Virus record (IMG/VR): IMGVR_UViG_2915597211_000007
Coordinates: 4,560-68,559 of that record
Strand: one strand, 5' to 3'
Length of the DNA stretch: 64,000 bases
Source of the DNA: a virus
Taxonomy: Duplodnaviria > Caudoviricetes
In this document: piece by piece, positions 1 to 64,000 of the stretch
Position numbering within the stretch: the first letter of the stretch is position 1
Layout of the letters: each line of letters starts with the position of its first letter
Position numbers and translations under genes: made by a program
The notes under the pieces: model-generated
What the model was told of the DNA's origin: nothing
The model's database searches: none
Seen by the model: only the letters and a program-made list of their open reading frames with translations

Positions 1-92
1 AACGTGTTCTCATACGTGTGATTGACGAGTGCTGCGACATGTTCCGGTAGTATGAAACCCTTGCCGATTGGATTATTAATTTTTATCGACAT
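1..92 (-). CDS. YolD-like protein, N-terminal part (runs off the window)
   Basis: Manual translation MSIKINNPIGKGFILPEHVAALVNHTYENT; GGAGGGG SD; LPEH motif; typical post-lysis position with an upstream SOS box. Confidence 0.6.
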   Translation of the reverse strand, partial: MSIKINNPIGKGFILPEHVAALVNHTYENT

Positions 93-116
93 GTATTTGT
101 ACCCCTCCGTTATTAC

Positions 117-130
117 CGAACGTTCGTTCC
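117..130. promoter_or_regulatory. LexA/DinR SOS box
   Basis: CGAACGTTCGTTCC fits GAAC-N4-GTTC and lies just downstream of the -10 box of the YolD-like promoter. Confidence 0.75.
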
Positions 131-133
131 TGT

Positions 134-162
134 ATTATGCGCTTACTCCCCGAAATTTTCAA
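134..162 (-). promoter_or_regulatory. SigA-type promoter of the YolD-like gene
   Basis: Minus strand TTGAAA-N17-CATAAT. Confidence 0.6.
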
Positions 163-343
163 TAGGGATTCCGTTCCCTCCGAAAATTTTCCGTACCCGA
201 ACGTAAACAGGTACGGGCAATTCCGGAAATATAAACGCGATCCTGCCGTCTGACATTGAACGTATCTCATACGGAATGCACCGACCGTCGAGCTCGCGGC
301 GGATGGCGGCGGCATCGCGCCAGGGTACAGTGAAATAGAACAC
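143..343 (-). CDS. Small hypothetical protein (66 aa)
   Basis: ORF with AAGGAG SD; no recognised family. Confidence 0.55.
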   Translation of the reverse strand: MFYFTVPWRDAAAIRRELDGRCIPYEIRSMSDGRIAFIFPELPVPVYVRVRKIFGGNGIPIENFGE

Positions 344-393
344 GGAAAATCACGCTCCTTTCGATGAGGTTAGCGTACCACTCCGATTTGGGA

Positions 394-442
394 CAAAAAA
401 ATAACGCCCACCTAACGGACGTAAAATCCGATAAGTGGGCGT
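394..442 (-). terminator. Intrinsic terminator closing the lysis operon and peptide gene
   Basis: ACGCCCAC...GTGGGCGT stem followed by TATTTTTTT on the minus strand. Confidence 0.8.
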
Positions 443-452
443 ATATATTCGA

Positions 453-614
453 TTATCCTACAAGCGATCCAGTTTCGATTGGTCCGAGGTTTCGCATTCC
501 GGTTTCAATCGGACCGTGTACGGACGCTCCCGTTTCGATAGGACCTGCATAAGCTGCTGTCGCTACTGCCATAACCACCACAAAAATTACAAATCCAAAA
601 ATGACCTTTTTCAT
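453..614 (-). CDS. Secreted signalling propeptide with three tandem GPIETG hexapeptides (53 aa)
   Basis: Manual translation MKKVIFGFVIFVVVMAVATAAYA-GPIETG-ASVH-GPIETG-MRNL-GPIETG-SLVG; AAGGAGG SD; Sec signal ending AYA; synonymous codons differ between copies. Confidence 0.9.
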   Translation of the reverse strand: MKKVIFGFVIFVVVMAVATAAYAGPIETGASVHGPIETGMRNLGPIETGSLVG

Positions 615-666
615 ACGTAAATTCCTCCTTAGTGTATTATTACAAGTGTACTGTGCGCGGAAAATA

Positions 667-948
667 TCAGACTTCGTATTTCTCCGTCTTAACTTCTGGT
701 TGCTTCACGCTATCATCCGCAGGCTTCGGACGTACGTAACTGTACGCGCCCGCTGCCGTTAATCCGACGACCGCCGTCGTAAGAATTCCGTCCTTAATCG
801 CGCCATCCGGTGCAAATACGAATAGCGCAGCGAACAACATCGCCGCCACTGGCGCAAACTTACCGGACATGCCGAGTCCTTTCGCTACTCCCGTCAATGC
901 GGCCACAATCGCAGCCAGCGTTGCAATATCGTAAGTGATCGTTTCCAT
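667..948 (-). CDS. Holin
   Basis: 93 aa, three hydrophobic segments, charged C-terminus, adjacent to the endolysin. Confidence 0.8.
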   Translation of the reverse strand: METITYDIATLAAIVAALTGVAKGLGMSGKFAPVAAMLFAALFVFAPDGAIKDGILTTAVVGLTAAGAYSYVRPKPADDSVKQPEVKTEKYEV

Positions 949-2141
949 TAGCGTTTCCCTCCGATATATTTAATCGCGTTCAATACAACGGTCAGCACGA
1001 ACCAGACCGTTGCAGATTCGTTCAGACGCGCCGACCAGTCAGACGTAATCAGACCGAGTGCTCGCGCCTCATCGTGCGCCTTCCGTTTCCACTCTTCGAT
1101 CACAGGCGGCTCCTCCTTCGGAATCTTTCGTAATCCATACGTTTTCTCTAGTCCTCCAACGATTGCGCGCGCCACCTTATCACGGTAGACGTCCGATTTG
1201 AGTAGCGCAGCCTCTTCGCGGTTCGTCATAAATCCGCATTCGCAGAGAATTGCGGTCATTTCCGATTTGCGCAGAACGTAAAAGTCCGCCTGTTTGACTC
1301 CACGATTACGCTGTCCCGTGTGCGCGATAAGCGAAGCCTGTATGTTTGCAGCAAGCTTCCGAGTCGCCTCGTCTGCGGTCGTATACACAAACGTTGTGAT
1401 CCCGTTCGCCTCGTACCAGTCGCCTGGTCCCGCCGCGTCTGCGTGAATAGAAACGTAGACATCCGCGCACCATTTATTCGCGCGGTCAGTCCGTTCACCT
1501 AACGGAACGTCCCGTCCGTCTTCGTGAACGAAAAGCACCGAAACGCCTTCGTAATCTGCGAGGAGATCACGGACACGCTTCGCAACCGCGGAGTTAAAAT
1601 GATACTCGCGCATGCTTCCGTCAGGCGTACGTTTGCCAGGCGTATCCGGTCCGTGTCCTGCGTCAATCGCTACTTTTAACGCCACTTTCCGAGTCACCTC
1701 CGCGTCATATTCGTATAGTCGATATTGCTCGATAACCTTCGTTAACTTTGCGGTATAATTTGGGTCAGTCGCGTAACCAGCCCGCGCTATCTCTGCGCAA
1801 GCCGTCCGCCAGTCTGCGCCGATAACGTTGTGGTAACGCGGTTTCAGTAGGAATTCAGAGTGGTCACGGATAGACTCGTCCCAATCGGTATATTTGCGGA
1901 AGGCTGAACGTTTTTCAGTCCGGACACCATTTACGTACTCGTCCGATACCTTTTCGTAACTGCCCGCTGGTCCTATACCTTTGATTCCGAACAGTGCGTT
2001 CGCACTGACCGCGAGTTCGGACGTACCAGACTTCGATTCTACGATTGCCTGCGCGAGTGTTAGCGATGCGGGCACGCCTGTCCGCCTGTGTTCGTCAACG
2101 GCTATTGGCGCGATTCTTGCGATGAAATCCGTAGTGCTCAT
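948..2141 (-). CDS. Endolysin: GH73 glucosaminidase plus Amidase_3
   Basis: TLAQAIVES...NALFGIKG and GYATDPNY (GH73); IDAGHG, SIHAD and ILCECGFMTN (zinc amidase). Confidence 0.92.
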   Translation of the reverse strand: MSTTDFIARIAPIAVDEHRRTGVPASLTLAQAIVESKSGTSELAVSANALFGIKGIGPAGSYEKVSDEYVNGVRTEKRSAFRKYTDWDESIRDHSEFLLKPRYHNVIGADWRTACAEIARAGYATDPNYTAKLTKVIEQYRLYEYDAEVTRKVALKVAIDAGHGPDTPGKRTPDGSMREYHFNSAVAKRVRDLLADYEGVSVLFVHEDGRDVPLGERTDRANKWCADVYVSIHADAAGPGDWYEANGITTFVYTTADEATRKLAANIQASLIAHTGQRNRGVKQADFYVLRKSEMTAILCECGFMTNREEAALLKSDVYRDKVARAIVGGLEKTYGLRKIPKEEPPVIEEWKRKAHDEARALGLITSDWSARLNESATVWFVLTVVLNAIKYIGGKR

Positions 2142-2145
2142 CGCG

Positions 2146-2337
2146 TCACCTCAGCTTCTCTTTAATTTCGCGAATCTCTCCGATAACAAGATCGTATTTT
2201 TCTGAGAATTTCTCGAGCAGCTCGTTCAGCCGCGTCTCCCTATCGCGTGACTCGCGTTTGGTCGAAATCAACAACCAAACGAAAAGGACCGCGAACGGCC
2301 CTTGCGTTAGAAAGTACTTGAGTACATCAATTTCCAT
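2146..2337 (-). CDS. bhlA: BhlA/UviB-family holin-like peptide
   Basis: MEIDVLKYFLTQGPFAVLFVWLL signature. Confidence 0.85.
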   Translation of the reverse strand: MEIDVLKYFLTQGPFAVLFVWLLISTKRESRDRETRLNELLEKFSEKYDLVIGEIREIKEKLR

Positions 2338-2341
2338 TCGT

Positions 2342-2491
2342 TTACACCGCCTCGTCAGCACAAGTAATATCGGCCAGTTGCGGAAGCTCTAGTTGTCGAA
2401 GCTGCGTCCGTACGTCCTCGCGAATGGTTTTCGGCACATCACAGATCGTTTTGTATCCGCGAACAATCAACGTTGTATAAATCGTTACCAT
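2342..2491 (-). CDS. XkdX/CD1375-like small protein
   Basis: MVTIYTTLIVRGYKTICDVPKTIREDV; probable ATG at 2491. Confidence 0.7.
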   Translation of the reverse strand: MVTIYTTLIVRGYKTICDVPKTIREDVRTQLRQLELPQLADITCADEAV

Positions 2492-2547
2492 TTCCGATCG
2501 ACCTCCGATAAGTTTGAGTAATAGAAAAAGCGCCACCGTCCGCAGAA

Positions 2548-2658
2548 TCATCGCTGATCCTCGTCCAATAGCGCCTGTACTGCCGCTCTATCCGATTGTG
2601 GTACGTCATCGATCGTTTTCAATCCGCGAACAATTAGTCGGTAGTAAACCGTAGGCAT
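2548..2658 (-). CDS. XkdX/CD1375-like small protein, second paralogue (36 aa)
   Basis: Manual translation MPTVYYRLIVRGLKTIDDVPQSDRAAVQALLDEDQR; not in the ORF track. Confidence 0.7.
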   Translation of the reverse strand: MPTVYYRLIVRGLKTIDDVPQSDRAAVQALLDEDQR

Positions 2659-2849
2659 TACGCTGCACCTCCCGTTTTGCTTGCGAGGAGCTCTTCGTAC
2701 ACTTGCGTTAGAGCAAGCATGAGGTCGACATTCTCCTGTTCGAGCTGCGTTATTTTTTCACGGTCAGTCAGTGGACGCTCGCCAGGGTTTACGTCAGTTA
2801 ACGGACCGAATCGGTCTCCGGGTAATCGCGGTCTAAGTTGTGGCATCAT
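2658..2849 (-). CDS. Small tail-region protein (XkdW-like)
   Basis: Coupled stop/start with neighbours; C-terminal LEQENVDLMLALTQVYEEL. Confidence 0.6.
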   Translation of the reverse strand: MMPQLRPRLPGDRFGPLTDVNPGERPLTDREKITQLEQENVDLMLALTQVYEELLASKTGGAA

Positions 2850-4978
2850 CCGATCCCTCCCATTATCTTCTTGATGGCCTTTGTCGATGCGGGGTCAGCG
2901 CGAGTCAGCGTCAATTTCAGCGTTACCTTTGCGCCAGCCGGTGTCGCAGTCCCTACGAACTCATCTTCGTAAATAGTTCCGTCCCCAATCGGCACGCTCG
3001 CATTCTTCGTCATCGCCACGAAAGACTCGGCGGCATTACTCGCTACAATCGAACGCGCTGCGGCAACGGTCAGGTCGCCAGCCTCACGGTTGATCCACGT
3101 GACTATTTCCGCCGTCGTGCCGAGTGGTGGCGTGATCGTATACCGGACGACCGCCGTCTTGACTGGCGTTTGTGTTCCGGACTTTACGAACGTGAGCGTT
3201 TTTGTCTTTGCGGCACCTTTCGTATCAGTCGCGGTAAATACCACTTTGTTTGTACCGTTGGCGAGCGCAGACACAGGAACCACGTACTCGAACGTCGTAC
3301 CGGAAGGGACTCCGGCCTTTAACGGAACTGGCTCGCCACCATTGAACGCGACCGTAAGGTTAACGTTATCGTTCTCCGGGTCCGATACGGTTCCAGTGAA
3401 AACCAGCGTCTCCAATTCGGACAAGCCTGTTCGGTTCGCGTTGTATGCGTCCAGCACGATATTCGGCGGACGGTTAAGAATGACCTTGAATGAGCGTGTA
3501 TATGACGTAGAGGTTCCGCCTTGATCGTCAACCGCGTATGCATTGACGGTATACGTCGTATTCTCTGCGAGTGGTCCGGACACGTCCGTTGCGCCATCGT
3601 AGAGGCGTCCGTTTTGGAACGTCAAGACATTTGAGAACGGAATCGGTGAGACTCCGTCAGAGATTGCAGACGTGATGTTGCGGGCGGTTCCGCCATTGAT
3701 CGCGTATCTTACGGTGACTGCGTTGCCACTGTCGGGGTCGGACGCGGTGCCTGCGAGTGCGTACGTTGCGCCTTCCGTCAATGTTTGATTATCGGAAGGT
3801 GAAGTTAGCGAGAGAGTTGGCGGGTTATTTGTTTTTGGGACGAGAACAAGCGAACGGGAAGCGCCCGGTGCTGCTGAAACGGTTGTAGTAGTCATATCGC
3901 TTGATGTCTGACTTTTATTTGTGTACATGTATCTGAAAGACATCTCAAGTGCATATGAGTTACCGTAAATATCCAATATTTCTCTATAGTTTAATGGGCT
4001 TGTGCTTGAAACCTGACTAACAAAGCCATTTAGTAAAATAAACACCGTTTTATCGTGTGTTGTCGCGGTATTGGGCGGTGCGATTGTTTGTGAGGCTGTC
4101 GATGTAGTCGTGACTTGGCTAGTGTCAATCTGTTTTACATTCCTGAAACAAGTCATGTATGCAAGCCAGTTAACATTTCCGGCTGTATTGGTGAATACAG
4201 GAGGTGTTTCTGTAGCAGAAGCATATTTATAGTACACAGCGAATCTACTTCCAAACGCTACATCGTCAGCTAATTTTGTCCAACTGGAAGGTGTGGTCCC
4301 CAAGGTTCCCGATGTTGCTATGTGTGCTATTAATAAATCACCCAGTTGGTATCCTGTGGGTAGATTTAGTGTAATACTCGAGATTGAGGAAGAGTTGTTG
4401 GTTGTACCTGCCCCAACAAAATCCACTTGCTTTTTGCCTGTTGTCGGGATGGAGTAGTCGATGGTGAGGGTTGGGCGTCTCGCTTCCGTTGAAGCTTCCT
4501 TGGAGCCTACAGATCGTTGAGTATTTGTTCCGACCTCATCTATGTCTTTCAACAGAAAACCGAAGTTCGGACTGCCATTTACCCATTCTTGGACAATTGT
4601 TTTCACATCGACCTGGACAGACGCATCTGCGCTCAATGATGGGAATGATGCTTTTGGAGTTGATTCGAAAGTTGGTTGGTTATTCCAGTTTGTATTCTGA
4701 TCCCACGCACTTGTAATCTTGTGGATGCTTGTTTGTCTGGACACTGCATTTCCAACGTTATACAAATAAAGAGTGGCACTGTTAATGACCGCATTGTTTG
4801 GAATAAGGCCCAGGTCAAAAATCAGCAAGGCCCTTAATTTATCATTCAACCCAGCACTTCCATTACCCCATTGCAGGCTATCGGCGGTACCGTAAGATGA
4901 CGTTGGTGACGCTTGAACAATAAATGTATCTGAAATGGACGTGTTCAATCGTTCTAGTTTAACTACGGGCATGCGCAT
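2846..4978 (-). CDS. Tail fibre/receptor-binding protein with N-terminal DNRLRE (CBM96-like) domain and Ig-like repeats
   Basis: DTFIVQASPTSSYG...RALLIFDL..IP.NAVINSATLYLY; two N.PP-initiated Ig-like modules; position after the baseplate genes. Confidence 0.7.
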   Translation of the reverse strand: MRMPVVKLERLNTSISDTFIVQASPTSSYGTADSLQWGNGSAGLNDKLRALLIFDLGLIPNNAVINSATLYLYNVGNAVSRQTSIHKITSAWDQNTNWNNQPTFESTPKASFPSLSADASVQVDVKTIVQEWVNGSPNFGFLLKDIDEVGTNTQRSVGSKEASTEARRPTLTIDYSIPTTGKKQVDFVGAGTTNNSSSISSITLNLPTGYQLGDLLIAHIATSGTLGTTPSSWTKLADDVAFGSRFAVYYKYASATETPPVFTNTAGNVNWLAYMTCFRNVKQIDTSQVTTTSTASQTIAPPNTATTHDKTVFILLNGFVSQVSSTSPLNYREILDIYGNSYALEMSFRYMYTNKSQTSSDMTTTTVSAAPGASRSLVLVPKTNNPPTLSLTSPSDNQTLTEGATYALAGTASDPDSGNAVTVRYAINGGTARNITSAISDGVSPIPFSNVLTFQNGRLYDGATDVSGPLAENTTYTVNAYAVDDQGGTSTSYTRSFKVILNRPPNIVLDAYNANRTGLSELETLVFTGTVSDPENDNVNLTVAFNGGEPVPLKAGVPSGTTFEYVVPVSALANGTNKVVFTATDTKGAAKTKTLTFVKSGTQTPVKTAVVRYTITPPLGTTAEIVTWINREAGDLTVAAARSIVASNAAESFVAMTKNASVPIGDGTIYEDEFVGTATPAGAKVTLKLTLTRADPASTKAIKKIMGGIG

Positions 4979-5037
4979 CCCCCTTCCTTCCGCAAATGGC
5001 CGTTATCGGCAGGTTCCCTTTTCTGGAATCGCGCATC

Positions 5038-5598
5038 CTACGCCTCCGTTATCGTAATATTGCTCGTTCCCCACGTAGGAAACGCCATCCTCGCGTTAAT
5101 CGCATCCGTCACCGCTGTCGTACGCGCCACGGTCGCCTTCGCCTTATACGCTTTTGTCAGCGCCCCTACCGTCAGCACCTTTCCGGTAATTGCCGTCACC
5201 ATTACGTTCTCAACGTTAACATCGTCGAATACCGTAATCTCCTCGCCAACTGTGAAGCCTGCCGCGTCCCCGACCGTAATAGACGTCGCGCCTACGCTCA
5301 ATGCGGTTGTCGCATACGTAATTGCGTTTTCTAGCGCCGCCGTTACGCGCCCGCCTTGTCCGTCGAGAATATCGTAGAAAATCCCTTTGTTATCCGGATA
5401 GCGAAAGTTAATCTCGTCCGCGATACCCCATCCAACGTCCAATCGTGCGATAAGCAACCGCAATTCTTTGAACTCGGCGCGAGTTAACGCAGCCTCTGCG
5501 TCGATCTTATCGAAGTTTTCGTTGAATTCTGCACGAGACACTCGGTCGGTCCCCGTCCATTTATGAAGCCCAAGAGTGGGCGTTACTGAACTACTCAC
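5038..5598 (-). CDS. Tail fibre/baseplate-associated protein
   Basis: N-terminal TPTLGLHKW.GTDRVSRAEFNENFDKID typical of Bacillota tail-fibre N-termini. Confidence 0.65.
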   Translation of the reverse strand: MSSSVTPTLGLHKWTGTDRVSRAEFNENFDKIDAEAALTRAEFKELRLLIARLDVGWGIADEINFRYPDNKGIFYDILDGQGGRVTAALENAITYATTALSVGATSITVGDAAGFTVGEEITVFDDVNVENVMVTAITGKVLTVGALTKAYKAKATVARTTAVTDAINARMAFPTWGTSNITITEA

Positions 5599-6155
5599 GG
5601 CATGTACACCTCCAATTCATCCCACGTAAACGCGTCCGCCTGATTCCACGTTAGCGTGTCGAACTCGTCCCACACAAACCACGTAAATTCCAGCGTAATA
5701 CCGAGGTGCGCCGGAATCAGTTCGCGCAATTCCTTCCGCACGTCCTCCGCATTCGCCGCCGCTCCTCGTTTACCAACCAGCGTAACCACAACGGACGCAC
5801 CTACGAAGTCTTCTTGCACCTCCGTAGCCGCACCGTAAAGAGTATCCGCCAATTCCCGTACGACTCCGACGGTTACCGTTCCTGCGCCTTGAATGCGCGA
5901 CTTTACGATGGCGCGACGTGCCTCTATCGTCTTCGTTAAATCCGTCTTGATTCCGCAGATACGCTCCCAGCGCGGAAGGTCTCGGTCAGCCGACACAACG
6001 AATACTTGCGCGAGAGTAGTCGCAGCCGCTTCGTTCAGCGCGATCATAACGTCGGCTTGGCGGTCGATTACGTTTAGGATGACGGGGAAGTCATCGTAAT
6101 AACGCGGCATGTAGTCGCGCATGTCCTGCCGAATATTACGCGTATTATCCTGCAA
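5595..6155 (-). CDS. Baseplate wedge protein (DUF2313/YmfQ-like)
   Basis: LPRWERICGI...RR..VKSR and ELIPAHL motifs. Confidence 0.8.
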   Translation of the reverse strand: MQDNTRNIRQDMRDYMPRYYDDFPVILNVIDRQADVMIALNEAAATTLAQVFVVSADRDLPRWERICGIKTDLTKTIEARRAIVKSRIQGAGTVTVGVVRELADTLYGAATEVQEDFVGASVVVTLVGKRGAAANAEDVRKELRELIPAHLGITLEFTWFVWDEFDTLTWNQADAFTWDELEVYMP

Positions 6156-7203
6156 CGAAGTTCACCGTCCTCAAAACCGGAATCGCGTCTCCAACAATTT
6201 CGATGTTGCCCGTTCCGCCGTTAAGCGTCAGGTTCGCGTAATCACGAATGCTCTCGTTATCCAATAAAATCCGCTGAATCGCCGATACGCGTACGACCGG
6301 ATCGCTAAACGCAAGCTCACGGAAATACTCGTTAATCTCAGCGACAATAGCCGTCTGGACCGCGTTAATGTCCGCTCCGCTCGTCAGGTAAAGCGTAGCT
6401 GCTACATCAATTCCGAAGTCAATCGCGCCAATAACGGTCACGTCCGCACCGATCGGCCTCTCCGTCTCGATATGAGCTTTGGTCGCGTCAATCAGCGTTT
6501 GAGACGGGACACCATCGTCCGCAAGAATTACGACCTTTACCGTGAGTGGTCCGTTCCATACCGGATAAACACGGACATCCCGTACGCCAACGACTTCGAG
6601 CGCCCATTTACGGAAGTGATTCGGATTGCCTGACGTGATTGGACGCTGCACGCGCTCGAAGTATTGTTTACGCAAACTATCGTCTGACTCGCGATCCACA
6701 CCGCCGTCAAATTCCGCAATGTTCGTGACGCTAGTGATTCCGGTGATATTTCCGGTCGTCAGTTTGATCGCGCCCGGACCGATGTTTCCGGACGCGCCCG
6801 CCTCCTTCGCCTCTACCGCTACTAGCGCCGTTCCGTTGGATATCGTCGCGTCCGCCGTTGTGACGAAATAAATCGGCGCGTTCCCGTCCGTGGAAACTTC
6901 GGACCCTTTCGGGATTGGTGTACCCTCCGTACCTGCAAACGTGACGAGTCCGGTCGCCTTTACCGCGGGTCGGCGCGTAACGTTGACTGACGCCGCCGTG
7001 CGGTCGAGCCATTCGTCATACGCTGTGTCCGGAAACGCCTTGTCGCTGAACGTATCAAGTTCAACGTAGATTGCCTCCGCCTCGACTGCGGTCGGACCTG
7101 TCAGATCGTATGTAACCGAGCCGGGCCGCTTATCGATATCCGAAGGACTTGCGTCAAGCATCCGTTGGTGAATCGTCTCTTTCGTTTCATTTTCGTAAGC
7201 CAC
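6145..7203 (-). CDS. Baseplate J-like protein (XkdT family)
   Basis: RRPAVKATG.VTF.G..G, GGVDRESDDSLR and W.G..TVKV motifs. Confidence 0.9.
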   Translation of the reverse strand: MAYENETKETIHQRMLDASPSDIDKRPGSVTYDLTGPTAVEAEAIYVELDTFSDKAFPDTAYDEWLDRTAASVNVTRRPAVKATGLVTFAGTEGTPIPKGSEVSTDGNAPIYFVTTADATISNGTALVAVEAKEAGASGNIGPGAIKLTTGNITGITSVTNIAEFDGGVDRESDDSLRKQYFERVQRPITSGNPNHFRKWALEVVGVRDVRVYPVWNGPLTVKVVILADDGVPSQTLIDATKAHIETERPIGADVTVIGAIDFGIDVAATLYLTSGADINAVQTAIVAEINEYFRELAFSDPVVRVSAIQRILLDNESIRDYANLTLNGGTGNIEIVGDAIPVLRTVNFVAG

Positions 7204-7205
7204 GT

Positions 7206-7622
7206 CTATACCGCCACCTCCTCGCGTAACGTCCCTTCCGCTGTGTCAGCGAAAAAAGAGACGTACAGGCCGTCTCCTTCGCGTGATAGCGTGAAATTGT
7301 AAACATCAGTAATCCGGTCGTCGACGAGAAGAGCCTCGCTGATGACGCGCGGGATTTCCGCGTTCAACAGCTCGATCGGCAAGTCCTGTCCGATCAAGTC
7401 TTCGAGCTCACATCCGTACAGGTGCTCGAAGCCATAAATCAAGTACCGGAACCGCGCGGTCACAATCGCTTTCCGTATCGCCTGCCGAATTGCGGACTCG
7501 CCGTCAATCATTCCGCCAACTTCGCCCGTATCGAAATTTAGCGCGTACGTACGGGATGGTTGCGGAGTTGGCATGACTTCGACCGCGCGTTCCTCCGATG
7601 GCCTAAGTGGACTCAACGCCAT
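7206..7622 (-). CDS. Baseplate protein DUF2634 (XkdS-like)
   Basis: AIRQAIRKAI.T.RFRYLIY...YGCELE and EALLVDDRI motifs. Confidence 0.85.
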   Translation of the reverse strand: MALSPLRPSEERAVEVMPTPQPSRTYALNFDTGEVGGMIDGESAIRQAIRKAIVTARFRYLIYGFEHLYGCELEDLIGQDLPIELLNAEIPRVISEALLVDDRITDVYNFTLSREGDGLYVSFFADTAEGTLREEVAV

Positions 7623-8046
7623 ATTGCCTCACCCTATCGTGTATAACATATGTTTGACCGTCGTTCATCGACGAGACGAGGACGCGGTCACCCGGCTTGA
7701 GAACATCCTCAAACTGGAACTCGATATACGAGAGCTTTCGATACTGGTCGCCGTCTGAATCGTGATCTTTTGGAAATGGTACGATATCTCCGACATCGCG
7801 CGCCACGCCTTCCTCGTGCGTTATCGTTACAATGCGTGTGTGCCGCGTCAGATGTTCGCAAACTACGAGATCGCCCGCGTCCAGCTCAATCGTCATATTA
7901 TCGATCTTGATACGGAGTTCGGGCGGAGGCGCGATAACGGTAGCGAGTTCGAGCTTGTCAAAATCGTTGCGCCCGATTGTGCGAATAAGTTGCGTCAATT
8001 GACTTGCGCTAGAACCTTCAAGTCTACCCGAAGATTTAGTCGACAC
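7603..8046 (-). CDS. Baseplate protein DUF2577 (XkdR-like)
   Basis: ATVI...PELRIK and LKPGDRVLV motifs; probable GTG start at 8046 (ORF track 8130). Confidence 0.75.
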   Translation of the reverse strand: MSTKSSGRLEGSSASQLTQLIRTIGRNDFDKLELATVIAPPPELRIKIDNMTIELDAGDLVVCEHLTRHTRIVTITHEEGVARDVGDIVPFPKDHDSDGDQYRKLSYIEFQFEDVLKPGDRVLVSSMNDGQTYVIHDRVRQYGVEST

Positions 8047-9082
8047 TACTAGAACCTCCCTTCCGTCCTTTGCGTGCTTTTGGTTCCGCAGGCGGATCGT
8101 ACTCCATCGTAGGCAAATCGTCCGTAGCACTCAGCGAAACACTCATCGTATGGCTTCCGTTCGCGAACGTATGTGTATCCGTACTGACGTAATACGCGCC
8201 AGTAATTCCCGTCATCGATTCGCGTACATATACGGCAGCGCCCGCAACCACTTCCGGATTTCCCAGCGCGTCCACTCGTGCATCATCGTCAATCGTTCCG
8301 AGTTCTGCGAGTAGTTGTTTCGCGCGCTGTTCGACCTGCGACTTCGTCATATCGGCGTCAACGTTTTCGAGGTGCTGCATGAGGCCGAACCGCTTAATCA
8401 GCGCGTTGTCCTTTACCGTAGCGATAATCGGTTTCTTCTCCGGATCGCCTCCGATAACTTTCACTTGCGTCCGCATGTCTTCGATAGATTGCGAATAGGT
8501 TGCGGATGTGATATTGCACCCATTCTCGAGCACCCACCGCGCTACTACGTCCTTGCGTTCGGAGAGAAACAACTTCCCCTCGCGCGAGTAAATAAAAAAG
8601 CGCCTCCCCGTTTGCTTTCGCGAATAGGTTAGCGCTATCGTCATCATATCCCATATCGATTTGTCACGCAGAACTAGCTTGGGAATAACGTAGCCGGTTT
8701 CCGCAATGGTTCCGGTCGCGATTCTGAAATCGTTGCACAAACGTTTGATTATCGCGCTTGCCGTCATTCCCGTAAACTTGCGCGTATCAAAGTTGCGCGT
8801 CAGATACGTGTTCTCATCGTGCGCGGTCGTCGTCATCATGCCACGATGGTCAATCCGAAAATCAAAGATCACGCCACGGAACAATTCGCGTCCATCATAC
8901 ATTAAGCGCAACTCTTTTCCGTGCTCAATCTTCCGCGCCTGCGTCCTCCCGTCCGTTGTGTTGACGAATGAAACCGTTAGTTTACGCGACGCCTGCGTCA
9001 CATCACCGGACCACGTTGCGGACTGAACAAGTAGAGGTGCGCCATCGTATAGCACTTCAATAGATTTTGCGTCGTTTATCAT
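8036..9082 (-). CDS. Baseplate hub protein (XkdQ/YqbQ-like)
   Basis: TWSGD..QASRKL and YSQSIEDMRTQVKV motifs; probable ATG at 9082 (track 9166). Confidence 0.85.
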   Translation of the reverse strand: MINDAKSIEVLYDGAPLLVQSATWSGDVTQASRKLTVSFVNTTDGRTQARKIEHGKELRLMYDGRELFRGVIFDFRIDHRGMMTTTAHDENTYLTRNFDTRKFTGMTASAIIKRLCNDFRIATGTIAETGYVIPKLVLRDKSIWDMMTIALTYSRKQTGRRFFIYSREGKLFLSERKDVVARWVLENGCNITSATYSQSIEDMRTQVKVIGGDPEKKPIIATVKDNALIKRFGLMQHLENVDADMTKSQVEQRAKQLLAELGTIDDDARVDALGNPEVVAGAAVYVRESMTGITGAYYVSTDTHTFANGSHTMSVSLSATDDLPTMEYDPPAEPKARKGRKGGSSSVD

Positions 9083-9735
9083 ACTAGTGTCAACACCTGC
9101 CCCGGAAAAATGAGGTTCGGGTCCTTGCCGATCACCTTCGTATTCTTCGCGTAGATATCGCGCCATTTCAGGCCATAGCGTAAACCTATCTTCGTAAGGT
9201 TGTCGCCGGATTTGACCGTATACGTCTTCGGAATCTCGCGTGAAATATCGCTGGCGCGCGCTGACACTCCGCTGACTTTCGCCGCAACCGGAGTCATTTC
9301 GAGGCGCGACGTCTCAGCGAACTTGTACTCTTTCAGCGCGATATCGTAGTAAATATCGCCAGGACTTCCGGCGCGCTCCGGATCGATGTCGAAACTCCGG
9401 ATGGTCACCGGATAGGTACTCGGCGTGCCAGTAATAGTCAGGCGGATGGGCTTGCGCGTCGCGATCCAGCGTTCAATCGTTGCCACCGCATCCCATGGCG
9501 CGGGTATCGCCTCATATTCGCAATAGGACGAACTATAGTCGCGTGGGAAAACGGAGGAAAAAGAAAAGTCCCGCAATCTGGCGTCACCGATAACGGTGTA
9601 TTCGCCTAACTGCGAGACTGTTACGTCTTCGTACGAATGGGACGATTGTATGCGGATGGATGCGGGATTGACCGGGAGTTGTAAGCGCTCGGCTCCGCTA
9701 TTGTACGAGAGCCAAAATTGGATAGCGTTGGACAA
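9079..9735 (-). CDS. XkdP-like LysM-domain tail protein
   Basis: LQLPVNP N-terminus; C-terminal LysM YTVKSGDNL..I...IFPGQVL. Confidence 0.9.
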   Translation of the reverse strand: MSNAIQFWLSYNSGAERLQLPVNPASIRIQSSHSYEDVTVSQLGEYTVIGDARLRDFSFSSVFPRDYSSSYCEYEAIPAPWDAVATIERWIATRKPIRLTITGTPSTYPVTIRSFDIDPERAGSPGDIYYDIALKEYKFAETSRLEMTPVAAKVSGVSARASDISREIPKTYTVKSGDNLTKIGLRYGLKWRDIYAKNTKVIGKDPNLIFPGQVLTLV

Positions 9736-9754
9736 TCGCGCCACCTCCGTTTAA

Positions 9755-10357
9755 TTAGGGTTTCCATGGCCCGAGACTAGCTACGGCAGCGAATACTCCC
9801 TCAGAGTCGTATTTCAGATACGTCTTAAATGTTCCCGGCTTTTGTTCGTCGGGTGTGGTCGAGCCTTCAAAAACTTTCGCTAGAGTCTCGCTTTCATACT
9901 CAACTCCCTTTATGCCATCAGCAGAAAACTCCTTAGTCTGCTTTGCATCTATTGGGATATAATCTTTAATCATCCGCGCGGCTTCTTCTTCGGTACGGCG
10001 GTGATTAGTCGTGGATTCAAAAGATAGACGAACCTCGACCGCACGCTGGTCAACGAACATAGGTAATAAAAACCCATTCATGAAACTACCCATAGTTGCA
10101 TCCCCAGCATTATCTCCGTGGAATACGGTGTAATAAGTTAACGTGTCACCGAGGCCCGTACTTTTAGAGACTGTCACCATCTCAGGTTGTTTTTCCTCCT
10201 CTTCTGATTTTGAAGTATCTACTGACTTGACTTCTTTTGTGGACGTGGTCGGGGAGGGTGGTTCTGTTTTTACAGGTTCTGCCTCTTCTAGAGGAGCAGA
10301 GGAGCAAGCACCGAGAAGGATAGACGTAACAATAAACACACTCATAGACTTCTTCAC
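9755..10357 (-). CDS. Lipoprotein moron inside the tail operon
   Basis: MKK..., hydrophobic core, LGAC lipobox, P/E/T-rich linker; inserted between the tape measure and XkdP-like genes. Confidence 0.8.
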   Translation of the reverse strand: MKKSMSVFIVTSILLGACSSAPLEEAEPVKTEPPSPTTSTKEVKSVDTSKSEEEEKQPEMVTVSKSTGLGDTLTYYTVFHGDNAGDATMGSFMNGFLLPMFVDQRAVEVRLSFESTTNHRRTEEEAARMIKDYIPIDAKQTKEFSADGIKGVEYESETLAKVFEGSTTPDEQKPGTFKTYLKYDSEGVFAAVASLGPWKP

Positions 10358-10440
10358 TGTGTAAGACCTCCGTATAATCTAGTGTTATATGGGAATCTTA
10401 CCAGACTTATGTCTGCTTATCTACACTATTCCCATGCCCA

Positions 10441-12210
10441 CTAGTTCTGTAAAGCCGCGAGTTCACGGATCAAATGCTGAGTAATGCGCTCGATGTCCGC
10501 TTCCTCCCGTACTATAATTTGATCCGCAAGCTTAGCGACTGTAACACCACCTACTCCTCCTTCGTACTCTCGATTCTCTCGGGCTGTCAGTACTCTTTCG
10601 CCTTTATGGAGTTCCGTAGTAAGACCATCGCGGGGAACGTAGTCAAGGCCGTGGTACGCCTTCTTATCCGGTTTCTTTGGTGAGAGCCATTCCAGCACCT
10701 GATTGCTGGCCTTGTCACCAAAATTGAGCACAGGATTGGCGTTTAGGACCGCACTGCCCAGTACGCTGTTTTCCATCTCGCTTCGGATGCCCTGGGAGAC
10801 GCTCGTAGCAATTTGGGCCCCGATTGTAAGTCCGGCTTTTGCGATATCTAGCGCGTTTTCCTCAAGAAATGTACCGAAGTCTTTCGCGACCCTCGCTGCT
10901 CCGTCCTTGATCATCTGCTTTCCAGACGTGCTGTACCACTCATCGAAACGCCCCACCAGAGCATCCCAAAATGGTGTAGGTTTCATCGCTTGGGCGTCCA
11001 GCATTTCCGCCTGTTTAAACTTAAACTCCGCCTGCCCCGTAACTTCCCATTTCTGCGGATCATTAATATACGGGTCAATAAATTCGCGGATACTCCTGCC
11101 CATCTCTTCGAAAGTGGTCGTAATCGCCGGACCGTATTCCTCCGCAATGTCCGCGAAGTACAACGCAAGGTCCTTGATCACCGGAAGTAACGGCTGCAAC
11201 GCGGAAATCTGAACCGTCTCTATCGCGCCACTAAGTTGTTCCATCGCACCCTTAGCGTTGTCCATCTTTTTCTTCGCGACATCAAGCGCAGTCACCTTCG
11301 ACATCTCACGTTGAAAGTTACGGACACCCTCGGCACCTTCGTTAAACAAGATCGTCGCACCGCGAATCGCGTCCGATCCGAACATTTCGTATAACGCATC
11401 GCCACGCTCTTTCGGATTCAATTTCACGAGTGACTGTCGGAGAACATCGGTCACATCCGCAAGACTACGAAGTTCGCCCTTCGCGTTAAAGAACTGGTTG
11501 CTTCCGTTCTTCGTGATGATGCCGAGTTTCTTCATCAACGTGGCGGCCTTATCCGTTTTCGGCGAAAGGTTCGACAGCATCGTCTTCAACGACGTACCCG
11601 CGTCAGAACCCTTCAAACCGTTATTCGCGAACAATCCGAGCGCCGTATTCGTGTCCATGAACGATTGCCCCACGCCAGCCGCAACCGCAGACACCATCGA
11701 TAATGAGTACCGCAGTTCCATAACGCTCGTTGCGGAAGCATTCGCTGTCCCTGCGAGTATATCCGAAGCCTGAGCCGCTGTCATGGCGTCATTTTTATAC
11801 GCGTTCAGTGCGGTCGACATGATCTCGGATGCGTCCGCTAGTTCGAGTCCGCCCGCTGTTGCGAGGTTCAGCGCCGCTTCCAGTCCGCCTGCTTCGACTG
11901 CTGCTGGGGTTAGTCCGGCTTTGAGCAACTCTTCGATGCCCTGTGCGGCTTCCAACGCGGAGTATTTTGTATTCGCACCCATTTTCATCGCGAGATCGCT
12001 CATCCGTTTCATCTCGTCGTTTGTAGCGCCAGTTAACGCTTGAATCGTGGACATTTGCGCTTCGTAATCCATCGCTTTGTTAACTGATGAGAGTGCGAGT
12101 GCGGTAGTTCCTGCAACTGCTGCAAGCCCGCCGAGTCCGCCCACTACCTTTTTTAAAACGGAGGACGCCCCGTCTTTTAGCACAAGTCGTCCGACGAGGT
12201 TAAACGCCAT
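10441..12210 (-). CDS. Tape measure protein (TP901-type, short, 589 aa)
   Basis: KYSALEAAQGIEEL.KAG and G.KGSDAGTSLKTML motifs; position after the chaperone. Confidence 0.92.
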   Translation of the reverse strand: MAFNLVGRLVLKDGASSVLKKVVGGLGGLAAVAGTTALALSSVNKAMDYEAQMSTIQALTGATNDEMKRMSDLAMKMGANTKYSALEAAQGIEELLKAGLTPAAVEAGGLEAALNLATAGGLELADASEIMSTALNAYKNDAMTAAQASDILAGTANASATSVMELRYSLSMVSAVAAGVGQSFMDTNTALGLFANNGLKGSDAGTSLKTMLSNLSPKTDKAATLMKKLGIITKNGSNQFFNAKGELRSLADVTDVLRQSLVKLNPKERGDALYEMFGSDAIRGATILFNEGAEGVRNFQREMSKVTALDVAKKKMDNAKGAMEQLSGAIETVQISALQPLLPVIKDLALYFADIAEEYGPAITTTFEEMGRSIREFIDPYINDPQKWEVTGQAEFKFKQAEMLDAQAMKPTPFWDALVGRFDEWYSTSGKQMIKDGAARVAKDFGTFLEENALDIAKAGLTIGAQIATSVSQGIRSEMENSVLGSAVLNANPVLNFGDKASNQVLEWLSPKKPDKKAYHGLDYVPRDGLTTELHKGERVLTARENREYEGGVGGVTVAKLADQIIVREEADIERITQHLIRELAALQN

Positions 12211-12405
12211 CTATCGTCGCCTCCTTCCTTGTGGAGTCGCTTCCGCTTGCTTACGTTTAGCTTCTTCTTCTTCGAGAAGTAACGACATACTCGCGTACAT
12301 GAGGCGTTTTGAACCGTAAGGTGCGTTGTATATTTCGTGCGGCATGCGGCCGGTGCGTTGAAAAATCTCGTGGAGTAGGAACGCCTCGCCGCCGCCGCGG
12401 ATTAG
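12211..12405 (-). CDS. -1 frameshift extension of the tail assembly chaperone
   Basis: Slippery A AAA AAC (12405-12411) just before TAA; -1 frame open LIRGGGEAFLLHEIFQRTGRMPHE...RRRR, stopping next to the tape measure start. Confidence 0.75.
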   Translation of the reverse strand, partial: LIRGGGEAFLLHEIFQRTGRMPHEIYNAPYGSKRLMYASMSLLLEEEEAKRKQAEATPQGRRRR

Positions 12406-12788
12406 TTTTTTAGGTCGTCGAGGTCAGTGCCGTATCCGGAAAGCTTCGAAATCTCCTCGGATAATCGCATAATTTCGCCCGGCAAAAGTCGCTTTCCAAC
12501 CGCCTCTACCGCGTCAGACACGCCCAATCCGGACAAAAGGCGAGGGTCATTCCAATCGGGACTAACGCAGCCTTTCGCGATAAGTAGTTTTCTGAACTTA
12601 TCTTCGTCAAGCGTCTCGCCTTTTTTGGTCGGGTACGTTGACTGTTCCAGCACACGTTTCCGTTCTGTTTCGTCAAATGCACGAATGCGGAAAGTCGCCT
12701 CGGGTCCGAAACGCTTCATAAGAATCTCCTTCTCGGGCTTGAACTCCGTATCAAGTAATGCCTGCAATAAGTCGAACTGTTTTTCCAT
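12402..12788 (-). CDS. Tail assembly chaperone (XkdN-like)
   Basis: LIAKGCVSPDWND..L and LLPGEI..LSEEI.KLSG motifs. Confidence 0.85.
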   Translation of the reverse strand: MEKQFDLLQALLDTEFKPEKEILMKRFGPEATFRIRAFDETERKRVLEQSTYPTKKGETLDEDKFRKLLIAKGCVSPDWNDPRLLSGLGVSDAVEAVGKRLLPGEIMRLSEEISKLSGYGTDLDDLKN

Positions 12789-12826
12789 GTATAAATCCTC
12801 CGATCAGTCGGTTATTTTCAAAATTG

Positions 12827-12850
12827 AAAAAGGACGACCGAAGTCGCCCC
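12827..12850 (-). terminator. Intrinsic terminator after the tail tube gene
   Basis: GGGGCGAC-TTCG-GTCGTCC-TTTTT. Confidence 0.75.
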
Positions 12851-12854
12851 GTAG

Positions 12855-13295
12855 TTAGTTCGCTGTAATTGGGTTTAGCCACTCAGGACCGTCATAGAGA
12901 AACGGCCATTCCTCCTCGACGATAGAGCCGTGTTCGAACTTAATCACGTCTATTTTATTGAACTGGACGCCTTTCAGTCGTACGCGTTCGTAACCATACG
13001 CTTCCGGATCGTCCAATTTCACGATAATCTCGCAGACGAACGCGCCCTTCCGATCATCCAGAACTTGCGCTACTTTGCGCGCCAAGTCGGACGTTACCTT
13101 GTAGCCGGATATCGTACCGTTGTACTCAAGACCGACGACTTTGTTCCCGTCCGCACGTTTACCAGAACGCTTAATCTTTTCGTACTGGATGTCGACGGTA
13201 GCCTCGCAAGTATGGAAGTTACTCAGCCACTCGCCATCCATCCATATCTCGCCATATTTTCCGCTAATTGCGCGAGTAGAATCTAATACGGGCAT
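12855..13295 (-). CDS. Tail tube protein (XkdM-like)
   Basis: ISGKYGEIW.DGE and KLDDPEAYGYERVRL..V.F motifs. Confidence 0.92.
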   Translation of the reverse strand: MPVLDSTRAISGKYGEIWMDGEWLSNFHTCEATVDIQYEKIKRSGKRADGNKVVGLEYNGTISGYKVTSDLARKVAQVLDDRKGAFVCEIIVKLDDPEAYGYERVRLKGVQFNKIDVIKFEHGSIVEEEWPFLYDGPEWLNPITAN

Positions 13296-13311
13296 TTATA
13301 CTCCACCGTCC

Positions 13312-14361
13312 TTATACGTTAATGGTCAGGAAAATCCGCTCGATACTGTCGACATGCGCAAATGAGATCAGCAGGAACACGGAGTCCCCAGCCGAAGGGA
13401 TTTCGGGGTCGAGCGCTACAACAGGCCCCATGATCACGTTGCTCGCCTCAAGCCGCTCCAGGTACGCCTTAATCGCGGATATAAGCGCCGCCTGCCCGTC
13501 CGGATTATTGTCGATTTTGCCGATATAGGCGTCCGCAGCCGTCGTCGTAATATCGGTCGCGATCGCTTGACGTGCGCGAATCACGCGGATTTTCTCGCCG
13601 GACGTCATCAGCCCTTGCACGACTTTGACTTTCTCACCGTCGTTCACGAGAATAAGCGATCCCGCCGTAAGTGCTGCGCGAATCTGCGTCGGTGTCAGGC
13701 GTTTGTTCACGTCATCAAGCGCAACCTGTGCGTACGTGATCGACCGGTTGATCGCTGTGCCTGCGATAAGTCCCGCCATGTACGGCGCGAACTCCGCGGA
13801 CGTGTACGAGGTTCCGCTCAACTTTCCACCGACGATCAGATTCGCGATGTAATCGTGTTTCAAACGTGTTGACCGCGCGTTGCCGACCGCTGGATCGGCG
13901 TCTTCTTCCGCTGTACCTCCGAAAACTACTGCGAAATGCTTACCCTCCGTACGATTCCTCTCGACCCACACTTTCGTCAGGTCTTGTTCGGTCGATATCG
14001 CTTCTTGATCGAAGACGAAAACGTTGAACGAACGAGAATCGAAGGCATCGCGCATGTCAACGTAATCGGCCGGTGCTGGCGTTGTGGGCATCGTATAAAC
14101 GAGTACCTCTTTCGCGCCGCCCATAAGGGCCAGCCGAATAGACGCGATATTCGTGGCACCGAACAAGTGTTGCGCTTCTTTTTCTTTACTCACTGTGTAA
14201 AACTGTTTGGCTGTCGCTTTGGCTCCGTATTTTAACAACGGAATCGCGACCGTACCTCTCGTGCCACCTCTGATTGCCGCTGCCGCTGCCTCAACGAAAT
14301 TGAGGTATAGGCCGGGTTCAATCGGAAGGCTTGTCGGGTCCCACCCGCCACCTGATGCCAT
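13312..14361 (-). CDS. Tail sheath protein (XkdK-like)
   Basis: PGLYLNF, AGLIAG...NRSITY and KIRVIR motifs; probable ATG at 14361. Confidence 0.9.
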   Translation of the reverse strand: MASGGGWDPTSLPIEPGLYLNFVEAAAAAIRGGTRGTVAIPLLKYGAKATAKQFYTVSKEKEAQHLFGATNIASIRLALMGGAKEVLVYTMPTTPAPADYVDMRDAFDSRSFNVFVFDQEAISTEQDLTKVWVERNRTEGKHFAVVFGGTAEEDADPAVGNARSTRLKHDYIANLIVGGKLSGTSYTSAEFAPYMAGLIAGTAINRSITYAQVALDDVNKRLTPTQIRAALTAGSLILVNDGEKVKVVQGLMTSGEKIRVIRARQAIATDITTTAADAYIGKIDNNPDGQAALISAIKAYLERLEASNVIMGPVVALDPEIPSAGDSVFLLISFAHVDSIERIFLTINV

Positions 14362-14387
14362 CAAACATTCCTCCTCTTTTGCAAAAT

Positions 14388-14411
14388 AAAAAGGCCGGGT
14401 TTTCACCCGAC
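14388..14411 (-). terminator. Intrinsic terminator before the sheath gene
   Basis: GGTCGGGT-GAA-ACCCGGCC-TTTTT. Confidence 0.7.
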
Positions 14412-14861
14412 CGGAATCCGCAACTCATAGCGCGGATAAACGTGCATGATCTTGTCGTATTGTTCTTGCGTTCTCGCCTCACGAACCTCCGTTTGCAGCA
14501 CGCCGACACACGCCCACAACCCGCTCTCCGTCCGCAATGCTTGCGTAAAGTTGAATCCATCCGTCCGGATATACCGCAAGGTTCCTGCAATCGGAATCAT
14601 CGTCGTCTTGTCATTAACCTTGCGCGCAATTGCGTCCATTTTCGTAGTAACTAACGGAGAATCCGCGCCGTACGTAATGATTTGATACGTTCGGTCAATC
14701 CGGTAGTGGTATCGCGTCTCGGATTCGTAATCGTTCGTCTGAATCCGTACCACAAGCGTGTCTTTCGTTGCCTGCGAAGGCACTTCGTATTTCAACGCCG
14801 CATCGGAGACAACCGCCTTAACAAACGCCCCGACCGATTCGAGTTCGTTCTGTGCCGCCAT
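14403..14861 (-). CDS. Putative tail terminator/completion protein
   Basis: Size and synteny before the sheath gene. Confidence 0.6.
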   Translation of the reverse strand: MAAQNELESVGAFVKAVVSDAALKYEVPSQATKDTLVVRIQTNDYESETRYHYRIDRTYQIITYGADSPLVTTKMDAIARKVNDKTTMIPIAGTLRYIRTDGFNFTQALRTESGLWACVGVLQTEVREARTQEQYDKIMHVYPRYELRIPVG

Positions 14862-15347
14862 CTATCTCACCTCGTATCCAGCCGCACGCATCTCCGCTTT
14901 GATCTCGTCTTCGATCATCTGTACCCACCGCGCCTTATTCTCTTCCGCTGGCTTGTCAAGGAATCGCGGAATCGTGCCGGGTGTGGTCGGGTTTTGAAAG
15001 GAGTCCCCGTACTTTTCCGGATAAATCTCGTGGATATAATGCGCGTAGTCGAACCGCCCGCTCCCCGTCATCTCAACGGCAGACACCGATATCCCACCGC
15101 GCACATTCAAGTCCTGCCCGGAAACTTCCGTCTGAATTCCGCGCCTCAGTGTTCCACCGCCTTTGCTTAACGGAGCCAGTTCGGTCGACTCGCGCTTCCA
15201 TTCGTCGAGGACATCGTTCAGTCCGTTACGAGCCCCGCGCGCCATCGTTTCGTTGATCCTGCGTCTATACCTTGGCAACAACGAGGCGAGGCGCTGGCGG
15301 ATCGAACGGTAATCGCTCAAATCAATATCAAAATCATAGCGTGCCAT
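14862..15347 (-). CDS. HK97 gp10-like neck protein
   Basis: ELAP...GTLRRGI and YAHYIHE motifs. Confidence 0.7.
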   Translation of the reverse strand: MARYDFDIDLSDYRSIRQRLASLLPRYRRRINETMARGARNGLNDVLDEWKRESTELAPLSKGGGTLRRGIQTEVSGQDLNVRGGISVSAVEMTGSGRFDYAHYIHEIYPEKYGDSFQNPTTPGTIPRFLDKPAEENKARWVQMIEDEIKAEMRAAGYEVR

Positions 15348-15357
15348 CGCGCACCTC

Positions 15358-15738
15358 CTATACGTCCACTACCGTTATCAGCGACTTTCCGTTAAGCCAC
15401 GGTTTCACTGCGATATTCAACGGCCTGTATTCGAGTTTATTGCCGTTATCGTCAATGTACGTGAGCTTATCGTAGTAGCCGATATTCGGGTGCTTATCGA
15501 AAATAAACGCGCCAACCGAAACGACTTCCTGCGCGGTAACACCGTGGACACCGCCCGTTCCCGTTGCCGACCGGACGAGCTTCGTCCCTTGCGAAAATCG
15601 GCATCTCCGCGTAAATGGGTCGCCAGTAATTGGGCGGTCCCATTCGTCAGTCATCGGATTGCCGTCGCCATCGCGCAGGACTGGCGTTACGGTTACGCGT
15701 TGTTTCAACGGGATAATCGCCATTACAGCACGCTCCAT
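15358..15738 (-). CDS. Head closure/adaptor protein
   Basis: DEWDRPITG motif; synteny. Confidence 0.6.
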   Translation of the reverse strand: MERAVMAIIPLKQRVTVTPVLRDGDGNPMTDEWDRPITGDPFTRRCRFSQGTKLVRSATGTGGVHGVTAQEVVSVGAFIFDKHPNIGYYDKLTYIDDNGNKLEYRPLNIAVKPWLNGKSLITVVDV

Positions 15739-16118
15739 CCTATGCGTCGTTTCGATGGCTTCGGGAGTTCTCCGTTTGCTGGGTCGTCTCCGAGCAAGTC
15801 GATCGCCGTTTCCGGAATTAACTCAGCGAGTTCTTTCGGTCCATAACGAAATGTAAACGAAGCCACGCCGGACAGCGAGAACGCCTGGACACCTTGTTGC
15901 GCCAACTTATTCGTATCGTTGAATACGGTCGCGAACACTGCCGCCGTTTCGTAAACCGCCGCGTCAGGTATCGTATACTTCGGAAACTTGACCGTTAGCG
16001 TGCGAGAGGCGACGTTTAACAATCGTGTTTTACTCGCTTCGTCCGCGTCCGCCCAGTCTTCGGTTACGATTACCCATTGCGCGATGTATGCGTCAGCTTC
16101 CGTAATGTTTACCGCCAT
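15723..16118 (-). CDS. Head-tail connector protein
   Basis: EADAYI...W..A...K..LL..A motif; synteny after the capsid gene. Confidence 0.65.
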   Translation of the reverse strand: MAVNITEADAYIAQWVIVTEDWADADEASKTRLLNVASRTLTVKFPKYTIPDAAVYETAAVFATVFNDTNKLAQQGVQAFSLSGVASFTFRYGPKELAELIPETAIDLLGDDPANGELPKPSKRRIGWSVL

Positions 16119-16138
16119 GTGCGTATCCCTCCGTTTCG

Positions 16139-16369
16139 TTACTTTGCGGAGGGTTTACGCGCTGACTTTGCGGGCGCTTCCGGCTCCTCCGTTTTTGGTT
16201 CGGGCTTTTCGGATTCCACCGTTTGACCTACGCGCTCAACATCGACGAGCGTATTGAGCACGGAAATGACTTCGGGATCATCTGTTACGAATCGACCGTT
16301 TTGAAATTGAAAGCGAATGTCGTTGACATAGAAGCCTAGTTCCAAGAATCTGGATTTGTATTCAGTCAC
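16139..16369 (-). CDS. Small head-associated hypothetical protein
   Basis: ORF with SD after the capsid gene; charged, low-complexity tail. Confidence 0.6.
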   Translation of the reverse strand: MTEYKSRFLELGFYVNDIRFQFQNGRFVTDDPEVISVLNTLVDVERVGQTVESEKPEPKTEEPEAPAKSARKPSAK

Positions 16370-16385
16370 ATAACCACCTCATTAG

Positions 16386-16413
16386 AAAAGCCCGTAATCA
16401 AGAGACTACGGGC
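16386..16413 (-). terminator. Intrinsic terminator after the major capsid gene
   Basis: GCCCGTAG...TTACGGGC followed by TTTT. Confidence 0.6.
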
Positions 16414-16428
16414 AGTTTTTTGTATAGA

Positions 16429-17517
16429 TTAGGACAGACCTTTCAGACGACCGTGGGCCTTCTCCTGGCGGAACTCCAACGTGTATTCGCCGACGATCAT
16501 ACCTGTTGTATAGTCACCTTTCTGCCCAAGGAAAGTATGTCCGAAGTCACGCGAATTCAATGGCTTGATCGCCATGCGGTTTGCGTCAACCAGGAACAAC
16601 TCATCGCCAGCCACGTTGTTGTTCAAAACAATCTCGAATTGACCGAAATCAGTTACGATCATGTCGACTTTTTGTCCACGGGTATTTTCCGCGCGAGTCA
16701 ACTGGATTTTATTGGAGTCCGTCGCGCTCAAAGCCATCTTTTGCTTCGCACCGACAATGATCTTGTAATCTCCGCCGGTTGCGAACCCACCCTTGTCGTA
16801 GATTTTTTGTGCCAAAGCGTTGATTTTAGTAGTGTCGACAGCACCACCAGAGTTATCAACGTTGGTTACGATCAGAGAACGGATACCCGCCATCTGACGC
16901 ACCTGACCGCTTTCGTACTTCACACCGTTAATCAGCGCCTTTTCGAGTTGCAGCGCGAGCTCCAATTGTTTCTTCTGTTTCTCGTACTCGTACAGGTCGT
17001 CGATTCCGTATTGTGTCACCGCTTGTGCCGTACCGGAGATTTCGATAGAGTCATCAAAGATTTGTGTTAGATTAGACTTACGGCTACGCGCTTTGTAGCG
17101 CGCTGCACGAGCATCTGCGCCCTCTGTACCCTCAACGAACATTACCTCGATTTTGGCGCCATCTGCGATTGCTGCAGCTGTTGTGCTTGCGTATCCACGG
17201 GATACAGTCAACGTCTTTGTTCCGGCATTCACCGCAGTTACGAGCAAGAGCTCCTCACCAATCTTAACGACTTGACTAGCACGGAAAGGCTCTGCATCCG
17301 TTACTACAACCGCAGTATCCGCGTTTGTCTTGGCACCGTTTACTGTAGATTCATCGTTAAACATTTCATCCTCAAACCACACATGCTCTACTTGTGATAC
17401 TGGCTGAGAAAAACCGAGCATGTTGATCAATGGGGTTTGGTGTGGATTGAGCAACAAGATTTGATCAACTACCGATTCGCGTTTGCCGATAAGCGAAGAA
17501 TTATAAATTTTTGCCAT
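16429..17517 (-). CDS. Major capsid protein (DUF5309/SU10-like)
   Basis: HVWFEDE, N.TQIF...I.ISGT and GEYTLE motifs. Confidence 0.9.
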   Translation of the reverse strand: MAKIYNSSLIGKRESVVDQILLLNPHQTPLINMLGFSQPVSQVEHVWFEDEMFNDESTVNGAKTNADTAVVVTDAEPFRASQVVKIGEELLLVTAVNAGTKTLTVSRGYASTTAAAIADGAKIEVMFVEGTEGADARAARYKARSRKSNLTQIFDDSIEISGTAQAVTQYGIDDLYEYEKQKKQLELALQLEKALINGVKYESGQVRQMAGIRSLIVTNVDNSGGAVDTTKINALAQKIYDKGGFATGGDYKIIVGAKQKMALSATDSNKIQLTRAENTRGQKVDMIVTDFGQFEIVLNNNVAGDELFLVDANRMAIKPLNSRDFGHTFLGQKGDYTTGMIVGEYTLEFRQEKAHGRLKGLS

Positions 17518-17551
17518 TAGTTAATTGCCCCCTAGTATCGTTATTGGAAAT

Positions 17552-17579
17552 GAAAAAAGACGACCCAAAATGAGCCGCC
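17552..17579 (-). terminator. Intrinsic terminator between scaffold and capsid genes
   Basis: GGCGGCTC-ATTTT-GGGTCGTC-TTTTTTT. Confidence 0.65.
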
Positions 17580-17581
17580 TT

Positions 17582-18280
17582 CTACAAACCGAGTTCACTT
17601 TTCAGTTGAGCGTAAGCCACGCGATCCTCCATGCGTCCTGATTTACGCGCCTTGTCCGCAGCCTCCCGCAATAGTTGCTCGGATGTCTTGTGCGTGTTTT
17701 CCGGCGCTGGATTCGACGGACCACCTACCGTTCTCGGCTGCGGCTTCTGGCCGAGCAGGAACGGTTTATCTTGAACGAGTTTCGCAACAATCGCATCAAC
17801 GCCGACGGGCTTTCCGTCCTCTCCGATTTCTACCGCGGATAAATCGACAAGGCGTAGCGCGTCGTCTGTGTACGCAACGTTGGCGCTCGTAGCAAGCCGG
17901 ATAAATTCGGTTTCGATCTTTTCGCGGCGGATTTGCGCTCTCTCACGCTCCAACTCCGCGTGAAGTTGATCACGTTCCTCTTGCGCCTTTATCGCCGCCT
18001 CTTCCGCACGTTGTTGCGCAGACATATCAGCGAGGCGCTTTTCCTCCGCCAACTTCTCGTACTCTTCCGCTTTCTTCTTGATGTCGTCATAGTCCGCAAA
18101 CTTGTCGTACTTTTTCCGTTCGCGAGCGATGCGATCCGCGACCACCTTGTCAAGTTCCTCTTGCGTAAATGTCTTCGCTGGTTCTTGCGGTGGCTCCGCT
18201 GGCGGATCAGATGGTTCTGGATCAGCGTCAGAAAAATACTGTAGGTTTACGGGAAACAGCGTTTTAAATGCGTTTGTCAT
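17582..18280 (-). CDS. Capsid scaffolding protein
   Basis: NLQYFSD and KTFTQEELDKVVADRIARE motifs; coiled coil. Confidence 0.9.
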   Translation of the reverse strand: MTNAFKTLFPVNLQYFSDADPEPSDPPAEPPQEPAKTFTQEELDKVVADRIARERKKYDKFADYDDIKKKAEEYEKLAEEKRLADMSAQQRAEEAAIKAQEERDQLHAELERERAQIRREKIETEFIRLATSANVAYTDDALRLVDLSAVEIGEDGKPVGVDAIVAKLVQDKPFLLGQKPQPRTVGGPSNPAPENTHKTSEQLLREAADKARKSGRMEDRVAYAQLKSELGL

Positions 18281-18351
18281 ACGTTACCTCCACGTTTTTG
18301 GTCCGCGTAGACCGTAGATTCCGACCGTTTAACGTCAGCTCGTAGGACAAG

Positions 18352-18378
18352 AAAAAGAACGCCGATTACTCGACGTCC
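18352..18378 (-). terminator. Intrinsic terminator at the end of the minor capsid gene
   Basis: GGACGTCGA-GTAA-TCGGCGTTC-TTTTT. Confidence 0.65.
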
Positions 18379-19298
18379 GTGGGATTACGTTTTCCAGTTG
18401 CGAGTGCTTTATCGCCAATCTCCGCTTGTTGCGTGGCTTTATCTCGTACGCGCTCTGGTAAATTATCCGGACGTCTAACGGGCGATACCGTGTGGCGACA
18501 GTTCGGGTGCCATATCTGACCGGACGAACGTAATTGCTCGTACGTTGGATAATTCGCGTCCCCTTCGTCAGTAAGCCGGATAATACGTCCCTCGTGAAAT
18601 CTGCACGCGTCCTTTGCGCCATGCGACGATACGATTCCGTAGAGCACACCGCGCCCTAGCGCCTCGTTCATCGTCGCCTCCGTATGCGCGTACATCGTCT
18701 TTGTGCGTGCGACCATGTCGACGTAGGTTTCTACCTTCCAGCGCCGTCCTCGTGCGTCAATGATCGCGTTATCTGCCGCGTCGCCGAGTTCTTTCCGAAC
18801 CCTTGCGAGAACATCCGTACTAAGCGTTCGCGTACCGTTAACGCCTTTCGCCATATTCGCACGCATAACGTCACCAACGGCTCTACGGACGGCAGCGCGA
18901 ACCCTACGGTCGATATTGTTCGAAACCGCTAGGAGATCGTTTTGCGTATCCGCCACGGCCGCCGCGACCATATTCTGATTCATCCGGTTCAGCTTCGCTT
19001 TCTCGCGCGCCTCTTCGGGTGTTTTAGCAAGACCTAGCGCCATGAGTGTACGCATAACGCCACCAATCGCTGCTGACGGAATTACGCGCTTCACCCAGTC
19101 GAACGACTTTTTTGTCAGACGGCCGAGAATAACGGTGACTTGCGCAAGGACCGATTGCGCCTTGCCACGCGACAAGTCCGTAAGGTCAGTACGGGTTAGT
19201 TCGTCCTGGATATCGGTGACCGCCTCCCGATAGGCTCGCGTCAACTCATCGATGTCGTACTCATAGTTCGGCTCGGGGATGTTGCGGAAGTCCGCCAT
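18366..19298 (-). CDS. Minor capsid/head morphogenesis protein
   Basis: IIDARGRRW.VETY..MV.RT, SSHGAKDAC and HPNCRH motifs. Confidence 0.88.
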   Translation of the reverse strand: MADFRNIPEPNYEYDIDELTRAYREAVTDIQDELTRTDLTDLSRGKAQSVLAQVTVILGRLTKKSFDWVKRVIPSAAIGGVMRTLMALGLAKTPEEAREKAKLNRMNQNMVAAAVADTQNDLLAVSNNIDRRVRAAVRRAVGDVMRANMAKGVNGTRTLSTDVLARVRKELGDAADNAIIDARGRRWKVETYVDMVARTKTMYAHTEATMNEALGRGVLYGIVSSHGAKDACRFHEGRIIRLTDEGDANYPTYEQLRSSGQIWHPNCRHTVSPVRRPDNLPERVRDKATQQAEIGDKALATGKRNPTDVE

Positions 19299-20854
19299 TA
19301 CGCGTCACCACCGGAATTAAAAACGGACGAGTCTACCGTCCCATTCGCGGTTTCTTCGTCCTTCTCAATCCGCGCCATGATCTCGCGCGCCTTTTCGTCA
19401 TCCACTTCGTCCTGACGCTTGATGGCGCTCTGAACGTCAATTGTCGGCTTGTTACCGGTCCGAATCTGCATGATTTCCGCAAGCTCTTTTTCGTCGCGTG
19501 GGATGCCGTCTTTCCACGAAATAGTCGGATAAACCGCTTCATACGGAGTGAATCCGTCAACGCCTTCGTTTGCGTAGTTTTCGAGTAACTGCGCTGTCCA
19601 TAGTGCGTCTCGGAACGCGCGGTCGACGTGTACGCGAATCCGTTTTACTTTCGTTAGGATCGGCATGAACCTCGCCTTGATTGCGACGCCGTCCGTATGC
19701 GACGTGCCCGTTCCGCCTTTGTCTTGCGCGAGCACAGTACCGAACAACCATTGCGGAGTTTCCGACATCTGGAACACGAGTCCAAGTAAGATATCTAGTT
19801 CCTTAAATGCGCCATCCAACTGCGAATTCCACGTCATATAGCCGGGTGCAACGTCGTTCTTATCAACAGGAATGTAACGTCCACTAAATCGCGTTTCAGC
19901 CTCGCCCAAATCCGGACCGTATGCGGTCGGGTCGGAGTGCTTCCAAAGAATATAGTCGATCTGAACGAGCCTATCGTTAATCGCGGCCAGAACGGATTCT
20001 AGCTTTTCGATTCCGCTGATTCCCGCCCAATCGTTGTCTACCGTCTTATACGGAATGTGAAATACGGGAATGTGCGTCAGCCCCGTCTCAACTACGTCTA
20101 CCGTACGTCCGGTTCCGACCTGCTCCGTTATCGTGAACGTTTGGATCGGCGCGTCATACGTGGTGTCTACGCTCTTTGGCGTCATGCGATAACGCTCGTA
20201 TAGAATGAGTCCGGGAACGTGGCGCTCAACGTTTAAGTACGGGACCTCTTCGACATCGCGCTGTTTCGTGAGCGAGAACTTCTCGATACCAGGCTTCGTG
20301 GTATCCGTCACCCATTCGACATACGCGATGTTAACCGCCTTGAAACGTTTGCGTGAGCCACGCGACAACTCCGGAAACACGTACGATGGATCGACCGACT
20401 CAATGATCGGCTCGGGTTGCGCAACCACTTCGTAACCTTCCGGCACCTCCGACATGTCCTGGCGGACAGCGTAATACGATTTGATCCACGAGTCACCACG
20501 AATACCTGCGCCGATAACGATTTCATGGCCGAGTTGAGACAAGTCGTTCTCCTCGACGATCGAGTTGAGGCGCTGTTGTTCCGTTGAGTCATCAGGCTTT
20601 CCGGATTCGTATGACGGAGGCTCCCCGAACATTAAATCGGCCGGTTTCGTGAGAAGCACGTCGATTACGTTGACCGCGACGTACAGTTTCGCGAGTTGTG
20701 GCGCGTGCGGCGTGTCTTTTAGAATGTCCGTGGCGCGCTCGAGCACCTCCGCTTGTTTACCGTCGAATATCTTGTGGCCGCGCGCTTGTTTAGCGAGGCG
20801 TTCGATTGCGTTCTTCGGCGGAAATTGAGCGCCGACTTCGAATAGTTTTGCGAT
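19298..20854 (-). CDS. Portal protein (SPP1 gp6-like), apparent ATC start
   Basis: Frame open 36 codons upstream of the tracked GTG (20746) to AAAGGAGG-N8-ATC GCA AAA CTA TTC; portal-like body between terminase and minor capsid. Confidence 0.88.
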   Translation of the reverse strand: MAKLFEVGAQFPPKNAIERLAKQARGHKIFDGKQAEVLERATDILKDTPHAPQLAKLYVAVNVIDVLLTKPADLMFGEPPSYESGKPDDSTEQQRLNSIVEENDLSQLGHEIVIGAGIRGDSWIKSYYAVRQDMSEVPEGYEVVAQPEPIIESVDPSYVFPELSRGSRKRFKAVNIAYVEWVTDTTKPGIEKFSLTKQRDVEEVPYLNVERHVPGLILYERYRMTPKSVDTTYDAPIQTFTITEQVGTGRTVDVVETGLTHIPVFHIPYKTVDNDWAGISGIEKLESVLAAINDRLVQIDYILWKHSDPTAYGPDLGEAETRFSGRYIPVDKNDVAPGYMTWNSQLDGAFKELDILLGLVFQMSETPQWLFGTVLAQDKGGTGTSHTDGVAIKARFMPILTKVKRIRVHVDRAFRDALWTAQLLENYANEGVDGFTPYEAVYPTISWKDGIPRDEKELAEIMQIRTGNKPTIDVQSAIKRQDEVDDEKAREIMARIEKDEETANGTVDSSVFNSGGDA

Positions 20855-20872
20855 GATGGCGTCCTCCTTTCG

Positions 20873-22573
20873 TTATAAATACGCTGGCTTATCGATTACA
20901 CGCTTTCTACGTTGGCTCGTCGCATCGTACGCCATGTGCAACGCGTCCGGTCCGTCATCATGGTTGTGGTTTGGGTAAAGCTCAAGCATTTCGATAAGCA
21001 ATCGTTGGTCGCGCTTGAATCGTATCTTCCCGTTCAGGATATCCGGGAGCAGTGACTCAATCCGGAGTGCCTTACGCATCCGCTGCTTAATCTCTTTCAA
21101 TCGCCGATGTGTTGGGTACCCGCGCCTCCGTAGCTCCTCCGCCAATTTATGCGCGAACCATTCTTGCGCCTGCTGCGCCTCTACCGCTAGTCCCTCGTAT
21201 TGAAAGCGTATTGCGCGATCGACTACCTCTTTGAGTAGAATGTCCGGATGTACGCGTTTGAGAAAAACGTCCGTAACGTAGCAAACGCCCGTGTCGCGAT
21301 TGCGACCGAGCGTGATAATGGCGGAGTAGTCGCCCTTCTCTTTTCCCATTGCGAAGTCGACCGCGCCAAAGTAATCGAGCGTAATGTGTTCGAGATCGCT
21401 GTCGGTATAATACGTAAACGTTTCCGGGTTAAAAATCTGCGATTCTTCATCGACCGGATTGCCGAGATACTCCTGGTTAAATGCGCGTGCGCCCATCGCC
21501 TCGCGCTTCTCCATGAAAAACTTGTACGAGTATCGCGGCCATAGCGTCTTTGTTCCGCGAAGCAGTTCCGCCTCACTCTCCGTGTAAAATGCGTCTGAGT
21601 TCCGTTTTGCGTCCGGATCGTCAGCGTTATAAATCCGCCGCCATTCTTCCCACAAGTCCTCGCGTTCCGACCACGATAGGATCGCCGGAAACTTGCGCGA
21701 TACAAAGTCCTTACGCTTGGTGAGGACGTGGTTTAGAAGTGAATCGTAATGTACGATCGTCCCCATATATACGCAGAGTCCGCCGAAACCGAGCGCCTCC
21801 AACATCTCCGACCGGAACCAGTGGAGATTCTTTGCGCGCAATTCAGTCGTATTCGTATTCTCTCCGGATTCCAAATCGTCGAGCAAAAATAAGTCCGGAC
21901 GCGTCGACCCATGGCGGAGTCCGCGCATCTGCGTACCCATACCCTTCGCTTCAACTTTCGTGCCCGTCGTCGTAACGAACTCGTACTTGTTGTCCGTATC
22001 GTTCATCGATTTCTTTTCGTACAACAACTCTCCGAAGTCTTCGCGTAGCTTTTCATTAAAGACGAGTTGATTACGCGTCCATTGGATGAAGTCGCCTGCC
22101 ACATCCGTCGTTTCCGAAACCTCGACAATATAACGCTTGTGGCGGAAAGCTACGTTCTTGCAGAGGAACCCGTTGGACAGGTACGCCGTCTTCGCATGGT
22201 TCCGTCCGACCGACCACGCGACGTTTTCGGATACGTTACCCTTCGTAATCTCGTCAAGCAACGCGCAGAGCTCACGGTGGAAGTCCGCAGCGTCTCCGTA
22301 ATCGACTCCCGCCGGGATGAGATTATCCTGGTTACCGGGATTGCGCGCCTCCGAAAAGTATTCGTACATGAACAGGAGTGTATCGTATTCGCACGCATGG
22401 ACCCGTTGCAACTTCGCCAGTTCCGCGTCGAGTATTTCCCATTGGTCAACGTCATAATCGGTCAGTTCGCCCGCGTCCGCCAGCACCTTATACTGCGCGA
22501 TGAGGTCGATTCTACGGTCGATTTCCGCCTGACGCGCAGGGCGATCAAACCACTTACCGTTAAGGAACGCCAA
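20873..22573 (-). CDS. Terminase large subunit
   Basis: GRNHAKT, RPDLFLLDDLE, FNQEYLG, GAVDFA and HDDGPDA motifs. Confidence 0.95.
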   Translation of the reverse strand: MAFLNGKWFDRPARQAEIDRRIDLIAQYKVLADAGELTDYDVDQWEILDAELAKLQRVHACEYDTLLFMYEYFSEARNPGNQDNLIPAGVDYGDAADFHRELCALLDEITKGNVSENVAWSVGRNHAKTAYLSNGFLCKNVAFRHKRYIVEVSETTDVAGDFIQWTRNQLVFNEKLREDFGELLYEKKSMNDTDNKYEFVTTTGTKVEAKGMGTQMRGLRHGSTRPDLFLLDDLESGENTNTTELRAKNLHWFRSEMLEALGFGGLCVYMGTIVHYDSLLNHVLTKRKDFVSRKFPAILSWSEREDLWEEWRRIYNADDPDAKRNSDAFYTESEAELLRGTKTLWPRYSYKFFMEKREAMGARAFNQEYLGNPVDEESQIFNPETFTYYTDSDLEHITLDYFGAVDFAMGKEKGDYSAIITLGRNRDTGVCYVTDVFLKRVHPDILLKEVVDRAIRFQYEGLAVEAQQAQEWFAHKLAEELRRRGYPTHRRLKEIKQRMRKALRIESLLPDILNGKIRFKRDQRLLIEMLELYPNHNHDDGPDALHMAYDATSQRRKRVIDKPAYL

Positions 22574-22574
22574 T

Positions 22575-23030
22575 TTATACGTCCCCTTCCGGTTTGAGCG
22601 ATTCCGCCCTTTCTTTCAGGCGTGCGAGACGGTCTTCGAGCGATTGCGCGGAGCCTGCGTCGTCTGTCGTGATCTCCTGGCGGTCGATGAGCAGTCCGCC
22701 GAATTTATAGAACAGCTCAATGCCCTTCATCGAGCCTTGCCCCTTGATTGTCATGTCCAGGTGTTTCTCCATAATCTGCGGCAAATGCGACATAAACGCG
22801 TCCGCTGACCATGCGTTCGTATACGCAATAAAGTCGCGATTGTGATGCCGCCATTTATACAGCGCGCTGATCGAGCAACGTGCCTGTTCCGCGATTTCAT
22901 CGAGCGTCATGCGACCTTGTTCGCCTGCTTCCGGATTGCGTGGCAAGAAATTGTTGATCGCGAGTAGACGGGCGGCGTCGATTTGTTCGCGAGTGAGCTT
23001 CGCCTCTAATTTACGTAGGTCTTTCGCCAT
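22575..23030 (-). CDS. Terminase small subunit-like HTH protein
   Basis: HTH TLDEIAEQARCSISALYKW; directly upstream of the large subunit. Confidence 0.75.
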   Translation of the reverse strand: MAKDLRKLEAKLTREQIDAARLLAINNFLPRNPEAGEQGRMTLDEIAEQARCSISALYKWRHHNRDFIAYTNAWSADAFMSHLPQIMEKHLDMTIKGQGSMKGIELFYKFGGLLIDRQEITTDDAGSAQSLEDRLARLKERAESLKPEGDV

Positions 23031-23080
23031 GATATCGTCTCCTTTCGTTGGTTAGCGGACGGCTCCGCTTGATCGAACAT

Positions 23081-23114
23081 AAAAAGAAGCCACCGATAGG
23101 CGCTCGGTAGCTTC
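23081..23114 (-). terminator. Intrinsic terminator upstream of the small terminase gene
   Basis: GAAGCTACCGA-N7-TCGGTGGCTTC-TTTTT. Confidence 0.7.
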
Positions 23115-23357
23115 CGTTTAGGCTCGATGCGTATTCGGTTAGACCCGGAGGTTTAAAATTTGCAAGAAAACGTCGCAGGTCAGGCTGGGCGATTTTCGGC
23201 GACCGCCTTGGGGGCTTAATTATCAGAATATTCACGGGTGTTAGCACAATCGCGACTATTCATCGCATGCATAAACATGCACTGTTCGCATTTTGTTTGG
23301 GTCCGATAATATACAATCAGTAAACTGGCGCTCCTTACTTCAATCACGCAGAAACCG

Positions 23358-23456
23358 CGTCAGATCAACGTTTCTGACGTATTCGCCGTTTACATAAAAC
23401 GTTATGCATACGCTCCTTCCGCTGCATAAACGGAAAACCCCGTCAGATCAACGTTT
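23358..23456. repeat. 16-bp direct repeat in the non-coding packaging region
   Basis: CGTCAGATCAACGTTT at 23358-23373 and 23441-23456; several TGCATA copies nearby. Confidence 0.75.
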
Positions 23457-23718
23457 ATACACCGACTGTATACGATGCATAACCGTATATACATTGCATA
23501 ACGGATGCATAAAAGTTGTCGGAATTGTGTATAATACGGACACAATTCGTACAGGGTCGATGTTTTCCGGGCACGTCCGTCTGGAACGTTCGTGCGGATA
23601 CTATCGGGTTCATCGCGCTAGTCATTCGGTACGTTTCGTTGTGCATGCGCTGACACCGCTATTTGCGTTCCTTCAATACATGGCGCGAGTAAACGGTGAT
23701 TGCGCGGACGATACCGAT

Positions 23719-23946
23719 TCAACGTTTTATACACGGTCCGACTTCGCATCTTTCGTATTGTTCATTCCTAACGCCCACATACCGCATCTCCACCCGTTCA
23801 TGTCGCGTTCCAAGACAGACCGAACCGTACCTCTGCGCCCATACTTCCGCAGTGTAGTCCGTTACATTAACGCCATTCTCCGCATTGATTGCGTCTGCTT
23901 CCGCCTGTGTGTCCGTTAGGATTCGCGTTCCGATATAACGTGGCAT
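23719..23946 (-). CDS. Hypothetical protein
   Basis: MPRYIGTRIL...; AAGGAG SD. Confidence 0.55.
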   Translation of the reverse strand: MPRYIGTRILTDTQAEADAINAENGVNVTDYTAEVWAQRYGSVCLGTRHERVEMRYVGVRNEQYERCEVGPCIKR

Positions 23947-24209
23947 GGTCGTGCTCCTTTCCGTCTGAGAACGCAAATAGCGCGGAACCATGACGGCTAC
24001 CGCGCGTATATCTTTTCTTCTTCTTCTTCGAATAAGCTCGCGATAGAATGTCCTCGCATATCCTTTACCGCGTAATCTCTTATTCGCGTATACTCTTTTA
24101 TATTTAAAGAGCGTTCGCGAGTGAAGGAACGTAGTGACTGATTGAGCGATATCTTTTGTTTCTCTTTTACTACTTGCTCTTTTACTTCTTTCTCTTTTTA
24201 CAGTCTGCG

Positions 24210-24271
24210 CAGGACATACTATCGATGATATGTCCAGGACATACTACCGGTAATATGCGCAGGACATACTA
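24210..24271. repeat. Three iteron-like repeats with 25-bp period
   Basis: CAGGACATACTA at 24210, 24235 and 24260, adjoining the stop codon of the upstream ORF. Confidence 0.85.
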
Positions 24272-24275
24272 CGCA

Positions 24276-24839
24276 TTACACCGCCGTTTTCTCGCTCTTT
24301 TTCCGCCTTGTCTTCGGCTTATACACGCTAAAGTCCGGCAGAATAATCTCCCCGAACTCGTCCACGATATAACCATCGTCAGTGATCCGCGGACAGTACG
24401 AAGGAAAATACCATTTGAACCGTTTTGTTCCCTGCCACTGGTCGACCGTCCGTATAATCCCGTTCGTCGCGAGAATGTCCGCTAGGAACTTAATCCGGTT
24501 GCGGTCTACGCTCATCTTTTCGATAATGCTATCGTAATCGAGAAAGCACGCACCGAAACGGTCATTCAACGTACCATCTGCTCGCGTAAAGTTTCCGTCA
24601 ATGTACGATTGCAGCAGGAAGTAGAAGTATACGATATCGCGAACCTCCGGCTTCCTCCGCATGTCGGCGTAAACAACATCGTAAGCCTCTCGTATGATTC
24701 GCGGAAACACCTTCCGCATGAGCTCGCGGTTGTATACTTCGAATCCGCCCGGACCGTCGAGTAGCGCCTGTTTATCGTTTGGCATCGGACGTCTGACGGG
24801 CTGGATCGCGGAGTATTCGATAGGGATAACGTTACTCAT
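24276..24839 (-). CDS. Putative DNA-binding/replication-initiator-like protein
   Basis: HTH-like YDSIIEKMSVDRNRIKFLADIL; followed by iterons; probable ATG at 24839. Confidence 0.55.
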   Translation of the reverse strand: MSNVIPIEYSAIQPVRRPMPNDKQALLDGPGGFEVYNRELMRKVFPRIIREAYDVVYADMRRKPEVRDIVYFYFLLQSYIDGNFTRADGTLNDRFGACFLDYDSIIEKMSVDRNRIKFLADILATNGIIRTVDQWQGTKRFKWYFPSYCPRITDDGYIVDEFGEIILPDFSVYKPKTRRKKSEKTAV

Positions 24840-25164
24840 GCGCGGACACCTCCAACATCGAGCAAGAGAAAGTGGTGCGTAGTAACGCATTAGGCTCACA
24901 ATCACCAGTGTAATGTATCTTATAGTTGATCATTACCGAAGTTGCGCCGCCAGTGGAACACAGCGCCAGGTAACGATGATCACACAATTCCAGTAGTAGT
25001 TTTTGCGTATAGCCAGTGCTAAGACCGACCTCACTCGCTATCTCTTTTATTGTCAGTAAACCGATAAGACCAACTTCACTCTCTGGAAACTTACACACTA
25101 GATTAGTTGTTCTGTGAGTCATAGGTTTCAACTTCTCAAATAGTTTTAAAGCAGCGTTTCTCAT
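24832..25164 (-). CDS. Winged-HTH protein
   Basis: LTIKEIASEVGLSTGYTQKLLLEL; AT-richer than its flanks. Confidence 0.65.
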   Translation of the reverse strand: MRNAALKLFEKLKPMTHRTTNLVCKFPESEVGLIGLLTIKEIASEVGLSTGYTQKLLLELCDHRYLALCSTGGATSVMINYKIHYTGDCEPNALLRTTFSCSMLEVSAHE

Positions 25165-25325
25165 CCCATCGCTTCCCTTCGCGTTATTGTCCGACAGATA
25201 AATAAAACAGCGCAGCAGCGAGTGTCGGGATATCTCGCGTTCGGTTGGCCGACCTAGCCGCGCTTTAGCGTTAACATAGCGTAAATAGGACGCACGATCA
25301 TCGTCATGCGCCCGATTAGGCTGCG

Positions 25326-25754
25326 TTAATCAACGTTTATCAATATTCGTGCTGGACCCGCAATGCTACGGTCGGTCCCGTCTGCTAACGTTATCCCCAC
25401 GACCTTATGCGGAGGAATCACGATCTCCCTTACGCCTGTACGCCGCGCCAGTTCGTCCGTAAGCTCACGCGTTGTGTAATCGGAGAGTGTGCGTTCTCTC
25501 TTCGCTTCGTTTACGGAGTTCAACGACCGCACCGCCGCATCAGCTTCGCGCCTGAGCGCCTTCAATCCCGTTAGCGCGTCCGATACGTCTACGTTGAGTT
25601 TGACGGTGAGATCGCGCGCGGGAGTGATGCGTTCGCCAGCGTGAAGTTGCGCAAGGTATCCGCCATTGTCTGGTACATCCGTGTGCCCCATGATGCGCGT
25701 TCCTCCAGGTGCTCCGTTAACGATTACGTCTGACTCGCGGTCAAATATACCCAT
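25326..25754 (-). CDS. Hypothetical protein (BC1881-like C-terminus)
   Basis: LSDYTTRELTDELARRTGV motif. Confidence 0.65.
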   Translation of the reverse strand: MGIFDRESDVIVNGAPGGTRIMGHTDVPDNGGYLAQLHAGERITPARDLTVKLNVDVSDALTGLKALRREADAAVRSLNSVNEAKRERTLSDYTTRELTDELARRTGVREIVIPPHKVVGITLADGTDRSIAGPARILINVD

Positions 25755-25811
25755 GTCACAACGCCTCGCTTTCGTATAGTTGGCGCTAGGATTCCGCGCC
25801 CTTGCGTAAAC

Positions 25812-25845
25812 AAAAAAAAGAAAAACACCGGTGCGCGACCGATGT
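25812..25845 (-). terminator. Intrinsic terminator
   Basis: ACATCGGT-CGCGC-ACCGGTGT followed by a long T tract. Confidence 0.75.
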
Positions 25846-25862
25846 CCTTCGTTTTGATTGCG

Positions 25863-26066
25863 TTACTCAGCGGTAATGTACTCGTTTGTAGAACCACAGT
25901 GCGGGCATTTCATTTGTAATTTGACGACACTCCCTCTGCGCTCTACTACGGTAGCTCTCACATCGTATGAGCCAAATTCCTCCGGTTTTTCAAGGTAATG
26001 TGCCCAACTAAATGTTCCATTACATTCGTGGCAATACCACTCAGACGAAGTAAACACGGTTCCCAT
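25863..26066 (-). CDS. Small zinc-ribbon protein
   Basis: CHEC...CPHC; GGAGG SD. Confidence 0.65.
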   Translation of the reverse strand: MGTVFTSSEWYCHECNGTFSWAHYLEKPEEFGSYDVRATVVERRGSVVKLQMKCPHCGSTNEYITAE

Positions 26067-26229
26067 ATCTCGCCACCTCCCGTCCTAGTCCTTTCGACAG
26101 GGACTCGGCAAATCCTTCCAGCGTTCGCACCACGAACTTATTCGCGATCCCAACGCTAGGACCCGTCAAAGCAGGTCGTTCGCGGAGCGGAATGGCGTTT
26201 TTAACCGTAGCCAGCGGTGAGATTACGTT

Positions 26230-26322
26230 TTACCAGCCGGGACCGCCGTCAGCGAATGCGCTGGATGCTACGGACAGAGCCGCGACGATTGCGAAGAATG
26301 CTGTGATAGCGAATTTTTTCAT
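26230..26322 (-). CDS. Secreted propeptide releasing the hexapeptide DGGPGW (30 aa)
   Basis: Manual translation MKKFAITAFFAIVAALSVASSAFA-DGGPGW; GGAGG SD; Sec signal ending AFA. Confidence 0.82.
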   Translation of the reverse strand: MKKFAITAFFAIVAALSVASSAFADGGPGW

Positions 26323-26455
26323 ACGTAATTACCTCCGTTTGGTCCGCGTGTGCGGCCGATTATTTTTGCGTTGTGTATGCGCGCCTCGTCCGGACGGTAC
26401 CGGAGTCATCGGCGAAGGTCTCATAACGTATAGATACGAGATTGCGCTAAAGTCG

Positions 26456-27016
26456 TTATTTTTCAATAAAATAGCGGACAACTTCGCCAGGTTTCGTATC
26501 TTTTTCGTATTGTATGCGTCGTTTTTCGTTACGTATCTTCGCGTTCTTATCTACGAACATCATCTCGCGATCGGACCGTTTTCTTCTCGTCGGCTTTCGA
26601 TAACTGGCACCGTCCGATCCGATCTCTTCCGCCATCTTTTCCGAAGTCTCAGCGCCCATACCGCCTTGTCCGCGTTGGTGCTTGCCCTCACGTCGGCGAG
26701 CGAGTTGGATGTCGCTCAATATTGGATACTCGTGGCGCGATACCTTATGCTCGTCGTCGTCCGTTAATTCTTCATGAAGTATGGCGTTCGTTAGGCGTTC
26801 CAGATCGAACGCGTCCGGCAATTCTCCGACACTTTCAAAATACTCCGTTATCAGAGCGTCGACTTCGCGATTACGGCTAGTTCGGTTGGTTAAAGCGGGC
26901 ACTCCCGCACGAATACCGTCAATTAACTCATCGACTGCGACGGAGAATGCGGATTTATAGTCGGCATGATTGCGGAAATACTTCGGTGTGATTGCGTGTT
27001 GGTTGCGTTTATTCAT
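26456..27016 (-). CDS. Hypothetical protein
   Basis: 186-aa ORF in operon; no family recognised. Confidence 0.7.
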   Translation of the reverse strand: MNKRNQHAITPKYFRNHADYKSAFSVAVDELIDGIRAGVPALTNRTSRNREVDALITEYFESVGELPDAFDLERLTNAILHEELTDDDEHKVSRHEYPILSDIQLARRREGKHQRGQGGMGAETSEKMAEEIGSDGASYRKPTRRKRSDREMMFVDKNAKIRNEKRRIQYEKDTKPGEVVRYFIEK

Positions 27017-27800
27017 CGGATGCCTCCGTTTCCATTTCCGCGAGGATCGACTCCAAGCGGATGTCTGCGATTTCTACGTATTTTGATTCCGTTTCGAATC
27101 CGATGAAATTTCGGCCAGTTCGGACGGCTGCGACTGCAGTAGTACCGGAGCCCATGCAATTGTCGAGTACGATGTCACCTTCGTTCGTGTATGTGCGGAT
27201 GAGGTACTCGAAAAGGGCTACGGGTTTTTGTGTCGGGTGCAACGCCTCTCTTTGTTTGTCAGACGCAAATACTTGAACACTACGAGGAAATCGCTCTGTG
27301 CTATCATACGAGCTGAGTTCGTAATCATTGTAATTGGATGACTTGGCACACTTTCGTCTGTGCACTGCTGTACTGACCTTCCTCACATGTCCATATGTTT
27401 TCTGAGGATTATACGTGGGCAATCCCTTGTAAAAGACCAGTACATTCTCATGGGCTTTCATTGGCATTTTATTCGCGTTCAGATGGCCAGTTGGTGTTGT
27501 CTTTTCCCATATCCACTCATAGCGAAGCATTTCTAAATTGCTGCAGCCTAAAACCTTATCAAATGGCGTTTGCGCAGTTAGCACAATTGCTCCATTTCCT
27601 TTAATGATTCTCTTGTATTGATCCCATAGAGGCTGTAGCGGAATTATGGCGTCCCACTTGTTCTGCGTTGTCCCATATGGTAGGTCGCATAGAATCATGT
27701 CTACGCTCCCATTCGGAATCATCCGCATCCCCTCGATACAATCACGCTGATATATCCGGTTTAACTCGATCTCTCCGAGTAGTTTCTTTTCCGTCATCAA
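27009..27800 (-). CDS. DNA amino-methyltransferase (N4-C/N6-A, beta class)
   Basis: ILCDLPYG, HPTQKP and VLDNCMGSGTT motifs. Confidence 0.9.
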   Translation of the reverse strand: MMTEKKLLGEIELNRIYQRDCIEGMRMIPNGSVDMILCDLPYGTTQNKWDAIIPLQPLWDQYKRIIKGNGAIVLTAQTPFDKVLGCSNLEMLRYEWIWEKTTPTGHLNANKMPMKAHENVLVFYKGLPTYNPQKTYGHVRKVSTAVHRRKCAKSSNYNDYELSSYDSTERFPRSVQVFASDKQREALHPTQKPVALFEYLIRTYTNEGDIVLDNCMGSGTTAVAAVRTGRNFIGFETESKYVEIADIRLESILAEMETEASDE

Positions 27801-28213
27801 ACCGCCTCCCCTGCGTTATCTTCCGTAGCCTGCCGCCACTGTTCCGTCCGTTCCACTTCCCCGTAATTCCACCGTGCATACACCGCCGCCACCCGATTGA
27901 GCCCCGTAATCACTAACCGGCTCACACGCTGCTTTCCGATCCCCATACGCACGCCCACGTCCTCCATCGTCAGGTCGTCAACGTAGTACAAGCATAAGGC
28001 CTCCGCCTGCCTCGCGGTCAGTTTCGCGGACTTAATCGCGACCGCCAGATCGATGAGGATATCGGACGCGACGTAATCGCCCGAATGGTATCTGCGTGAG
28101 GCGAGCCGGTGTGCGTCCGCAAGTAGCATGTCGACGCCAGTCCGGTCATTTAACGTGTAACGCACGGAGTACTCGCGATGTCCCTTCGTTATATCAACGG
28201 CACATGCGCCCAT
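27797..28213 (-). CDS. Sigma-70 region 4-type regulator (candidate late activator)
   Basis: LTARQAEALCLYYVDDLTMEDVGVRMGIGKQRVS. Confidence 0.75.
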   Translation of the reverse strand: MGACAVDITKGHREYSVRYTLNDRTGVDMLLADAHRLASRRYHSGDYVASDILIDLAVAIKSAKLTARQAEALCLYYVDDLTMEDVGVRMGIGKQRVSRLVITGLNRVAAVYARWNYGEVERTEQWRQATEDNAGEAV

Positions 28214-29454
28214 TAGGCGGGCACCTCCGTTCTGTCGGCTCCCGATTCTGCCGCCTCCCTTTCCGCATGGCCTTTGGCGCGACCATCCGGATTATCCGAA
28301 ATCAAACGCTCGCCTATTGCGTTCGATTGCGTAGCCGCCCGTAATTGCTCCGCCAGCGCGACTCCGAGCAGGTATGAGACGCGCGATGCGACTCCGTTAC
28401 CGACGATGCGGTATTGTGGCGAAAGTTTAATATCGTCAGGAATTACGTACCAGTCCGGTACAGATTGGATGCGGAGGCACTCGCGCACGGTGAAACGGCG
28501 TGGTGCTTGCGTTGGATGAATTGGTTGTCCGTTATTGTGATGCGCAGGGATAGTGGCGGATGGAGGCTCCATCCGTTGGACACGGCTTGCCTGATCCCAT
28601 TTTTCAGAATCCCCACTCTTTGGCGGCCAATAGTGCTTATCGGTGTGATTCCGGACAATCTCCATCGTCATAGAGCCGTCGCCTGGATGAATTGAAGTGT
28701 CTCTAGGACTTGTTAAAACTGTGAATGCTGGTTTGTCCCATTTGACGACTCTATTCCGAGACAAATACTGACTAGAGTAGCTCCCATCCTGCGGGTTACG
28801 CTCGTGAAAGTAGGGCTCCGGTAAATCCCCGATCACATCGCGCAGCACTTGCGTACGACAATCCTCCGGTTGCGGCTCCGGAAACTCGAACGCGAATCCG
28901 AGGTCATTCCGCACGCCTACGATAAACACACGCTCCCTTTTCTGCGCGACACCGTAGTCCCATGCGTTGACCAACCGCCAACTTACCGTATACCCAATCG
29001 TGGCGAACCGTTCGAGTAGCGCATCAAACGTCGGTCGGTGCTTCTTCGTAATGAGTCCCTTTACGTTTTCGAATACGAGTGCCTTCGGACGCTTCCGTTC
29101 GATGATTTCGAGATAGCGCCATACGAGTTTGCCGCGCTCGCCTTCTTCGCCAGCACCCGTTCCCGCAACGCTGTAGTCCTGGCACGGCGGACCCCCGGCA
29201 ATTACGTCCGCGTCCGGAATGGAATCGATATCGATCGCGGTAATGTCGCCATGTACGATGTGGTCGCCGAGGTTGTGGCGGTATGCCTTCACCGCGTTCT
29301 TATCGAAATCATTCGCCCATTTCAGCGTGTACCCGGCAGAGCGGAGGCCGACCGCCATCAGTCCGCCGCCTGCGAATAGCTCCGCGACAGTGACTCCGTT
29401 ACTTTCGAGTTGAGGCGTTACGTTATATGTCATGACATCGCTCCTTTTCGTCAA
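28213..29454 (-). CDS. DNA cytosine-5 methyltransferase
   Basis: ELFAGGG, GGPPCQ, ENV, QKRERVF, RECLRIQS and YRIVGNGV motifs. Confidence 0.95.
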   Translation of the reverse strand: MTKRSDVMTYNVTPQLESNGVTVAELFAGGGLMAVGLRSAGYTLKWANDFDKNAVKAYRHNLGDHIVHGDITAIDIDSIPDADVIAGGPPCQDYSVAGTGAGEEGERGKLVWRYLEIIERKRPKALVFENVKGLITKKHRPTFDALLERFATIGYTVSWRLVNAWDYGVAQKRERVFIVGVRNDLGFAFEFPEPQPEDCRTQVLRDVIGDLPEPYFHERNPQDGSYSSQYLSRNRVVKWDKPAFTVLTSPRDTSIHPGDGSMTMEIVRNHTDKHYWPPKSGDSEKWDQASRVQRMEPPSATIPAHHNNGQPIHPTQAPRRFTVRECLRIQSVPDWYVIPDDIKLSPQYRIVGNGVASRVSYLLGVALAEQLRAATQSNAIGERLISDNPDGRAKGHAEREAAESGADRTEVPA

Positions 29455-29474
29455 ATTTTCGTCATTAACGTTTA

Positions 29475-29504
29475 TTGCATATGTCGCGTTATCTCGCGTA
29501 TAAT
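29475..29504 (+). promoter_or_regulatory. SigA-type promoter of the plus-strand gene
   Basis: TTGCAT-N18-TATAAT. Confidence 0.65.
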
Positions 29505-29540
29505 GGTACGTAAGACAAATATTCGGAGTGTGATCGTCAA

Positions 29541-29957
29541 ATGGCGTTTATCGCGTATAGCTTTGGCGGCGAACTGCCAGCTCTTTCGCTCGATAAGTTC
29601 GGACGTCTTCATATGAATTCGGCTCTACGTAAGAAGCTCGGAGTAATCAAGGACATGCCGTTCAAGGCGCATATCGCGTACGATCCGGACACTGGCAATA
29701 TCGGACTCGCGCGTCCTGGTGAGGTTAACGTCGGGGACAACGTGGCTCCGGCGACATTCGATCGCAAACGTTACTATGCCACCGCACGCGGGTTCATGTC
29801 ACGCCATCAGCCGAAGCTCGGCAAGTACGTATACATCGAGCGTCAGAACAACTGGTACGCGTTCCGTCATCAGGAAACGGAGTCACCTACGGCTCATCCG
29901 GACGTGAAGCCAGCGCCGAAGAAGAGACGGAAGAAGACGGAGAGCCCTGCGGAGTAG
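29541..29957 (+). CDS. Hypothetical protein with AbrB/MraZ-like N-terminus
   Basis: LSLDKFGRLHMNSALRKKLG; basic tail; own promoter and GGAG SD. Confidence 0.65.
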   Translation: MAFIAYSFGGELPALSLDKFGRLHMNSALRKKLGVIKDMPFKAHIAYDPDTGNIGLARPGEVNVGDNVAPATFDRKRYYATARGFMSRHQPKLGKYVYIERQNNWYAFRHQETESPTAHPDVKPAPKKRRKKTESPAE

Positions 29958-30087
29958 AAGCGTCGCCATCCGCGTCCCTTTCGTTCGGCAAGCGTGCGTC
30001 ATACGGGCGTCCGTCTAGCGCGTCGGCACGTCCGCGGAAATATCCCATTTCGTAGTAGTGGCGTAGGAGGTCGTCGGTTGCGTTCAT
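29887..30087 (-). CDS. Hypothetical protein
   Basis: Coupled to the upstream ORF (ATGA overlap). Confidence 0.5.
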   Translation of the reverse strand: MNATDDLLRHYYEMGYFRGRADALDGRPYDARLPNERDADGDASTPQGSPSSSVSSSALASRPDEP

Positions 30088-30344
30088 TCGGCGGCTTCTT
30101 TCGCTATGGGCGCGTACTCTACGATTTCGAACTCTTCTTCTGCGAGCTTTTTAGCGATCGCGTCACGTTCATTTAGCGGCAAGTCTTGCCACCCACGCCA
30201 ACCTATCCGTTCGCCTGCGAAGTAACTCGAGTCGGACGTAACCACGCCTTTTGCTGCACCTCTCGTTAGGTACGCAATCTTCCGTCCACGTTTCTCGTAC
30301 CGCTTTCCATTACGGTAGATAACGTAAACTCTATCGTTCATCAT
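30084..30344 (-). CDS. Hypothetical protein
   Basis: Operonic ORF with SD. Confidence 0.65.
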   Translation of the reverse strand: MMNDRVYVIYRNGKRYEKRGRKIAYLTRGAAKGVVTSDSSYFAGERIGWRGWQDLPLNERDAIAKKLAEEEFEIVEYAPIAKEAAE

Positions 30345-30703
30345 TACGTCGCCTCCCAGCGTTCGAAATCGACTGACTCCGAATAGTATCCGTTAGAGCT
30401 CCCATACCAGCGGATCGTTACGTAACCTTTCGTTGTAGCAAATTTGTAGAACGTCCACGTAAAAGTTCCGCTCCATACGTCTGAATCACCGCTTTCGCTA
30501 ACCTCTTCCGCGAGTTCGATGGGAACGCCAATCAGGTCCGTAATGTCTCCGCAGATATCCTCGACGTAAACGTGCTCGCAACAATCCTGCTCGTGATACA
30601 TGCGATAGCACTCGCCATCTTCCGTATAGAACCGCAGCTCATCCGTAACGCTATCGTCAATCTTCGTTAATACTTTCCCGACCAATTCGTTCACGTTAGC
30701 CAC
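30344..30703 (-). CDS. Conserved phage hypothetical protein
   Basis: YHEQDCCEHV..EDICGD, TFYKFATTKGYVTIRWYG.SNGYYS. Confidence 0.8.
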   Translation of the reverse strand: MANVNELVGKVLTKIDDSVTDELRFYTEDGECYRMYHEQDCCEHVYVEDICGDITDLIGVPIELAEEVSESGDSDVWSGTFTWTFYKFATTKGYVTIRWYGSSNGYYSESVDFERWEAT

Positions 30704-31272
30704 TACGCATCGCTCCCCTTCGCCATAATCTCCGCCATCACCGCGTCCACCTTCGCATGTAACTCCGCCAGGCTTCCGTTATTCACAATCTCGTAATCGA
30801 CCGCGAACCCGTCCGAATGCAGCTCGGTTTCGTGCGTTAAGTCGCGTTCGTCGAACGTATCGCCTGCGTCAAGCATGCGTTGCCTACGGGTCGCCTCGTC
30901 ACACTTTACGCGGATGACTACGAAGCCTTCCGCACGAAGGCGGGAAATTTCGTTAGGCTGACGGAGGTCGGTGATTACGATGTTGTCGAAGTCTTTGTAG
31001 TATGGCGTGAAGTACAGTAGGGTTCGAATATCGCGCATGGTCGCGTTGACCCATACGTCCGGATCGAACACCCTCATCGCCTGCCCCACGCCTTGTAGGA
31101 GCGCGCGGGGCTTTCGGTCATTGGCGAATCGTTCCGGAAAGAGTTCGGAGCAGACTTTGCGGATACCGTCGCCGAATGCGAACCGGACGAATCCGTATTG
31201 TTGCGTGAGGTGGGCGGCCGCGGCGTCCTTCCCTGCACGAGCCCGCGCCGTGAGCGCTATTTTAACGCTCAT
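30703..31272 (-). CDS. Deoxynucleoside monophosphate kinase-like P-loop protein
   Basis: IALTARARAGKD, FAFGDGIR, ITDLRQPNE and HETE motifs. Confidence 0.8.
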   Translation of the reverse strand: MSVKIALTARARAGKDAAAAHLTQQYGFVRFAFGDGIRKVCSELFPERFANDRKPRALLQGVGQAMRVFDPDVWVNATMRDIRTLLYFTPYYKDFDNIVITDLRQPNEISRLRAEGFVVIRVKCDEATRRQRMLDAGDTFDERDLTHETELHSDGFAVDYEIVNNGSLAELHAKVDAVMAEIMAKGSDA

Positions 31273-32495
31273 TAGGCGGACACCTCCTCGCGACTGTCGT
31301 CAAGAATCTTGAATTGTTTGTCCGCGATCCAACCGCCGTACCCTCCCGTGTGTCGAAACGCTTTTTGTCCGAAGTAATTACCGTCAGAGTTATCGAGTTC
31401 AGGGGCGCGTTTTGTCAACGTTACCACTTCGTTAATGTCGTTTTTTGTTCCGTGAAATAATACGACGTCTCCTACCTGCGCATTAATTGATTCTGGCTGC
31501 GGCGCGCTCGTATATTCCGTAGGTACATCGAGTCCCAAAGCTCGGCGCAACGCGATAGTACGTCCGATATGCGTGTTGAATACGTCGTCTGGCGCGCATT
31601 TTGCGATTCCTTTTGCACGTACCTTTCCGGAATTGTGTCCGCGTAAGAGGCACACGACCGTTCTCTTTTCACGGTTGACAATAAACTCTGCATCGCAGCT
31701 AAACGGGAATTCCGTTCCATCTGAGACCTTGTAATATTCACCTCGCTTTAACGTCGCCACATCCGCCTTCGCACGTTCCACGACCTCGTCGCGGATTTCT
31801 TGTGCCGACTTCATACGCGGTAGGTCAGCGAGTTTTCTAACGGTTTTCTCCGGGTTGAACTTCGGCCCCCCGTGCTTTTGCAATTCCGCCTTAACCGCAT
31901 CAGCTACCGCCTTTACTGCGTCGTCCATTGACGCGACGGTTACGTGGATTGCCGGAATGGTTACGGTGATTGATTTCGGTGCGGCTTCGTTTTGTTGTGT
32001 TACTGGTTCGTCAATTTGCGTGAGGACTACGTATTCACTATCGTAGATCAGACCGGAATACCTACGTTCTTTGACATGCCACACATCACCGTCGTAATCT
32101 ACGCGGCTCACGGTGTACGAAGCGCCAATAGGAACGCCATTACCGCTACCTGTATGATCACCTGCATGCTCTCCCGTAATCAAAATACGCTCGCCCACCG
32201 CCGCCTTACGTTTCTCTTCGCGATAACGCTTGCCGTCGATGATGACGGTCGAGCTCGGGGCGAGTACGACGTAGTCGCAATCAACGCCGTCTTCGAGCCA
32301 CCATCCGTCAACGTACACGCACTCTTCTTTGATTTCTGCAATATACACAGTACCTATTTTGAGTCCGTGATACATTGCGTCAGCAACGATCTTGATGCGT
32401 TCCCCAACGTCAGCCTTACGCTTAACCTCCGTATACTCACGTTGCACTCCATTAGCATCCGTCAATACCGTTACGTTCGCTTGATTCGTATTCAT
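31272..32495 (-). CDS. Hypothetical protein with repeated KRKA.VGERI (SH3/KOW-like) modules
   Basis: Internal repeats; paralogous to 43763-44770. Confidence 0.7.
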   Translation of the reverse strand: MNTNQANVTVLTDANGVQREYTEVKRKADVGERIKIVADAMYHGLKIGTVYIAEIKEECVYVDGWWLEDGVDCDYVVLAPSSTVIIDGKRYREEKRKAAVGERILITGEHAGDHTGSGNGVPIGASYTVSRVDYDGDVWHVKERRYSGLIYDSEYVVLTQIDEPVTQQNEAAPKSITVTIPAIHVTVASMDDAVKAVADAVKAELQKHGGPKFNPEKTVRKLADLPRMKSAQEIRDEVVERAKADVATLKRGEYYKVSDGTEFPFSCDAEFIVNREKRTVVCLLRGHNSGKVRAKGIAKCAPDDVFNTHIGRTIALRRALGLDVPTEYTSAPQPESINAQVGDVVLFHGTKNDINEVVTLTKRAPELDNSDGNYFGQKAFRHTGGYGGWIADKQFKILDDSREEVSA

Positions 32496-32605
32496 CCGAT
32501 CACCCTCCGATATTTTTTAGTTTGCGGATCGTCCGTCATGCGATCGCCTATTTCGCACGACTGCGCCTTACTTAGTAATTCGTACGCGATTCCGTTTTGC
32601 ACATC

Positions 32606-32956
32606 TTACTCGAAAATAATTATCGGCATCATCCGCCGACCGAACCGCAGCGCTTCCGCCTTGTTCGCGATATAAACGTCGAGCTTGCGCGAGGTGATCC
32701 GCCCACCCCTATCAAGACACGTCAGCGTCCGCCCCAGTTCCGGAATCATAACGCGAGTGCCGAACGGGTGGTCGCGCGGGCAGGCGGCGGTTACGCCTTC
32801 GCGTACGGGTTTACCCGATGCGGTGATTCCGTGCGCTGGCGTAAAGTCATCTCCGACTGAGTACGCGGTGACTTCGTAGGTTGCGAGAGTTGGCGGTGGG
32901 GGAATGTTTTGAGCGAACGTTGATAGCGTGTAGAGTGCGGATAATAGCGTTAGGAT
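32606..32956 (-). CDS. 3D-domain peptidoglycan-modifying protein, apparent ATC start (116 aa)
   Basis: Manual translation ILTLLSALYTLSTFA...YEVTAYS...ITASG...AACPRDHPFGTRV...CLDRGGRI...KLDVY...ALRFG; AAGGAGG-N8-ATC; not in the ORF track. Confidence 0.85.
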   Translation of the reverse strand: MLTLLSALYTLSTFAQNIPPPPTLATYEVTAYSVGDDFTPAHGITASGKPVREGVTAACPRDHPFGTRVMIPELGRTLTCLDRGGRITSRKLDVYIANKAEALRFGRRMMPIIIFE

Positions 32957-32973
32957 GGGCGCGACCTCCTTCG

Positions 32974-33822
32974 TTAAACTGCGACTTTTCCGGCAATGTG
33001 CGGATGCGGATCGTATTCGATGATTTCGAAATCATCGAATGTAAAATCGTCAATGTCCGTTACCTGGCGTTTGATTACGAGTTGCGGAAGTGTGCGCAGA
33101 TCACGTTCGAGCTGCGTCCGTACCTGTTCGATGTGATTCGCGTAGATATGCGCGTCTCCCAGCGTGTGAACAAACTCTCCGACCTCAAGTCCGGTGACGT
33201 GCGCGATCATATGCGTCAGGAGCGCGTAGCTTGCGATGTTGAATGGAACGCCGAGGAATACGTCAGCCGACCGTTGGTACAGTTGGCACGAGAGTCGTCC
33301 GTTCGCAACGTAGAATTGGAACGCGAAGTGACACGGCGGGAGCGCCATTTGGTCGAGTTCGCCGACGTTCCATGCGTTGACGAGCAGGCGTCTGCTGTCC
33401 GGATTCGTGCGGATTTGTTCGATGACGTCCGCGATTTGGTCGATCCGAGCCTCGGTCAATGACGTCCAACTTTCTCCGTACGGGAGTCCGTCGTCCTCAT
33501 AAATGATTTCTGCCGGTTGCCACGCGCGCCACTGTTTGCTGTACACCGGACCGAGGTCGCCGTTTTCGTTAGCCCACTCGTTCCAGATTCGTACGCCGTT
33601 TTCGTTCAAATACGCCACGTTCGTATCGCCACGCAGGAACCACAAGAGCTCGTGCGCGATCGACGGCCAGTGGAGGCGCTTCGTCGTCACCATCGGGAAG
33701 CCTTCGCGGAGATTGTATCGCGATTGGTAGCCGAACGTACTTAACGCGCCCGTTCCGGTGCGATCCGTCTTCTCAACGCCATTTTCGAGGATATGGCGGC
33801 ATAGTTCGTGGTATTGACGCAT
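32974..33822 (-). CDS. thyA: Thymidylate synthase
   Basis: DRTGTG, LPPCH, LYQRSAD and VPFNIASY motifs. Confidence 0.97.
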
Positions 33823-34026
33823 CTATTCTGCCTCCTTCACTTCTACAGTTACAGGGACGATTGCCCACTGTTCTTTATCGGTGATCCATCCGCGAGCAGA
33901 TTTCGCTCCACGCTCGGTGAACCGCGGTGTTTTGTAAATGTTGTCGGTTGTTCCTGTGACGCTACCGCCCCAACGGGAGACGAAGTATTTTCCGGACTTA
34001 TTTCGTAGCACATATTCCGTTATCAT
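33823..34026 (-). CDS. Hypothetical protein
   Basis: Operonic ORF with GGAGG SD. Confidence 0.6.
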   Translation of the reverse strand: MITEYVLRNKSGKYFVSRWGGSVTGTTDNIYKTPRFTERGAKSARGWITDKEQWAIVPVTVEVKEAE

Positions 34027-34634
34027 TCGCTCACCTCCGCCCGTATTCCGCTGCTCCCAAACCCGCCTTCCCCGCGCTCCGTCTCGCCCAACTCCGTCAC
34101 CTCAACGAACGCTGCCCGTGGGACTTTCGCGAGAACACCTTGCGCGATGCGGTCACCTTTGCGGATCAAGTAGGAGCCGTACAGTAATCCGCGCGCCTTT
34201 GATCCGTCTAAATGGAATCCGTACTTATGGACGGCTCCGTTCGGGTACATTCCGGTGTGGGTATTATCGAACATCATCGCAACCTCACCGCGATAATCCG
34301 AATCAATCACGCCAATTCCGTTCGACTGCCGCAGCTTCGTTTTCAACGCGATTCCCGACCGCATGCACACGTACATTACGAGTCCGTCCGGAATCTCAAA
34401 CGCCAGTCCGAGCGGAACTTTCTTCGTTTCTCCCGGCTCGATGATTACGTCCTCGACCGCAACGAGATCGAAGCCTGCTGCGCCGAGCGTTGCGCATTGC
34501 GGGATTACTGCGTCCGGATGCAGACGCTTGATTTTAACGGGAACGCCAATGTGCGCCGGGCGGCGGAATGTCGGCGAATCGCTTCCGACAATTGCGATGA
34601 GATCGCGTTGTTCTTGCGTTAGTGCGTATGACAT
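34023..34634 (-). CDS. dut: dUTPase (trimeric type)
   Basis: AGFDL, RSG, GVIDSDYRGE, RIAQ and RGEGGFGSSG motifs; probable ATG at 34634. Confidence 0.95.
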   Translation of the reverse strand: MSYALTQEQRDLIAIVGSDSPTFRRPAHIGVPVKIKRLHPDAVIPQCATLGAAGFDLVAVEDVIIEPGETKKVPLGLAFEIPDGLVMYVCMRSGIALKTKLRQSNGIGVIDSDYRGEVAMMFDNTHTGMYPNGAVHKYGFHLDGSKARGLLYGSYLIRKGDRIAQGVLAKVPRAAFVEVTELGETERGEGGFGSSGIRAEVSE

Positions 34635-34653
34635 GGGCGTGCCTCCTTTTGGG

Positions 34654-35178
34654 TTAACCTGCTTTGTTAATCTCTTCAAACACGATCTGTTTTGGCAGAA
34701 TTCCTTTGCACAAATACACACTTGAGAACGGAGGGTTTAAGGACGGTTTTTGCTCGCAGTAGTCTTTAAAATACGCCACCCTCCTGTTCATGTACAAAAT
34801 CTCGAAGTCATTATTAGCGAACATCTCGAATCTCTTTTGACTTTCAAATAACCCAACAACGCCGATCAACATCGCGAAGGGCTTACCTATGTCGAACAGC
34901 CTTTGAAGTACCTCACCTTTTCTGGAATACGGTGGGTTACTAATGACGTAATCACAACTAGGTATCTCACAGTTGAAGAAATCAGTTCCTGTGTTTATGT
35001 GAGTAGCGATAACCTCATGCCCTTCTTCTCTGAACAACTTAACAAACAGACTTTGTTCTTCGTCAAACGGGCACCAAATTGTCGAGTTTGGCTTTATATA
35101 ATTAAACAGAGGTTTGATGGCGTACTCTGGAGTGTAAAATTCGTCATTTCCACTGTTTGCTACTTGGTCCAGTTTCAT
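34654..35178 (-). CDS. Short adenine-specific DNA methyltransferase
   Basis: DEFYTP, IWCPFD, DFF and ISNPPYS motifs; AT-richer insert. Confidence 0.75.
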   Translation of the reverse strand: MKLDQVANSGNDEFYTPEYAIKPLFNYIKPNSTIWCPFDEEQSLFVKLFREEGHEVIATHINTGTDFFNCEIPSCDYVISNPPYSRKGEVLQRLFDIGKPFAMLIGVVGLFESQKRFEMFANNDFEILYMNRRVAYFKDYCEQKPSLNPPFSSVYLCKGILPKQIVFEEINKAG

Positions 35179-35235
35179 AAAAGTACACCTCCGTTAATAG
35201 TCCGGCCGAAGCCGGTGAGCGCCGGAGCGCCCGCC

Positions 35236-37560
35236 TTATCTCACTGGACAGCTATTTCCCACGCATTCATTTGACGAGTCAACCGCGTTGTCTTCCGCAA
35301 CGATCGCGCCGCCAACGACATCCCACGGTTTAGCCTTGATCCGCGCAACCATCTCGTCGTATTTCTCCTTCGTAATCGCCTCGTATGGCATCTGCGGATA
35401 CGTGTCGGTCGCGTACGGCAATAGTGACGTCGACTTGATTACGGTCTTGTACCGGTCGAGGATAACCGTAATCTCATCGATCACACGGTCCTCGTCGCGT
35501 TGGTCAACCTTGAGCTCCGGATTGCCGAATTTATCGAGAAGCACCGTCCCATCCGCGAAATATACTGGCTTCGGCTGCGCCTTCTTGAACGAAAGTGTCG
35601 CTGACACTGCGTTATCCGACCAGTACGTTGCGAGGAGCGCTTGGAGTGCGGCTTGTTCACGGAGGGGCACGTCGCCTGCTGACTGGAATTGCGTGTGCTC
35701 CGCGGTCGGGGCCTTCACCGGAAACTCCACGACGACCGTATTGTAGTTGTACACGTACGATCCGTCCGGATTAAATCCCTGGATCGCTGGCTCAACGTAA
35801 TATCCGCATTCGAGCAGGATGGGAACGAGCGGAGCCTGCGCCGACATTCGAACGCGACGGATCATGTACGGTGCCCAGTGGTAATGTTGCCCTGGCGAAA
35901 CGCCCATGAGGAGCGAAATAGTTCCGCTGGGCTTCACGGTCGTCACCTTGATCGACGGATTCGCGCCGAGTTGCTCCGCGTGATCAGCGTTCGTATCGCG
36001 GACTGCACCGTATAGCTCATCGAGAGCCTCCGTCACGTCTTCGTTAAATACCGGATTGCCCTCGTCATCAAATCCGAGGATTGCGCGCTCACCGAATCGC
36101 ATCAGCACCCAATCGGTAATTCCCGTAATGCCTACGCCAAGGCGTCGATGTCGGTATACTACGTCGCGAGTAACGGCCCATTCATACGGTCGGAATGTGA
36201 TCCGGTAGGCATAACGCGTTGCCAGGTACGCCACTTCGTCGTATAGCGTATCGCCTTCTATACCCTTCGCTATGAAATCGTGGATTCGCGGCAAGTTGAT
36301 CTCGAACAGGTTGCACGGCGACCCGTTGGGAAGCGTTATTTCCCCGCAAGGATTAAACACTTCGACCTCCCCGTCAATGTCCGCCTTGAATCCGTCGATG
36401 ATCCGTCCGAAGTTGCGCGATAACTCGATCGATACGTAGCCTGGTTCGCCATTATAGTAAATGTTGACGGCCATATCGCGGAGTGTTTCGCGATCAGTGT
36501 CCATTCCGATATCTACGGAGTTGTTCGATGCCCAGCGCCATTGGCTCGCGACCTTATTGCGTTCCAGCGCGTAGTTCTTCGACTCTACGAAATCTTTATC
36601 CGCGTTGTCTCCGATTAGGATTAGCGCTGTTCTGCGGACGTTACCGGCAACGACACAGCATCCGATATTTTGGATCACGTCGCCCCATTCCGTCGGCGTT
36701 ACGTAGTCTCCGACACGACCGTTGAGGATCGTGTTCACTTTCGTTAGCATGTCGACGAGTGGCGCTGGGCCTGACGCAACGCCTCCGAATCCAACAATAT
36801 CGGAACCTCGCGGACGGATATCGGATAGGTCGATCACGATGTCCGTAACGCCTTCGTAATGTGCGTCGATTACTTTCGCGAGCGCCTCCGCCCAGCCTTC
36901 TCGCGCATCCTCGACACGTAAGTAGCTGTAACCGTTCCTTTCCGCGAACTCTTTTTCGTCGTTACATGTTAGCAGCACTCCCATCGACTCGAGTTCGGCG
37001 TCATAATCAGCGTGGTATCCGGTGCAAGAGAACGATATGGTCAGTTTGTTATTTACTTTCGGAATCTGCGCAACGTACTTCTGCTGTACATTCACGCCGA
37101 CGCCTCCGCCTTTCATCGCTTGATCGAACGTAAACACCGGAGCGAACGAAACTTTCGGTTGCCCACCGCCAGGAACGTATTCCTGCGGTCGCATCGACAC
37201 TCCCCAGCAGTTATTTTCGGCATCCCCGACCTTCTCCGCGTAGTCCGTTCCACTCATCCAAAGACCGCGGCCTGGCGGAGTCATGACGAGATTGAACGCT
37301 AGGTGATAGAACCGCTCCATTTCCGCAGTCAGTTCCGCAATCTTCTCATCGGTCAACCGCCCGAGTTCTGCCAGTCTCTTCGCCTCGATCCGAAAGTTAC
37401 CCTCGGTAAATCGCCGCACCGTTTCGTCCCATCGTTCGAGCGTGCCGTCCGGTTTCTTGCGGGCGTAAGTCCGGAGATAGACGATGTAACCGAGCCCGTC
37501 GAATCCCCATTTCGGTTGTTTACCGCGATACTGCTGCAAAAATTGCTCGGACAGTTTCAA
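35236..37560 (-). CDS. nrdJ: Class II (B12-dependent) ribonucleotide reductase, monomeric type
   Basis: PPGRGLW, NNCW, NPCGEI and TTVKPSGT motifs; C-terminal CVGNSCPVR. Confidence 0.93.
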   Translation of the reverse strand: MKLSEQFLQQYRGKQPKWGFDGLGYIVYLRTYARKKPDGTLERWDETVRRFTEGNFRIEAKRLAELGRLTDEKIAELTAEMERFYHLAFNLVMTPPGRGLWMSGTDYAEKVGDAENNCWGVSMRPQEYVPGGGQPKVSFAPVFTFDQAMKGGGVGVNVQQKYVAQIPKVNNKLTISFSCTGYHADYDAELESMGVLLTCNDEKEFAERNGYSYLRVEDAREGWAEALAKVIDAHYEGVTDIVIDLSDIRPRGSDIVGFGGVASGPAPLVDMLTKVNTILNGRVGDYVTPTEWGDVIQNIGCCVVAGNVRRTALILIGDNADKDFVESKNYALERNKVASQWRWASNNSVDIGMDTDRETLRDMAVNIYYNGEPGYVSIELSRNFGRIIDGFKADIDGEVEVFNPCGEITLPNGSPCNLFEINLPRIHDFIAKGIEGDTLYDEVAYLATRYAYRITFRPYEWAVTRDVVYRHRRLGVGITGITDWVLMRFGERAILGFDDEGNPVFNEDVTEALDELYGAVRDTNADHAEQLGANPSIKVTTVKPSGTISLLMGVSPGQHYHWAPYMIRRVRMSAQAPLVPILLECGYYVEPAIQGFNPDGSYVYNYNTVVVEFPVKAPTAEHTQFQSAGDVPLREQAALQALLATYWSDNAVSATLSFKKAQPKPVYFADGTVLLDKFGNPELKVDQRDEDRVIDEITVILDRYKTVIKSTSLLPYATDTYPQMPYEAITKEKYDEMVARIKAKPWDVVGGAIVAEDNAVDSSNECVGNSCPVR

Positions 37561-37760
37561 CTCACATCGTCTCCCTTTTCGTGTATATAGCGTTCGTTAT
37601 CGTCAATCGCGTATTGTAGCGCAAGCTTCTGCGCAACCAGTTCGAAGTAGGCGCGGCGTGCGTCCGGTATCTTCCGTTCAACCTCTGTCAGTTCATCGCG
37701 AAGATACCGGAGGTTTCTTACGGCAAATGGCGCCGACCAGTCGTCGAATTTGCGGGTCAT
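37557..37760 (-). CDS. Hypothetical protein
   Basis: Coupled ORF. Confidence 0.6.
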   Translation of the reverse strand: MTRKFDDWSAPFAVRNLRYLRDELTEVERKIPDARRAYFELVAQKLALQYAIDDNERYIHEKGDDVS

Positions 37761-37855
37761 GGCGTAGACACCGCACCTGGCGGAAACGGTCCGTCGTCAT
37801 TGCGGTCAAATAGCGATTGGACTAGCGCCACAAGCGCGGATACCGCCTCTATCAT
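37757..37855 (-). CDS. Small hypothetical protein (32 aa)
   Basis: MIEAVSALVALVQSLFDRNDDGPFPPGAVSTP; GGAGG SD; ATGA-coupled at both ends. Confidence 0.5.
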   Translation of the reverse strand: MIEAVSALVALVQSLFDRNDDGPFPPGAVSTP

Positions 37856-38064
37856 TGCGTCGACCTCCGATTCAGTCCGCTAAATGCGAGATTGCTGACA
37901 ACTCCGAGCAAGATTACGGACGCGAACGCCTGCCAGAATCCGAAGTGGACCGCGAATAGGAACGTAACTAGCGTTGATACGAGCCATGCCGTGATTGAAA
38001 TACCTGCGAACCATAGCGCGATGAATGCGAGGACGACGCCTGTGCGTGCGAGATATTTCGTCAA
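37852..38064 (-). CDS. Small membrane protein
   Basis: Two hydrophobic segments. Confidence 0.65.
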   Translation of the reverse strand: MTKYLARTGVVLAFIALWFAGISITAWLVSTLVTFLFAVHFGFWQAFASVILLGVVSNLAFSGLNRRSTQ

Positions 38065-38256
38065 TTACTTCTCCTCCCCAATATGAGCAATCGCGGCCTC
38101 TAAAGCGCTCGTAGTTGCGTCACCCAAGTAATCATAAAGGTATTCGCCTGCTTCGCTATAACTGCGATCTCCATCCGAAATTTGCTCTAGCGTCTCATAG
38201 ACACGCTCAAGCACTTTATTTAACTTCGCCAACAACTCCTGTTTATCGCCCATCAT
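38065..38256 (-). CDS. Hypothetical protein
   Basis: Coupled ORF. Confidence 0.6.
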   Translation of the reverse strand: MMGDKQELLAKLNKVLERVYETLEQISDGDRSYSEAGEYLYDYLGDATTSALEAAIAHIGEEK

Positions 38257-38792
38257 TCCGCCTCCTCAGCGTCAATCAGATTTTCGCGAATCAACCACGC
38301 CAGAATCACGGCGCAGGCGTCGCTTTCATCATCGGTCGCGAACGGATAATCCTCCGCCAGTCCGAGCACCCTCCGTACGCCCGCCGCAACCTCCGGCTTC
38401 TTCGCGCTACCATCGCCTGTCACCGTTTTCTTCACGCTCGATGGCGTCAAATTCGCGTCGACTGCGTAACCGTAACGGGCGAGAGCGCGATCCACCGCCG
38501 ACCAGCTTCCGTGTATCTTATCGTTCATTTTGTAATCGCGCGATGGCGGCCATATTTCGCGCACTACGCCTGCAAACGGTCCCGCCCGTAATTGCTCGCG
38601 GATGAATAGGAGCGCAACCGATTCGATAATTTCGTAGCGCAACGTCTGATTCTCGGATGCGTCCGTCTTAGCGTGAGTGACCGCGATCAGGCGTGGCTTC
38701 CGGTTCGTTACGCCGATGACCGCGAAACCGGGATTGAGCGATAGGTCGAGTCCGAGGTATAACGTAGGCGGGTCCGGTTTCTTACGTGCTAT
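38253..38792 (-). CDS. RuvC-like Holliday junction resolvase, apparent ATA start
   Basis: Catalytic YLGLDLS lies upstream of the tracked start (38642); frame open to GGAGGTG-N7-ATA GCA; VKKTVTG.G.AKK.EV and DESDACAV motifs. Confidence 0.85.
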   Translation of the reverse strand: MARKKPDPPTLYLGLDLSLNPGFAVIGVTNRKPRLIAVTHAKTDASENQTLRYEIIESVALLFIREQLRAGPFAGVVREIWPPSRDYKMNDKIHGSWSAVDRALARYGYAVDANLTPSSVKKTVTGDGSAKKPEVAAGVRRVLGLAEDYPFATDDESDACAVILAWLIRENLIDAEEAE

Positions 38793-39384
38793 GGGCGGAC
38801 ACCTCCACGACTGTCGCGTTATACGGTACGAACGTAAGTGGTCGTTCCGGCGAGTTTACGACCACATTCCGATACTCGATTCCGCGCGCCTCCGCAATTG
38901 GCGCGAGCTTACGGAACACTTCGATAGTCGCGAGCACATCGTTCATCGCGCGGTGGTGTCCGGTCAAATCGATGCCGTGGCGGGCGCATACGGACGCAAG
39001 CGATGCGGATTCCGTAGGCTCGACGAGTTTGGCGAGGGCGCGGGTGCAGACGAAAGATTCGGCTGAAAGTTCGTTGATTGCAAGGAAAGAGAAATCGAAA
39101 GGTGCGTTGTGTGCAACGATTACGGAATGCGGTCCCGCGAAGTAATCGAGAGTAGCCACTGCGTCAAATGGGTGTATTCCGTGAGACAAGTCCTCGGGCG
39201 CTATGCCGGTAAGTTCGGAAATAAACGCTGGCAACACTCTTCCTCCGCACAATTCAACGTACATTTGCAATCGTCCGTACTCACGTTCTAAGTCCGTCCT
39301 CACCGCAGCAATCTCGATAATTTGCTCCGCCTCGTAATCGAGTCCGGTCGTTTCCAGGTCAATGAACGTATAGATTTCGCTCAT
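38782..39384 (-). CDS. DEDDh 3'-5' exonuclease (DnaQ-like)
   Basis: FIDLETTGL, AHNAPFD and HRAMND motifs. Confidence 0.92.
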   Translation of the reverse strand: MSEIYTFIDLETTGLDYEAEQIIEIAAVRTDLEREYGRLQMYVELCGGRVLPAFISELTGIAPEDLSHGIHPFDAVATLDYFAGPHSVIVAHNAPFDFSFLAINELSAESFVCTRALAKLVEPTESASLASVCARHGIDLTGHHRAMNDVLATIEVFRKLAPIAEARGIEYRNVVVNSPERPLTFVPYNATVVEVSAHST

Positions 39385-39599
39385 TATTCCGCCTCCCTTC
39401 GATATATCCCCGCATCCCGTTCGAGTGCCTTCGCAATTTCAACGATTGCGTCATACGTCTCTTCCGCATCCATCGTATGAAGCTGTCAGGCGAGTTGGCG
39501 GAGGTCTGCGGTCGCGACGACAACGGACGTAACAAGCTCGGCATACTTCGTGTCGATCTCTTCGGCGCGGTCGATAAACTCGTGCGGGACTACGGGCAT
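39384..39599 (-). pseudogene. 71-codon ORF interrupted by an in-frame TGA at 39486-39488
   Basis: MPVVPHEFIDRAEE...LRQLA*QLHTMDAEE...RREAE; coupled to both neighbours. Confidence 0.5.
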
Positions 39600-40654
39600 T
39601 ACGCCGTCACCTCCGCAATTTGATCGAGGTATGCCCGTAGACTACGATGATCCCGTTTGCCTGCGAGAGTTGACCGCCCCATACGCGACTCAACCGTTTG
39701 CAGCTCCGCCAGATTTTCCGCGCTGAGCGACGTCTGGCAATGTCCGCCGAAGTACGGGCAGAAACCGCACTTGTTCGTCATATCCGCGGTCACATCCGGC
39801 TTCTCCCCTTCGTAAACCAACCGGGCTTGTCGCGCCAGGTCCCGTAAGAGAGCGTCCTGCATCTCGTCCGTAATGTAGAAGTAGAATGGACGGATATCGG
39901 GGACCGGCGTTCCATCGCGCCACGTCTTCGCACCTTTCGTCACACTCGCGTTTGCTTCGTCCGAGAACCATGCGGGCTTTTGCGTCGATTCGTACAGGAG
40001 GATTCCTTCGCGAATCCCGAACACGAGCGATTCTGCCGTAACTTGGCGGAGGTGGTCCGATTGTGGACCGGTATAATCAAGTTTCGAGTTCATGGCGCGG
40101 ATACCGGACGCCTTTGTTTTGTATTCGAAGAGTAATTGCGTGCTGTCTGGTAAGTATTCGAGCAGTCCGTCAGGTTTCGCAGTGATCGCGAATTTTACGC
40201 TGTCATACTCGAACACCCTTCGGTTTTGCGCAGCATCCTCAAACATCCACTCGTATGAGCTCGTTTCGGGATTCGGGACGTTCATAACTTCAAATTTCGC
40301 GCGATCGCCGAGCCGTTTCCGCATATGAACGAGGTCGAGTTGCACGTATTCGATAATAGCGCTACCCTGGCGGCGTTGGCGTCCACGGAACGGTAAATCA
40401 TCGGACTTTTGCGGCTTCACTTTCTGATTGCGAAAGAATACTTCGAGATCGCACTTGTCCGTCCCCGACGCACCAAACGTTACCAATCCGTCATTCGGAT
40501 ATGGCTTAAACGTTAGATGACGCAACTTCTGCTCGTAGAATTTCCGTGCGATTGCGTTATCGTGGAATCCGGAAGTCGGTGATGCGTAGTAGGCGTCGAG
40601 TTGTTCCGCAAATTCTCGTTCGATTGTACGGGCACGTTCCGTTATTGTTGCGAT
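39599..40654 (-). CDS. PD-(D/E)XK nuclease, Cas4/RecB-like, apparent ATC start
   Basis: KPDGLL..LFEYKT; QVTAES; C-terminal CGFCPYFGGHC; frame open 43 codons above the tracked start to AAAGGGG-N10-ATC GCA. Confidence 0.75.
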   Translation of the reverse strand: MATITERARTIEREFAEQLDAYYASPTSGFHDNAIARKFYEQKLRHLTFKPYPNDGLVTFGASGTDKCDLEVFFRNQKVKPQKSDDLPFRGRQRRQGSAIIEYVQLDLVHMRKRLGDRAKFEVMNVPNPETSSYEWMFEDAAQNRRVFEYDSVKFAITAKPDGLLEYLPDSTQLLFEYKTKASGIRAMNSKLDYTGPQSDHLRQVTAESLVFGIREGILLYESTQKPAWFSDEANASVTKGAKTWRDGTPVPDIRPFYFYITDEMQDALLRDLARQARLVYEGEKPDVTADMTNKCGFCPYFGGHCQTSLSAENLAELQTVESRMGRSTLAGKRDHRSLRAYLDQIAEVTA

Positions 40655-40866
40655 AAGGCATCGTCCCCTTTCGTCAGGAATGCTTTTACTTTGTTCAGCA
40701 CTCGAACTGCTCCAGTACTTTCGCCGTAATCAATCCCGAGTACGTACGCATCATCAAAGTTTCCGCCAGAGGCATCGCACGGGTCTTCGCAATACTCCAA
40801 GTCGGGGTCGTCATATTGTTCAATGAGTCCGTCAATAAACGCGATCAATTTTTCTTTCATGTACAT
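40642..40866 (-). CDS. Acidic hypothetical protein
   Basis: Operonic ORF. Confidence 0.55.
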   Translation of the reverse strand: MYMKEKLIAFIDGLIEQYDDPDLEYCEDPCDASGGNFDDAYVLGIDYGESTGAVRVLNKVKAFLTKGDDALSQQ

Positions 40867-40938
40867 CGCCTACCTTTCGGAAATTAGCGCTCGTTTAGCG
40901 CCTCACTTCGTTATTCGTTCGTCAATCCGTTTCGCACA

Positions 40939-41985
40939 CTATTTCGTGAACCAAACTTCCGGTTTTACTTCGTCCATCCACCGTTCCATGATCACGATAT
41001 CCGTAACCAGCGGAACCGATAACGATACTGTCCGCGTCATGACGTCGTTAACTAGGTCGATCGTTTCTGGCGTTAATTGATCGCGCGGCACCGATACGAG
41101 CAATTCATCGTGAATGGACGCGTTCAATTCCCATCCGCGCTCCTTACAAATCCGCGCCATACGATTGCCGTTCATCTTGAGAATGTCTGCGCCTGTCCCT
41201 TGGATTACCGCGTTAAATGCCGCGCGCTCCCAGTAGCCGACGAGCCCGGTCTGATCGCGGAGTACGTCAAGTTCTGTCTGAATCTCGGACAGGCGCGTCA
41301 TATCCGCTGTCGACTTCCGATCCTTCGCATTAAGGCGCTTGCGTTCCGTATACAATCGAATGCGGCGCTGTTCGCTCTTTGCGGCTTCCGCAGCCACTCG
41401 TTTGTAATCCGGAAACCTGCGCTTACGTCCGTAAAGTGTCTCAACGTAGCCCGTCCGTTTCATTCCTTCGCGAATGTCCGTTACCATACGTTTGAACGAC
41501 GGAAACGTCCGGTTGAAGTTTTCGAAGAAGAACTCCGCGACATCCATTGTCACGTCCATTTTCTTCGCGAATGATTGCGGTGATTGATCGTAGGATACCG
41601 CGAGCACGCCCGTTTTCATTAGGGCACGCGGCTTGAAGCGTCCAGTCGGGTCGAGCGCCTTGTCTACGCAATACTCTTCCGCCAGGTTGAACGTCATCAT
41701 CGCCATCGTCGTGTAGAGGTCAACGCCGTCTACGAAAATCTGACGCATGGAATTATCTCCGTACTGCGAGAACATGATGTGCGACATAATACGAGGTTCG
41801 ATTTGACCGAGGTCTGCGCCGATGAAGACAAAGCCCTGGCGTGGTACAAAGCAGTTTCTGACGCGGACACCGTCTCCTTTTGCGGGAAGGTTTTGAAGAT
41901 TGGTTCCTAGCTTTTCCTTTCGGTCATCCGCGACTAGTTTCCGTACAATCGCATGATAATTATCGTCGGTAATCTTTAGAGTCAC
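40939..41985 (-). CDS. DNA polymerase family A, C-terminal (polymerase) subunit
   Basis: NLQNLP, ADLGQIEPRI (motif A), RALMKTGVLAVSY (motif B), IQGTGADILK and IHDELL (motif C). Confidence 0.92.
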   Translation of the reverse strand: MTLKITDDNYHAIVRKLVADDRKEKLGTNLQNLPAKGDGVRVRNCFVPRQGFVFIGADLGQIEPRIMSHIMFSQYGDNSMRQIFVDGVDLYTTMAMMTFNLAEEYCVDKALDPTGRFKPRALMKTGVLAVSYDQSPQSFAKKMDVTMDVAEFFFENFNRTFPSFKRMVTDIREGMKRTGYVETLYGRKRRFPDYKRVAAEAAKSEQRRIRLYTERKRLNAKDRKSTADMTRLSEIQTELDVLRDQTGLVGYWERAAFNAVIQGTGADILKMNGNRMARICKERGWELNASIHDELLVSVPRDQLTPETIDLVNDVMTRTVSLSVPLVTDIVIMERWMDEVKPEVWFTK

Positions 41986-43766
41986 GCGACCACCTCCGTT
42001 TTAAACTCGTCCAGGATATCGATAGGTCGGCCGCCATAACTTGAGCTACTGTAACGCCCCGTTGCGGTTCCTCCCGCCTTGAACTCCGAGTGCAACCGCC
42101 CGTCTGGTTCCAGCGCCTTCGGTATTTTCAACACGTACGTATTTAGCAGTTTCTCGTATGCAGCAACGGTCGCCAACGGCTTGAGCGCCTCTTCCTCTTC
42201 GTAATACATCGCAAGTACATCTGCAGCCGTCGACCGTTTCTTTCCACGCTGAACGAGGTGCGTCCGGTCTTTTACGCCGAGATAATCGTAAATGAGATAC
42301 GCGATGTGATTTCCGTTCGTCAGCGAAAATTCTCCGTTTTCTACGAAGATTGGCGCGTGCGCCTCGTCGGCTGGCGCTAGCTCCTCCGCAAGTAACGTAT
42401 CGAGTCGCTCTTTCGCCTGCTGGTACTTCTTCGTCTCCGGCTTGCTACTCGCCATTGTTTCGCGTTGCTTGCGTATCGACTCGTCACGCCTCGCAATCTT
42501 TTTCCGTTGAGCCTCGATCCAGTCCGCAACCTTCTTTGCGTTAATCGTCCGGTCCATCTTGCAGACGAACGCGTCGTCGATTCCGTATGCTTCGAATAGT
42601 TCTCGCTTGGCTTCCGCCAGTTTATCGCCGAATTCCGTTTCGAGCGCCTTCATTCCGTCGAGGTCGATTTCGAATCCGCAACGTACCATGATTACGTCCG
42701 TTTCCGGCAACTTCGAGTCAATGTTCGCGTAACATTCGAGCAGCCGGTTCGTCTTCGCCATCGTTTCGAATTGCCACTCGAACATCCTCCATCCGTACAG
42801 GACGTCCTTGATCGCGTAGATTCCGACAATTTCCACATTAAACGGTGCTGGCGAACGGTTTCCGAACATGTCCTCAAATGTATAAACGGGACCGCCAATT
42901 CCTAGCCACTTGCCATATTTCGCGGTCAATGGTTTCAAGCCATACGACTCTTCGTGTTCATTCATCGTGTACATCGCGTCTCGCGTATCCCAAACGCAGC
43001 CACTAATCGTATAGCCATCGTTCTCTGCAACGTGTAGATCATAACGCGTACTTCCCATATGAAACGTCTTACCGTGTTCCGGTCGCGATAGATACAGAGA
43101 TATCGCCGCCAGCACTTTCGAACGCGTGAGTTGCGGATCGCCCGCCTTGAACGCGTATTGCTCCGGAATGTCCTCGAATCCCGGTATGCCGCGCATGCCT
43201 ACGTGACCATACGGCAGGTAATAGCCTTCGTTCAGTATCGGGAGCCATACGCTGAATCCGATTGACAGGTCGAGGTACGAATCGACGCCCGTTCCCTCGA
43301 AGTCTCCCGCCGTCATCGACTCGACGCCAAGGATACGGAAGCGATCGCGCCAGTCCGTTCGCTGACGCCTCACCTCTTCTCGCACGCGTTCGATAAATCC
43401 CGGCAATTGCGTGTCATCCGTTAGAATGTAGAAGTTATCCGGTTTGGTCGCGGTCACTTCACGAATCCGTTGCTCGCGGAGAGCCTCGTCATGTTGGCGC
43501 ATGACGGCAGCTCCCATCGCAAGTACGCTTGATTTCGTTAGCTTTCCGTTCGGGAGACCGCCTAACTCTCCCGAATCGTAAGCCTTGCGCGCGGCTTCGT
43601 ATAGCTCGCGTTCCTTATCCGTAAACTTCATCGCACCAATCCGTTCCCACGCCTGCTCGACCGTTTCAGCCGCTTTCTTCCGCTCGACCGCCGCCTCGAC
43701 CCGTTCGCGTTGGGCTTCGGACTCGACCGTTGGGGAACGGAGGTTTAAACGTAGGGTTACGTTCAC
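41982..43766 (-). CDS. DNA polymerase family A, N-terminal (3'-5' exonuclease/thumb) subunit
   Basis: GDFEGTG, YDLH, WDT and YAIKD motifs; ends DGRLHSEFKAGGTATGRYSS. Confidence 0.88.
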   Translation of the reverse strand: MNVTLRLNLRSPTVESEAQRERVEAAVERKKAAETVEQAWERIGAMKFTDKERELYEAARKAYDSGELGGLPNGKLTKSSVLAMGAAVMRQHDEALREQRIREVTATKPDNFYILTDDTQLPGFIERVREEVRRQRTDWRDRFRILGVESMTAGDFEGTGVDSYLDLSIGFSVWLPILNEGYYLPYGHVGMRGIPGFEDIPEQYAFKAGDPQLTRSKVLAAISLYLSRPEHGKTFHMGSTRYDLHVAENDGYTISGCVWDTRDAMYTMNEHEESYGLKPLTAKYGKWLGIGGPVYTFEDMFGNRSPAPFNVEIVGIYAIKDVLYGWRMFEWQFETMAKTNRLLECYANIDSKLPETDVIMVRCGFEIDLDGMKALETEFGDKLAEAKRELFEAYGIDDAFVCKMDRTINAKKVADWIEAQRKKIARRDESIRKQRETMASSKPETKKYQQAKERLDTLLAEELAPADEAHAPIFVENGEFSLTNGNHIAYLIYDYLGVKDRTHLVQRGKKRSTAADVLAMYYEEEEALKPLATVAAYEKLLNTYVLKIPKALEPDGRLHSEFKAGGTATGRYSSSSYGGRPIDILDEFKTEVVA

Positions 43767-44770
43767 GCTGCGTCACCGCCGCGGAGGTTAACGACGGATT
43801 CGACGGGTGCGATGAGCTCAATATCCCACCGGTTTTGCCAGTTTTCGCTCTTGATCGTCGCGGTGTTCACGCGGAACATTACGTTATAACGGTCTATTTC
43901 CGCTATAATACCGATCTCCCCTGTAGGTACCCGCGAGCCCTCTCCGTTAATTACTCTGACAACGTCACCATCCTTAAACTCGCCCACCTTACGTCCGATT
44001 GCGGACCATTTCGCTTCCTCCGCCTTCTTACGTTCATCTTCCGTAGCTCGAACGAGATCAATTTCGCGGAACCAAGGTCGAGTTAACTCCTCGCCACCTA
44101 GCGCGTCACAACGGAATGGCGTACTTGCTCGATCATCCTCCGCGATCTTAACAATATCCCCGATCTTAGCCGAGTGTCCTGCGTCATTCCCGACCACTTT
44201 CGCGTACTCACCGACCTTCAAACGCTGCGCTTCCGCCTCCTTCCGTTTAACCTCCGCCAGTTGCGCCTCCATCTCGGCAACTTTCGCTTTGGTTGCGGCG
44301 AGTTCCGTTTCGAGCGTTACTAGGGACGGCGCGATCGGTTCGAGTACGGAATACTCATCTACGTACAAATAGTGACTATCTTGTGCGTCATCGATTACGT
44401 GCACTCCTCCGCTAGAAGACAAACGAGATACCTTGTACGCTTTTCCTGCAACGAGATCGACCTCATCTACCAGCGCTAGAACCACGTCCCCTTCGCGAAC
44501 AGGACGGTCCACCTTGCGGTATTGCTGGCCGTCGTGGACGATGGTGTCGGCGGACGTGACCGGTTCCAGGACGACATATTCGCGATGATACAGTCCGGCT
44601 GAGTTCTCCGTAATGTATACTCCCGAACTGACTGCCTCTCTTACTGTTAGAACATGGCCGTCTACGTATCTTCCTCCGGATATAGTTGCGGCTACAACCT
44701 TGATCTTCTCGCCGACCTTCGCCTTACGCTTAACCTCACGATATTGAACTCCGCCAATTGTCGTCATCAT
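43763..44770 (-). CDS. Hypothetical protein with four SH3/KOW-like repeats and a coiled coil
   Basis: KRKAKVGEKIKVV, RPVREGDVV, LKVGEYAKVV, FKDGDVVRVI. Confidence 0.7.
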   Translation of the reverse strand: MMTTIGGVQYREVKRKAKVGEKIKVVAATISGGRYVDGHVLTVREAVSSGVYITENSAGLYHREYVVLEPVTSADTIVHDGQQYRKVDRPVREGDVVLALVDEVDLVAGKAYKVSRLSSSGGVHVIDDAQDSHYLYVDEYSVLEPIAPSLVTLETELAATKAKVAEMEAQLAEVKRKEAEAQRLKVGEYAKVVGNDAGHSAKIGDIVKIAEDDRASTPFRCDALGGEELTRPWFREIDLVRATEDERKKAEEAKWSAIGRKVGEFKDGDVVRVINGEGSRVPTGEIGIIAEIDRYNVMFRVNTATIKSENWQNRWDIELIAPVESVVNLRGGDAA

Positions 44771-44773
44771 ATA

Positions 44774-45211
44774 CTAAACCGCCTCCATCATCGTTTTATT
44801 TGGACTTGCGTCTTGCCCGTTCCCACTCCGCATTCCCACCGTCAGCTTCCGCCACTTCCCGTCAATCGCGCCAGCAGACGCCCAGTACTCGGTCTGCCCC
44901 GTGCACTCAACGAGATAGCACGCGTCGTCGAGCACGCCGATCATATAGTCGATATCGTCCGGTCCGTACACCTCGCCGCTATTCCGCGTTCCGTTCAGGA
45001 CGTAATAGCCGCCGCCTTCTCCGCCTTTATCCGCGCGGAACCTAAGCGATTTCACTTGGAACGTTTGCCACTCGCCCGTCTCCGGCTCTTTCGCGACGAT
45101 ATCGTAAACTTCCGCTGCGACCGGATCGGCAACCTCGTAGCCTGCCGCATGTAGCGCCGTCATGGCGACGAGCTCCGCATGGGTTCCGATGTTACTCGTA
45201 TGGTTCGCCAT
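44774..45211 (-). CDS. Free-standing PD-(D/E)XK endonuclease (homing-endonuclease-like)
   Basis: IGTHAELVAM..L...GYEV..P...YDIV...FQVKS. Confidence 0.7.
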   Translation of the reverse strand: MANHTSNIGTHAELVAMTALHAAGYEVADPVAAEVYDIVAKEPETGEWQTFQVKSLRFRADKGGEGGGYYVLNGTRNSGEVYGPDDIDYMIGVLDDACYLVECTGQTEYWASAGAIDGKWRKLTVGMRSGNGQDASPNKTMMEAV

Positions 45212-45229
45212 TCGTCCGCCCCCTTTCGC

Positions 45230-46015
45230 CTAAAACGGCAAGTCTTCGTCGCTGATTTCGGTAGGTGCGCCGGTAGGTTCGGATGAGTCCGGAGTGGTTC
45301 CGGAAGATCGCGCGCCAAGCACCGATTTATCGAGTTTCGCCTCGTCCCAAGCCTTCTCGATGATTTCGCGGAGGTCACTTTCGTCACGGAAATTTGCGAG
45401 CTCTGCGTAGTCAATCTCGGCACTTCCGATGAACGTTGCGGCCGCTTGAATAACTTCGGGGGTCGCGTCACCCGACTGTAGGGAGTACGACTTACCATCG
45501 GATGTCTTCCCGATAATGACCGCGTCCCCAACGACGCTGTAATCAGGACGGAATTTCTTTGCGGCCTTTTCGAGTTTGTCGTAATCGCCGATCAAATTAT
45601 TCGCGTGGAACTCTTTCGAGTCGAATACGCGCCAAGTCCCGTACTGCGGATCAAACAACGGAATCATGAAGTATAGTTTGCGCTTGGCCTTCGCCTTGCA
45701 CGAAATGCACGCGGCTCCATTTGGCTTCGTGTACTTATCGAAGTCCTCGCCAACTTTTCGCGGGCTATGCAAGCACGAGTGTTTCTGATAGTAGCGATCA
45801 CGCGACGGATACTTTGCGCCGTCCTCATGCGTGTAGTAGAAGTACCACGCGTCAGGGTCCGCGAGCATAACGAATGTCTTTCCGTCAGCCATTTCGGATG
45901 CCTTTACATAGCGCGTCACTCCTTCCGGTAAGCCCGCGTTAATGCCTCCGCCTGCTCCTTGTGCCGCCTTGTCGCGTGCCTCTTCGCGTTCTTTCAGCTT
46001 GTTTCGGATACTCAA
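45230..46015 (-). CDS. Putative phage single-stranded DNA-binding protein
   Basis: HSC..C..C cluster; acidic C-terminal tail ending DEDLPF; probable TTG at 46015 after GGGAG. Confidence 0.7.
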   Translation of the reverse strand: MSIRNKLKEREEARDKAAQGAGGGINAGLPEGVTRYVKASEMADGKTFVMLADPDAWYFYYTHEDGAKYPSRDRYYQKHSCLHSPRKVGEDFDKYTKPNGAACISCKAKAKRKLYFMIPLFDPQYGTWRVFDSKEFHANNLIGDYDKLEKAAKKFRPDYSVVGDAVIIGKTSDGKSYSLQSGDATPEVIQAAATFIGSAEIDYAELANFRDESDLREIIEKAWDEAKLDKSVLGARSSGTTPDSSEPTGAPTEISDEDLPF

Positions 46016-46156
46016 TGCACATCGCTCCCTATACGATAATTTCGGACACCGGATGTTCCCGCGTCCGCGACGAACCAGTAACGTAATGGTACGCGCTACC
46101 GATCCGTTGCCGACGCGAGAGACGCAGGAATTACTCCGCGTTCTCACGCAAGGCTA

Positions 46157-46185
46157 TTGTAAATCTTTGGAATAAAATATAAGAT
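46157..46185 (+). promoter_or_regulatory. SigA-type promoter of the small plus-strand peptide gene
   Basis: TTGTAA-N17-TAAGAT. Confidence 0.6.
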
Positions 46186-46265
46186 ACAGTAGAAGGCGAG
46201 CTTTCTCCGCGGTCATGGGATTTTCCCGGACTGCCGCCGAAAGGCGAGAGAGGAGGTGGTCACGT

Positions 46266-46352
46266 ATGAAATGGCTGCGCCAACTACGTGACTCTGGCCT
46301 GCTGGACGCGGCGCGTCTGGTGCTGGAAGCCGTGGCCCTGTTCCTGCGCTAA
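46266..46352 (+). CDS. 28-aa amphipathic peptide, candidate type I toxin
   Basis: MKWLRQLRDSGLLDAARLVLEAVALFLR; GAGGAGGTG SD; structured leader; convergent with 46375-46587. Confidence 0.65.
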   Translation: MKWLRQLRDSGLLDAARLVLEAVALFLR

Positions 46353-46374
46353 CACAGGCAGGGGCGCAGGGCTC

Positions 46375-46587
46375 CTACTTCTTCTCCCCTACTAGCATCC
46401 TCACAATTACCACTACAGCACGAATCGGCCATAACAAGATGCAGCTTAGAAAATATAATTTGGTCAACGTATTTCTATCCTCTGTAAGCTCACCAAACAC
46501 TTTCCGTCTGAACGAATCTGTATCTACATCAGTCCTCGCGAAAGAAATTCCAATAAGCAAATACGCCACCAACCATATGATTAACAT
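46375..46587 (-). CDS. Small membrane protein
   Basis: Two hydrophobic segments; AT-rich. Confidence 0.65.
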   Translation of the reverse strand: MLIIWLVAYLLIGISFARTDVDTDSFRRKVFGELTEDRNTLTKLYFLSCILLWPIRAVVVIVRMLVGEKK

Positions 46588-46605
46588 CAGTTTCGCCTCC
46601 GTGCG

Positions 46606-47400
46606 TTAAATCGCGATTAATGCGGTTGCTACGTGTTTCTTTTGCTCGACCAAACTCGCCAGTTCTGCGTTAATTTCGTTCAAGTGCGTATCGAGTGCGT
46701 TAATCCGCGCCTGCAACGCCATTTTCTTCGCCAGACTCCGCGTGGAAACAAGCGCCAGCACCCGTTCAGCACGTTCGTACTCTAGCGCGGCTTTCTGTAA
46801 CGGGAGCGTTTTGTTGATTGCGCTGATTTTCCGTTCAAGTTTACGCATCTCCTTCGCTACGACATCGCGCACCTTATCCGAAATGATCGGCGGAAACTTT
46901 TTCGTGCTGTAATAAACCGTCCGGATCGTCTTCCGGTCAGTATCAACGCCAATCGCGATTCCTTTCGTTGCGTATACGTGTCCTTCGTTCGTGAGACTCC
47001 GTATATTTTCGACAACTACGTTGGACTCGCGGAACCGATCGTAAATCCATTGCGCAGCTCGTTCGCGTGGAACTCCGAAACGCTCAACGGCGCGGTCAAT
47101 CGCGTGCTTACGGATTGTGATTCCGTCAATTGCGACGTTCCCTTCGTTATCTGCGGTTTCCAGCGCACGTGTTTCGGTATCCTGCGCTACGTTAACGCGT
47201 CGGACACGTACAATCTTCGTTCGCTCTCCGGGACGCTCCGTATAGAAAAGAAAATTCTCGTACTGATACGCGTTACTTGATACGCGCACCGCCTTACGGA
47301 CATGTATATTGATCCATGAGTGCGCACGAGCTCGGTCGATTCCGGTTAGAGCGATAACATCCGCTTGAGCTTGCGGAGTTATGCGAAGTTTGTCAATCAT
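46606..47400 (-). CDS. Hypothetical protein with C-terminal coiled coil
   Basis: IRKHAIDRAVERF motif; no firm family. Confidence 0.7.
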   Translation of the reverse strand: MIDKLRITPQAQADVIALTGIDRARAHSWINIHVRKAVRVSSNAYQYENFLFYTERPGERTKIVRVRRVNVAQDTETRALETADNEGNVAIDGITIRKHAIDRAVERFGVPRERAAQWIYDRFRESNVVVENIRSLTNEGHVYATKGIAIGVDTDRKTIRTVYYSTKKFPPIISDKVRDVVAKEMRKLERKISAINKTLPLQKAALEYERAERVLALVSTRSLAKKMALQARINALDTHLNEINAELASLVEQKKHVATALIAI

Positions 47401-47567
47401 GCGAGTCTCACCGCCTTAACCGTCATCCGACGAGACAAGTAATCGGCTGCGTCTTCGTCCGGTTGGAATCCGTCGTCGTATTCGTGGATGGTTCGGCCAG
47501 TTGCGTTATATTCGTATGGAAAGCGTGTATACTTCGTTTGGTTATTGCGTACAATATCGTATGGCAT
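47397..47567 (-). CDS. Small hypothetical protein (56 aa)
   Basis: MPYDIVRNNQTKYTRFPYEYN...; GAGGTG SD; ATGA-coupled to the next gene. Confidence 0.6.
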   Translation of the reverse strand: MPYDIVRNNQTKYTRFPYEYNATGRTIHEYDDGFQPDEDAADYLSRRMTVKAVRLA

Positions 47568-47796
47568 CGTTATCACCTCGTGTAGTTTGCATAAATTTCG
47601 TATAATTTCCGTTGGTTAGCGCAACAATGTCCTTGACAAGGCAGTCCCAAAATTAGTAATATGTGATCGAAGTTATCTGACTTATAAAACGTCTTTTACT
47701 TAGACTATTTATTGTATTAAACTAATGACTTCGGATATAATTGTAGCGAGGTCGAGACTATGACGTATTGCCTAAACGCCATAGCCCGATCGTACA

Positions 47797-48414
47797 TCAT
47801 ACCGTGTAATAATTGCGTTGGTCCCCGAAACGATTGGCGTCGTATCTACGTGACAAATAGCGCAATTTATTCTTCACGGTTTTGTCAGACAATCCGAGCG
47901 ATTTGGCGATCGCGACGAAAGGTTGTCCGGCAAGAAACAATTTGACAACTTTACATGTGATGTCATCGGTTCCGGTGACGAGAAAAGAGAGTAGTTCCCG
48001 CTGCTCTCTTTTCTTTTGTACCTCCACTACCATACCTTCGACATTTCCAGTGAGAGAGAGACTCTCGTCCTCGACTTGAGATATTGGCGTATCTCCATCG
48101 TCAGGCGCGATATCTAATGTGCAATCTTCTCGAACTCTTGCTCGATTACGTCTCAAGTCCCTGATCCTGTTTCGAATACTTCTAGTGAGGAAGTTTTCAA
48201 AGTTCCCGATTGACGGGTCAAACTTATCGAGCGCATCCATTAATGTCTGATCGTAAACAGCCTGTACATCATGTTGTCCAGTGCGTGTAAACCGCTCGTC
48301 ATTTCGTCGTTTGGCTGGCGTCCATCCAACGCTGACTATTCGGTATATTTCCTCGAAAACCTCTTCGTTTCGTGAAGCCTGATAACTGACGACTAACTCG
48401 TTTATCCCGTTCAC
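47797..48414 (-). CDS. Phage RNA polymerase sigma factor (sigma-70 family, compact)
   Basis: Region 2 DALDKFDPSIGNFENFLTRSIRNRIRD; region 4 FVAIAKSLGLSDKTVKNKL. Confidence 0.88.
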   Translation of the reverse strand: MNGINELVVSYQASRNEEVFEEIYRIVSVGWTPAKRRNDERFTRTGQHDVQAVYDQTLMDALDKFDPSIGNFENFLTRSIRNRIRDLRRNRARVREDCTLDIAPDDGDTPISQVEDESLSLTGNVEGMVVEVQKKREQRELLSFLVTGTDDITCKVVKLFLAGQPFVAIAKSLGLSDKTVKNKLRYLSRRYDANRFGDQRNYYTV

Positions 48415-48433
48415 TTTTCGTCCTCCTTTGTCC

Positions 48434-48471
48434 TACACTTAGTTATACGCCGCAAATCAGTAGCCTCGGAA
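48434..48471 (-). promoter_or_regulatory. Conserved promoter-like motif, copy 1 (upstream of the sigma gene)
   Basis: TTCCGAGGCT-N10-GGCGTATAACTAAGTGTA; near-identical copy at 62659-62697. Confidence 0.65.
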
Positions 48472-48499
48472 AAGATTCGGAAGATTTTTCATAAAATAG

Positions 48500-48538
48500 T
48501 TTGGATGAACAGATTAAATCATTTTTAACACATCCAAA
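48500..48538. promoter_or_regulatory. Long-spaced inverted repeat, candidate RRNPP receptor operator
   Basis: TTTGGATG-N23-CATCCAAA between the propeptide terminator and the sigma gene. Confidence 0.5.
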
Positions 48539-48713
48539 ATATACGACTACCGATCCGGCATGATTAAATACTAACATTTAGGAATTTAGAAATCAGTACT
48601 GTATTGTCGTAATAATTTTGATTTTTTATTGCAAAAAATAACTTTTTCCCGATAATTCGACACTAACAACCTTATAACGACACAAATTAGATGGATACTG
48701 TTGTCTTTTAAAC

Positions 48714-48743
48714 AAAAAAAACCTGCGAAACTAAGTTCGCAGG
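48714..48743 (-). terminator. Intrinsic terminator after the receptor-propeptide operon
   Basis: CCTGCGAA-N6-TTCGCAGG-TTTTTTTT. Confidence 0.88.
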
Positions 48744-48786
48744 GAAGCTCCACACACTTTCAATTATTAGTGTTAACCACTTCGAA

Positions 48787-48906
48787 TTACATTAGAGAAT
48801 TTTCAACGGCAGCTTGTCCAGTTTCGATCGGTCCTGTTGGTTCGAGGATTATAGGGACAGATACTAAAAGTACTATGGCAACAAAAATTGTGAGTAATTT
48901 TTTCAC
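48787..48906 (-). CDS. Cognate secreted propeptide (AimP-like) containing GPIETG (39 aa)
   Basis: Manual translation MKKLLTIFVAIVLLVSVPIILEPT-GPIETG-QAAVENSLM; GGAGG SD and GTG start 17 nt after the receptor stop. Confidence 0.9.
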   Translation of the reverse strand: MKKLLTIFVAIVLLVSVPIILEPTGPIETGQAAVENSLM

Positions 48907-48922
48907 AAAAACGCACCTCCGT

Positions 48923-50227
48923 TCAATTATAGTAGCTCTCTAATAACTCGATTTCTGCTTTTTCTTCGTCAGTAACAAGGTGCCCGTACTTTGTTAGAAC
49001 TTTGATAAATAGAAGTGCCACGGTCACTAACTCATCATTTAATTGCTTGCCTCGTAATAATCTACAGCTTTCTAAAAGGTTAGTAATGATTTCTCGCGGA
49101 TCACCTCCAGTCGACAGTAGTATCGCAGCGACGTTTCTTTTGTGAAGTGCAACTTCATTCATAAATCTTATCGGGCACTCTTCGGATTGATTTAATTTCT
49201 CTACTAGTCGATTAGTTTCCTCTACTAGAAGTTGGGCTTTAACAATATCTCCACTTTGATATTCCATGAAAGCAAAGTCTGTTAAAATATTTAATCTCCC
49301 TAAATCATCTTTTGGCATTTCAGAAAGAACTAATTCCCAATTATCTCTTGCTTGGGAAAATTCTTTACTCAACCAAAGCGCTCTTGCCATACTAGCCTTA
49401 CTGTCTATCTGAATAGCACTCCCCAATTCCGAAAGCTCGTAACACTCCTGATACATTTCAAGTGCTTTATTGAAATTTTTCAACTGGCAATATATATGCC
49501 CAAGAGTGTTATGTAATCTCCATTTATCGTTTGAACTTGCGCCTGCACAGATTTTCCTCGCGGCTGCTCCAATTTCAACGCCCTTTGTATAGTTCCTTGT
49601 AAAATAACAACACATCATAAACTCAAGGAGCACCGTAAAACGTTGATTTAAATTTTTAAACTCATATCTTGATGTTATTTTCTTAAAGAGAGTTAATGCA
49701 ATTTGAAAGTTACGTTCATCTCGAGAAAATTTGTAAAACAAATCCAATTCTTCGAATACTTCTTTTTTTGATATTAAATCTAGTTGTAATGCTACAAAAT
49801 CGACCATCTTTTCGTGTCCCACGGTTTCGTTTATTGCAACCATTATCTTTAGTAGTAGTAACATTGATTTCATGTAGTAAAACTCTTTAGTCTTAGTATT
49901 AGTTGTTCGCTTAGCCAGTCGAAGAATTTTATAGATGACTAGTCTAGTGGAGTCATAATCTCTGATACTGAAAAAATGTAGAGCAAGTTCAAACAGTTCA
50001 TGCTTGTCATCTTGTGCTCGGAGGTACAAATCTCGAGACTCGAGAATGCTGAATTTGAGAATATCGGATAACAGAATTAGTGTTTCTGTTTTGGGAACGG
50101 TGTAGTTACGCTCAATAGATGCGTAATGACTTTTATTCATTCGTCTAGTGATTTCCACATCTTCTTGTTTAAGTCGCTTTATAACCCTTTTGTTCCGGAG
50201 AAAAAAACCTAGTGTTAAGGTAGTCAC
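48923..50227 (-). CDS. RRNPP-family peptide receptor (XRE-HTH plus TPR; arbitrium AimR-like role)
   Basis: N-terminal LGFFLRNKR...LKQEDV...HYASIERNYTVP HTH; TPR helices (LHNTLGHIYCQLKNFNKALEMYQECYE); adjacent propeptide; probable GTG at 50227 (track 50296). Confidence 0.88.
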   Translation of the reverse strand: MTTLTLGFFLRNKRVIKRLKQEDVEITRRMNKSHYASIERNYTVPKTETLILLSDILKFSILESRDLYLRAQDDKHELFELALHFFSIRDYDSTRLVIYKILRLAKRTTNTKTKEFYYMKSMLLLLKIMVAINETVGHEKMVDFVALQLDLISKKEVFEELDLFYKFSRDERNFQIALTLFKKITSRYEFKNLNQRFTVLLEFMMCCYFTRNYTKGVEIGAAARKICAGASSNDKWRLHNTLGHIYCQLKNFNKALEMYQECYELSELGSAIQIDSKASMARALWLSKEFSQARDNWELVLSEMPKDDLGRLNILTDFAFMEYQSGDIVKAQLLVEETNRLVEKLNQSEECPIRFMNEVALHKRNVAAILLSTGGDPREIITNLLESCRLLRGKQLNDELVTVALLFIKVLTKYGHLVTDEEKAEIELLESYYN

Positions 50228-50270
50228 TAACAATTTCCCCCATTCAGTATATCTTGGTGTCAATATCATA

Positions 50271-50288
50271 ATTCCTATATTTAGGAAT
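50271..50288. promoter_or_regulatory. Palindromic operator candidate in the divergent receptor/cro intergenic region
   Basis: ATTCCTA-TATT-TAGGAAT; ATTCCTATATTT repeated at 50343; ATTTAGGAAT also at 48576. Confidence 0.5.
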
Positions 50289-50412
50289 GTCAACATTAAT
50301 GAATGTGCATATTCAAAAATATAAAAATTTATACAAATTGGTATTCCTATATTTCCAAACAGGAATTTCTAAGATATAATTAAACTTAGTCCTACTATAG
50401 GAGGTTCTTATA

Positions 50413-50625
50413 ATGATCTTAAAGGTTAGGTTAAAAGAGGTATTGGAAGAACGTGGGCTGACACAGAAAGAGTTGTCTGCACTCACAGGTCTAAGGGAAA
50501 ACACAATATCAGAGCTGTCCAATAATATTCGTCAATCAATTAATGTAAAATACATTGGTATAATCGCAAAGAAATTGAACATTACCAATGTAAATGAAAT
50601 CTTATACTTTGAAGAAGACAGATAG
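50413..50625 (+). CDS. Cro/C1-type HTH regulator
   Basis: LKEVLEERGLTQKELSALTGLRENTISEL; divergent from the receptor; upstream TATAAT and GGAGG. Confidence 0.9.
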   Translation: MILKVRLKEVLEERGLTQKELSALTGLRENTISELSNNIRQSINVKYIGIIAKKLNITNVNEILYFEEDR

Positions 50626-51624
50626 TCTCACATGTCTAGCTTTATTTATATAAGCATCAACCAGTATTTTATCCTCGATGTCGTTCGGGTCCTTGTATCG
50701 CATCGGATACCCTGCGACCCTCACGTTCATATATGGCGCAAGCAACTCGATCGCCTTCCGCTTAAACTTCTGTCCCGCAGCGTCGTGATCCGCCATTATT
50801 ACGATTTCCTCTAGCGGACTCTTCCGGATAATCTCTGCTTTCTCTTCGGTGAACGCCGAGCTTCCGTTCGCAATCGCGTAACCTCCCGCCGTCATCACGT
50901 ACATTGCATCAATTTCCGCCTCCATGATAACCGCGCGGCGCACATTCTCTCGGTAGATCATGTTCATCCCGTAAATCATTTCGCGGATTGGCCGTCCGCC
51001 CTTCACGTACCAAAACGTTTTTTCTGCTATCCTCCGGAACTTTACGTTTCCTAGCGTCCCATCCGGTAAAAACCACGGAATGGTTATCGCACGCGACCGG
51101 CTACAATATCCCACACCCATCTTCCTCTGCACTTCCGGACTAATACCGCGCGACTCTAGGTACGGATGCCGTCGGTCGTACTCGCGTAAGATGTCCGCGT
51201 TAAGCGCCTGCCTACAGCGCTCAAGGCGGAGTGTATTCGAGAGGTCTAGCGTTAAGGCTTCTGGATCAGCTACGTAATCGCCGCCGTACTTGCAGTAAAG
51301 ATATTCGCGAGTCTCTTCCGTTGTCTCTTGGCGTAGAAACGAAAGTAGGCTAACGATGCCACCACGTGCGAATTTCTGGTCAGAAGAACCAGGGTCACCC
51401 CACGAACCGGCTTTTGCCGTTGGCGTATCCGTGAGATAGACGTAGAATGACGGAGTTCGGTCGAATCGGAACGGGCTGGCTGCGGTGAGTTTATCGTGGG
51501 CCCAGGTCGCGCGTTCCCAAATAAAATTTTCGAGTTCCTCTCTGACATCCACGTTCAAAGAATCCACATAACCACTCCATTCCCAACAATTTGAAATGTT
51601 AAACACTTTTTGATTAAACTGCAA
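50602..51624 (-). CDS. DNA primase (TOPRIM)
   Basis: YLESRGIS, VKFRRI, IMEAEIDAM and IMADHDAAG motifs; real start probably the GTG near 51568. Confidence 0.88.
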   Translation of the reverse strand: MQFNQKVFNISNCWEWSGYVDSLNVDVREELENFIWERATWAHDKLTAASPFRFDRTPSFYVYLTDTPTAKAGSWGDPGSSDQKFARGGIVSLLSFLRQETTEETREYLYCKYGGDYVADPEALTLDLSNTLRLERCRQALNADILREYDRRHPYLESRGISPEVQRKMGVGYCSRSRAITIPWFLPDGTLGNVKFRRIAEKTFWYVKGGRPIREMIYGMNMIYRENVRRAVIMEAEIDAMYVMTAGGYAIANGSSAFTEEKAEIIRKSPLEEIVIMADHDAAGQKFKRKAIELLAPYMNVRVAGYPMRYKDPNDIEDKILVDAYINKARHVRLSVFFKV

Positions 51625-52951
51625 ATTGTTCAGATGTCGCTATACCACTTGGCAACTCTTTCAGGACTCCGTGATCTAGCAGCGCGATTAACTCAATGAC
51701 CGTATCCTCCGCACCGTTCCTCCCTTTCTCTATGCCTAATAGCGCCTGCCCGTCCTGTTCTACACTATCGAACGCGAATAAAACGGTAGCAATATCGAGG
51801 AGCCGTTTCGTTGTTTTCACTTGATCGCGCGTAGGCAACTTTAATTCCCGCTGTCCCTCGTCCCGCGATTTTTTCTCGACGGTTGCCTGCACCGCGTATA
51901 TACCGACAACATCGTGCTCTCCAACGATCCGCTCGAACGTAGACGCCGCCTGTTCCGCCGCCCCTCCCGCAGTCTTATTCGCGTTGTTCCCGTACACATC
52001 CGTCAGTCCGTAAAACGGGTCGACGACTACCGCGTCAATGTCCGGTCGCTGCGCTAGTTCGCGTTCAAGGTCCTTCAATGTCCGTGTAAGCTCTCGGTCA
52101 CCTTTCGCCTGCAAAATGAGTTCTCCCGGATAGTATTCGTTTATGACGCCCAGCATTTCGAGGAAATAGCGTTCGGTATCCTCGTCAAGTTTTCCGGAAA
52201 GGATCGCTCGATTCGGTAGGCCCACCTTTCGCCCCAACTCGTCGACCGCAACCTCATCTCGCGCCGTCATAATCGATATCAGACGCGATACCCACAGATA
52301 CGCCTTCAACTCGTACGACTTGACGAGAACTTTCGCTCCCTGGCGTAATAGCTCGTCAATCAACGCGATTATCAAATAGGACTTGCCGCGCCCCGATTCC
52401 GCCATCACGCCGTAAATATCTCCGGAATACAATCCGCCTATCGCATCGTTAAGCGCATTAAATGGCGTCTTCCACAGTTTGAACGACTTGCCCTGCTTGC
52501 GCTTGAGGTACTCGTCGCGCATCTCCGTACGCAAATCGTCTAGTGTTCGTCCGATTCGCGTTTGTACAACGGTCCCCGCCGCAATCCCATCGAGCTTCCC
52601 GCGCACCCACTCCGCAAACTCTTCCGGCTTCATTGCACTAAACTTCTCGCCGAACTCGCGGCTGGTAAAGAACGCATGCTGACGGAACTTGGCGGAGTTC
52701 TCCTTCACCTTGCGGGCGAGCCATTCGAACGAGTCCGCCACCTCCGGCATGTACGTAAATCCCTTGATCTCGGCCGCGACCGTTCGATAGTCCGGAGCCC
52801 GTCCGTTCGCTTCCGCATATTCGCGGATAAACCGGAGCGCCTTCCGTTCGGCTTCCGTACCCATGTGCGATTCGTCGATGCCATAGCGCGTGAGGGCGGA
52901 CGGGTCGTTTGTGTCGATTACTTTCGATAATAGCGATTCTCCGTATGCCAT
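51614..52951 (-). CDS. DnaB-like replicative helicase
   Basis: GDIYGVMAESGRGKS Walker A; VVVDP; IEKGRNG. Confidence 0.9.
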   Translation of the reverse strand: MAYGESLLSKVIDTNDPSALTRYGIDESHMGTEAERKALRFIREYAEANGRAPDYRTVAAEIKGFTYMPEVADSFEWLARKVKENSAKFRQHAFFTSREFGEKFSAMKPEEFAEWVRGKLDGIAAGTVVQTRIGRTLDDLRTEMRDEYLKRKQGKSFKLWKTPFNALNDAIGGLYSGDIYGVMAESGRGKSYLIIALIDELLRQGAKVLVKSYELKAYLWVSRLISIMTARDEVAVDELGRKVGLPNRAILSGKLDEDTERYFLEMLGVINEYYPGELILQAKGDRELTRTLKDLERELAQRPDIDAVVVDPFYGLTDVYGNNANKTAGGAAEQAASTFERIVGEHDVVGIYAVQATVEKKSRDEGQRELKLPTRDQVKTTKRLLDIATVLFAFDSVEQDGQALLGIEKGRNGAEDTVIELIALLDHGVLKELPSGIATSEQFAV

Positions 52952-52973
52952 TCGTGATCACCTCCGCTGATAG

Positions 52974-52985
52974 GAACGTTTGTTC
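52974..52985. promoter_or_regulatory. LexA/DinR SOS box before the helicase gene
   Basis: GAAC-GTTT-GTTC between the -10 box and the SD. Confidence 0.7.
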
Positions 52986-52993
52986 TTATTTCG

Positions 52994-53023
52994 ATTGTAC
53001 AAGATATTTGTATAAACGTGCAA
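52994..53023 (-). promoter_or_regulatory. SigA-type promoter of the helicase-primase operon
   Basis: TTGCAC-N18-TACAAT on the minus strand. Confidence 0.6.
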
Positions 53024-53110
53024 CGGTACAAATTACTCATATCCTTTAATCTGATCATATCATCCTTTTTCGCGTTCACTTTTAATAAACTACAACTGAC
53101 TCACTATTGA

Positions 53111-53147
53111 GTTCTCATAATTCACTAATCAGATCAGTTATGAGAAC
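53111..53147. repeat. Perfect 10-bp inverted repeat with 17-nt spacer
   Basis: GTTCTCATAA-N17-TTATGAGAAC. Confidence 0.8.
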
Positions 53148-53214
53148 AAAAGGGGAAAATACGGCACTTTTCCAACAGTAAAATTATGCTTGACAACTTT
53201 TCCGTTTATTTTCA

Positions 53215-53337
53215 CTACATTTTTCTCAGCACATTCCACGCGATGAAATGTCGACCCCATATTCGTTCGGTCTTCGCTTCCAGCCGCGCCGCCCTCCGTA
53301 ATTGCCACGCGTGGTACCACGTTTGTATTCGTCTCAT
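53215..53337 (-). CDS. Small Arg/Trp-rich protein (40 aa)
   Basis: MRRIQTWYHAWQLRRAARLEAKTERIWGRHFIAWNVLRKM; GGAGG SD. Confidence 0.45.
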   Translation of the reverse strand: MRRIQTWYHAWQLRRAARLEAKTERIWGRHFIAWNVLRKM

Positions 53338-53500
53338 TCGCTGAGCCTCCATCATAACACGGGTTTTTACGCCTACTGCCGCACCCTGTCCGTTATATCC
53401 CGATATGACCGTTACTGACCCGACATGCCCGTTAAATACGCTTAATTTTCGCGAAAATAGCGCTTGACACGTTTTCTATCTCCGCATCCCCCTTTTCTCG

Positions 53501-54286
53501 TCATTGCTTACGCATTCCACGCTTGCTCTCGCCTACAAACGGAACCACCGCGCATTGATCCCGCACGCGATCCTCCAGCCGCTTATCGAACACGTCCGCG
53601 AGCTCTTCGATTGTGACGTTCGATGTGTACACGGTAGGCATTCGGTTTGTTACGCGGTGGTTGATCACCGCATGCAGGTCGCCTCTGAGCGCATCGCTCG
53701 CGTCACGTACGCCGATATCATCCATCACGACGAATGGCGTTGTCTTTGCGTATTCCATCGCGCGATAGTACGCCTCTGACGCTGGCTCTGCGATATGGTC
53801 CGGAACACGCGGTCGATTGAACGCGTTAAATTGCGTCTGCCACTCGTTTACGTCCAGGAAATATACCGGTCGGTTCAGCGGTCGCCTATTCCGCTGAAGC
53901 GATCCGATATAATGACGGATGAGATACGTATTAGCAATCGCGGCTGCGGTCGTAGTTTTTCCGGTGCCGGTCGCGAGTGAATACAGGTATAGCGATTTGA
54001 TACGTTGCTCCCGATCGTCCGAAAATTGGCGTTCGAACGTCACCACGTACGCCTCTACAATCGCGTACGCCTTCGCTTGGTCAGCGCGCGCTACCGAGTT
54101 CGCGACCGTTACTTGGCGGTAATCGGTCGGGATGGCTGCGGCTGCTACCCGTCCTCCTGCGCCAGATGCGCCGTGGAGCGCAATAAAATGTGGGCAGAGA
54201 CGGGTGCATACGGTCGGGTCCGAGGACGTACGGCAGGGTTCGCGTAGGATGCAGGATGCCGCGTTGGTGCGTGTGGTTACGGTCAA
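53501..54286 (-). CDS. DnaC/IstB-like helicase-loader ATPase
   Basis: TGTGKTT, VMDDIG and HRVTNRMPTVYTSN motifs; N-terminal Cys cluster. Confidence 0.9.
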   Translation of the reverse strand: MTVTTRTNAASCILREPCRTSSDPTVCTRLCPHFIALHGASGAGGRVAAAAIPTDYRQVTVANSVARADQAKAYAIVEAYVVTFERQFSDDREQRIKSLYLYSLATGTGKTTTAAAIANTYLIRHYIGSLQRNRRPLNRPVYFLDVNEWQTQFNAFNRPRVPDHIAEPASEAYYRAMEYAKTTPFVVMDDIGVRDASDALRGDLHAVINHRVTNRMPTVYTSNVTIEELADVFDKRLEDRVRDQCAVVPFVGESKRGMRKQ

Positions 54287-54402
54287 ATCGCGTTCACCTC
54301 CGTTTTAATCCTTACACTATTATTAATACCCGGAACATGCTTGAAACTAAATAGTGGTGTGGATATTTTTTTGAAAGAGTCGTTATCACAAGTAATGTTG
54401 TG

Positions 54403-54795
54403 TTAAGAAATCGTTATTGGCTCATTCTTTTTTACTGGAGAAACTCCGTACTGAACGACAACTTCTCTTACATAGCGAATTGTAGAACCGCAATTGCCGC
54501 ACTCTGTCTCGCCTTCATCCTGTAATTCAAATGCGTCTTGATCAACTTCTTTGCAGTATGGGCATATGAATTCATCGTGCCAGTCGTCTTCAACTTCATC
54601 TTCTTCAACAAAATTGATTTCTCTGAGTCCCTTCACTTTTTGTAATGGGCTCGAAGCACATACTTTGTACGTTTTTCCATCTATCAGAAGATTGTTTTCG
54701 AAATTTGGCTCAGATTCAACAACAGTGATCAGTTCCATCCCTTCATAATCTTTCGCCCAAAATTTCTTTTGGTCGTAGAGTCGTAATTGCCACAC
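54403..54795 (-). CDS. Zinc-finger hypothetical protein
   Basis: CPYC...CGNC. Confidence 0.7.
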   Translation of the reverse strand: MWQLRLYDQKKFWAKDYEGMELITVVESEPNFENNLLIDGKTYKVCASSPLQKVKGLREINFVEEDEVEDDWHDEFICPYCKEVDQDAFELQDEGETECGNCGSTIRYVREVVVQYGVSPVKKNEPITIS

Positions 54796-54833
54796 AGCCC
54801 ATCCCTCCGTTTTATCAAATCTATTGGCGATTG

Positions 54834-55058
54834 CTAGTTGAAATAAAATTCGTTTTTCTCAAACGGAACCTCACTCATGCTGATATGCATGGTTGAACCG
54901 AAGATTTGGAACAGTTGCCATAGGAGGAATTTGTAATAACCTAGAACATCTGGCTGCGGCATAGATGTAGGAACCTGCTCATAATGCTTCGTTAATACCT
55001 TAACGCCGAAATCGGTTAGCTTTACCTTGCAGCACTCATTCATGTTTACTGCTATCAC
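54834..55058 (-). CDS. Hypothetical protein
   Basis: VKLTDFG and LWQLFQIFG motifs, common in phages. Confidence 0.65.
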   Translation of the reverse strand: MIAVNMNECCKVKLTDFGVKVLTKHYEQVPTSMPQPDVLGYYKFLLWQLFQIFGSTMHISMSEVPFEKNEFYFN

Positions 55059-55094
55059 ACCTAAACCTCCCCGTTTATCACATCGATTGAAATG

Positions 55095-55514
55095 TTAAAT
55101 TGCTTCTTTCAAAAGTGAGTCAGTATCCTTTTCTACAAAACGCTCCCAATCCCCGAAATACTCTTTTTCCGCCGTTCCATCCAACGCTAAAGCCAGTACA
55201 ATATCGAAGTCGAACCAATGGCTTATAGGGGTGTATACGTCTTTTGCATCATCATAAAATCCGCAATCTGTGTAGTATGTCTCGCCGTCCTCTGTTTCAG
55301 GAATCCTGTCATTTGAGCAATAGACATAAGCTTCAATTCCCTCCTCATAACTCCCGCCTTCCATTTCAAGAGTGGGCTTTCCACACTTAGGGCAGATGCT
55401 TGCTGCATGTATGAGCAATTTCATTCGATCAAAGTAACGAACGCGAATCCGTGCCATCTTCATTGAGCAGTTAACGTTTTTGGCGTATGCTTCAACTCGT
55501 TTTTTCAATCCCAT
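55095..55514 (-). CDS. Hypothetical protein (Cys-containing)
   Basis: CPKC motif; SD present. Confidence 0.65.
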   Translation of the reverse strand: MGLKKRVEAYAKNVNCSMKMARIRVRYFDRMKLLIHAASICPKCGKPTLEMEGGSYEEGIEAYVYCSNDRIPETEDGETYYTDCGFYDDAKDVYTPISHWFDFDIVLALALDGTAEKEYFGDWERFVEKDTDSLLKEAI

Positions 55515-55546
55515 GCTTACCCTCCTTTACAAATCGTGTGATGTGT

Positions 55547-55765
55547 TTAGCTGTATTTCGCTTTACAGTCTTTGCAATAATTCTTGAATGTTCCGTCACC
55601 GTAGTTTTTGAATGTATAGTAGCTTCGTATTGCGCCGTTCATTCGATTGTCAAAGCCTAAAGGTGAAGTTGTTTCGGCTATAACAGTTTCTTTTCGGCAA
55701 TCATCACAAATGACAGTGGTTTTATAAGTCTTTACCTCTTCCACTCTGAAAGACACTAATTTCAC
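55547..55765 (-). CDS. Small zinc-finger protein
   Basis: CDDC...CKDC. Confidence 0.6.
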   Translation of the reverse strand: MKLVSFRVEEVKTYKTTVICDDCRKETVIAETTSPLGFDNRMNGAIRSYYTFKNYGDGTFKNYCKDCKAKYS

Positions 55766-55795
55766 CCCATTCTATTCAATTACCGATGTGTTAAG

Positions 55796-56575
55796 TCAGC
55801 TTGCTGGAGCGTCTACAAAGCACCCGCAGCCGCCAATATCGAACATATCGATCTGTTGGTTCGCTTCTATATCCTCACGCAGCTGGCGAAGAGTGTACGT
55901 TTGTTTCCGTCCGTTTCTTACGCGTTTCAGTATGGAAACGTCCTTCCCAAGATACAGCCGCATCTCTTCTTCCTTTGCCTCGTGCTCAGCGAACCTTTCA
56001 GGCATTTCCCTCAGTAGCCGGGCGAAGTGGCCTTGTCCAGCACGGACGCAGAATCCTCCGCAGTTGTTATGTGCGAACCCCATTTCGTAGAGCCGAGGCT
56101 GCTTAATTCCGATCAATTCCAGCTCTGCAATCATTTCCGATTTGTCCAAATACGGCTCGTGCGCCATCGGGAACTCCACTTTATAAGGTACCCAGTTCTT
56201 TATCACCGAGGGTATCCGGTGCGTTTCCGTCCAATCTATCCCGAGATACAAGATACAATTGTCGGGAGAGAAGTTTTCCTCTACCCATTTGCGCGCTGGT
56301 TCCTGCTTCAGCATGTGTGAGCATTGCGCAATCCTGGAGTTACCGATAAAGCGTTTGTGCTTGAATATCTCCCATGGAGTCCGTCCCTCTGCCAACCGGA
56401 CGTAATCGCATCCTGTTTCTTCAACCGTTTCGTCGATGAATCGGTAGAGGTCCTCATCTTCAATTAGAGTGTCGGTGAAAAGCAGGATGACGTTCTCCTT
56501 GCCATGCTGGGCAATTACGCGCTTTGCGGCCGCCCAACTACCGATCCCACCGGAGTACATGACCACATGTTTCAT
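55796..56575 (-). CDS. PAPS-reductase-like PP-loop (adenine nucleotide alpha hydrolase) protein
   Basis: VVMYSGGIGS, LFTDT..ED, HNNCGGFCVRAG and GGCGCF motifs; probable ATG at 56575. Confidence 0.75.
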   Translation of the reverse strand: MKHVVMYSGGIGSWAAAKRVIAQHGKENVILLFTDTLIEDEDLYRFIDETVEETGCDYVRLAEGRTPWEIFKHKRFIGNSRIAQCSHMLKQEPARKWVEENFSPDNCILYLGIDWTETHRIPSVIKNWVPYKVEFPMAHEPYLDKSEMIAELELIGIKQPRLYEMGFAHNNCGGFCVRAGQGHFARLLREMPERFAEHEAKEEEMRLYLGKDVSILKRVRNGRKQTYTLRQLREDIEANQQIDMFDIGGCGCFVDAPAS

Positions 56576-56583
56576 CGGCAATT

Positions 56584-56593
56584 CCCCCCCCCC
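56584..56593. repeat. G10 homopolymer (minus strand) at the ribosome-binding region
   Basis: Ten consecutive C on the plus strand, ending 8 nt before the ATG at 56575. Confidence 0.85.
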
Positions 56594-56636
56594 TCTTACC
56601 TCAATAACTAGTATGTTAAATCCACGTAGGACCCAC

Positions 56637-56804
56637 TTATTTGCTCTCAGATTGCTCCAACCGCCGAGCCTTTGCAGCAAGTTGCATTGCCTTTGTTCTA
56701 AGGTCTCCTGCTCTATCAAGATCACCTTTCAAGGCAGCTCGTTTTGACCTTGTTTCCCAAAGACCTGCTCTATCAAGTAATTTATTGACCTCACGTTTTG
56801 ACAT
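56637..56804 (-). CDS. Small basic hypothetical protein
   Basis: MSKREVNKLLDRAGLWETRSKRAA...; GGAGG SD. Confidence 0.6.
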   Translation of the reverse strand: MSKREVNKLLDRAGLWETRSKRAALKGDLDRAGDLRTKAMQLAAKARRLEQSESK

Positions 56805-56857
56805 GTATATACCTCCCCCATCCAATTACAATTAATCTAAATACACAATGTGATAAA

Positions 56858-57085
56858 TCAGTACAGTTTACAGTCGTTCAGGTGGTCGATCATATCGTTA
56901 AGCCTTTTGTTTACTTCACTCTTGAACGACTCTATGATTTCCTCGTCATTTTCACCTTCAAGTTCAACCGAGGTTGACGCTGATTCGTAAGGCAGTAGCA
57001 CATCAACGCTCATTTCCTCAAGGTTTATACTTTCAATTTGAATATCGCCTTTGCAAAGCTGTTTCAGTTGCATTTCAAGACCCAT
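56858..57085 (-). CDS. Acidic hypothetical protein
   Basis: AAGGAGG SD; first gene after a TGATATAAT extended -10. Confidence 0.65.
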   Translation of the reverse strand: MGLEMQLKQLCKGDIQIESINLEEMSVDVLLPYESASTSVELEGENDEEIIESFKSEVNKRLNDMIDHLNDCKLY

Positions 57086-57202
57086 TTTCTATTCCTCCTT
57101 ATCTCCCTGAGCATTGTGATAAATGCCCAATTATATCATTGACAATCATGGAAATACCCTCCAATATGGTAATATGTGTAAGTTAAGAAAGGAGAGATTC
57201 CC

Positions 57203-57511
57203 TTGCTTCCTGTCTTCGGTATTGCGCTTGTAGCACTCAGCCTAATTTTTAATATCCCAACAGTGAATTTTATATGCTTACTAGCTGCCGCGATTCTTTT
57301 AATTGTTAGTGAACTTGTATCCAATCAGCAGAGGGTCTCTAAGATTTTGTTGTTTTCCGCAATGTTTAGCGTTATGGTTCTTCCGCTTTTCAATTTTTGG
57401 AAACAGGTAAATCTATCACACAGCCATTCCGATGCAACGTTGGCGGTTTTGGGTCTGTGTCTTGTGGTCATTGGATTTCGAAATCGTATTTTTACCAGAA
57501 AGGTAGCGTAA
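57203..57511 (+). CDS. Four-helix membrane protein (moron)
   Basis: Hydrophobic throughout; AAAGGAG SD; own terminator; AT-rich; opposite strand. Confidence 0.75.
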   Translation: MLPVFGIALVALSLIFNIPTVNFICLLAAAILLIVSELVSNQQRVSKILLFSAMFSVMVLPLFNFWKQVNLSHSHSDATLAVLGLCLVVIGFRNRIFTRKVA

Positions 57512-57515
57512 ACTC

Positions 57516-57540
57516 TCCCCAGCTTTGGGGAATTTTTTTT
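57516..57540 (+). terminator. Intrinsic terminator of the moron
   Basis: TCCCC-AGCTTT-GGGGA followed by T8. Confidence 0.7.
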
Positions 57541-57544
57541 GTTA

Positions 57545-57949
57545 TCACAGCCACTCCGCAATCTCCTCCGCACTCGGCGCACTCACCACCGCCTGCCCCC
57601 GCATCTCCTCCCGTCTCACCTCCGCCAGCACTTTCGGAAGCACCCGGTCTCTCATATACGTATACATAAACGTAAAGTTGAGTCCGGGATACTCCGCTTT
57701 TGGTACGTAATCGCGGAAGCACCCGTCGATAAACTTCCGCACGACCTGCACGCCATGCTCGCCCACCATCCGCTTAATCACGCCTTGTTCCATCCGCCAG
57801 CCACCGCGCCCAGGTACGTACGCGATTCCGTAGAGTTCCGTGTGGCGGTCGCGGAGAAATTCCGTAAAGCTGACCGTGTTCCAGTCCGCTATGTTCCGGT
57901 TGCGCCAGTCCTTGGCGGGCGGTAGCTTCGGTTTAGTTACGCGAGTCAT
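57545..57949 (-). CDS. Hypothetical (replication-region) protein
   Basis: MTRVTKPKLPPAKDWRNR...YPGLNFTFMYTY. Confidence 0.7.
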   Translation of the reverse strand: MTRVTKPKLPPAKDWRNRNIADWNTVSFTEFLRDRHTELYGIAYVPGRGGWRMEQGVIKRMVGEHGVQVVRKFIDGCFRDYVPKAEYPGLNFTFMYTYMRDRVLPKVLAEVRREEMRGQAVVSAPSAEEIAEWL

Positions 57950-58596
57950 CGGCTCACCTCCTCCCAACGTTCGTGTCCGCATTTGTCGCACGTATATCCG
58001 CGCGTCACCTTCTGCTGTCCCTCACCTAGCGCCCAATCAATCGAGCGAATATACTGACGCGCGACCAGTGGAGATTGAAACCTCGGGACACCAACGCCGA
58101 CACCGCCTTCACGTAAGTTTACGTCGTTCCACGCATGGGCGCGAATCATCACTAACACCTCACGCTTCCGCTTAACCTCCGACTCCAACTCGCGAATCCG
58201 CGCCAGCAACTTCCCGTTCTCCTGACCTTCGCGTTGTAGTAGCGTTTTGTTGAACGAGTGCAGATGGGCGTTCTCCGTTTCGGCTGCTACCGCACGATCC
58301 CGCATCTCAACGTACTCGCGATTCGTATAATTCCGCCCATCCGGTCCGTGCGACTCCAAAATCGCCTCTGCCGTCTTTGCACGTTCGATTGCGTGAGTCC
58401 ATCCTGTGCGGGCTTCGGCGATGAAACGGGCGGTCGCTCCTTTCCCCGTGTAGGCTACCGTGTGACCATCGCGATAAACACCGAACGCATGAATGTCTAA
58501 ATATCCCGGAAACATTACGGTCGGCCTCCACGACCAAGGCCCCGCCGTTGCCTCGTTACATATCGCTAAGTCTGCGTGTAGATCACGTTTGCTCAT
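57946..58596 (-). CDS. Hypothetical protein (ATAGPW motif, coiled coil)
   Basis: ADLAICNEATAGPW and ARFIAEARTGW motifs; probable ATG at 58596. Confidence 0.65.
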   Translation of the reverse strand: MSKRDLHADLAICNEATAGPWSWRPTVMFPGYLDIHAFGVYRDGHTVAYTGKGATARFIAEARTGWTHAIERAKTAEAILESHGPDGRNYTNREYVEMRDRAVAAETENAHLHSFNKTLLQREGQENGKLLARIRELESEVKRKREVLVMIRAHAWNDVNLREGGVGVGVPRFQSPLVARQYIRSIDWALGEGQQKVTRGYTCDKCGHERWEEVSR

Positions 58597-58958
58597 CGCG
58601 TAGCACCTCCGATAACGTTCATGATTTCGCGGATCGCGTAATATTCCGGATTCATTACATACAGTAAGCCCGTGAATGCCATCATTAAGGCCGCTATTGC
58701 TACGACTCCACCGAAGATGGAGAACAGTGGAAAGGCAATACCCCAATCACTTTCATAATTATTCCGTGTTTCTACATGTTTACTGTACATCCAGCGTACC
58801 AATACCGCGAAGAACACAAGGTAGATCAAGCTTCCGATAATATAAACGACACCCTCCGCTACCATCTGCGTAAGCAGTACTCCATAAACGTGTTCCGCCG
58901 CGACTCCGAGTTTCGCCGCCATCTGTTCGATATACTCCGTCATCTTATCCGTGCTCAT
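58593..58958 (-). CDS. Membrane protein
   Basis: LAAKLGVAAEHVYGVL and NPEYYAIREI motifs; two transmembrane segments. Confidence 0.75.
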   Translation of the reverse strand: MSTDKMTEYIEQMAAKLGVAAEHVYGVLLTQMVAEGVVYIIGSLIYLVFFAVLVRWMYSKHVETRNNYESDWGIAFPLFSIFGGVVAIAALMMAFTGLLYVMNPEYYAIREIMNVIGGATR

Positions 58959-59230
58959 TCCGCATTCCCTCCGCTTTCTCCCGTATTTAGCGCTTGTTGC
59001 GCCATGATCCGTAACACTTCGTATCCCATCGCATCGAGCCCGAATGGCGCTTCGTAATGGGCGATTTCGGCAAGTGCGGCGCGCAGGCGGATGATTTCTG
59101 CGAGGAGTATCGGGACGTCATCCTCCGCCACATCGTAAAGCAGTTGTTTTCCTTCCATACCGCCTGTACCCGCCTTCTCCGCGCGCTCCCGGATCGCGGC
59201 GAGCATTTCCGGTGTCAATTTCGTAGTCAT
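58955..59230 (-). CDS. Hypothetical protein
   Basis: LAAIRERAEKA...DVPILLAEI.RLR. Confidence 0.65.
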   Translation of the reverse strand: MTTKLTPEMLAAIRERAEKAGTGGMEGKQLLYDVAEDDVPILLAEIIRLRAALAEIAHYEAPFGLDAMGYEVLRIMAQQALNTGESGGNAE

Positions 59231-59610
59231 TGCGCTACACCTCCGTATCTTTGCGCTGCTCTACGTGCTCCAATCGCTCCACTAATCGGAGCTCCTACGC
59301 GAGTACACTCCGCAACGAACTCTTGATCGGCGTCATTGTTCGGCAAGCCCAGCGTAAACAATCGCCAGTGAACGAGTTCGTGTAGTAGCGTGCCGAGAAC
59401 GTCATCACGCGTTCGTTTTGCGTTCACCCATCGGCTCATGCGGATTTCGCGAAGAGAGTCATCCGCAGTAGATAGGATGAAATAGCCGCGCCATGCCCGC
59501 CATTTCGCGTTAGTCAGCCGGATCGTCCCCGTATAGTCAACGCCCCACCACTTGCGGCACATTTCGTTGGCGGCCGCATAGAGTTCGTCTAGCGTTAGGT
59601 TTCCGTCCAT
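59227..59610 (-). CDS. SprT-like zinc metalloprotease
   Basis: TLLHELVH (HExxH). Confidence 0.75.
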   Translation of the reverse strand: MDGNLTLDELYAAANEMCRKWWGVDYTGTIRLTNAKWRAWRGYFILSTADDSLREIRMSRWVNAKRTRDDVLGTLLHELVHWRLFTLGLPNNDADQEFVAECTRVGAPISGAIGARRAAQRYGGVAQ

Positions 59611-59727
59611 ATTCGAGACACCTCCTCGTTATTAGCGTCTAAACAGCGTTATTCAGCGTCATTACTCGGGCGTGACCGAATACCCTCCGCGAATAAGAAC
59701 GCGGCTAGAAACGGCCTTAGAATTCGT

Positions 59728-59820
59728 CTACGCGCGTGTATTCTTCGTGGCGTATGCGTGTAGCAAACGTATCTTTGTAGCGCGGGATAGGGTGCGCCAG
59801 GTTCCGGTGCGGATTCGCAT
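59728..59820 (-). CDS. Small basic peptide (30 aa)
   Basis: MRIRTGTWRTLSRATKIRLLHAYATKNTRA; AAAGGAG SD. Confidence 0.4.
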   Translation of the reverse strand: MRIRTGTWRTLSRATKIRLLHAYATKNTRA

Positions 59821-59838
59821 GGTGGCGGGCTCCTTTCG

Positions 59839-60699
59839 TTAGGATGCTTTTTTCTTAATTCTAATACCGTTCCAAAAGTTCATTTTTGAATTTCGCTGTA
59901 CCGTAATAGATACGCCAGGGATCAATCGAATCAATTCTTTAGTAAAATTATCTTTACCTAACATCGAGTAACCATTAGCTTCGCACCAATGCTCGTACTG
60001 TTCGTACAAAGTTTGAGTCTTCTCAGCTATTCCACGACCAATTTCGCATTCTTCTGAAATAAACAATGTGACTAACGAACGCGTCTCAACTTGTTCGGTC
60101 CTTATTGCAGTCATAATGGCGCTGTCGTTATTGAGAGTTCCGTATTCCTGCATGACCATGAACCACACCACTTCGCAGTACTTTTGTACTCTCTCCTCAA
60201 ACACAGCGTGTAGGGAACTGTTTCTTCTAAGTTTATCGAAAAACTCTGTTCTAGCGCGTTTGTCAATTCGGCCCATTGTTTTCTCTGCGAGATGCATGTA
60301 CTTTCCTCGTTCTGTTACCGCTCCCGGTATTTCAAGAATAGATGCAAGAGATTTATTGAAATGAGCACCGAATGATTTTGCAGTATTTTGAGTAAACCCA
60401 ACGAAGTCCTTGAAAAACTCGTAAACTGCACGTTTTAACGCGAGAGGTGCGTGCTCAGTCATACTCAGAGTCTTCGCGAGGGATATTGTTTCTTGAACAT
60501 ATCGACAGATATCTCGCTTCAAACGTTCGTTTTCGCTAACCTCAATCGCGTAGAGTCCTGCTCTCTCAACTTCGTTGGACTGTGCGTATACCTTCATCTT
60601 CTCGCGCTCAACGACACCGACGGGCGTGCTTGATACTAGTGCCAAGTCAAAACCGAAAAACTCCTTAACAAGTACGTTTGGGTCAATTGCGTTTTTCAT
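59839..60699 (-). CDS. Hypothetical protein with C-terminal primase/D5-like winged helix
   Basis: FISEEC...LYEQYEHWCEANG...KDNFTKEL...WNGIRI. Confidence 0.7.
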   Translation of the reverse strand: MKNAIDPNVLVKEFFGFDLALVSSTPVGVVEREKMKVYAQSNEVERAGLYAIEVSENERLKRDICRYVQETISLAKTLSMTEHAPLALKRAVYEFFKDFVGFTQNTAKSFGAHFNKSLASILEIPGAVTERGKYMHLAEKTMGRIDKRARTEFFDKLRRNSSLHAVFEERVQKYCEVVWFMVMQEYGTLNNDSAIMTAIRTEQVETRSLVTLFISEECEIGRGIAEKTQTLYEQYEHWCEANGYSMLGKDNFTKELIRLIPGVSITVQRNSKMNFWNGIRIKKKAS

Positions 60700-60701
60700 G
60701 C

Positions 60702-61925
60702 TTAAACCACCTCGATCAATTTATTTGGTTCGGTTACGTCAATAACCGTAATACCCGATTCGTGCTCAATACCCCCGATTAGTTCGTTCGTCAGCCGCTC
60801 AGCCAGACGCAGCTCACTCAACAGCCTGTCCAACAACTGGCGGTCAGCGTTTACGATAACATCGCCAGCAAATCGATCGCTTTCGAGGAATACTTTTAGA
60901 TGACCGTTTGCTCCCGTAATTGAACGGTAGATATCGTATAGCGGACTTTCCTGCTGGTGCTTGACAGAACGTTCCAGCCGTTCGAGCTGCCGAATACGAT
61001 CGTAACTCTGAACAAGTGACGCTTCCAATTCGTCTCGCTCTCGTTCTATTTCGCGAAGTCTACGCTCAATATCAGGTGGTACGGTCTCTTTAACTGTTTC
61101 GATGACTTGCGGCTCTTGCGTCTCAAGCTCTTCTATACGGGAAGCCAGCGACTCTTTTTCCCGTTTCTCTTTCGCGAGCTCTCGCTCCAATCGCGCAACC
61201 ACTTCGCTGAATTCCACGCCAGTGTCGCGCGACTCCTTCGCAACCTGACTAATTTCCTTCGCCTGCTCAACGGTCGTGCTTGCGATAGATTCCGCGCCAC
61301 GGACAGTGAGTAACGCGCGTTGCTCGTCTTCGGTCAGACCAGCCAGCGTAGAGGCGGCAGTTGTACCGAGTTCACCCGCGGAGACTAGCGATTGGATTTC
61401 GGGGATGAGCGCGTTTAGTCGCATGAGTGATTTTGCAGTTCTCTCACTCATATCGAACTCATCCGCCAAGTCTACAATTTTTTTTGGAGTGCAATTTTCG
61501 CCTTCTATAACGCTCCTTTTACCAGCACTTCCCTCGCGTATTTTCCAATGTCGTGCCATGAACTCCATCTGTCTAGCGATTTTAATAGGGTCGCTCTCTG
61601 GCTCTCCACGTCGTTCTCTGTTATCTGCAATAAGTAGATACTCAACATACTCTTCCGCATCAACTATCCCATTCTTGACGTCATCATTTTCATTTGGGTC
61701 AATAACCTCGATTGGAACATTTGTTAGTCCGATATCTTTCGCGATCCTCAGTCGCTGGTTACCACTGATTACTGTAAAGTTCGTAGTCACTTTCAATGGG
61801 TCGCGGACTCCGTATGTCGCAATGCTACGTTTGATCTCCTCATATCTATCCCCGCTAATGTCTGAAAAATAGTGTTCGTTTTTAGGATGAGGATTGAGTT
61901 TTTCAATCGAAATTCTACCTGCCAT
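60702..61925 (-). CDS. ParB N-terminal-domain protein with HTH and coiled coil
   Basis: ISIEKLNPHPKN...SI..YGV.DPL.V...ISGNQRLR. Confidence 0.8.
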   Translation of the reverse strand: MAGRISIEKLNPHPKNEHYFSDISGDRYEEIKRSIATYGVRDPLKVTTNFTVISGNQRLRIAKDIGLTNVPIEVIDPNENDDVKNGIVDAEEYVEYLLIADNRERRGEPESDPIKIARQMEFMARHWKIREGSAGKRSVIEGENCTPKKIVDLADEFDMSERTAKSLMRLNALIPEIQSLVSAGELGTTAASTLAGLTEDEQRALLTVRGAESIASTTVEQAKEISQVAKESRDTGVEFSEVVARLERELAKEKREKESLASRIEELETQEPQVIETVKETVPPDIERRLREIERERDELEASLVQSYDRIRQLERLERSVKHQQESPLYDIYRSITGANGHLKVFLESDRFAGDVIVNADRQLLDRLLSELRLAERLTNELIGGIEHESGITVIDVTEPNKLIEVV

Positions 61926-62005
61926 ATCATTACCTCTCTTCTTCGCGGATGTATCGAATGTGACACATCCTTCTTTATCAATGAATGACCTCGCGAACGA
62001 ATAGT

Positions 62006-62062
62006 GAGCGATATCTTTTATCTAGTTTAAAGATGGTTATTGTTTAAAGATGGTTATTGTTA
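62006..62062. repeat. 17-bp tandem repeat plus a 15-mer shared with 24143-24157
   Basis: GTTTAAAGATGGTTATT twice (62026-62059); TGAGCGATATCTTTT at 62006-62020. Confidence 0.8.
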
Positions 62063-62065
62063 GTG

Positions 62066-62518
62066 TCAAGTAGAGCCATGTACGGATCGAGCCGTGTCGG
62101 GTGCGCTTGACATGGCTTCCGCCTCCCCGCTAAATATCGCAAGCTGACTGACCGGCAGCACCGTATACCGCATATTATCGAACCGCTGACTCCCGCCCTC
62201 CCTTCCTTTTGTCGCGTGAACCAACGGACGTCCCCGCCACCTATACGATAGCAACGAACTAATCCGCTTTCCTGCCGTCTGGCGTGATACTCCGAGCCTC
62301 TTCGCGATATGTTCCTGCGACGGGTAGCAATCGCCGTTTGCGTCCATGAACGAAGCGAGTACGCACAGCGTTTGCCATCGATCCGCACCCATGTCCGCGA
62401 TGAGACCGGAAATGGCGGCGTCTACGTACATTTTTACGAAGATGCGCGTCTCCCTACGGCCGGTGGTGACGGAATATTCCGATTGAGTTTCGACTGATAC
62501 GAGGTTTTGCTCCGACAT
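62066..62518 (-). CDS. HTH replication-initiator-like protein
   Basis: WQTLCVLASFMDANGDCYPSQEHIAKRLGVSRQT; GGAGGGG SD before the ATG at 62518. Confidence 0.75.
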   Translation of the reverse strand: MSEQNLVSVETQSEYSVTTGRRETRIFVKMYVDAAISGLIADMGADRWQTLCVLASFMDANGDCYPSQEHIAKRLGVSRQTAGKRISSLLSYRWRGRPLVHATKGREGGSQRFDNMRYTVLPVSQLAIFSGEAEAMSSAPDTARSVHGST

Positions 62519-62658
62519 CGTTCCCCTCCATCCTATTATTAATATATAGAGCACACTAAGAAGGGCAGATTGGTACATCACTCCCAATTTTTTTTTGCTA
62601 TCTACTCCGTTATTCGTACGTAAAATGATCTCGCACACTTTCCGGTGAAATTTTTCCG

Positions 62659-62697
62659 TACACTTAGATATACGCCAGAAAAAGAGAGCCTCGGAAT
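62659..62697 (-). promoter_or_regulatory. Conserved promoter-like motif, copy 2 (start of the early operon)
   Basis: TTCCGAGGCT-N11-GGCGTATATCTAAGTGTA, immediately after the integrase-operon terminator. Confidence 0.65.
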
Positions 62698-62702
62698 TTT
62701 TC

Positions 62703-62738
62703 AAAAAAAAATAACGCCAGCCTCGAAGGACTAGCGTT
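62703..62738 (-). terminator. Intrinsic terminator after the integrase operon
   Basis: AACGCTAG..CCT-TCG-AGG-CTGGCGTT followed by A and T9. Confidence 0.8.
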
Positions 62739-62744
62739 AGCCTA

Positions 62745-62954
62745 TTACCCACCGTAAATGTATCGCTCAACTCCGTTCACAATCCGCCCGCCAATTGTCT
62801 GCGTATACTCACGTCCGAACTCGTCTCTAACGTAGAGAACAAATCGCGGATTCTCGGGATTTATCGGAACAATACGGTCGACTCGGACGCCTTCCGCGAT
62901 TCTGCGGTTGATTTCGGCGGTCAGGCGTGGAAAGTTCGGGATAGGATCGATCAT
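62745..62954 (-). CDS. Small protein coupled to the integrase (possible recombination directionality factor)
   Basis: 69 aa; TAATG overlap with the integrase stop; function inferred from position only. Confidence 0.55.
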   Translation of the reverse strand: MIDPIPNFPRLTAEINRRIAEGVRVDRIVPINPENPRFVLYVRDEFGREYTQTIGGRIVNGVERYIYGG

Positions 62955-64000
62955 TAACGTAACACCTTCCGTTCTTTGTTGAGCTTACCCATTACCTCAT
63001 TCAACGGCGAATATTGCTCGTGTTGATTCTTAATCGAAGCTTTTGATAGGTGAGTATACCGCATGACCATCCGCAAATCGGAGTGACCGAGTATCAATTG
63101 AAGATGACGCAAATCCCCGCCAGCTTCTAAAAACATCGTTGCAGCGGTATGGCGAAACAAGTGCGGATGTACTCGAATGGGAATTTCCGCCAGTTTTGCG
63201 TATTCTTTCAGTCGGTGGCGAAATTGCCCGTCGCATAGTGGCTCGCCGTAATTTGCTAGAAAAACATAATCGTTATCGAAATCCTCATTTTCACGCAATA
63301 AGTCTTGTATCAGCTTTAGCGTCTGTTTCTTCAACGGTACTGCCCGAGATTTCCGATTCTTTGACTGTTCTGCACGAATATTTACCATACCGAGGTCAAA
63401 GTCGATGTCTGATCGTCGTAACGACAAAGCTTCATTTATACGAAGAAATCCGTCAAGAAGTACGTTCATTACTACGTAGTCGCGAAACCCGCTGTACCTA
63501 CGTTGATTGGGCGCAGCCAAGAGTTTCTTTAACTGATCTACTGACATTATATGAATCTCATTGTCGTCTTCCTCGACTTTCTTAACACTATTAAACGGAT
63601 TAGTTTCGATCAGTTCTTCTTCCGCAAGATACCTAAACATCGTCCGCATCGTTTTTAATCGCGTATTTACAGAAGATGCTGTTATCCCCACGGTCTGCTC
63701 CGCCTCTGACTTAAACTTGTGCCCGTCAAACCGAACCTTCTCGTTTAGATTCCATACGATATATTCGCGTATAAAGTCCGGAGTCACAAGCCGCACATCT
63801 CGCCCATATCCGCGTAAATCCATGTATGTTACGAAGAAACCGTAATTTTCCCGGTAACTCTCGAGTGTACGCTCCTTTCTCCCCTCCGCTACTTTCGCGT
63901 GATAGAACCGTTCGAATAACGCATCTAGCGAGTGATCGGACGCGACCGAAAATCTTTCCGTCTTTTGTCGCCGTCCCTTACGCTTGTCCATTGCGCCCAT
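62954..64000 (-). CDS. Tyrosine integrase/recombinase
   Basis: RD...LLDGFLRINEAL, HPHLFRHT and LGHSDLRMVMRY catalytic residues. Confidence 0.95.
   Translation of the reverse strand: MGAMDKRKGRRQKTERFSVASDHSLDALFERFYHAKVAEGRKERTLESYRENYGFFVTYMDLRGYGRDVRLVTPDFIREYIVWNLNEKVRFDGHKFKSEAEQTVGITASSVNTRLKTMRTMFRYLAEEELIETNPFNSVKKVEEDDNEIHIMSVDQLKKLLAAPNQRRYSGFRDYVVMNVLLDGFLRINEALSLRRSDIDFDLGMVNIRAEQSKNRKSRAVPLKKQTLKLIQDLLRENEDFDNDYVFLANYGEPLCDGQFRHRLKEYAKLAEIPIRVHPHLFRHTAATMFLEAGGDLRHLQLILGHSDLRMVMRYTHLSKASIKNQHEQYSPLNEVMGKLNKERKVLR

Follow-up and report, generated by a model that had tools for sequence, protein, structure and literature searches.

A 53-residue, predicted secreted propeptide encoded at one end of a prophage carries three copies of the hexapeptide GPIETG, which the same phage encodes once more beside an HTH-TPR receptor ~48.3 kb away. 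Sequence evidence, namely the anatomy of the gene and parallel unlinked genes in related phages, gives good support to reading this satellite as a second pheromone gene, in line with the original prediction that it is a second, unlinked precursor of the receptor-linked hexapeptide. The fuller proposal, in which the satellite closes the late lysis operon and feeds that receptor (receptor A), is one that we narrowly favor. The stretch of DNA that we analyzed (the window, 64,000 nucleotides) comprises positions 4560–68559 of the 68.6-kb IMG/VR provirus IMGVR_UViG_2915597211_000007, which is part of a 5.28-Mb contig in assembly GCA_014526365.1 and whose related elements are Paenibacillus prophages. 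Nearly all genes of the window are on the minus strand.

The satellite gene encodes three copies of a conserved hexapeptide

The elements of the satellite gene are, in window coordinates:

453–614 (minus strand), satellite propeptide gene, 53 amino acids, a called gene in the NCBI assembly
546–614 (minus strand), Sec signal peptide of the satellite
528–545, 498–515 and 468–485 (minus strand), the three GPIETG copies, each followed by a 4-residue spacer
624–630 (minus strand), ribosome-binding site AAGGAGG, 9 nt 5′ of the ATG, in the same context as in the DGGPGW gene described below

In the signal peptide, MKK forms the n-region, the hydrophobic core spans 14 residues and AYA occupies positions −3 to −1; the first GPIETG stands directly behind AYA. 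The copies recur with a period of 10 residues, and the 4-residue spacers that follow them (ASVH, MRNL and SLVG) are unrelated to one another. The original prediction had described just such a 53-residue ORF, with a Sec signal ending in AYA and a threefold GPIETG, and we found it preceded by a strong ribosome-binding site; it had been described as missed by the ORF track, but one existing annotation, that of assembly GCA_014526365.1, does call the gene. Among 5.8 billion proteins the 53-residue product had no relative but itself, and the DNA pattern of two GPIETG copies at a 10-codon period had no match in IMG/VR. Three metagenome matches to that pattern were rejected as unrelated, being low-complexity GPIET runs within long ORFs.

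A six-frame scan of the window found one occurrence of GPIETG besides those in the satellite, at 48817–48834 on the minus strand, which is within the receptor-adjacent propeptide ~48 kb away that had been predicted to contain it. Pairwise comparison of the four copies revealed one to four nucleotide differences per pair, all of them synonymous, with no replacement difference, and this bore out the earlier claim that the codons had diverged synonymously and the spacers differ. The residues flanking the four copies all differ (T, A, H and L before, Q, A, M and S after). Because all differences among the copies are synonymous, while each copy has its own flanking residues and the spacers have nothing in common, the hexapeptide itself is the conserved unit, and the GPIETG hexapeptides have been kept under purifying selection. 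When a secreted tail of ~15 residues is set against the ~137,000 six-frame positions, ~0.03 hexapeptide matches are expected by chance, and three in tandem behind a signal-peptidase site would be far rarer still, which excludes a chance origin.

The receptor-linked module

The single-copy GPIETG belongs to a compact module with the following features:

50413–50625 (plus strand), Cro/C1-type HTH gene, divergent from the receptor
48923–50227 (minus strand), HTH-TPR receptor of family A, 434 amino acids; the ORF is open up to 50296
48787–48906 (minus strand), receptor-linked propeptide, 39 amino acids, with one internal GPIETG
48715–48743 (minus strand), terminator 3′ of the linked propeptide gene (dG −22.1, z −3.1)
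47797–48414 (minus strand), sigma-70/ECF-type sigma factor (Pfam Sigma70_r2; TIGR02937 above cut-off)

Homologues of receptor A begin near residue 24–28 of the long ORF. The linked propeptide ORF starts 16 nt downstream of the receptor and has an N-terminal hydrophobic leader; its single GPIETG is followed by nine further residues and is not preceded by a good signal-peptidase site. Some 370 AT-rich bases separate the terminator of this gene from the sigma-factor gene, which is likely the regulated output of the receptor.

Several lines of evidence place receptor A, whose N-terminal HTH is of the XRE type, among the RRNPP-type receptors. In Pfam, TPR_12 and TPR_2 scored above cut-off and HTH_3 weakly, below cut-off (E 0.0036), and HTH_3 matches are present in the homologues of the receptor. 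A family-A profile matched PlcR in one stretch spanning positions 2–255 (E 5e-13). The AF2 model is all-helical, with an HTH and a TPR superhelix (pLDDT 91), and its best matches in a VIA structural search included RapI (Z 21.8), Rap of pLS20 (Z 20.6), Rap of phi105 (Z 20.1), AimR (Z 16.3) and NprR (Z 15.7), with generic TPR proteins intermixed. The VIA search was more informative than a Foldseek search against the PDB, which returned mostly generic TPR proteins, with PlcR at rank 43. It is the combination of HTH and TPR, predicted fold, structural matches and profile match to PlcR that identifies the receptor as RRNPP-type. RRNPP(A) systems are recognized by a cytoplasmic receptor with a TPR superhelix of ~5–9 repeats, an N-terminal HTH, an adjacent small gene for a secreted propeptide and a mature peptide that alters receptor activity by binding in the TPR groove, and the module of receptor A has a TPR superhelix, an N-terminal HTH and an adjacent propeptide gene. 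No named family in Pfam, PHROG or NCBIfam matched receptor A beyond generic TPR and HTH; a word search returned the protein itself alone, and IMG/VR held no match. Exhaustive HMMER searching recovered ~25 full-length relatives, all of them distant, none more than 28% identical. The family-A profile found no member at E 1e-25 in 93 genomes of one GTDB Paenibacillus genus, a search that ran without a positive control and is not evidence of absence.

The satellite is the last gene of the lysis operon

The satellite follows the lysis genes on the same strand, in this arrangement:

2146–2361 (minus strand), BhlA-type holin-like protein
948–2141 (minus strand), endolysin with glucosaminidase and amidase_3 domains
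667–948 (minus strand), holin, 93 amino acids (phrog_1299 holin, E 2.8e-14; 91% identical in G001, the closest phage found)
615–666 (minus strand), holin–peptide spacer, 52 nt, unstructured (dG −3.2, z +1.5), with no terminator
456–669 (minus strand), inserted cassette of ~214 nt, absent from G001
395–442 (minus strand), intrinsic terminator of the lysis operon, a hairpin with a U-run, with a homologue 3′ of the G001 holin

The terminator beyond the peptide gene is strong (dG −26.9 kcal/mol, z −6.6; none of 200 shuffles was equally stable), and both this terminator and the lack of one in the 52 nt 3′ of the holin gene are as originally predicted. In G001 the stop codon of the holin stands directly before the homologous terminator, with no gene between, so the cassette of the window phage is a clean indel relative to G001, with the stop codon of the holin on one side and the ancestral terminator of the operon on the other. 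Because the satellite is within the transcription unit and no terminator precedes it, it would be co-transcribed with the late lysis genes. Late, lysis-coupled expression is what this operon anatomy suggests, and a role as a lysis-coupled amplifier of the signal is plausible but unproven; that the signal would report completed lytic cycles, as had also been proposed, is a conjecture whose basis is the same anatomy.

In the mechanism that we propose, the operon would be read in the order BhlA-like protein, endolysin, holin, peptide and terminator, with read-through from the holin gene into the satellite during lytic growth. The product would leave the cell by the Sec pathway, and cleavage by signal peptidase after AYA would directly free the N terminus of the first GPIETG. 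The proline at its position 2 would tend to halt further aminopeptidase trimming. The second and third copies would need cuts on both sides, within flanking residues that are unrelated, and extracellular proteases would release them as they do internal Phr pheromones. One satellite polypeptide could in this way yield up to three signals, compared with one from the linked gene, and the satellite may even be the main source of signal because the linked gene lacks a good signal-peptidase site. Imported GPIETG would then bind the HTH-TPR receptor encoded at 48923–50227, which in turn would regulate the sigma-factor gene next to it and thereby the decision for lytic development as against lysogeny or induction. 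The time of transcription, the processing, the binding and the regulatory output are all steps that we infer.

The same locus can be read differently, as a moron with a weak promoter of its own from which lysogens would secrete GPIETG continuously, pushing incoming kin phages to lysogeny or restraining prophage induction where lysogens are dense. The location would suit a moron, since beyond the operon terminator come a YolD-like gene and then the end of the prophage, and a prophage-end site beside a YolD-like gene is a typical moron position; the satellite is, moreover, an independent insertion relative to G001. Inspection by eye also found TGTAATAAT at 636–644, which resembles an extended −10 element and possibly leaves room for expression of the satellite in lysogens or otherwise outside the late program. 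Against this reading, the accompanying −35 is poor, and a promoter scan reported no promoter on the satellite strand in the spacer at 615–666. The cassette also came without a terminator and is embedded in the transcription unit of the lysis genes, so that late read-through would be hard to avoid. We therefore regard continuous secretion by lysogens as unlikely to be the explanation of the gene, and the two modes of expression are in any case compatible with each other.

Past the YolD-like gene, to the left of the window (L002:3344–3871, plus strand, in G000 coordinates), we noted a C-terminal fragment of a tyrosine recombinase accompanied by several unrelated ORFs. This region probably represents what is left of a different element at the attachment site, which the provirus call took in.

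Some related phages also encode putative signal peptides away from the receptor

G001 (IMG/VR UViG 2851188095), whose genome is ~80–85% identical to that of the window phage, has neither receptor A nor the GPIETG cassette. A block of ~3.2–3.3 kb containing the Cro-like gene, receptor, propeptide and sigma factor has been exchanged between the two phages (window 47459–50680 versus G001 50298–53598, on L010). The site of the G001 module is between the primase gene and the gene equivalent to window 46606–47400, and the module there encodes receptor B, which is remotely related to receptor A, a sigma factor, and a 39-residue propeptide whose last six residues are DGGPGW. In two phages that elsewhere are 80–85% identical, the sigma factors share only 32% identity, and on this comparison receptor and sigma factor seem to be transferred, and to evolve, as a pair. 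In several other Paenibacillus prophages, an insert of ~2.3 kb is found between the primase and sigma-factor genes. It encodes peptides resembling AgrD, with an amphipathic N terminus and a charged tail containing P-E-I-P-x-E-L (L029:3858–3983, L035:3827–3964, L062:3342–3467, L065:3361–3498 and L069:3327–3464), and may thus represent a different, agr-type communication module at the same site.

G001 has its own unlinked peptide gene, 23 kb from the module, encoding 30 residues that comprise a signal peptide ending in AFA, then DGGPGW, then stop. Its DGGPGW and that of the linked gene differ by five synonymous changes and no replacements. The expectation that in relatives the unlinked peptide would co-vary with the linked one was borne out here, in that the linked DGGPGW is matched by an unlinked DGGPGW gene while the GPIETG cassette is absent. 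Taking the window phage and G001 together, an unlinked precursor that tracks the linked peptide occurs twice, with two peptides and two receptors. For GPIETG itself, the co-variation amounts to one presence/absence comparison plus analogies, because neither the 53-residue gene nor receptor A has close relatives.

The window phage carries this second kind of peptide gene as well:

26230–26322 (minus strand), orphan DGGPGW mini-gene, 30 amino acids, with a signal peptide ending in AFA, then DGGPGW and stop

It is 90% identical in DNA to the G001 copy, which is above the identity of the flanking sequence, and we found no family-B receptor in the window phage. Two further phages, G104 and G105, have the same DGGPGW gene in the same slot, and searches of both with permissive thresholds and positive controls found neither receptor family. 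Some phages of the clade thus apparently emit a signal that they do not themselves sense.

A related arrangement is found in G003 (IMGVR_UViG_2545824688_000002), whose family-A receptor (L018:3453–4772) has no adjacent peptide gene. In the syntenic DGGPGW slot, identified by an upstream flank shared with G104 and a similar ribosome-binding site, G003 has the following ORF:

35942–36001 of G003 (minus strand), leaderless ORF, 19 amino acids, with two copies of GPFDPP that show five synonymous and no replacement differences

This ORF may be the pheromone gene of a system that has no linked version, and its leaderless product might be released only through lysis itself. Another G003 candidate, a 25-residue ORF at 27370–27447, was rejected as a peptide gene; it falls outside the syntenic slot, on the 3′ side of the large-terminase gene. 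The slot lies upstream of the packaging genes; four phages have the leader-bearing DGGPGW gene there, and G003 has the leaderless GPFDPP ORF. Since the unlinked genes of G001 and G003 are near the packaging genes and outside the lysis operon, a position in the lysis operon is not a general feature of such genes. The small peptide genes nevertheless share a near-identical start context, consisting of GGAGG, ~8 nt containing ACGT, and ATGAAA (window 612–632 and 26320–26345; G003 ~36000–36020), which suggests that the satellite and the slot genes are related cassettes.

Repetition of the putative pheromone was also seen within receptor-linked genes. The receptor-A homologue P0004, encoded in a prophage region, has a linked propeptide with two copies of NNGETG (L094:11320–11457), which end in ETG as GPIETG does; P0007, a second such homologue, has a linked propeptide with GPYEPN and GPWEPN; and for P0005, a third, the propeptide ends in DAGGW. 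The layout with a receptor-adjacent propeptide is therefore found in P0004, P0005 and P0007 as in the window phage. In G002, which belongs to family B, the linked gene (L016:4200–4358) has NVGEHG twice, the first copy immediately behind the signal-peptidase site and the second at the C terminus. The repeats within one linked gene (NVGEHG in G002, NNGETG in P0004) differ only synonymously. A search of the whole phage for a second copy of the linked peptide found none in G002 or G004. Overall, in six of the eight systems counted (the window phage, G001, G002, G003, G004, P0004, P0005 and P0007) a putative pheromone or near-repeat is encoded more than once, in three of them by means of a gene away from the receptor.

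These relatives bear on what the satellite peptide might do. If it had the same motif but another job, acting as a modulator rather than as an amplifier of dose, it could serve as a reservoir that is processed slowly, compete for oligopeptide import or for the processing proteases, or signal to receptors of other phages or of the host. The window phage and the two receptor-less phages, all encoding DGGPGW with no matching receptor, indicate that signal genes of this clade are not always self-sensing, and cross-talk between phages has been demonstrated for arbitrium (PMC13220667). In the satellite, however, each of the three repeats preserves exactly the hexapeptide cognate to the receptor of this phage, and the first copy lies right behind the signal-peptidase site, a design that fits production of an active signal best, and we consider a modulator role decidedly improbable. 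That the ORF is non-functional, whether as a decaying duplicate or as an inconsequential repeat, could appeal to its being a database singleton but is scarcely credible for a gene with a strong ribosome-binding site, a canonical signal peptide, an intact frame, and nearly saturated synonymous sites with zero replacements over three repeats and the linked copy, in a pattern that recurs in G001, G003, G002 and P0004.

A broader reading, which we offer tentatively and think rather doubtful, is that this clade generally keeps pheromone genes off their receptors, using both the slot and late cassettes, and that the unsensed signals serve as warfare. If true, the emitters of DGGPGW that have no receptor B (the window phage, G104 and G105) would push rivals with receptor B into the wrong lysis–lysogeny decision, and a phage would boost its own private signal at lysis by adding cassettes such as the triple GPIETG to its late operon.

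Comparison with known systems

The satellite of the window phage, together with the same arrangement in related phages, indicates that phage signal genes need not adjoin their receptor. RRNPP and arbitrium systems have been defined and searched for as adjacent receptor–propeptide pairs (RRNPP_detector, PMC10075063), so unlinked precursor genes would be invisible to such adjacency-based searches. In the literature that we searched, we found no described precedent for a multi-copy precursor gene located far from its receptor, in a late operon of a phage, and no relevant occurrence of GPIETG, DGGPGW or NVGEHG. If output is indeed split between an early linked gene and a late multi-copy one, the signal would encode more than a count of infections, for example productive lytic cycles, and models of the evolution of phage communication would change. 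The receptor-less carriers of DGGPGW, for their part, offer natural cases in which cheating, eavesdropping and jamming among phages could be tested; phage cross-talk has so far been shown for arbitrium peptides only (PMC13220667).

Repeats of a pheromone within a gene are known, in receptor-adjacent genes (PMC11343458, PMC9765709). Like the satellite, the tandem Phr propeptides of phi105 and phi3T contain identical or near-identical pheromone copies in one precursor (PMC11343458), and in phi105 Phr the identical internal repeats are processed by extracellular proteases and are active (PMC11343458). Those repeats, however, are in the receptor-adjacent phr gene, whereas the satellite is 48 kb from its receptor and under other transcriptional control. 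Several propeptide genes per receptor have been described for some Rap elements only and are absent in other RRNPPA subfamilies (PMC9765709). The window system resembles these elements in having more than one gene for the pheromone, which may raise the signal dose, and differs in having an HTH-type receptor and in the location of the extra gene, far off in a late operon of a phage. The Alo system (AloR–AloP; PMC7425212) shares with it a Paenibacillus host, receptors with HTH and TPR, six-residue mature peptides in at least some cases and, as proposed here, peptide control of an adjacent gene; Alo systems are chromosomal adjacent pairs, and the likeness is one of architecture and host genus.

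In overall design there are parallels with arbitrium (AimR–AimP–AimX) of the SPbeta-group Bacillus phages, in which, as here, a phage HTH-TPR receptor is followed immediately by a small gene for a secreted propeptide, then by a terminator and a downstream regulatory gene, within the early or regulatory region, with a putative six-residue signal. There are also differences. Receptor A has no match to the AimR family in Pfam, PHROG or NCBIfam, and Rap proteins are structurally closer to it, the match to phAimR (Z 16.3, rmsd 16) ranking below those to Rap and to generic TPR proteins. The putative mature peptide is internal, whereas that of AimP is formed by the C-terminal six residues; where arbitrium has aimX, there is a sigma-factor gene; and the window phage has an additional, unlinked multi-copy precursor gene in its lysis operon. 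With a receptor outside the AimR family and a peptide that is not C-terminal, the window system may be likened to arbitrium by analogy only.

Follow-up and report, generated by a model that had tools for sequence, protein, structure and literature searches.

Why would a phage carry a gene for a secreted signalling peptide that it seems unable to hear? The question is raised by a 30-codon open reading frame in a Brevibacillus prophage (Duplodnaviria; Caudoviricetes), whose predicted product is little more than a signal peptide followed by the hexapeptide DGGPGW. We examined a window of 64,000 nucleotides (positions 4,560 to 68,559 of the IMG/VR provirus record IMGVR_UViG_2915597211_000007; the phage is called W here), together with the whole 68,559-bp record, which lies in a 5.28-Mb contig of NCBI assembly GCA_014526365.1. 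Relatives of the flanking genes and of the terminase are from Brevibacillus. A sequence-only reading had described the ORF as an orphan secreted propeptide, with the same architecture as a GPIETG-encoding satellite gene elsewhere in the phage and no adjacent TPR receptor, and had suggested that it might jam or mimic the RRNPP/Rap system of a host or co-resident element, or else antagonise the phage's own receptor. The description of the ORF is confirmed by our analysis. The interpretation is partly supported, in that mimicry of another element's signal agrees with what we found whereas antagonism of the phage's own receptor is not favoured.

Results

The ORF and its setting

The features on which the argument rests are as follows, all on the minus strand of the window.

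26230..26322 (-): 30-aa satellite pheromone gene (signal peptide, DGGPGW, TAA)
26251..26322 (-): predicted Sec-type signal peptide, with MKK, a hydrophobic core and a SAFA cleavage motif
26233..26250 (-): codons of the predicted mature hexapeptide DGGPGW
26332..26336 (-): Shine-Dalgarno sequence GGAGG, 9 nt upstream of the ATG
26113..26418 (-): island of about 306 nt conserved with phage G1 (about 93% identity), inside flanks that cannot be aligned
26160..26178 (-): conserved GC-rich hairpin with a UUYG-type loop, downstream of the ORF
48923..50296 (-): the phage's only peptide receptor (HTH_3 + TPR), paired with GPIETG
48787..48906 (-): cognate 39-aa propeptide of that receptor (internal GPIETG, GTG start)
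453..614 (-): own-language satellite of 53 aa, a signal peptide ending AYA followed by 3x GPIETG, just after the lysis genes

The ORF starts with ATG and reads MKKFAITAFFAIVAALSVASSAFADGGPGW, ending in TAA. The first 24 residues have the textbook layout of a Gram-positive Sec/SPase I signal, with two lysines in the n-region, a hydrophobic core of about 17 residues, and a c-region S-A-F-A that places small residues at -3 and -1 with serines just before, and exactly six residues then follow before the stop; this is a reading of the sequence supported by hydropathy heuristics, and no dedicated signal-peptide predictor was applied. The string from the Shine-Dalgarno sequence to the fifth coding base, GGAGG-N-TTACGT-ATG-AAA-AA, is shared with the 3x GPIETG satellite, beyond which the two genes cannot be aligned. 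The window holds four small ORFs with a Shine-Dalgarno sequence, at least two K/R residues and a hydrophobic core, against 0.08 expected from a first-order Markov simulation, and three of the four are the pheromone-like genes. A single TPR receptor is present in the window and in the whole provirus record; it has HTH_3 plus TPR_12/TPR_2 domains by Pfam and lies 22.6 kb from the ORF, so the usual adjacency of an RRNPP-type propeptide to its TPR receptor does not hold here. The ORF does have the other sequence features of such propeptides, a short length (about 30–60 aa) with an N-terminal Sec-type signal sequence, and a mature peptide of 5–10 aa, usually the C-terminal residues, that is conserved with its receptor type.

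No sigma-70-type promoter was found upstream of the ORF, so the timing of expression is not known, and the phage-sigma promoter motif described in the sequence-only reading (TTCCGAGGCT...) is not upstream of it either. Rfam gave no match at gathering thresholds or at permissive E-values, around the ORF or in the related loci L005 and L006. For the downstream hairpin, RNAalifold on W, the related phages G1 and G3, and L005 (introduced below) gives 7 nested pairs, one with a compensatory change; no U-tract follows, and the hairpin, to which we assign no role, could be a 3′ end or a stability element. Pfam, NCBIfam and PHROGs give no function for the neighbouring genes: phrog_13088 is of unknown function, and a 142-aa protein has a BC1881-family tail.

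A conserved gene of a narrow phage clade

The ORF is not a called gene in the protein collections, and no close DNA or protein relatives of the flank were found in the INPHARED phage collection, nor in IMG/VR with the single upstream 186-aa protein as query. Following the 186-aa protein into other contigs gave a syntenic 33-aa ORF with the same tail in a JGI metagenome phage contig (L6). Two DNA patterns were then scanned over IMG/VR, one built on AFA-DGGPGW-stop and one built only on the signal peptide and therefore blind to the tail, and both returned the same three further phages, G1, G2 and G3, at 100%, 100% and 99% CheckV completeness; the pattern that was blind to the tail recovered only DGGPGW tails. 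A metagenome scan with a signal-peptide-based pattern returned only chance hits. All five intact copies lie at the same site, after the sigma-like and 186-aa genes and before a variable set of genes, and the sequence CAAACGGAGGTA is conserved in all of them.

Loss of the tail in homologues was among the grounds named beforehand for discarding the idea, and the tail is not lost: all five copies end in DGGPGW. Between the W/G1 clade and the G2/G3/L6 clade the flanks cannot be aligned and the 186-aa proteins are 41–50% identical, yet the ORF is kept; around the island shared by W and G1, too, the upstream 186-aa proteins are only 41% identical. Of the last 24 codons 11 vary, eight of them only synonymously; the other three change the residue, all in the signal peptide (one V/I and two A/T/I positions). 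Three of the six tail codons vary synonymously and none varies non-synonymously. Between the clades pS is 0.31–0.47 and pN is 0.04–0.08 (pN/pS about 0.1–0.2), and the block FFAI[VI]AALSVASSAFA is conserved in all copies. The synonymous divergence lies mostly between two clades that each contain a receptor-bearing phage, and within the G2/G3/L6 clade there are too few substitutions to show ongoing selection, so that selection specifically in the receptor-less lineages (W, G2 and G3) is not demonstrated. A sixth copy, in a Brevibacillus sp. NL20B1 prophage (L005), has lost its start and first codons, carries a 12-nt internal deletion and has GGAGG changed to GGAAG, which is what relaxed selection would look like.

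The syntenic loci of 16 more distant relatives of the 186-aa protein (Neobacillus, Paenibacillus, Brevibacillus sp. SYP-B805 and others), and of B. laterosporus prophages, have no such ORF. This is therefore a protein-coding accessory gene of a narrow phage clade, constrained on the peptide rather than on the DNA.

DGGPGW is the cognate-position peptide of a receptor in two sister phages

A search of other mobile elements and of host genomes for secreted ORFs with DGGPGW next to TPR receptors had been proposed as a check on the sequence-only reading. A six-frame motif scan of the four complete phages showed a second DGGPGW-stop in G1, where it ends a 39-aa ORF (L014:11674-11793 -; tail ...LNDGGPGW) with a signal peptide, its own Shine-Dalgarno sequence and a clean terminator. 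This ORF lies 15 nt downstream of a 430-aa gene (L014:11809-13101 -), with a Cro-like gene diverging on the other side, at exactly the position where W has its GPIETG module, between the primase-like and sigma-like genes of the lysis-lysogeny locus. The G1 cassette has 38–41% GC in a phage of about 52% GC. On the L6 contig, the third-closest relative of the 430-aa protein (54% identity) is followed by a 40-aa propeptide (L100:4340-4462 +) ending ...TTNDGGPGW. In both phages the hexapeptide of the receptor-adjacent propeptide is encoded with different codons from those of the satellite, and both phages also carry the satellite. An IMG/VR-wide scan for DGGPGW-stop found no other secreted ORF, and DGGPGW-type receptors are rare in the collections searched, only G1 and L6 having been found. 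No propeptide ending in DGGPGW was found in 61 Brevibacillaceae species genomes, so a host chromosomal source is not supported; the genome of W's own host was not searched.

The AlphaFold model of the 430-aa protein is confident (pLDDT 94) and predicts a short N-terminal helical domain followed by a TPR superhelix, with NprR-NprX (Z 18.7), Rap-Phr (Z 17–18) and AimR (Z 16) among the best structural matches, although these are tied with generic TPR proteins. The evidence for an N-terminal HTH domain is thinner: the HTH_3 match has E 0.0076, below the Pfam cut-off, while profile positions 10–70 hit small Cro/CI-like HTH proteins, and together these observations leave the presence of the domain undecided. 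An exhaustive HMMER search found at least 150 clusters of relatives at 50% identity, mostly 415–470 aa; a broad alignment of these receptors contains no conserved stretch. The profile hits 43 of 61 Brevibacillaceae species genomes, up to 16 times each and often in tandem, and also hits Paenibacillus.

Short ORFs of 39–54 aa lie downstream of many members, and reading them gave secreted propeptides with the C-terminal tails EGGPGW (locus L061, next to the receptor 58% identical to that of G1), DNGPGW (L063/L067), EDGPGW (L064), DIGERG, DGGERP and EEGPRW, and many of the form x-HG-x-GG. Family propeptides in L064, L070 and L072 place one pheromone unit directly after the A-x-A site and a second at the C-terminus, so that the satellite's layout of signal peptide plus unit is a natural minimal form.

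The window phage has no recognisable receptor for DGGPGW

The receptor profile finds only small Cro/CI-like HTH proteins in W, G2 and G3, and tblastn finds no remnant of a DGGPGW-type receptor in any of the three. TPR_12 hits only W's own receptor, and G2 and G3, which have no receptor at all, contain no unexplained gene of 350–460 aa. W's receptor is not detectably related in sequence to the DGGPGW-type family (BLASTP E 0.026 over 39 residues; profile score 6.8 bits), and the 3x GPIETG satellite of W has no counterpart in G1–G3. Of the five intact satellites, two therefore sit in phages with the matching receptor and three in phages without it. We also asked whether G1 and W are co-resident prophages of one strain, and in the sequenced assemblies (GCA_001748185.1 and GCA_014526365.1, respectively) they are not; W and a phage listening to DGGPGW were not found in the same sequenced strain.

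Discussion

The ORF is best explained as a minimal, receptor-less ('satellite') pheromone gene of an RRNPP/Alo-like, arbitrium-style peptide system. What the comparisons establish is that the gene is conserved, that its tail equals the cognate-position peptide of a sister-phage receptor, that W has no such receptor, and that the two-unit propeptides of the family provide a precedent for its design. The rest is inference, namely that the 30-aa product is exported by Sec, that signal peptidase I cuts after AFA to release DGGPGW with no further processing, and that neighbouring cells import the hexapeptide through Opp, where it binds a receptor; expression, secretion, processing and binding were not measured, and jamming itself was not tested. 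In this view W has swapped the DGGPGW module for a GPIETG-speaking receptor of a different family but has kept the satellite, and the peptide would act on DGGPGW-type or near-dialect receptors (EGGPGW, EDGPGW, DNGPGW) of competing phages, prophages or other elements in Brevibacillus, biasing them as if many kin infections had already happened. In arbitrium logic that means towards lysogeny or dormancy, which would benefit the emitter. In G1 and L6 the same gene would simply be a second, own-language signal source in the middle/late region, in parallel with W's own 3x GPIETG satellite. That W and G1 share only a 306-nt island around the ORF, between replaced flanks, lends further support, and a preprint showing that arbitrium phages emitting similar peptides drive early lysogeny of the receiving phage and gain fitness (Manley et al. 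2025; 10.1101/2025.10.13.681967) makes manipulation plausible. We are confident that this is a pheromone gene for DGGPGW, and only moderately so of the full statement that includes action on non-self receptors.

The main competing possibility, which we regard as less likely but cannot dismiss, is that the satellite is an evolutionary relic. The ancestor of W would have had the DGGPGW receptor module with this satellite as an own-language amplifier, and the module would then have been replaced in W or lost in G2 and G3, leaving a gene that is intact but no longer useful. The communication module does sit at one fixed locus and is clearly swapped as a cassette (the GPIETG type in W, the DGGPGW type in G1 and L6, none in G2 and G3), the G1 cassette has a deviant GC content, and the decay in L005 and the shortage of substitutions noted above are consistent with this view. 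On the other hand, three independent receptor-less phages keep an intact ORF, Shine-Dalgarno sequence and tail whereas the one relaxed copy decayed through three separate lesions, survival of the ORF as a discrete island in W suggests retention of a functional unit, and benefits of cross-talk to signal emitters have been shown experimentally in arbitrium phages. It is also possible, though unlikely on present evidence, that the peptide targets a chromosomal or plasmid-borne Alo-like receptor of the host and reprogrammes decisions such as sporulation or competence to the phage's benefit. The receptor family is very abundant in host genomes, non-phage-looking loci use EDGPGW (L064) and DNGPGW (L063/L067, next to helicase and ParA-like genes), and phage Rap-Phr systems acting on host pathways are documented (10.1101/2021.07.15.452460), but the only exact cognate pairs found are phage-borne and none of the 61 species genomes encodes a terminal DGGPGW, and the genome of W's own host was not searched.

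Two further readings appear improbable. The product could be an uncleaved membrane peptide, a signal-anchor with a six-residue external tail acting in cis in superinfection exclusion, in modulation of a transporter such as Opp, or as a type I toxin-like peptide. The hydrophobic segment is unusually conserved for a signal peptide, the product is very short (30–33 aa; at 30 aa the precursor is shorter than known Sec-dependent Phr or AimP precursors), and the gene is co-directional with lytic genes and has no adjacent receptor. However, it would be an unlikely coincidence for the tail to be exactly the cognate-position pheromone of sister-phage receptors, the A-x-A motif sits precisely before it as in the two-unit propeptides, and the site is not in the lysis module. 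Nor were antisense-RNA or toxin-type features noted: the Shine-Dalgarno sequence is strong and unpaired, synonymous sites vary so there is no nucleotide-level constraint of the kind an antisense RNA would impose, and the tail is Gly/Pro/Trp rather than charged. Antagonism or partial agonism of W's own GPIETG receptor is the least likely of all; both peptides contain G-P and both satellites share the same Shine-Dalgarno/start design, but the ORF occurs in four other phages, of which the three complete ones (G1, G2 and G3) lack that receptor, and the two receptor types show no significant sequence similarity.

The G1 and L6 receptors fit the published description of the AloR-AloP quorum-sensing systems of Paenibacillaceae (Voichek et al. 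2020, PMC7425212), which comprises an HTH with a divergent TPR-like body in a protein of 415–480 aa, a 32–50 aa secreted ORF immediately downstream, a six-residue mature peptide at the C-terminus, many copies per genome, and restriction to Paenibacillaceae including Brevibacillus; the supplement of that paper lists Brevibacillus AloR-like genes of 415–466 aa. The TPR-like body, the downstream ORF, the multiple copies and the taxonomic range agree with our observations, the HTH being subject to the doubt noted above, and the HGxGG tails resemble SHGRGG of AloP13; direct homology to a named P. polymyxa AloR was not examined. The window's ORF itself has no receptor next to it or anywhere in the phage, is shorter, and has no pro-region, the peptide following the signal-peptidase site directly. 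With arbitrium (AimR-AimP-AimX) of Bacillus SPbeta-like phages, the G1 and L6 modules share a phage-borne TPR receptor with a propeptide whose last six residues are the signal, a position at the lysis-lysogeny region next to Cro/CI-like genes, and dialects that are swapped as cassettes between related phages. Membership of the arbitrium family is neither established nor excluded by our data, since the receptor gave no sequence hit to AimR in the PDB, the structural match is at the generic TPR level, and a sigma-like gene lies downstream in place of aimX.

Complete phage-borne RRNPP pairs, multilingual elements and cross-talk are all known. Rap-Phr cassettes on phages such as phi3T and multi-system elements (PMC10075063) also give a phage more than one secreted signalling peptide, but as complete receptor-peptide pairs rather than a peptide alone. 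In the cross-talk of Manley et al. the effect comes from similarity between each phage's own cognate peptides, whereas here a dedicated extra gene encodes the exact peptide of a different receptor family. Full-text literature searches found no report of a stand-alone phage gene for another system's peptide, nor of an arbitrium phage with a separate receptor-less aimP for another phage's peptide. The short hydrophobic pheromone precursors of streptococci and enterococci (SHP, PrgQ/iCF10) are likewise very short (about 22–35 aa), begin MKK and carry the active peptide at the extreme C-terminus, beginning with Asp, but their mature peptides are hydrophobic, are cut by Eep and are exported by PptAB, in contrast to the canonical A-x-A signal-peptidase I site and polar Gly/Pro/Trp tail seen here.

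Peptide communication in phages is thought of as private, each phage carrying a matched receptor-peptide pair, and cross-talk was shown experimentally only recently, and only as a by-product of similar cognate peptides. A conserved, stand-alone gene encoding the exact peptide of another receptor family, in phages that lack that receptor, would be genomic evidence for deliberate signal emission aimed at others, and would give a simple, testable system of one 93-bp gene, one hexapeptide and known candidate receivers (G1 and L6). More tentatively, W, G2 and G3 could carry a dedicated 'deception' gene, an emitter of the lysogeny signal of rival sister phages that is kept by selection as a weapon in phage–phage competition, and this may be part of a wider arms race over peptide dialects in Brevibacillus, in which the multi-unit proteins described below could act as intracellular multi-receptor agonists or decoys. 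The work further defines a new [D/E]-x-GPGW dialect group of Alo-like systems, and extends such systems to the lysis-lysogeny locus of Brevibacillus phages.

A further observation concerns the host and mobile-element genomes. The only in-frame DGGPGW in Brevibacillaceae genomes (14 hits, against 2 for a reversed control) lie in one family of small ORFs without a signal peptide, which belong to no known family and for which the ESM Atlas gave no match. These ORFs concatenate units within one mismatch of several different receptor-adjacent tails (D-x-GERG, DLGERP, EDGPGW and DGGPGW), and one also holds GPIDTG, which is far more than composition-matched shuffles give.

Communication modules and pheromone-like genes

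The communication module is swapped as a cassette at one fixed locus, which lies between a primase-like gene and a sigma-like gene and next to a divergent Cro-like gene. This is seen when three regions are compared:

window 47797-50296 (-), the phage under study (W), with a GPIETG-type receptor
L014:10539-13486, sister phage G1, with a DGGPGW-type Alo-like receptor
L100:2625-5591, sister phage L6, with a DGGPGW-type Alo-like receptor

The related phages G2 and G3 hold nothing at this locus. The G1 cassette has 38-41% GC in a phage of about 52% GC. In W and G1 a sigma-like gene, identified by PHROGs and weak HTH matches, sits in the aimX position, while L6 has an unannotated 215-aa gene at the same place. 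W also carries, at window 453-614 (-) just downstream of the lysis genes, a 53-aa ORF consisting of a signal peptide ending AYA followed by three GPIETG units with a period of 10 residues. This looks like an own-language multi-copy pheromone satellite, and it has no counterpart in G1-G3. Alo-like propeptides that carry the same hexapeptide twice, once directly after the A-x-A signal-peptidase site and once at the C-terminus, were found at L064, L070 and L072 in Brevibacillaceae genomes (EDGPGW, DIGERG, DGGERP); two signals could be released per precursor.

We also observed, in Brevibacillaceae species genomes, a family of small ORFs (36-180 aa) that lack a signal peptide:

L049:1303-1605 (+)
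L051:1420-1668 (-)
L045:1450-1560 (-)
L047:1444-1662 (+)
L052:706-1038 (+)
L056:1351-1896 (+)

Each has its own SD, and in the one read at the DNA level (L049) the last codons (LH-stop) lie inside a terminator hairpin. These ORFs string together 2-4 units within one mismatch of different Alo-like pheromone tails (D-x-GERG, DLGERP, EDGPGW, DGGPGW), and L056 also has GPIDTG and GPGETG, whereas shuffles give at most 0.1 such units. Searches of Pfam and NCBIfam matched no family, and all homologues found are annotated as 'hypothetical protein' in Brevibacillus. In genome G012, two copies lie about 3.5 kb from receptor genes. The products could be intracellular multi-dialect agonists or decoys, or alternatively unconventional precursors.

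Surroundings of the DGGPGW satellite

A decayed copy of the satellite is present in a prophage of Brevibacillus sp. NL20B1 (L005:3930-4010). The start codon and about 6 codons are deleted, there is a 12-nt in-frame deletion, and the SD GGAGG has become GGAAG, although the 3′ half is still 100% identical to L6. Upstream of the satellite lies an intergenic stretch of about 300-400 nt (L006:3600-3990 in L6 and L005:3630-3930 in NL20B1), which is GC-rich and highly conserved between L6 and NL20B1. It has no ORF and no Rfam match, and may be a structured RNA or a regulatory region. Downstream of the satellite, at window 26160-26178 (-), there is a conserved GC-rich hairpin, present in W, G1, G3 and L005 with one compensatory pair and no U-tract. 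G2 and L6 instead have a terminator-like hairpin followed by a T-rich run. Finally, window 26456-27016 (-) encodes a 186-aa protein of unknown function (phrog_13088) with the invariant motif LHEELTD...K...EYP..S..Q, which is conserved next to sigma-like genes in prophages of Brevibacillus, Paenibacillus, Neobacillus and others.

Follow-up and report, generated by a model that had tools for sequence, protein, structure and literature searches.

An RRNPP-type peptide communication module and a phage ECF-like sigma factor appear to share one exchangeable cassette in the genome of a temperate phage whose host is probably Brevibacillus, and the receptor of the module would act on the sigma factor. 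We give this reading, including the wiring between receptor and sigma factor, an even chance of being correct. The cassette lies between the replication genes and the remaining lytic genes.

Layout of the locus

The window analysed here is a stretch of 64,000 nucleotides of a provirus record of 68.6 kb. The module was verified where the original prediction had placed it: the receptor of about 434 aa, the 39-aa propeptide, the terminator, the spacer of about 300 bp and the sigma-70 gene were each found (Table 1). On the minus strand the order is receptor, propeptide, terminator, AT-rich spacer and sigma gene, and the small XRE gene is transcribed divergently on the plus strand. All ORFs of the module are intact, with good ribosome-binding sites and a near-consensus promoter. 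The receptor cassette is an AT-rich island (GC 31-38% vs 52-58% in the flanks), and the GC content of the sigma gene is 46%. Neither the module nor the receptor had a blastn or tblastn match among 50,697 phage records. For the spacer RNA, Rfam gave nothing above threshold and the fold was ordinary (z = -1.3), so the idea that it holds a riboswitch or a small RNA was dropped.

Table 1. Features of the module and of related sites in the window
Feature	Position	Strand	Evidence or remark
Satellite propeptide, 53 aa; signal peptide ending AYA, then 3x GPIETG	453..614	-	AxA signal-peptidase site
Orphan propeptide, 30 aa; signal peptide ending AFA, then DGGPGW and stop	26230..26322	-	
Sigma-70/ECF-type sigma factor, 205 aa	47797..48414	-	Sigma70_r2, TIGR02937, PHROG sigma families
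Spacer between terminator and sigma gene	48415-48721		about 308 bp, 33% GC
ECF-like promoter of sigma, TTCCGA-N16-CGTATA then CTAAGTGTA	48434..48471	-	directly upstream of the gene
Two direct TGTCG(T/A) copies, 20 bp apart; candidate receptor operator facing sigma	48654..48682	-	family-conserved element
Intrinsic terminator of the receptor/propeptide operon	48722..48743	-	8-bp G+C-rich stem, then T run
Cognate propeptide, 39 aa, GTG start	48787..48906	-	GGAGGTG 7 nt before the start
RRNPP-type receptor, 434 aa; N-terminal XRE HTH, then TPR superhelix	48923..50227	-	Pfam TPR families and HTH_3, AF2 model
Sigma-A promoter of the receptor/propeptide operon, TTGACA-17-TATGAT	50265..50293	-	near-consensus; consensus scan, 11/12 positions
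Perfect palindrome ATTCCTA-N4-TAGGAAT	50271..50288	.	within the spacer of the receptor promoter; repeat search
Promoter-like site of the small XRE gene, TTTCCA-17-TATAAT	50352..50380	+	consensus scan, 10/12 positions
Small XRE regulator, 70 aa, candidate repressor	50413..50625	+	HTH_3 36.7 bits, HTH_26 33.9 bits, PHROG repressor/regulator families
Second sigma-type promoter copy, head of the early (replication) operon	62659..62696	-	right after the integrase gene

The receptor

A longer receptor ORF spans 48923-50296 on the minus strand. The GTG at 50227 is most likely the true start, because the sigma-A promoter sits within the longer ORF and the homologues begin at this GTG. TPR repeats were detected by Pfam (TPR_12, 41 bits, cut-off 30.1; TPR_2, 31.4 bits, cut-off 27). 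The HTH_3 match is weak (17.8 bits, below the cut-off of 23; E 0.0036). Three aligned relatives, P0003, P0004 and P0006, do exceed the HTH_3 cut-off, and the XRE HTH pattern is conserved in the alignment in nearly all receptor relatives. The AF2 model (pLDDT 92.7) is all helical, with five N-terminal helices and a TPR superhelix. It matched Rap phi105 (Z 20.8), RapI (20.7) and pLS20 Rap (20.6), followed by phAimR (17.1) and SPbeta AimR (16.1), both at an rmsd of 14-16 A, and NprR (15.6), although this ranking does not discriminate, because the generic TPR protein LGN scores Z 21.0, level with Rap. A sequence search of solved structures and Foldseek also ranked generic TPR proteins first and did not place the receptor in a subfamily. 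At E<1e-10 only about 20 relatives were found among 1.8 billion representatives, and a word-based protein search returned only the window's own protein. The receptor belongs to a rare, uncharacterised family, mainly from Brevibacillus, with a Rap/NprR/AimR-like fold. The original prediction had proposed an arbitrium-like system. Membership in arbitrium was not demonstrated, since no AimR-named family was among the Pfam, NCBIfam and PHROG matches of the receptor, and Rap and generic TPR proteins align with the model at least as well as AimR. What stood is the phage-borne pair of an RRNPP-type receptor and a propeptide, as judged from its anatomy and from the HTH/TPR model with its Rap, AimR and NprR matches.

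The propeptide and its signal core

The propeptide ORF begins 16 bp past the receptor stop. Its N-terminus is MKK followed by an 18-residue hydrophobic stretch, and the secretion signal was judged by a simple heuristic. We took the criteria for RRNPP(A)-type systems as listed in PMC10075063. The receptor, with 434 aa and TPR repeats, falls within the range of 250-500 aa; it has the N-terminal DNA-binding HTH of the transcription-factor subclass; and the adjacent ORF lies within 10-100 aa and has a ribosome-binding site and a secretion signal.

GPIETG is encoded internally at 48817-48834, and nine residues come after it. It is also repeated internally in the satellite gene, so its internal rather than C-terminal position, noted in the original prediction, was confirmed. 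In the six-frame translation of the 68.6-kb record, GPIETG occurs four times, exclusively in the propeptide and satellite genes. This recurrence is far beyond chance. All differences between the four 18-nt copies are at synonymous third positions, whereas the codons on either side are unrelated, and this comparison indicates that GPIETG is under purifying selection. The satellite gene, with three of the copies, therefore supports the earlier proposal that GPIETG is the signal core. Related receptors come with a duplicated NNGETG (L003) or GPYEPN/GPWEPN (L016).

A conserved element downstream of the operon

Besides the two direct TGTCG copies behind the terminator, a third, inverted copy is found at 48605-48613. 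Of all 4096 hexamers, TGTCGA alone occurs in forward orientation in the 130 bp that follow the operon in each of the seven independent loci (joint p about 1e-12). L034 and L035 have it too, which makes 9/9 loci of the family. Usually two to three tandem copies follow the terminator and face the downstream gene. The TGTCGA repeats are therefore candidates for an operator facing sigma. In the window, the repeats are followed by a weak -10 box (TATTTT). In G001, L034, L035 and L003, a convergent small HTH gene, not sigma, comes after the repeats. A long-spaced inverted repeat, TTTGGATG-N23-CATCCAAA at 48496-48542, had earlier been favoured as an AimR-like operator. We did not adopt it, because by our own estimate 400 AT-rich bases would hold one or two repeats of this kind by chance alone, and nothing similar recurs in related loci.

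The small XRE gene and the palindromes

No gene of the region other than the small XRE gene is on the plus strand. In 8/9 family loci, the exception being L017, the receptor has a small HTH gene beside it, and in seven of them (G000, G001, G003, L015, L016, L034 and L035) this gene is divergent from the receptor. The original prediction called the divergent gene Cro-like. A divergent XRE gene is indeed present, but a maintenance repressor is at least as likely as a Cro. The left half of the perfect palindrome recurs at 50343-50354 as the repeat ATTCCTATATTT, which the promoter-like site of the XRE gene overlaps, and a 14/18 copy of the palindrome is found at 48567-48585. A search with ATTCCTAAAT, allowing one mismatch, gave seven matches, five of them inside the module. 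The palindrome is a candidate operator of either the small XRE protein or the receptor.

The sigma factor and its promoters

The sigma factor scored 30.8 bits with Sigma70_r2 (cut-off 24) and 44.3 with TIGR02937 (cut-off 42.9). Region 4 alone is weak (Sigma70_r4_2, E 0.037), and region 2 and region 4 domains together give the sigma factor an ECF-like composition. Orthologues are found at the same position in G001, G002, G003 and L034, with only 32-35% identity, and the phage database gave a weak match to Bacillus phage Mgbh1 only. One 10-mer and, with one mismatch, one 18-mer occur in the promoter sites of both sigma and the early operon. When the record was searched for the sigma-type promoter TTCCGA-N16-CGTATA-CTAAGTGTA, no site beyond these two appeared. 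In sister phages, GTGTGC replaces the -35 box at equal distance from the -10 box, and the region-4 helix differs as well (HH instead of SD). The -35 box thus covaries with sigma region 4, which fits autoregulated promoters specific to the sigma factor of each phage. However, a third promoter of the lineage, at about 32.5 kb of the window, retains the G001-type -35 box, and the sigma-swap model does not explain this. We also considered TTCCGAGGCT as a receptor site. It is more likely the -35 box, because it lies 16 nt from a CGT-type -10 box and covaries with sigma region 4.

Exchange of the module between sister phages

Five phages of the lineage (G000, G001, G003, L034 and L035) have a receptor cassette between primase and sigma. 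Two receptor types occur among these five cassettes, and they are only distantly related to each other (hhalign probability 95.6%, 16% identity); no propeptide is detectable in G003. At the DNA level, the stretch from 47458 to 50681 is exactly where homology to G001 is missing. This suggests that HTH gene, receptor, peptide and sigma were exchanged as one block, and the DNA comparison indicates that the four form one mosaic module swapped between sister phages. The original prediction had placed sigma downstream of the propeptide, in the position of aimX, and this place within the regulatory module is supported by the same loss of homology. The same backbone, with sigma (a sigma-like gene in Mgbh1) but no receptor, is found in G002, G004 and Bacillus phage Mgbh1. 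Since sigma also has its own ECF-like promoter, its expression should need no such receptor, and the receptor could do no more than modulate or prime sigma. Gating of sigma by receptor and peptide is plausible within these bounds. In family members outside phages, other genes are downstream of the operon, namely a chemotaxis-receptor gene in L017 and an ORF without known function in L015. A scan of genome contigs with a backbone protein gave one distant locus only.

Signal genes outside the module

The satellite gene closes the lysis operon, ahead of its terminator, at a distance of 48 kb from the receptor. Relative to sister phage G001, it represents about 214 bp of inserted sequence, placed after the holin stop and before the terminator that both phages have. 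This insertion into the lysis operon appears to be recent and precise.

The orphan DGGPGW gene is also present in G001, G002 and G004. Receptor-adjacent propeptides of G001, L034 and L035 end in NDGGPGW or NEGGPGW, so DGGPGW seems to be the cognate signal of the different receptor in sister phages. This receptor was not found by tblastn in the record analysed here, G002, G003 or G004, and the DGGPGW gene persists in the receptor-less G002 and G004. The backbone gene may be kept by purifying selection, with the matching receptor lost (G002 and G004) or replaced (this phage). DGGPGW could be released directly by signal-peptidase cleavage, and signal genes could have become uncoupled from receptors in this lineage. 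A bolder reading is that some phages broadcast a rival's signal which they do not hear themselves (DGGPGW), that late satellite genes report their own productive infections, and that a peptide-gated sigma loop decides. We think this combination unlikely and offer it tentatively. If it is true, DGGPGW would push sister phages with its receptor to lysogeny, or manipulate a host receptor.

Proposed mechanism and alternative explanations

In the mechanism that we propose, host sigma-A would transcribe the receptor/propeptide operon. Peptide-free receptor would bind the TGTCG repeats behind the terminator and control the transcription that enters the sigma gene. Sigma would amplify its own expression and then switch on the early operon. 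Imported GPIETG would alter DNA binding by the receptor. Where phages are dense, the sigma loop would then fail to ignite and the phage would become or stay lysogenic; the sign of this response is taken by analogy with arbitrium. The small XRE protein, via the ATTCCTA-N4-TAGGAAT palindromes, would autoregulate the module and help to silence it in lysogens. Productively infected cells would send a stronger signal by way of the 3xGPIETG gene that ends the lysis operon.

A working peptide sensor whose target is not sigma is a serious, if rather unlikely, alternative. The cassette would have landed in a recombination hot spot between two operons, and the receptor would regulate only the operon that encodes it together with the divergent XRE gene, or else some host function, leaving sigma under its own promoter and one or more small HTH repressors. 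The AT-rich island, the sigma gene with its different GC content and a promoter common to the early operon, the receptor-less G002, G004 and Mgbh1, the unrelated downstream genes in family members outside phages and the perfect palindrome inside the receptor's own promoter all agree with this. However, the five lineage phages hold the cassette at the identical place and in the identical orientation, sigma is inside the same block of lost homology, and the TGTCGA repeats are past the terminator, facing downstream, and not in the promoter of the cassette itself. We prefer the reading in which the receptor controls sigma.

The receptor might instead work mainly by protein contact, as Rap proteins do: its peptide-free form would sequester or inactivate the small XRE repressor or sigma, and its own HTH would serve for autoregulation only. 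RappLS20, for example, is an anti-repressor acting on its repressor Rco (PMC7641744). Rap proteins, including pLS20 Rap and RapI, are the best structural matches of the TPR domain, and a small HTH gene stands beside the receptor in all loci but one. We consider this alternative improbable, since the XRE HTH is conserved in nearly all receptor relatives, L017 has a receptor and a TGTCGA element without a small HTH gene, and LGN matches as well as Rap does. That the module is an inactive remnant carried by the prophage, with a repeated hexapeptide that has no signalling role, agrees with the missing propeptide of G003; intact ORFs with good ribosome-binding sites and a near-consensus promoter, four GPIETG copies separated by synonymous differences only and the recent satellite insertion make it very improbable indeed.

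Comparison with known systems

Several known systems share parts of this design. The AloR-AloP system of Paenibacillus polymyxa (PMC7425212) and the candidate RRNPP clusters of Paenibacillaceae found by RRNPP_detector (PMC10075063) have an HTH/TPR receptor of about 430 aa, compared here by architecture alone, directly followed by a propeptide of 32-56 aa with a signal sequence, and mature peptides of six residues. Their hosts belong to the same bacterial family group, and they are found on chromosomes, plasmids and phages. Alo systems are, however, chromosomal and have no linkage to a sigma factor. GPIETG, NNGETG and DGGPGW were not found in the literature searched, including the RRNPP_detector supplements, and are absent from the searched text and supplements of PMC7425212 and PMC10075063. 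The phage Rap-Phr systems with tandem pheromones (phi3T and phi105; PMC11343458) are also phage-borne, have multi-copy propeptides that need cleavage on both sides, and share the TPR fold that is the best structural match of the receptor (Rap phi105). Rap has no HTH and acts on host response regulators, whereas the receptor of the module has an XRE HTH, and the multi-copy propeptide here is a separate gene of the lysis operon, far from the receptor. ComR-ComS(XIP)-SigX of streptococci (PMC6224593) resembles the module only in the proposed wiring, in which an RRNPP receptor and its peptide gate an alternative sigma factor that drives a developmental programme. It is a bacterial competence circuit in which ComR is activated by the peptide, and SigX-type factors and the sigma of the module have no homology beyond the sigma-70 family.

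Arbitrium (AimR-AimP-AimX) of SPbeta-like and other Bacillus phages is likewise borne by temperate phages. In both systems, an HTH/TPR receptor is followed by a secreted propeptide and then by a regulated gene (regulation of sigma being our proposal here), six residues make up the signal, the propeptide gene has a candidate operator downstream of it, and sister phages have different alleles of signal and receptor. Unlike AimR, the receptor of the module has no detectable membership in the AimR family by sequence. The mature arbitrium signal is the C-terminal six residues of AimP, whereas GPIETG is internal or tandemly repeated and does not resemble the xxxxGG/GA peptides. The downstream gene encodes a sigma factor and not aimX, a spacer with TGTCG repeats precedes it, the module includes a small XRE gene, and extra signal genes are located outside the module.

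To our knowledge, experimental demonstrations of peptide communication in phages come almost exclusively from arbitrium and Rap-Phr in Bacillus. The module would add a second receptor family, apparently unrelated in sequence and from another host genus, with a defined core, GPIETG, and a candidate operator, TGTCGA. Peptide sensing would be tied to a phage sigma factor that apparently autoregulates and drives the early operon, which would make a bistable loop rather than an aimX-type effector. Signal genes also occur outside the receptor locus, as a triple-copy gene in the lysis operon and a signal-only gene matching the receptor of a sister phage, and they bear on crosstalk, eavesdropping and manipulation among phages (PMC13220667). 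In summary, an uncharacterised signal and receptor system beside a phage sigma factor offers a new, testable case of phage-to-phage communication outside arbitrium.

A phage communication module containing a sigma factor

The genes from the small XRE gene to the sigma gene form a phage communication module, in which GPIETG is the core of the signal and the sigma factor lies in the same module. The gene layout of the original prediction was fully borne out, as every described element was found in place (see the table); the interpretation given with it proved half correct. The reading frame of the receptor extends back to 50296, and a near-consensus promoter lies inside the 50296-50227 extension. 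Because of this promoter, and because the receptor homologues start at GTG 50227, the receptor was assigned a length of 434 aa. Its TPR repeats exceed Pfam cut-offs and its XRE HTH is weak. The propeptide ORF begins sixteen bases after the receptor and encodes MKK, a hydrophobic stretch and then EPT-GPIETG-QAAVENSLM. A spacer of 308 bp with 33% GC lies between the terminator and the sigma gene.

Features of the module and of associated loci (window coordinates unless a genome or locus is named)
Feature	Position (strand)	Description
Small XRE gene	50413-50625 (+)	70 aa; divergent; own promoter-like site; overlaps 3' end of primase gene
Receptor promoter	50293-50265	TTGACA-17-TATGAT
Receptor gene	48923-50227 (-)	GTG start preceded by GGGGGA
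Propeptide gene	48787-48906 (-)	39 aa; GGAGGTG, then GTG start
Terminator	48743-48722	clean; after propeptide ORF
TGTCG copies	48682-48674 and 48662-48654	inverted copy at 48605-48613
Partial palindrome	48567-48585	14/18 copy
Inverted repeat	48496-48542	rejected
Sigma promoter	48434-48471 (-)	directly upstream of sigma
Sigma gene	47797-48414 (-)	sigma-70/ECF-type; 205 aa
Early-operon promoter	62659-62696 (-)	right after integrase terminator
Third promoter site	~32540-32580 (-)	before late region
Integrase gene	62954-64000	one end of window
Satellite signal gene	453-614 (-)	53 aa
Orphan propeptide gene	26230-26322 (-)	30 aa; ends ...SSAFA, cut, DGGPGW
Orphan gene equivalent, G001	28363-28455	
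Orphan gene equivalent, G002	31097-31189	
Orphan gene equivalent, L030	100-123	

HMMER, run against all 1.8 billion representatives, returned only about 20 relatives of the receptor at E<1e-10. The closest is 28% identical, and the named relatives are from Brevibacillus. The AF2 model of the receptor (pLDDT 92.7) has five N-terminal helices followed by a TPR superhelix. It matches LGN, a generic TPR protein (Z 21.0), Rap of phage phi105 (Z 20.8), RapI (Z 20.7), pLS20 Rap (Z 20.6), phAimR (Z 17.1), SPbeta AimR (Z 16.1) and NprR (Z 15.6). The modelled fold thus points to a place among RRNPP proteins, not specifically in AimR, and no AimR family was among the Pfam, NCBIfam and PHROG matches of the receptor. 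The module had been described as arbitrium-like, and this holds only for function and layout.

GPIETG as the signal core

Six-frame translation of the whole record gave four occurrences of GPIETG, one in the adjacent propeptide and three in the satellite gene. The satellite product consists of a signal peptide (...AYA), the cut, and GPIETG ASVH GPIETG MRNL GPIETG SLVG. The four 18-nt copies vary at four of six codons, every change being synonymous, and the codons that flank them are unrelated. This argues that selection targets the hexapeptide rather than a DNA repeat, and supports the proposal that GPIETG is the signal core. Propeptides of receptor relatives follow the same logic; L003 from Brevibacillus laterosporus has NNGETG twice, the L016 propeptide has GPYEPN and GPWEPN, and that of L015 has ...NGDAGGW. 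None of the papers searched mentions GPIETG, NNGETG or DGGPGW.

An exchangeable regulatory block

The window covers bases 4560-68559 of the 68,559-bp virus record, and its helicase, primase, DNA polymerase, terminase, structural and lysis genes lie nearly all on the minus strand. The nearest public phages are distant; for example, the large terminase shares 60% identity with its counterpart in Bacillus phage phBC6A51. We compared four sister proviruses over their full length: G001 (66.8 kb; backbone proteins 85-89% identical to those of the window), G002 (61.8 kb), G003 (72.4 kb; a prophage of Brevibacillus borstelensis AK1) and G004 (60 kb). From these relatives, the host is probably Brevibacillus. 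Bases 1-4559 of the record, before the window, contain part of another tyrosine recombinase, its C-terminal half (3281-3868, +), and, near base 4000, a translated stretch resembling a tRNA T-arm. They may be host flank or an attachment region.

The content of the interval between primase and sigma differs among the relatives. G001 and the related phages L034 and L035 have a divergent small HTH gene, a different receptor (receptor B, 426-441 aa), a propeptide ending N(D/E)GGPGW and a convergent second small HTH gene. Receptor B shows only profile-level kinship with the window receptor family (95.6% probability, 16% identity). G003 has a divergent small HTH gene and a receptor 28% identical to that of the window, G002 and G004 have two small HTH genes and no receptor, and Bacillus phage Mgbh1 has two small unannotated opposite-strand genes and no receptor. 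Mgbh1 is a cultured phage of Lake Magadi origin. Its backbone order (KU665491.1, 36746-38869) is that of the window, namely helicase, primase, the two small genes and gp52, which has sigma-like similarity in its C-terminal part; each of these genes is annotated as hypothetical.

By position the sigma genes are orthologues, yet they share only 32-35% identity, against 54-89% for the proteins that flank them. Between the window and G001, DNA homology is absent exactly over 47458-50681. This loss, together with a divergent sigma between conserved flanks, indicates that HTH, receptor, peptide and sigma are a single regulatory block, exchanged in the manner of an immunity region. Sigma is thereby confirmed as part of the receptor and peptide module, since it lies inside the same block of lost homology. 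Inside the block, GC is lowest in the receptor part (36%) and intermediate in sigma (46%).

A candidate operator and the promoters of sigma

The receptor had also been predicted to control the sigma factor. Such control is plausible, and a concrete candidate operator for it emerged from the comparison of family loci. All 4096 hexamers, read along the transcribed direction, were screened over the 130 bp that follow the propeptide stop (or the receptor stop in loci without a propeptide) of seven independent family loci. TGTCGA was the sole hexamer found downstream of the operon in all seven, with a joint probability of ~1e-12 uncorrected and ~6e-9 after Bonferroni correction. It occurs mostly as 2-3 tandem copies just past the terminator, and also in two further B-type phages (L034, L035). 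Because the motif is common to receptors of 16-28% identity with non-homologous small HTH partners, and is present in L017, a locus without a small HTH, the receptor's own HTH appears to be the best candidate for its binder. The element is the strongest support found for regulation of the downstream sequence. In G001, L034, L035 and L003, the repeats face the convergent small HTH gene, and transcription starting at them would be antisense to it.

Sigma is clearly also under receptor-independent control. The element TTCCGAGGCT-N10-GGCGTATAACTAAGTGTA precedes sigma and recurs, with one mismatch, at the head of the early operon. TTCCGAGGCT is the -35 box of both promoters, and the element can be read as TTCCGA-N16-CGTATA, which would be ECF-promoter geometry. 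Three promoters, all ending CTAAGT, stand at conserved positions: at the early-operon head, before sigma and before the late region. Their G001 equivalents have GTGTGC at -35 and CGTCTA at -10, and a G001-like box also precedes sigma in L034, L035 and G003. In region 4 of sigma, G001 and L034 have ...HHETVKRK..., G003 has HHSKVSRA and the window has SDKTVKNK. The -35 box and region 4 thus vary in step, a pattern consistent with promoters served by the sigma of the phage itself, meaning autoregulation plus control of the early operon. The third window site retains the G001-type GTGTGC with a weakened -10 (CGAATT), and this is unexplained by the co-change. A GTGTGC-N16-CGAATA relic lies ~45 bp downstream of the early promoter in the window.

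The spacer of the receptor promoter is taken up by ATTCCTA-N4-TAGGAAT, a perfect palindrome. The left half of this palindrome is found again across the -35 box of the XRE promoter, and the spacer in front of sigma contains a partial copy. Such a distribution resembles autoregulation, with either the small XRE protein or the receptor as the regulator. The inverted repeat ATAGTTTGGATG-N23-CATCCAAAATAT in the spacer before sigma was rejected, since relatives do not conserve it and roughly as much is expected by chance in AT-rich DNA.

Signal genes apart from the receptor

The satellite is an insertion of ~214 bp that separates the holin stop codon from a terminator shared with G001, a position suggesting that it is co-transcribed with the lysis genes. 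From the orphan propeptide, signal peptidase alone would release the hexapeptide DGGPGW. The orphan gene occupies an identical place in the backbone of G001, G002 and G004, that is, in four of the five sister phages including the window phage. Its cleavage site and mature part show synonymous changes only, even against G002, in which the flanks are no longer alignable. A second signal gene at a distance from the receptor thus recurs as a design across this lineage.

The propeptide adjacent to receptor B likewise ends in DGGPGW in G001 and L034, and in EGGPGW in L035; the matching receptor is present only in these three. Tblastn did not find receptor B in the window's record, G002, G003 or G004. 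Three of the five phages (window, G002 and G004) would therefore emit the predicted DGGPGW without an evident receptor, and they look like signal-only phages. This peptide may serve to manipulate sister phages, act on a receptor of the host or be a leftover. The G003 receptor (L001 6001-7299), which is of the window's family, has no adjacent propeptide, and TGTCGA occurs once, 14 bp after its stop and directly before sigma. No propeptide was detectable throughout the 72-kb prophage, and this may be an eavesdropping orphan receptor.

Proposed mechanism and comparison with known systems

In the proposed mechanism, host polymerase would read the strong receptor promoter, which is in place, to produce receptor and propeptide. 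Free receptor would bind the TGTCG repeats and control transcription from the spacer into sigma. Sigma would then read its own and the early-operon promoters, giving a positive loop and commitment to lytic growth; we infer this step from the shared promoter and the joint change of -35 box and region 4. GPIETG would be processed extracellularly, re-imported and bound in the TPR groove, and would release or alter the receptor. The sign of the response is taken by analogy from arbitrium: high signal would keep the loop off and lead to lysogeny. Late in productive infection, the satellite, judged by its position in the lysis operon, would multiply the signal.

Four elements are new: the receptor belongs to an uncharacterised family, the effector position is occupied by a sigma factor, the putative late operon carries a multi-copy signal gene, and apparent signal-only genes occur across the lineage. 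For arbitrium loci in phages of the Bacillus cereus group, an antisense arrangement has been proposed, and that of the TGTCGA repeats in G001, L034, L035 and L003 would be similar. The architecture of HTH plus TPR with a propeptide downstream equals that of NprR, AloR and AimR. The internal position of GPIETG is unusual yet not unprecedented, because phage Rap-Phr systems likewise include internal and tandemly duplicated pheromones (PMC11343458).
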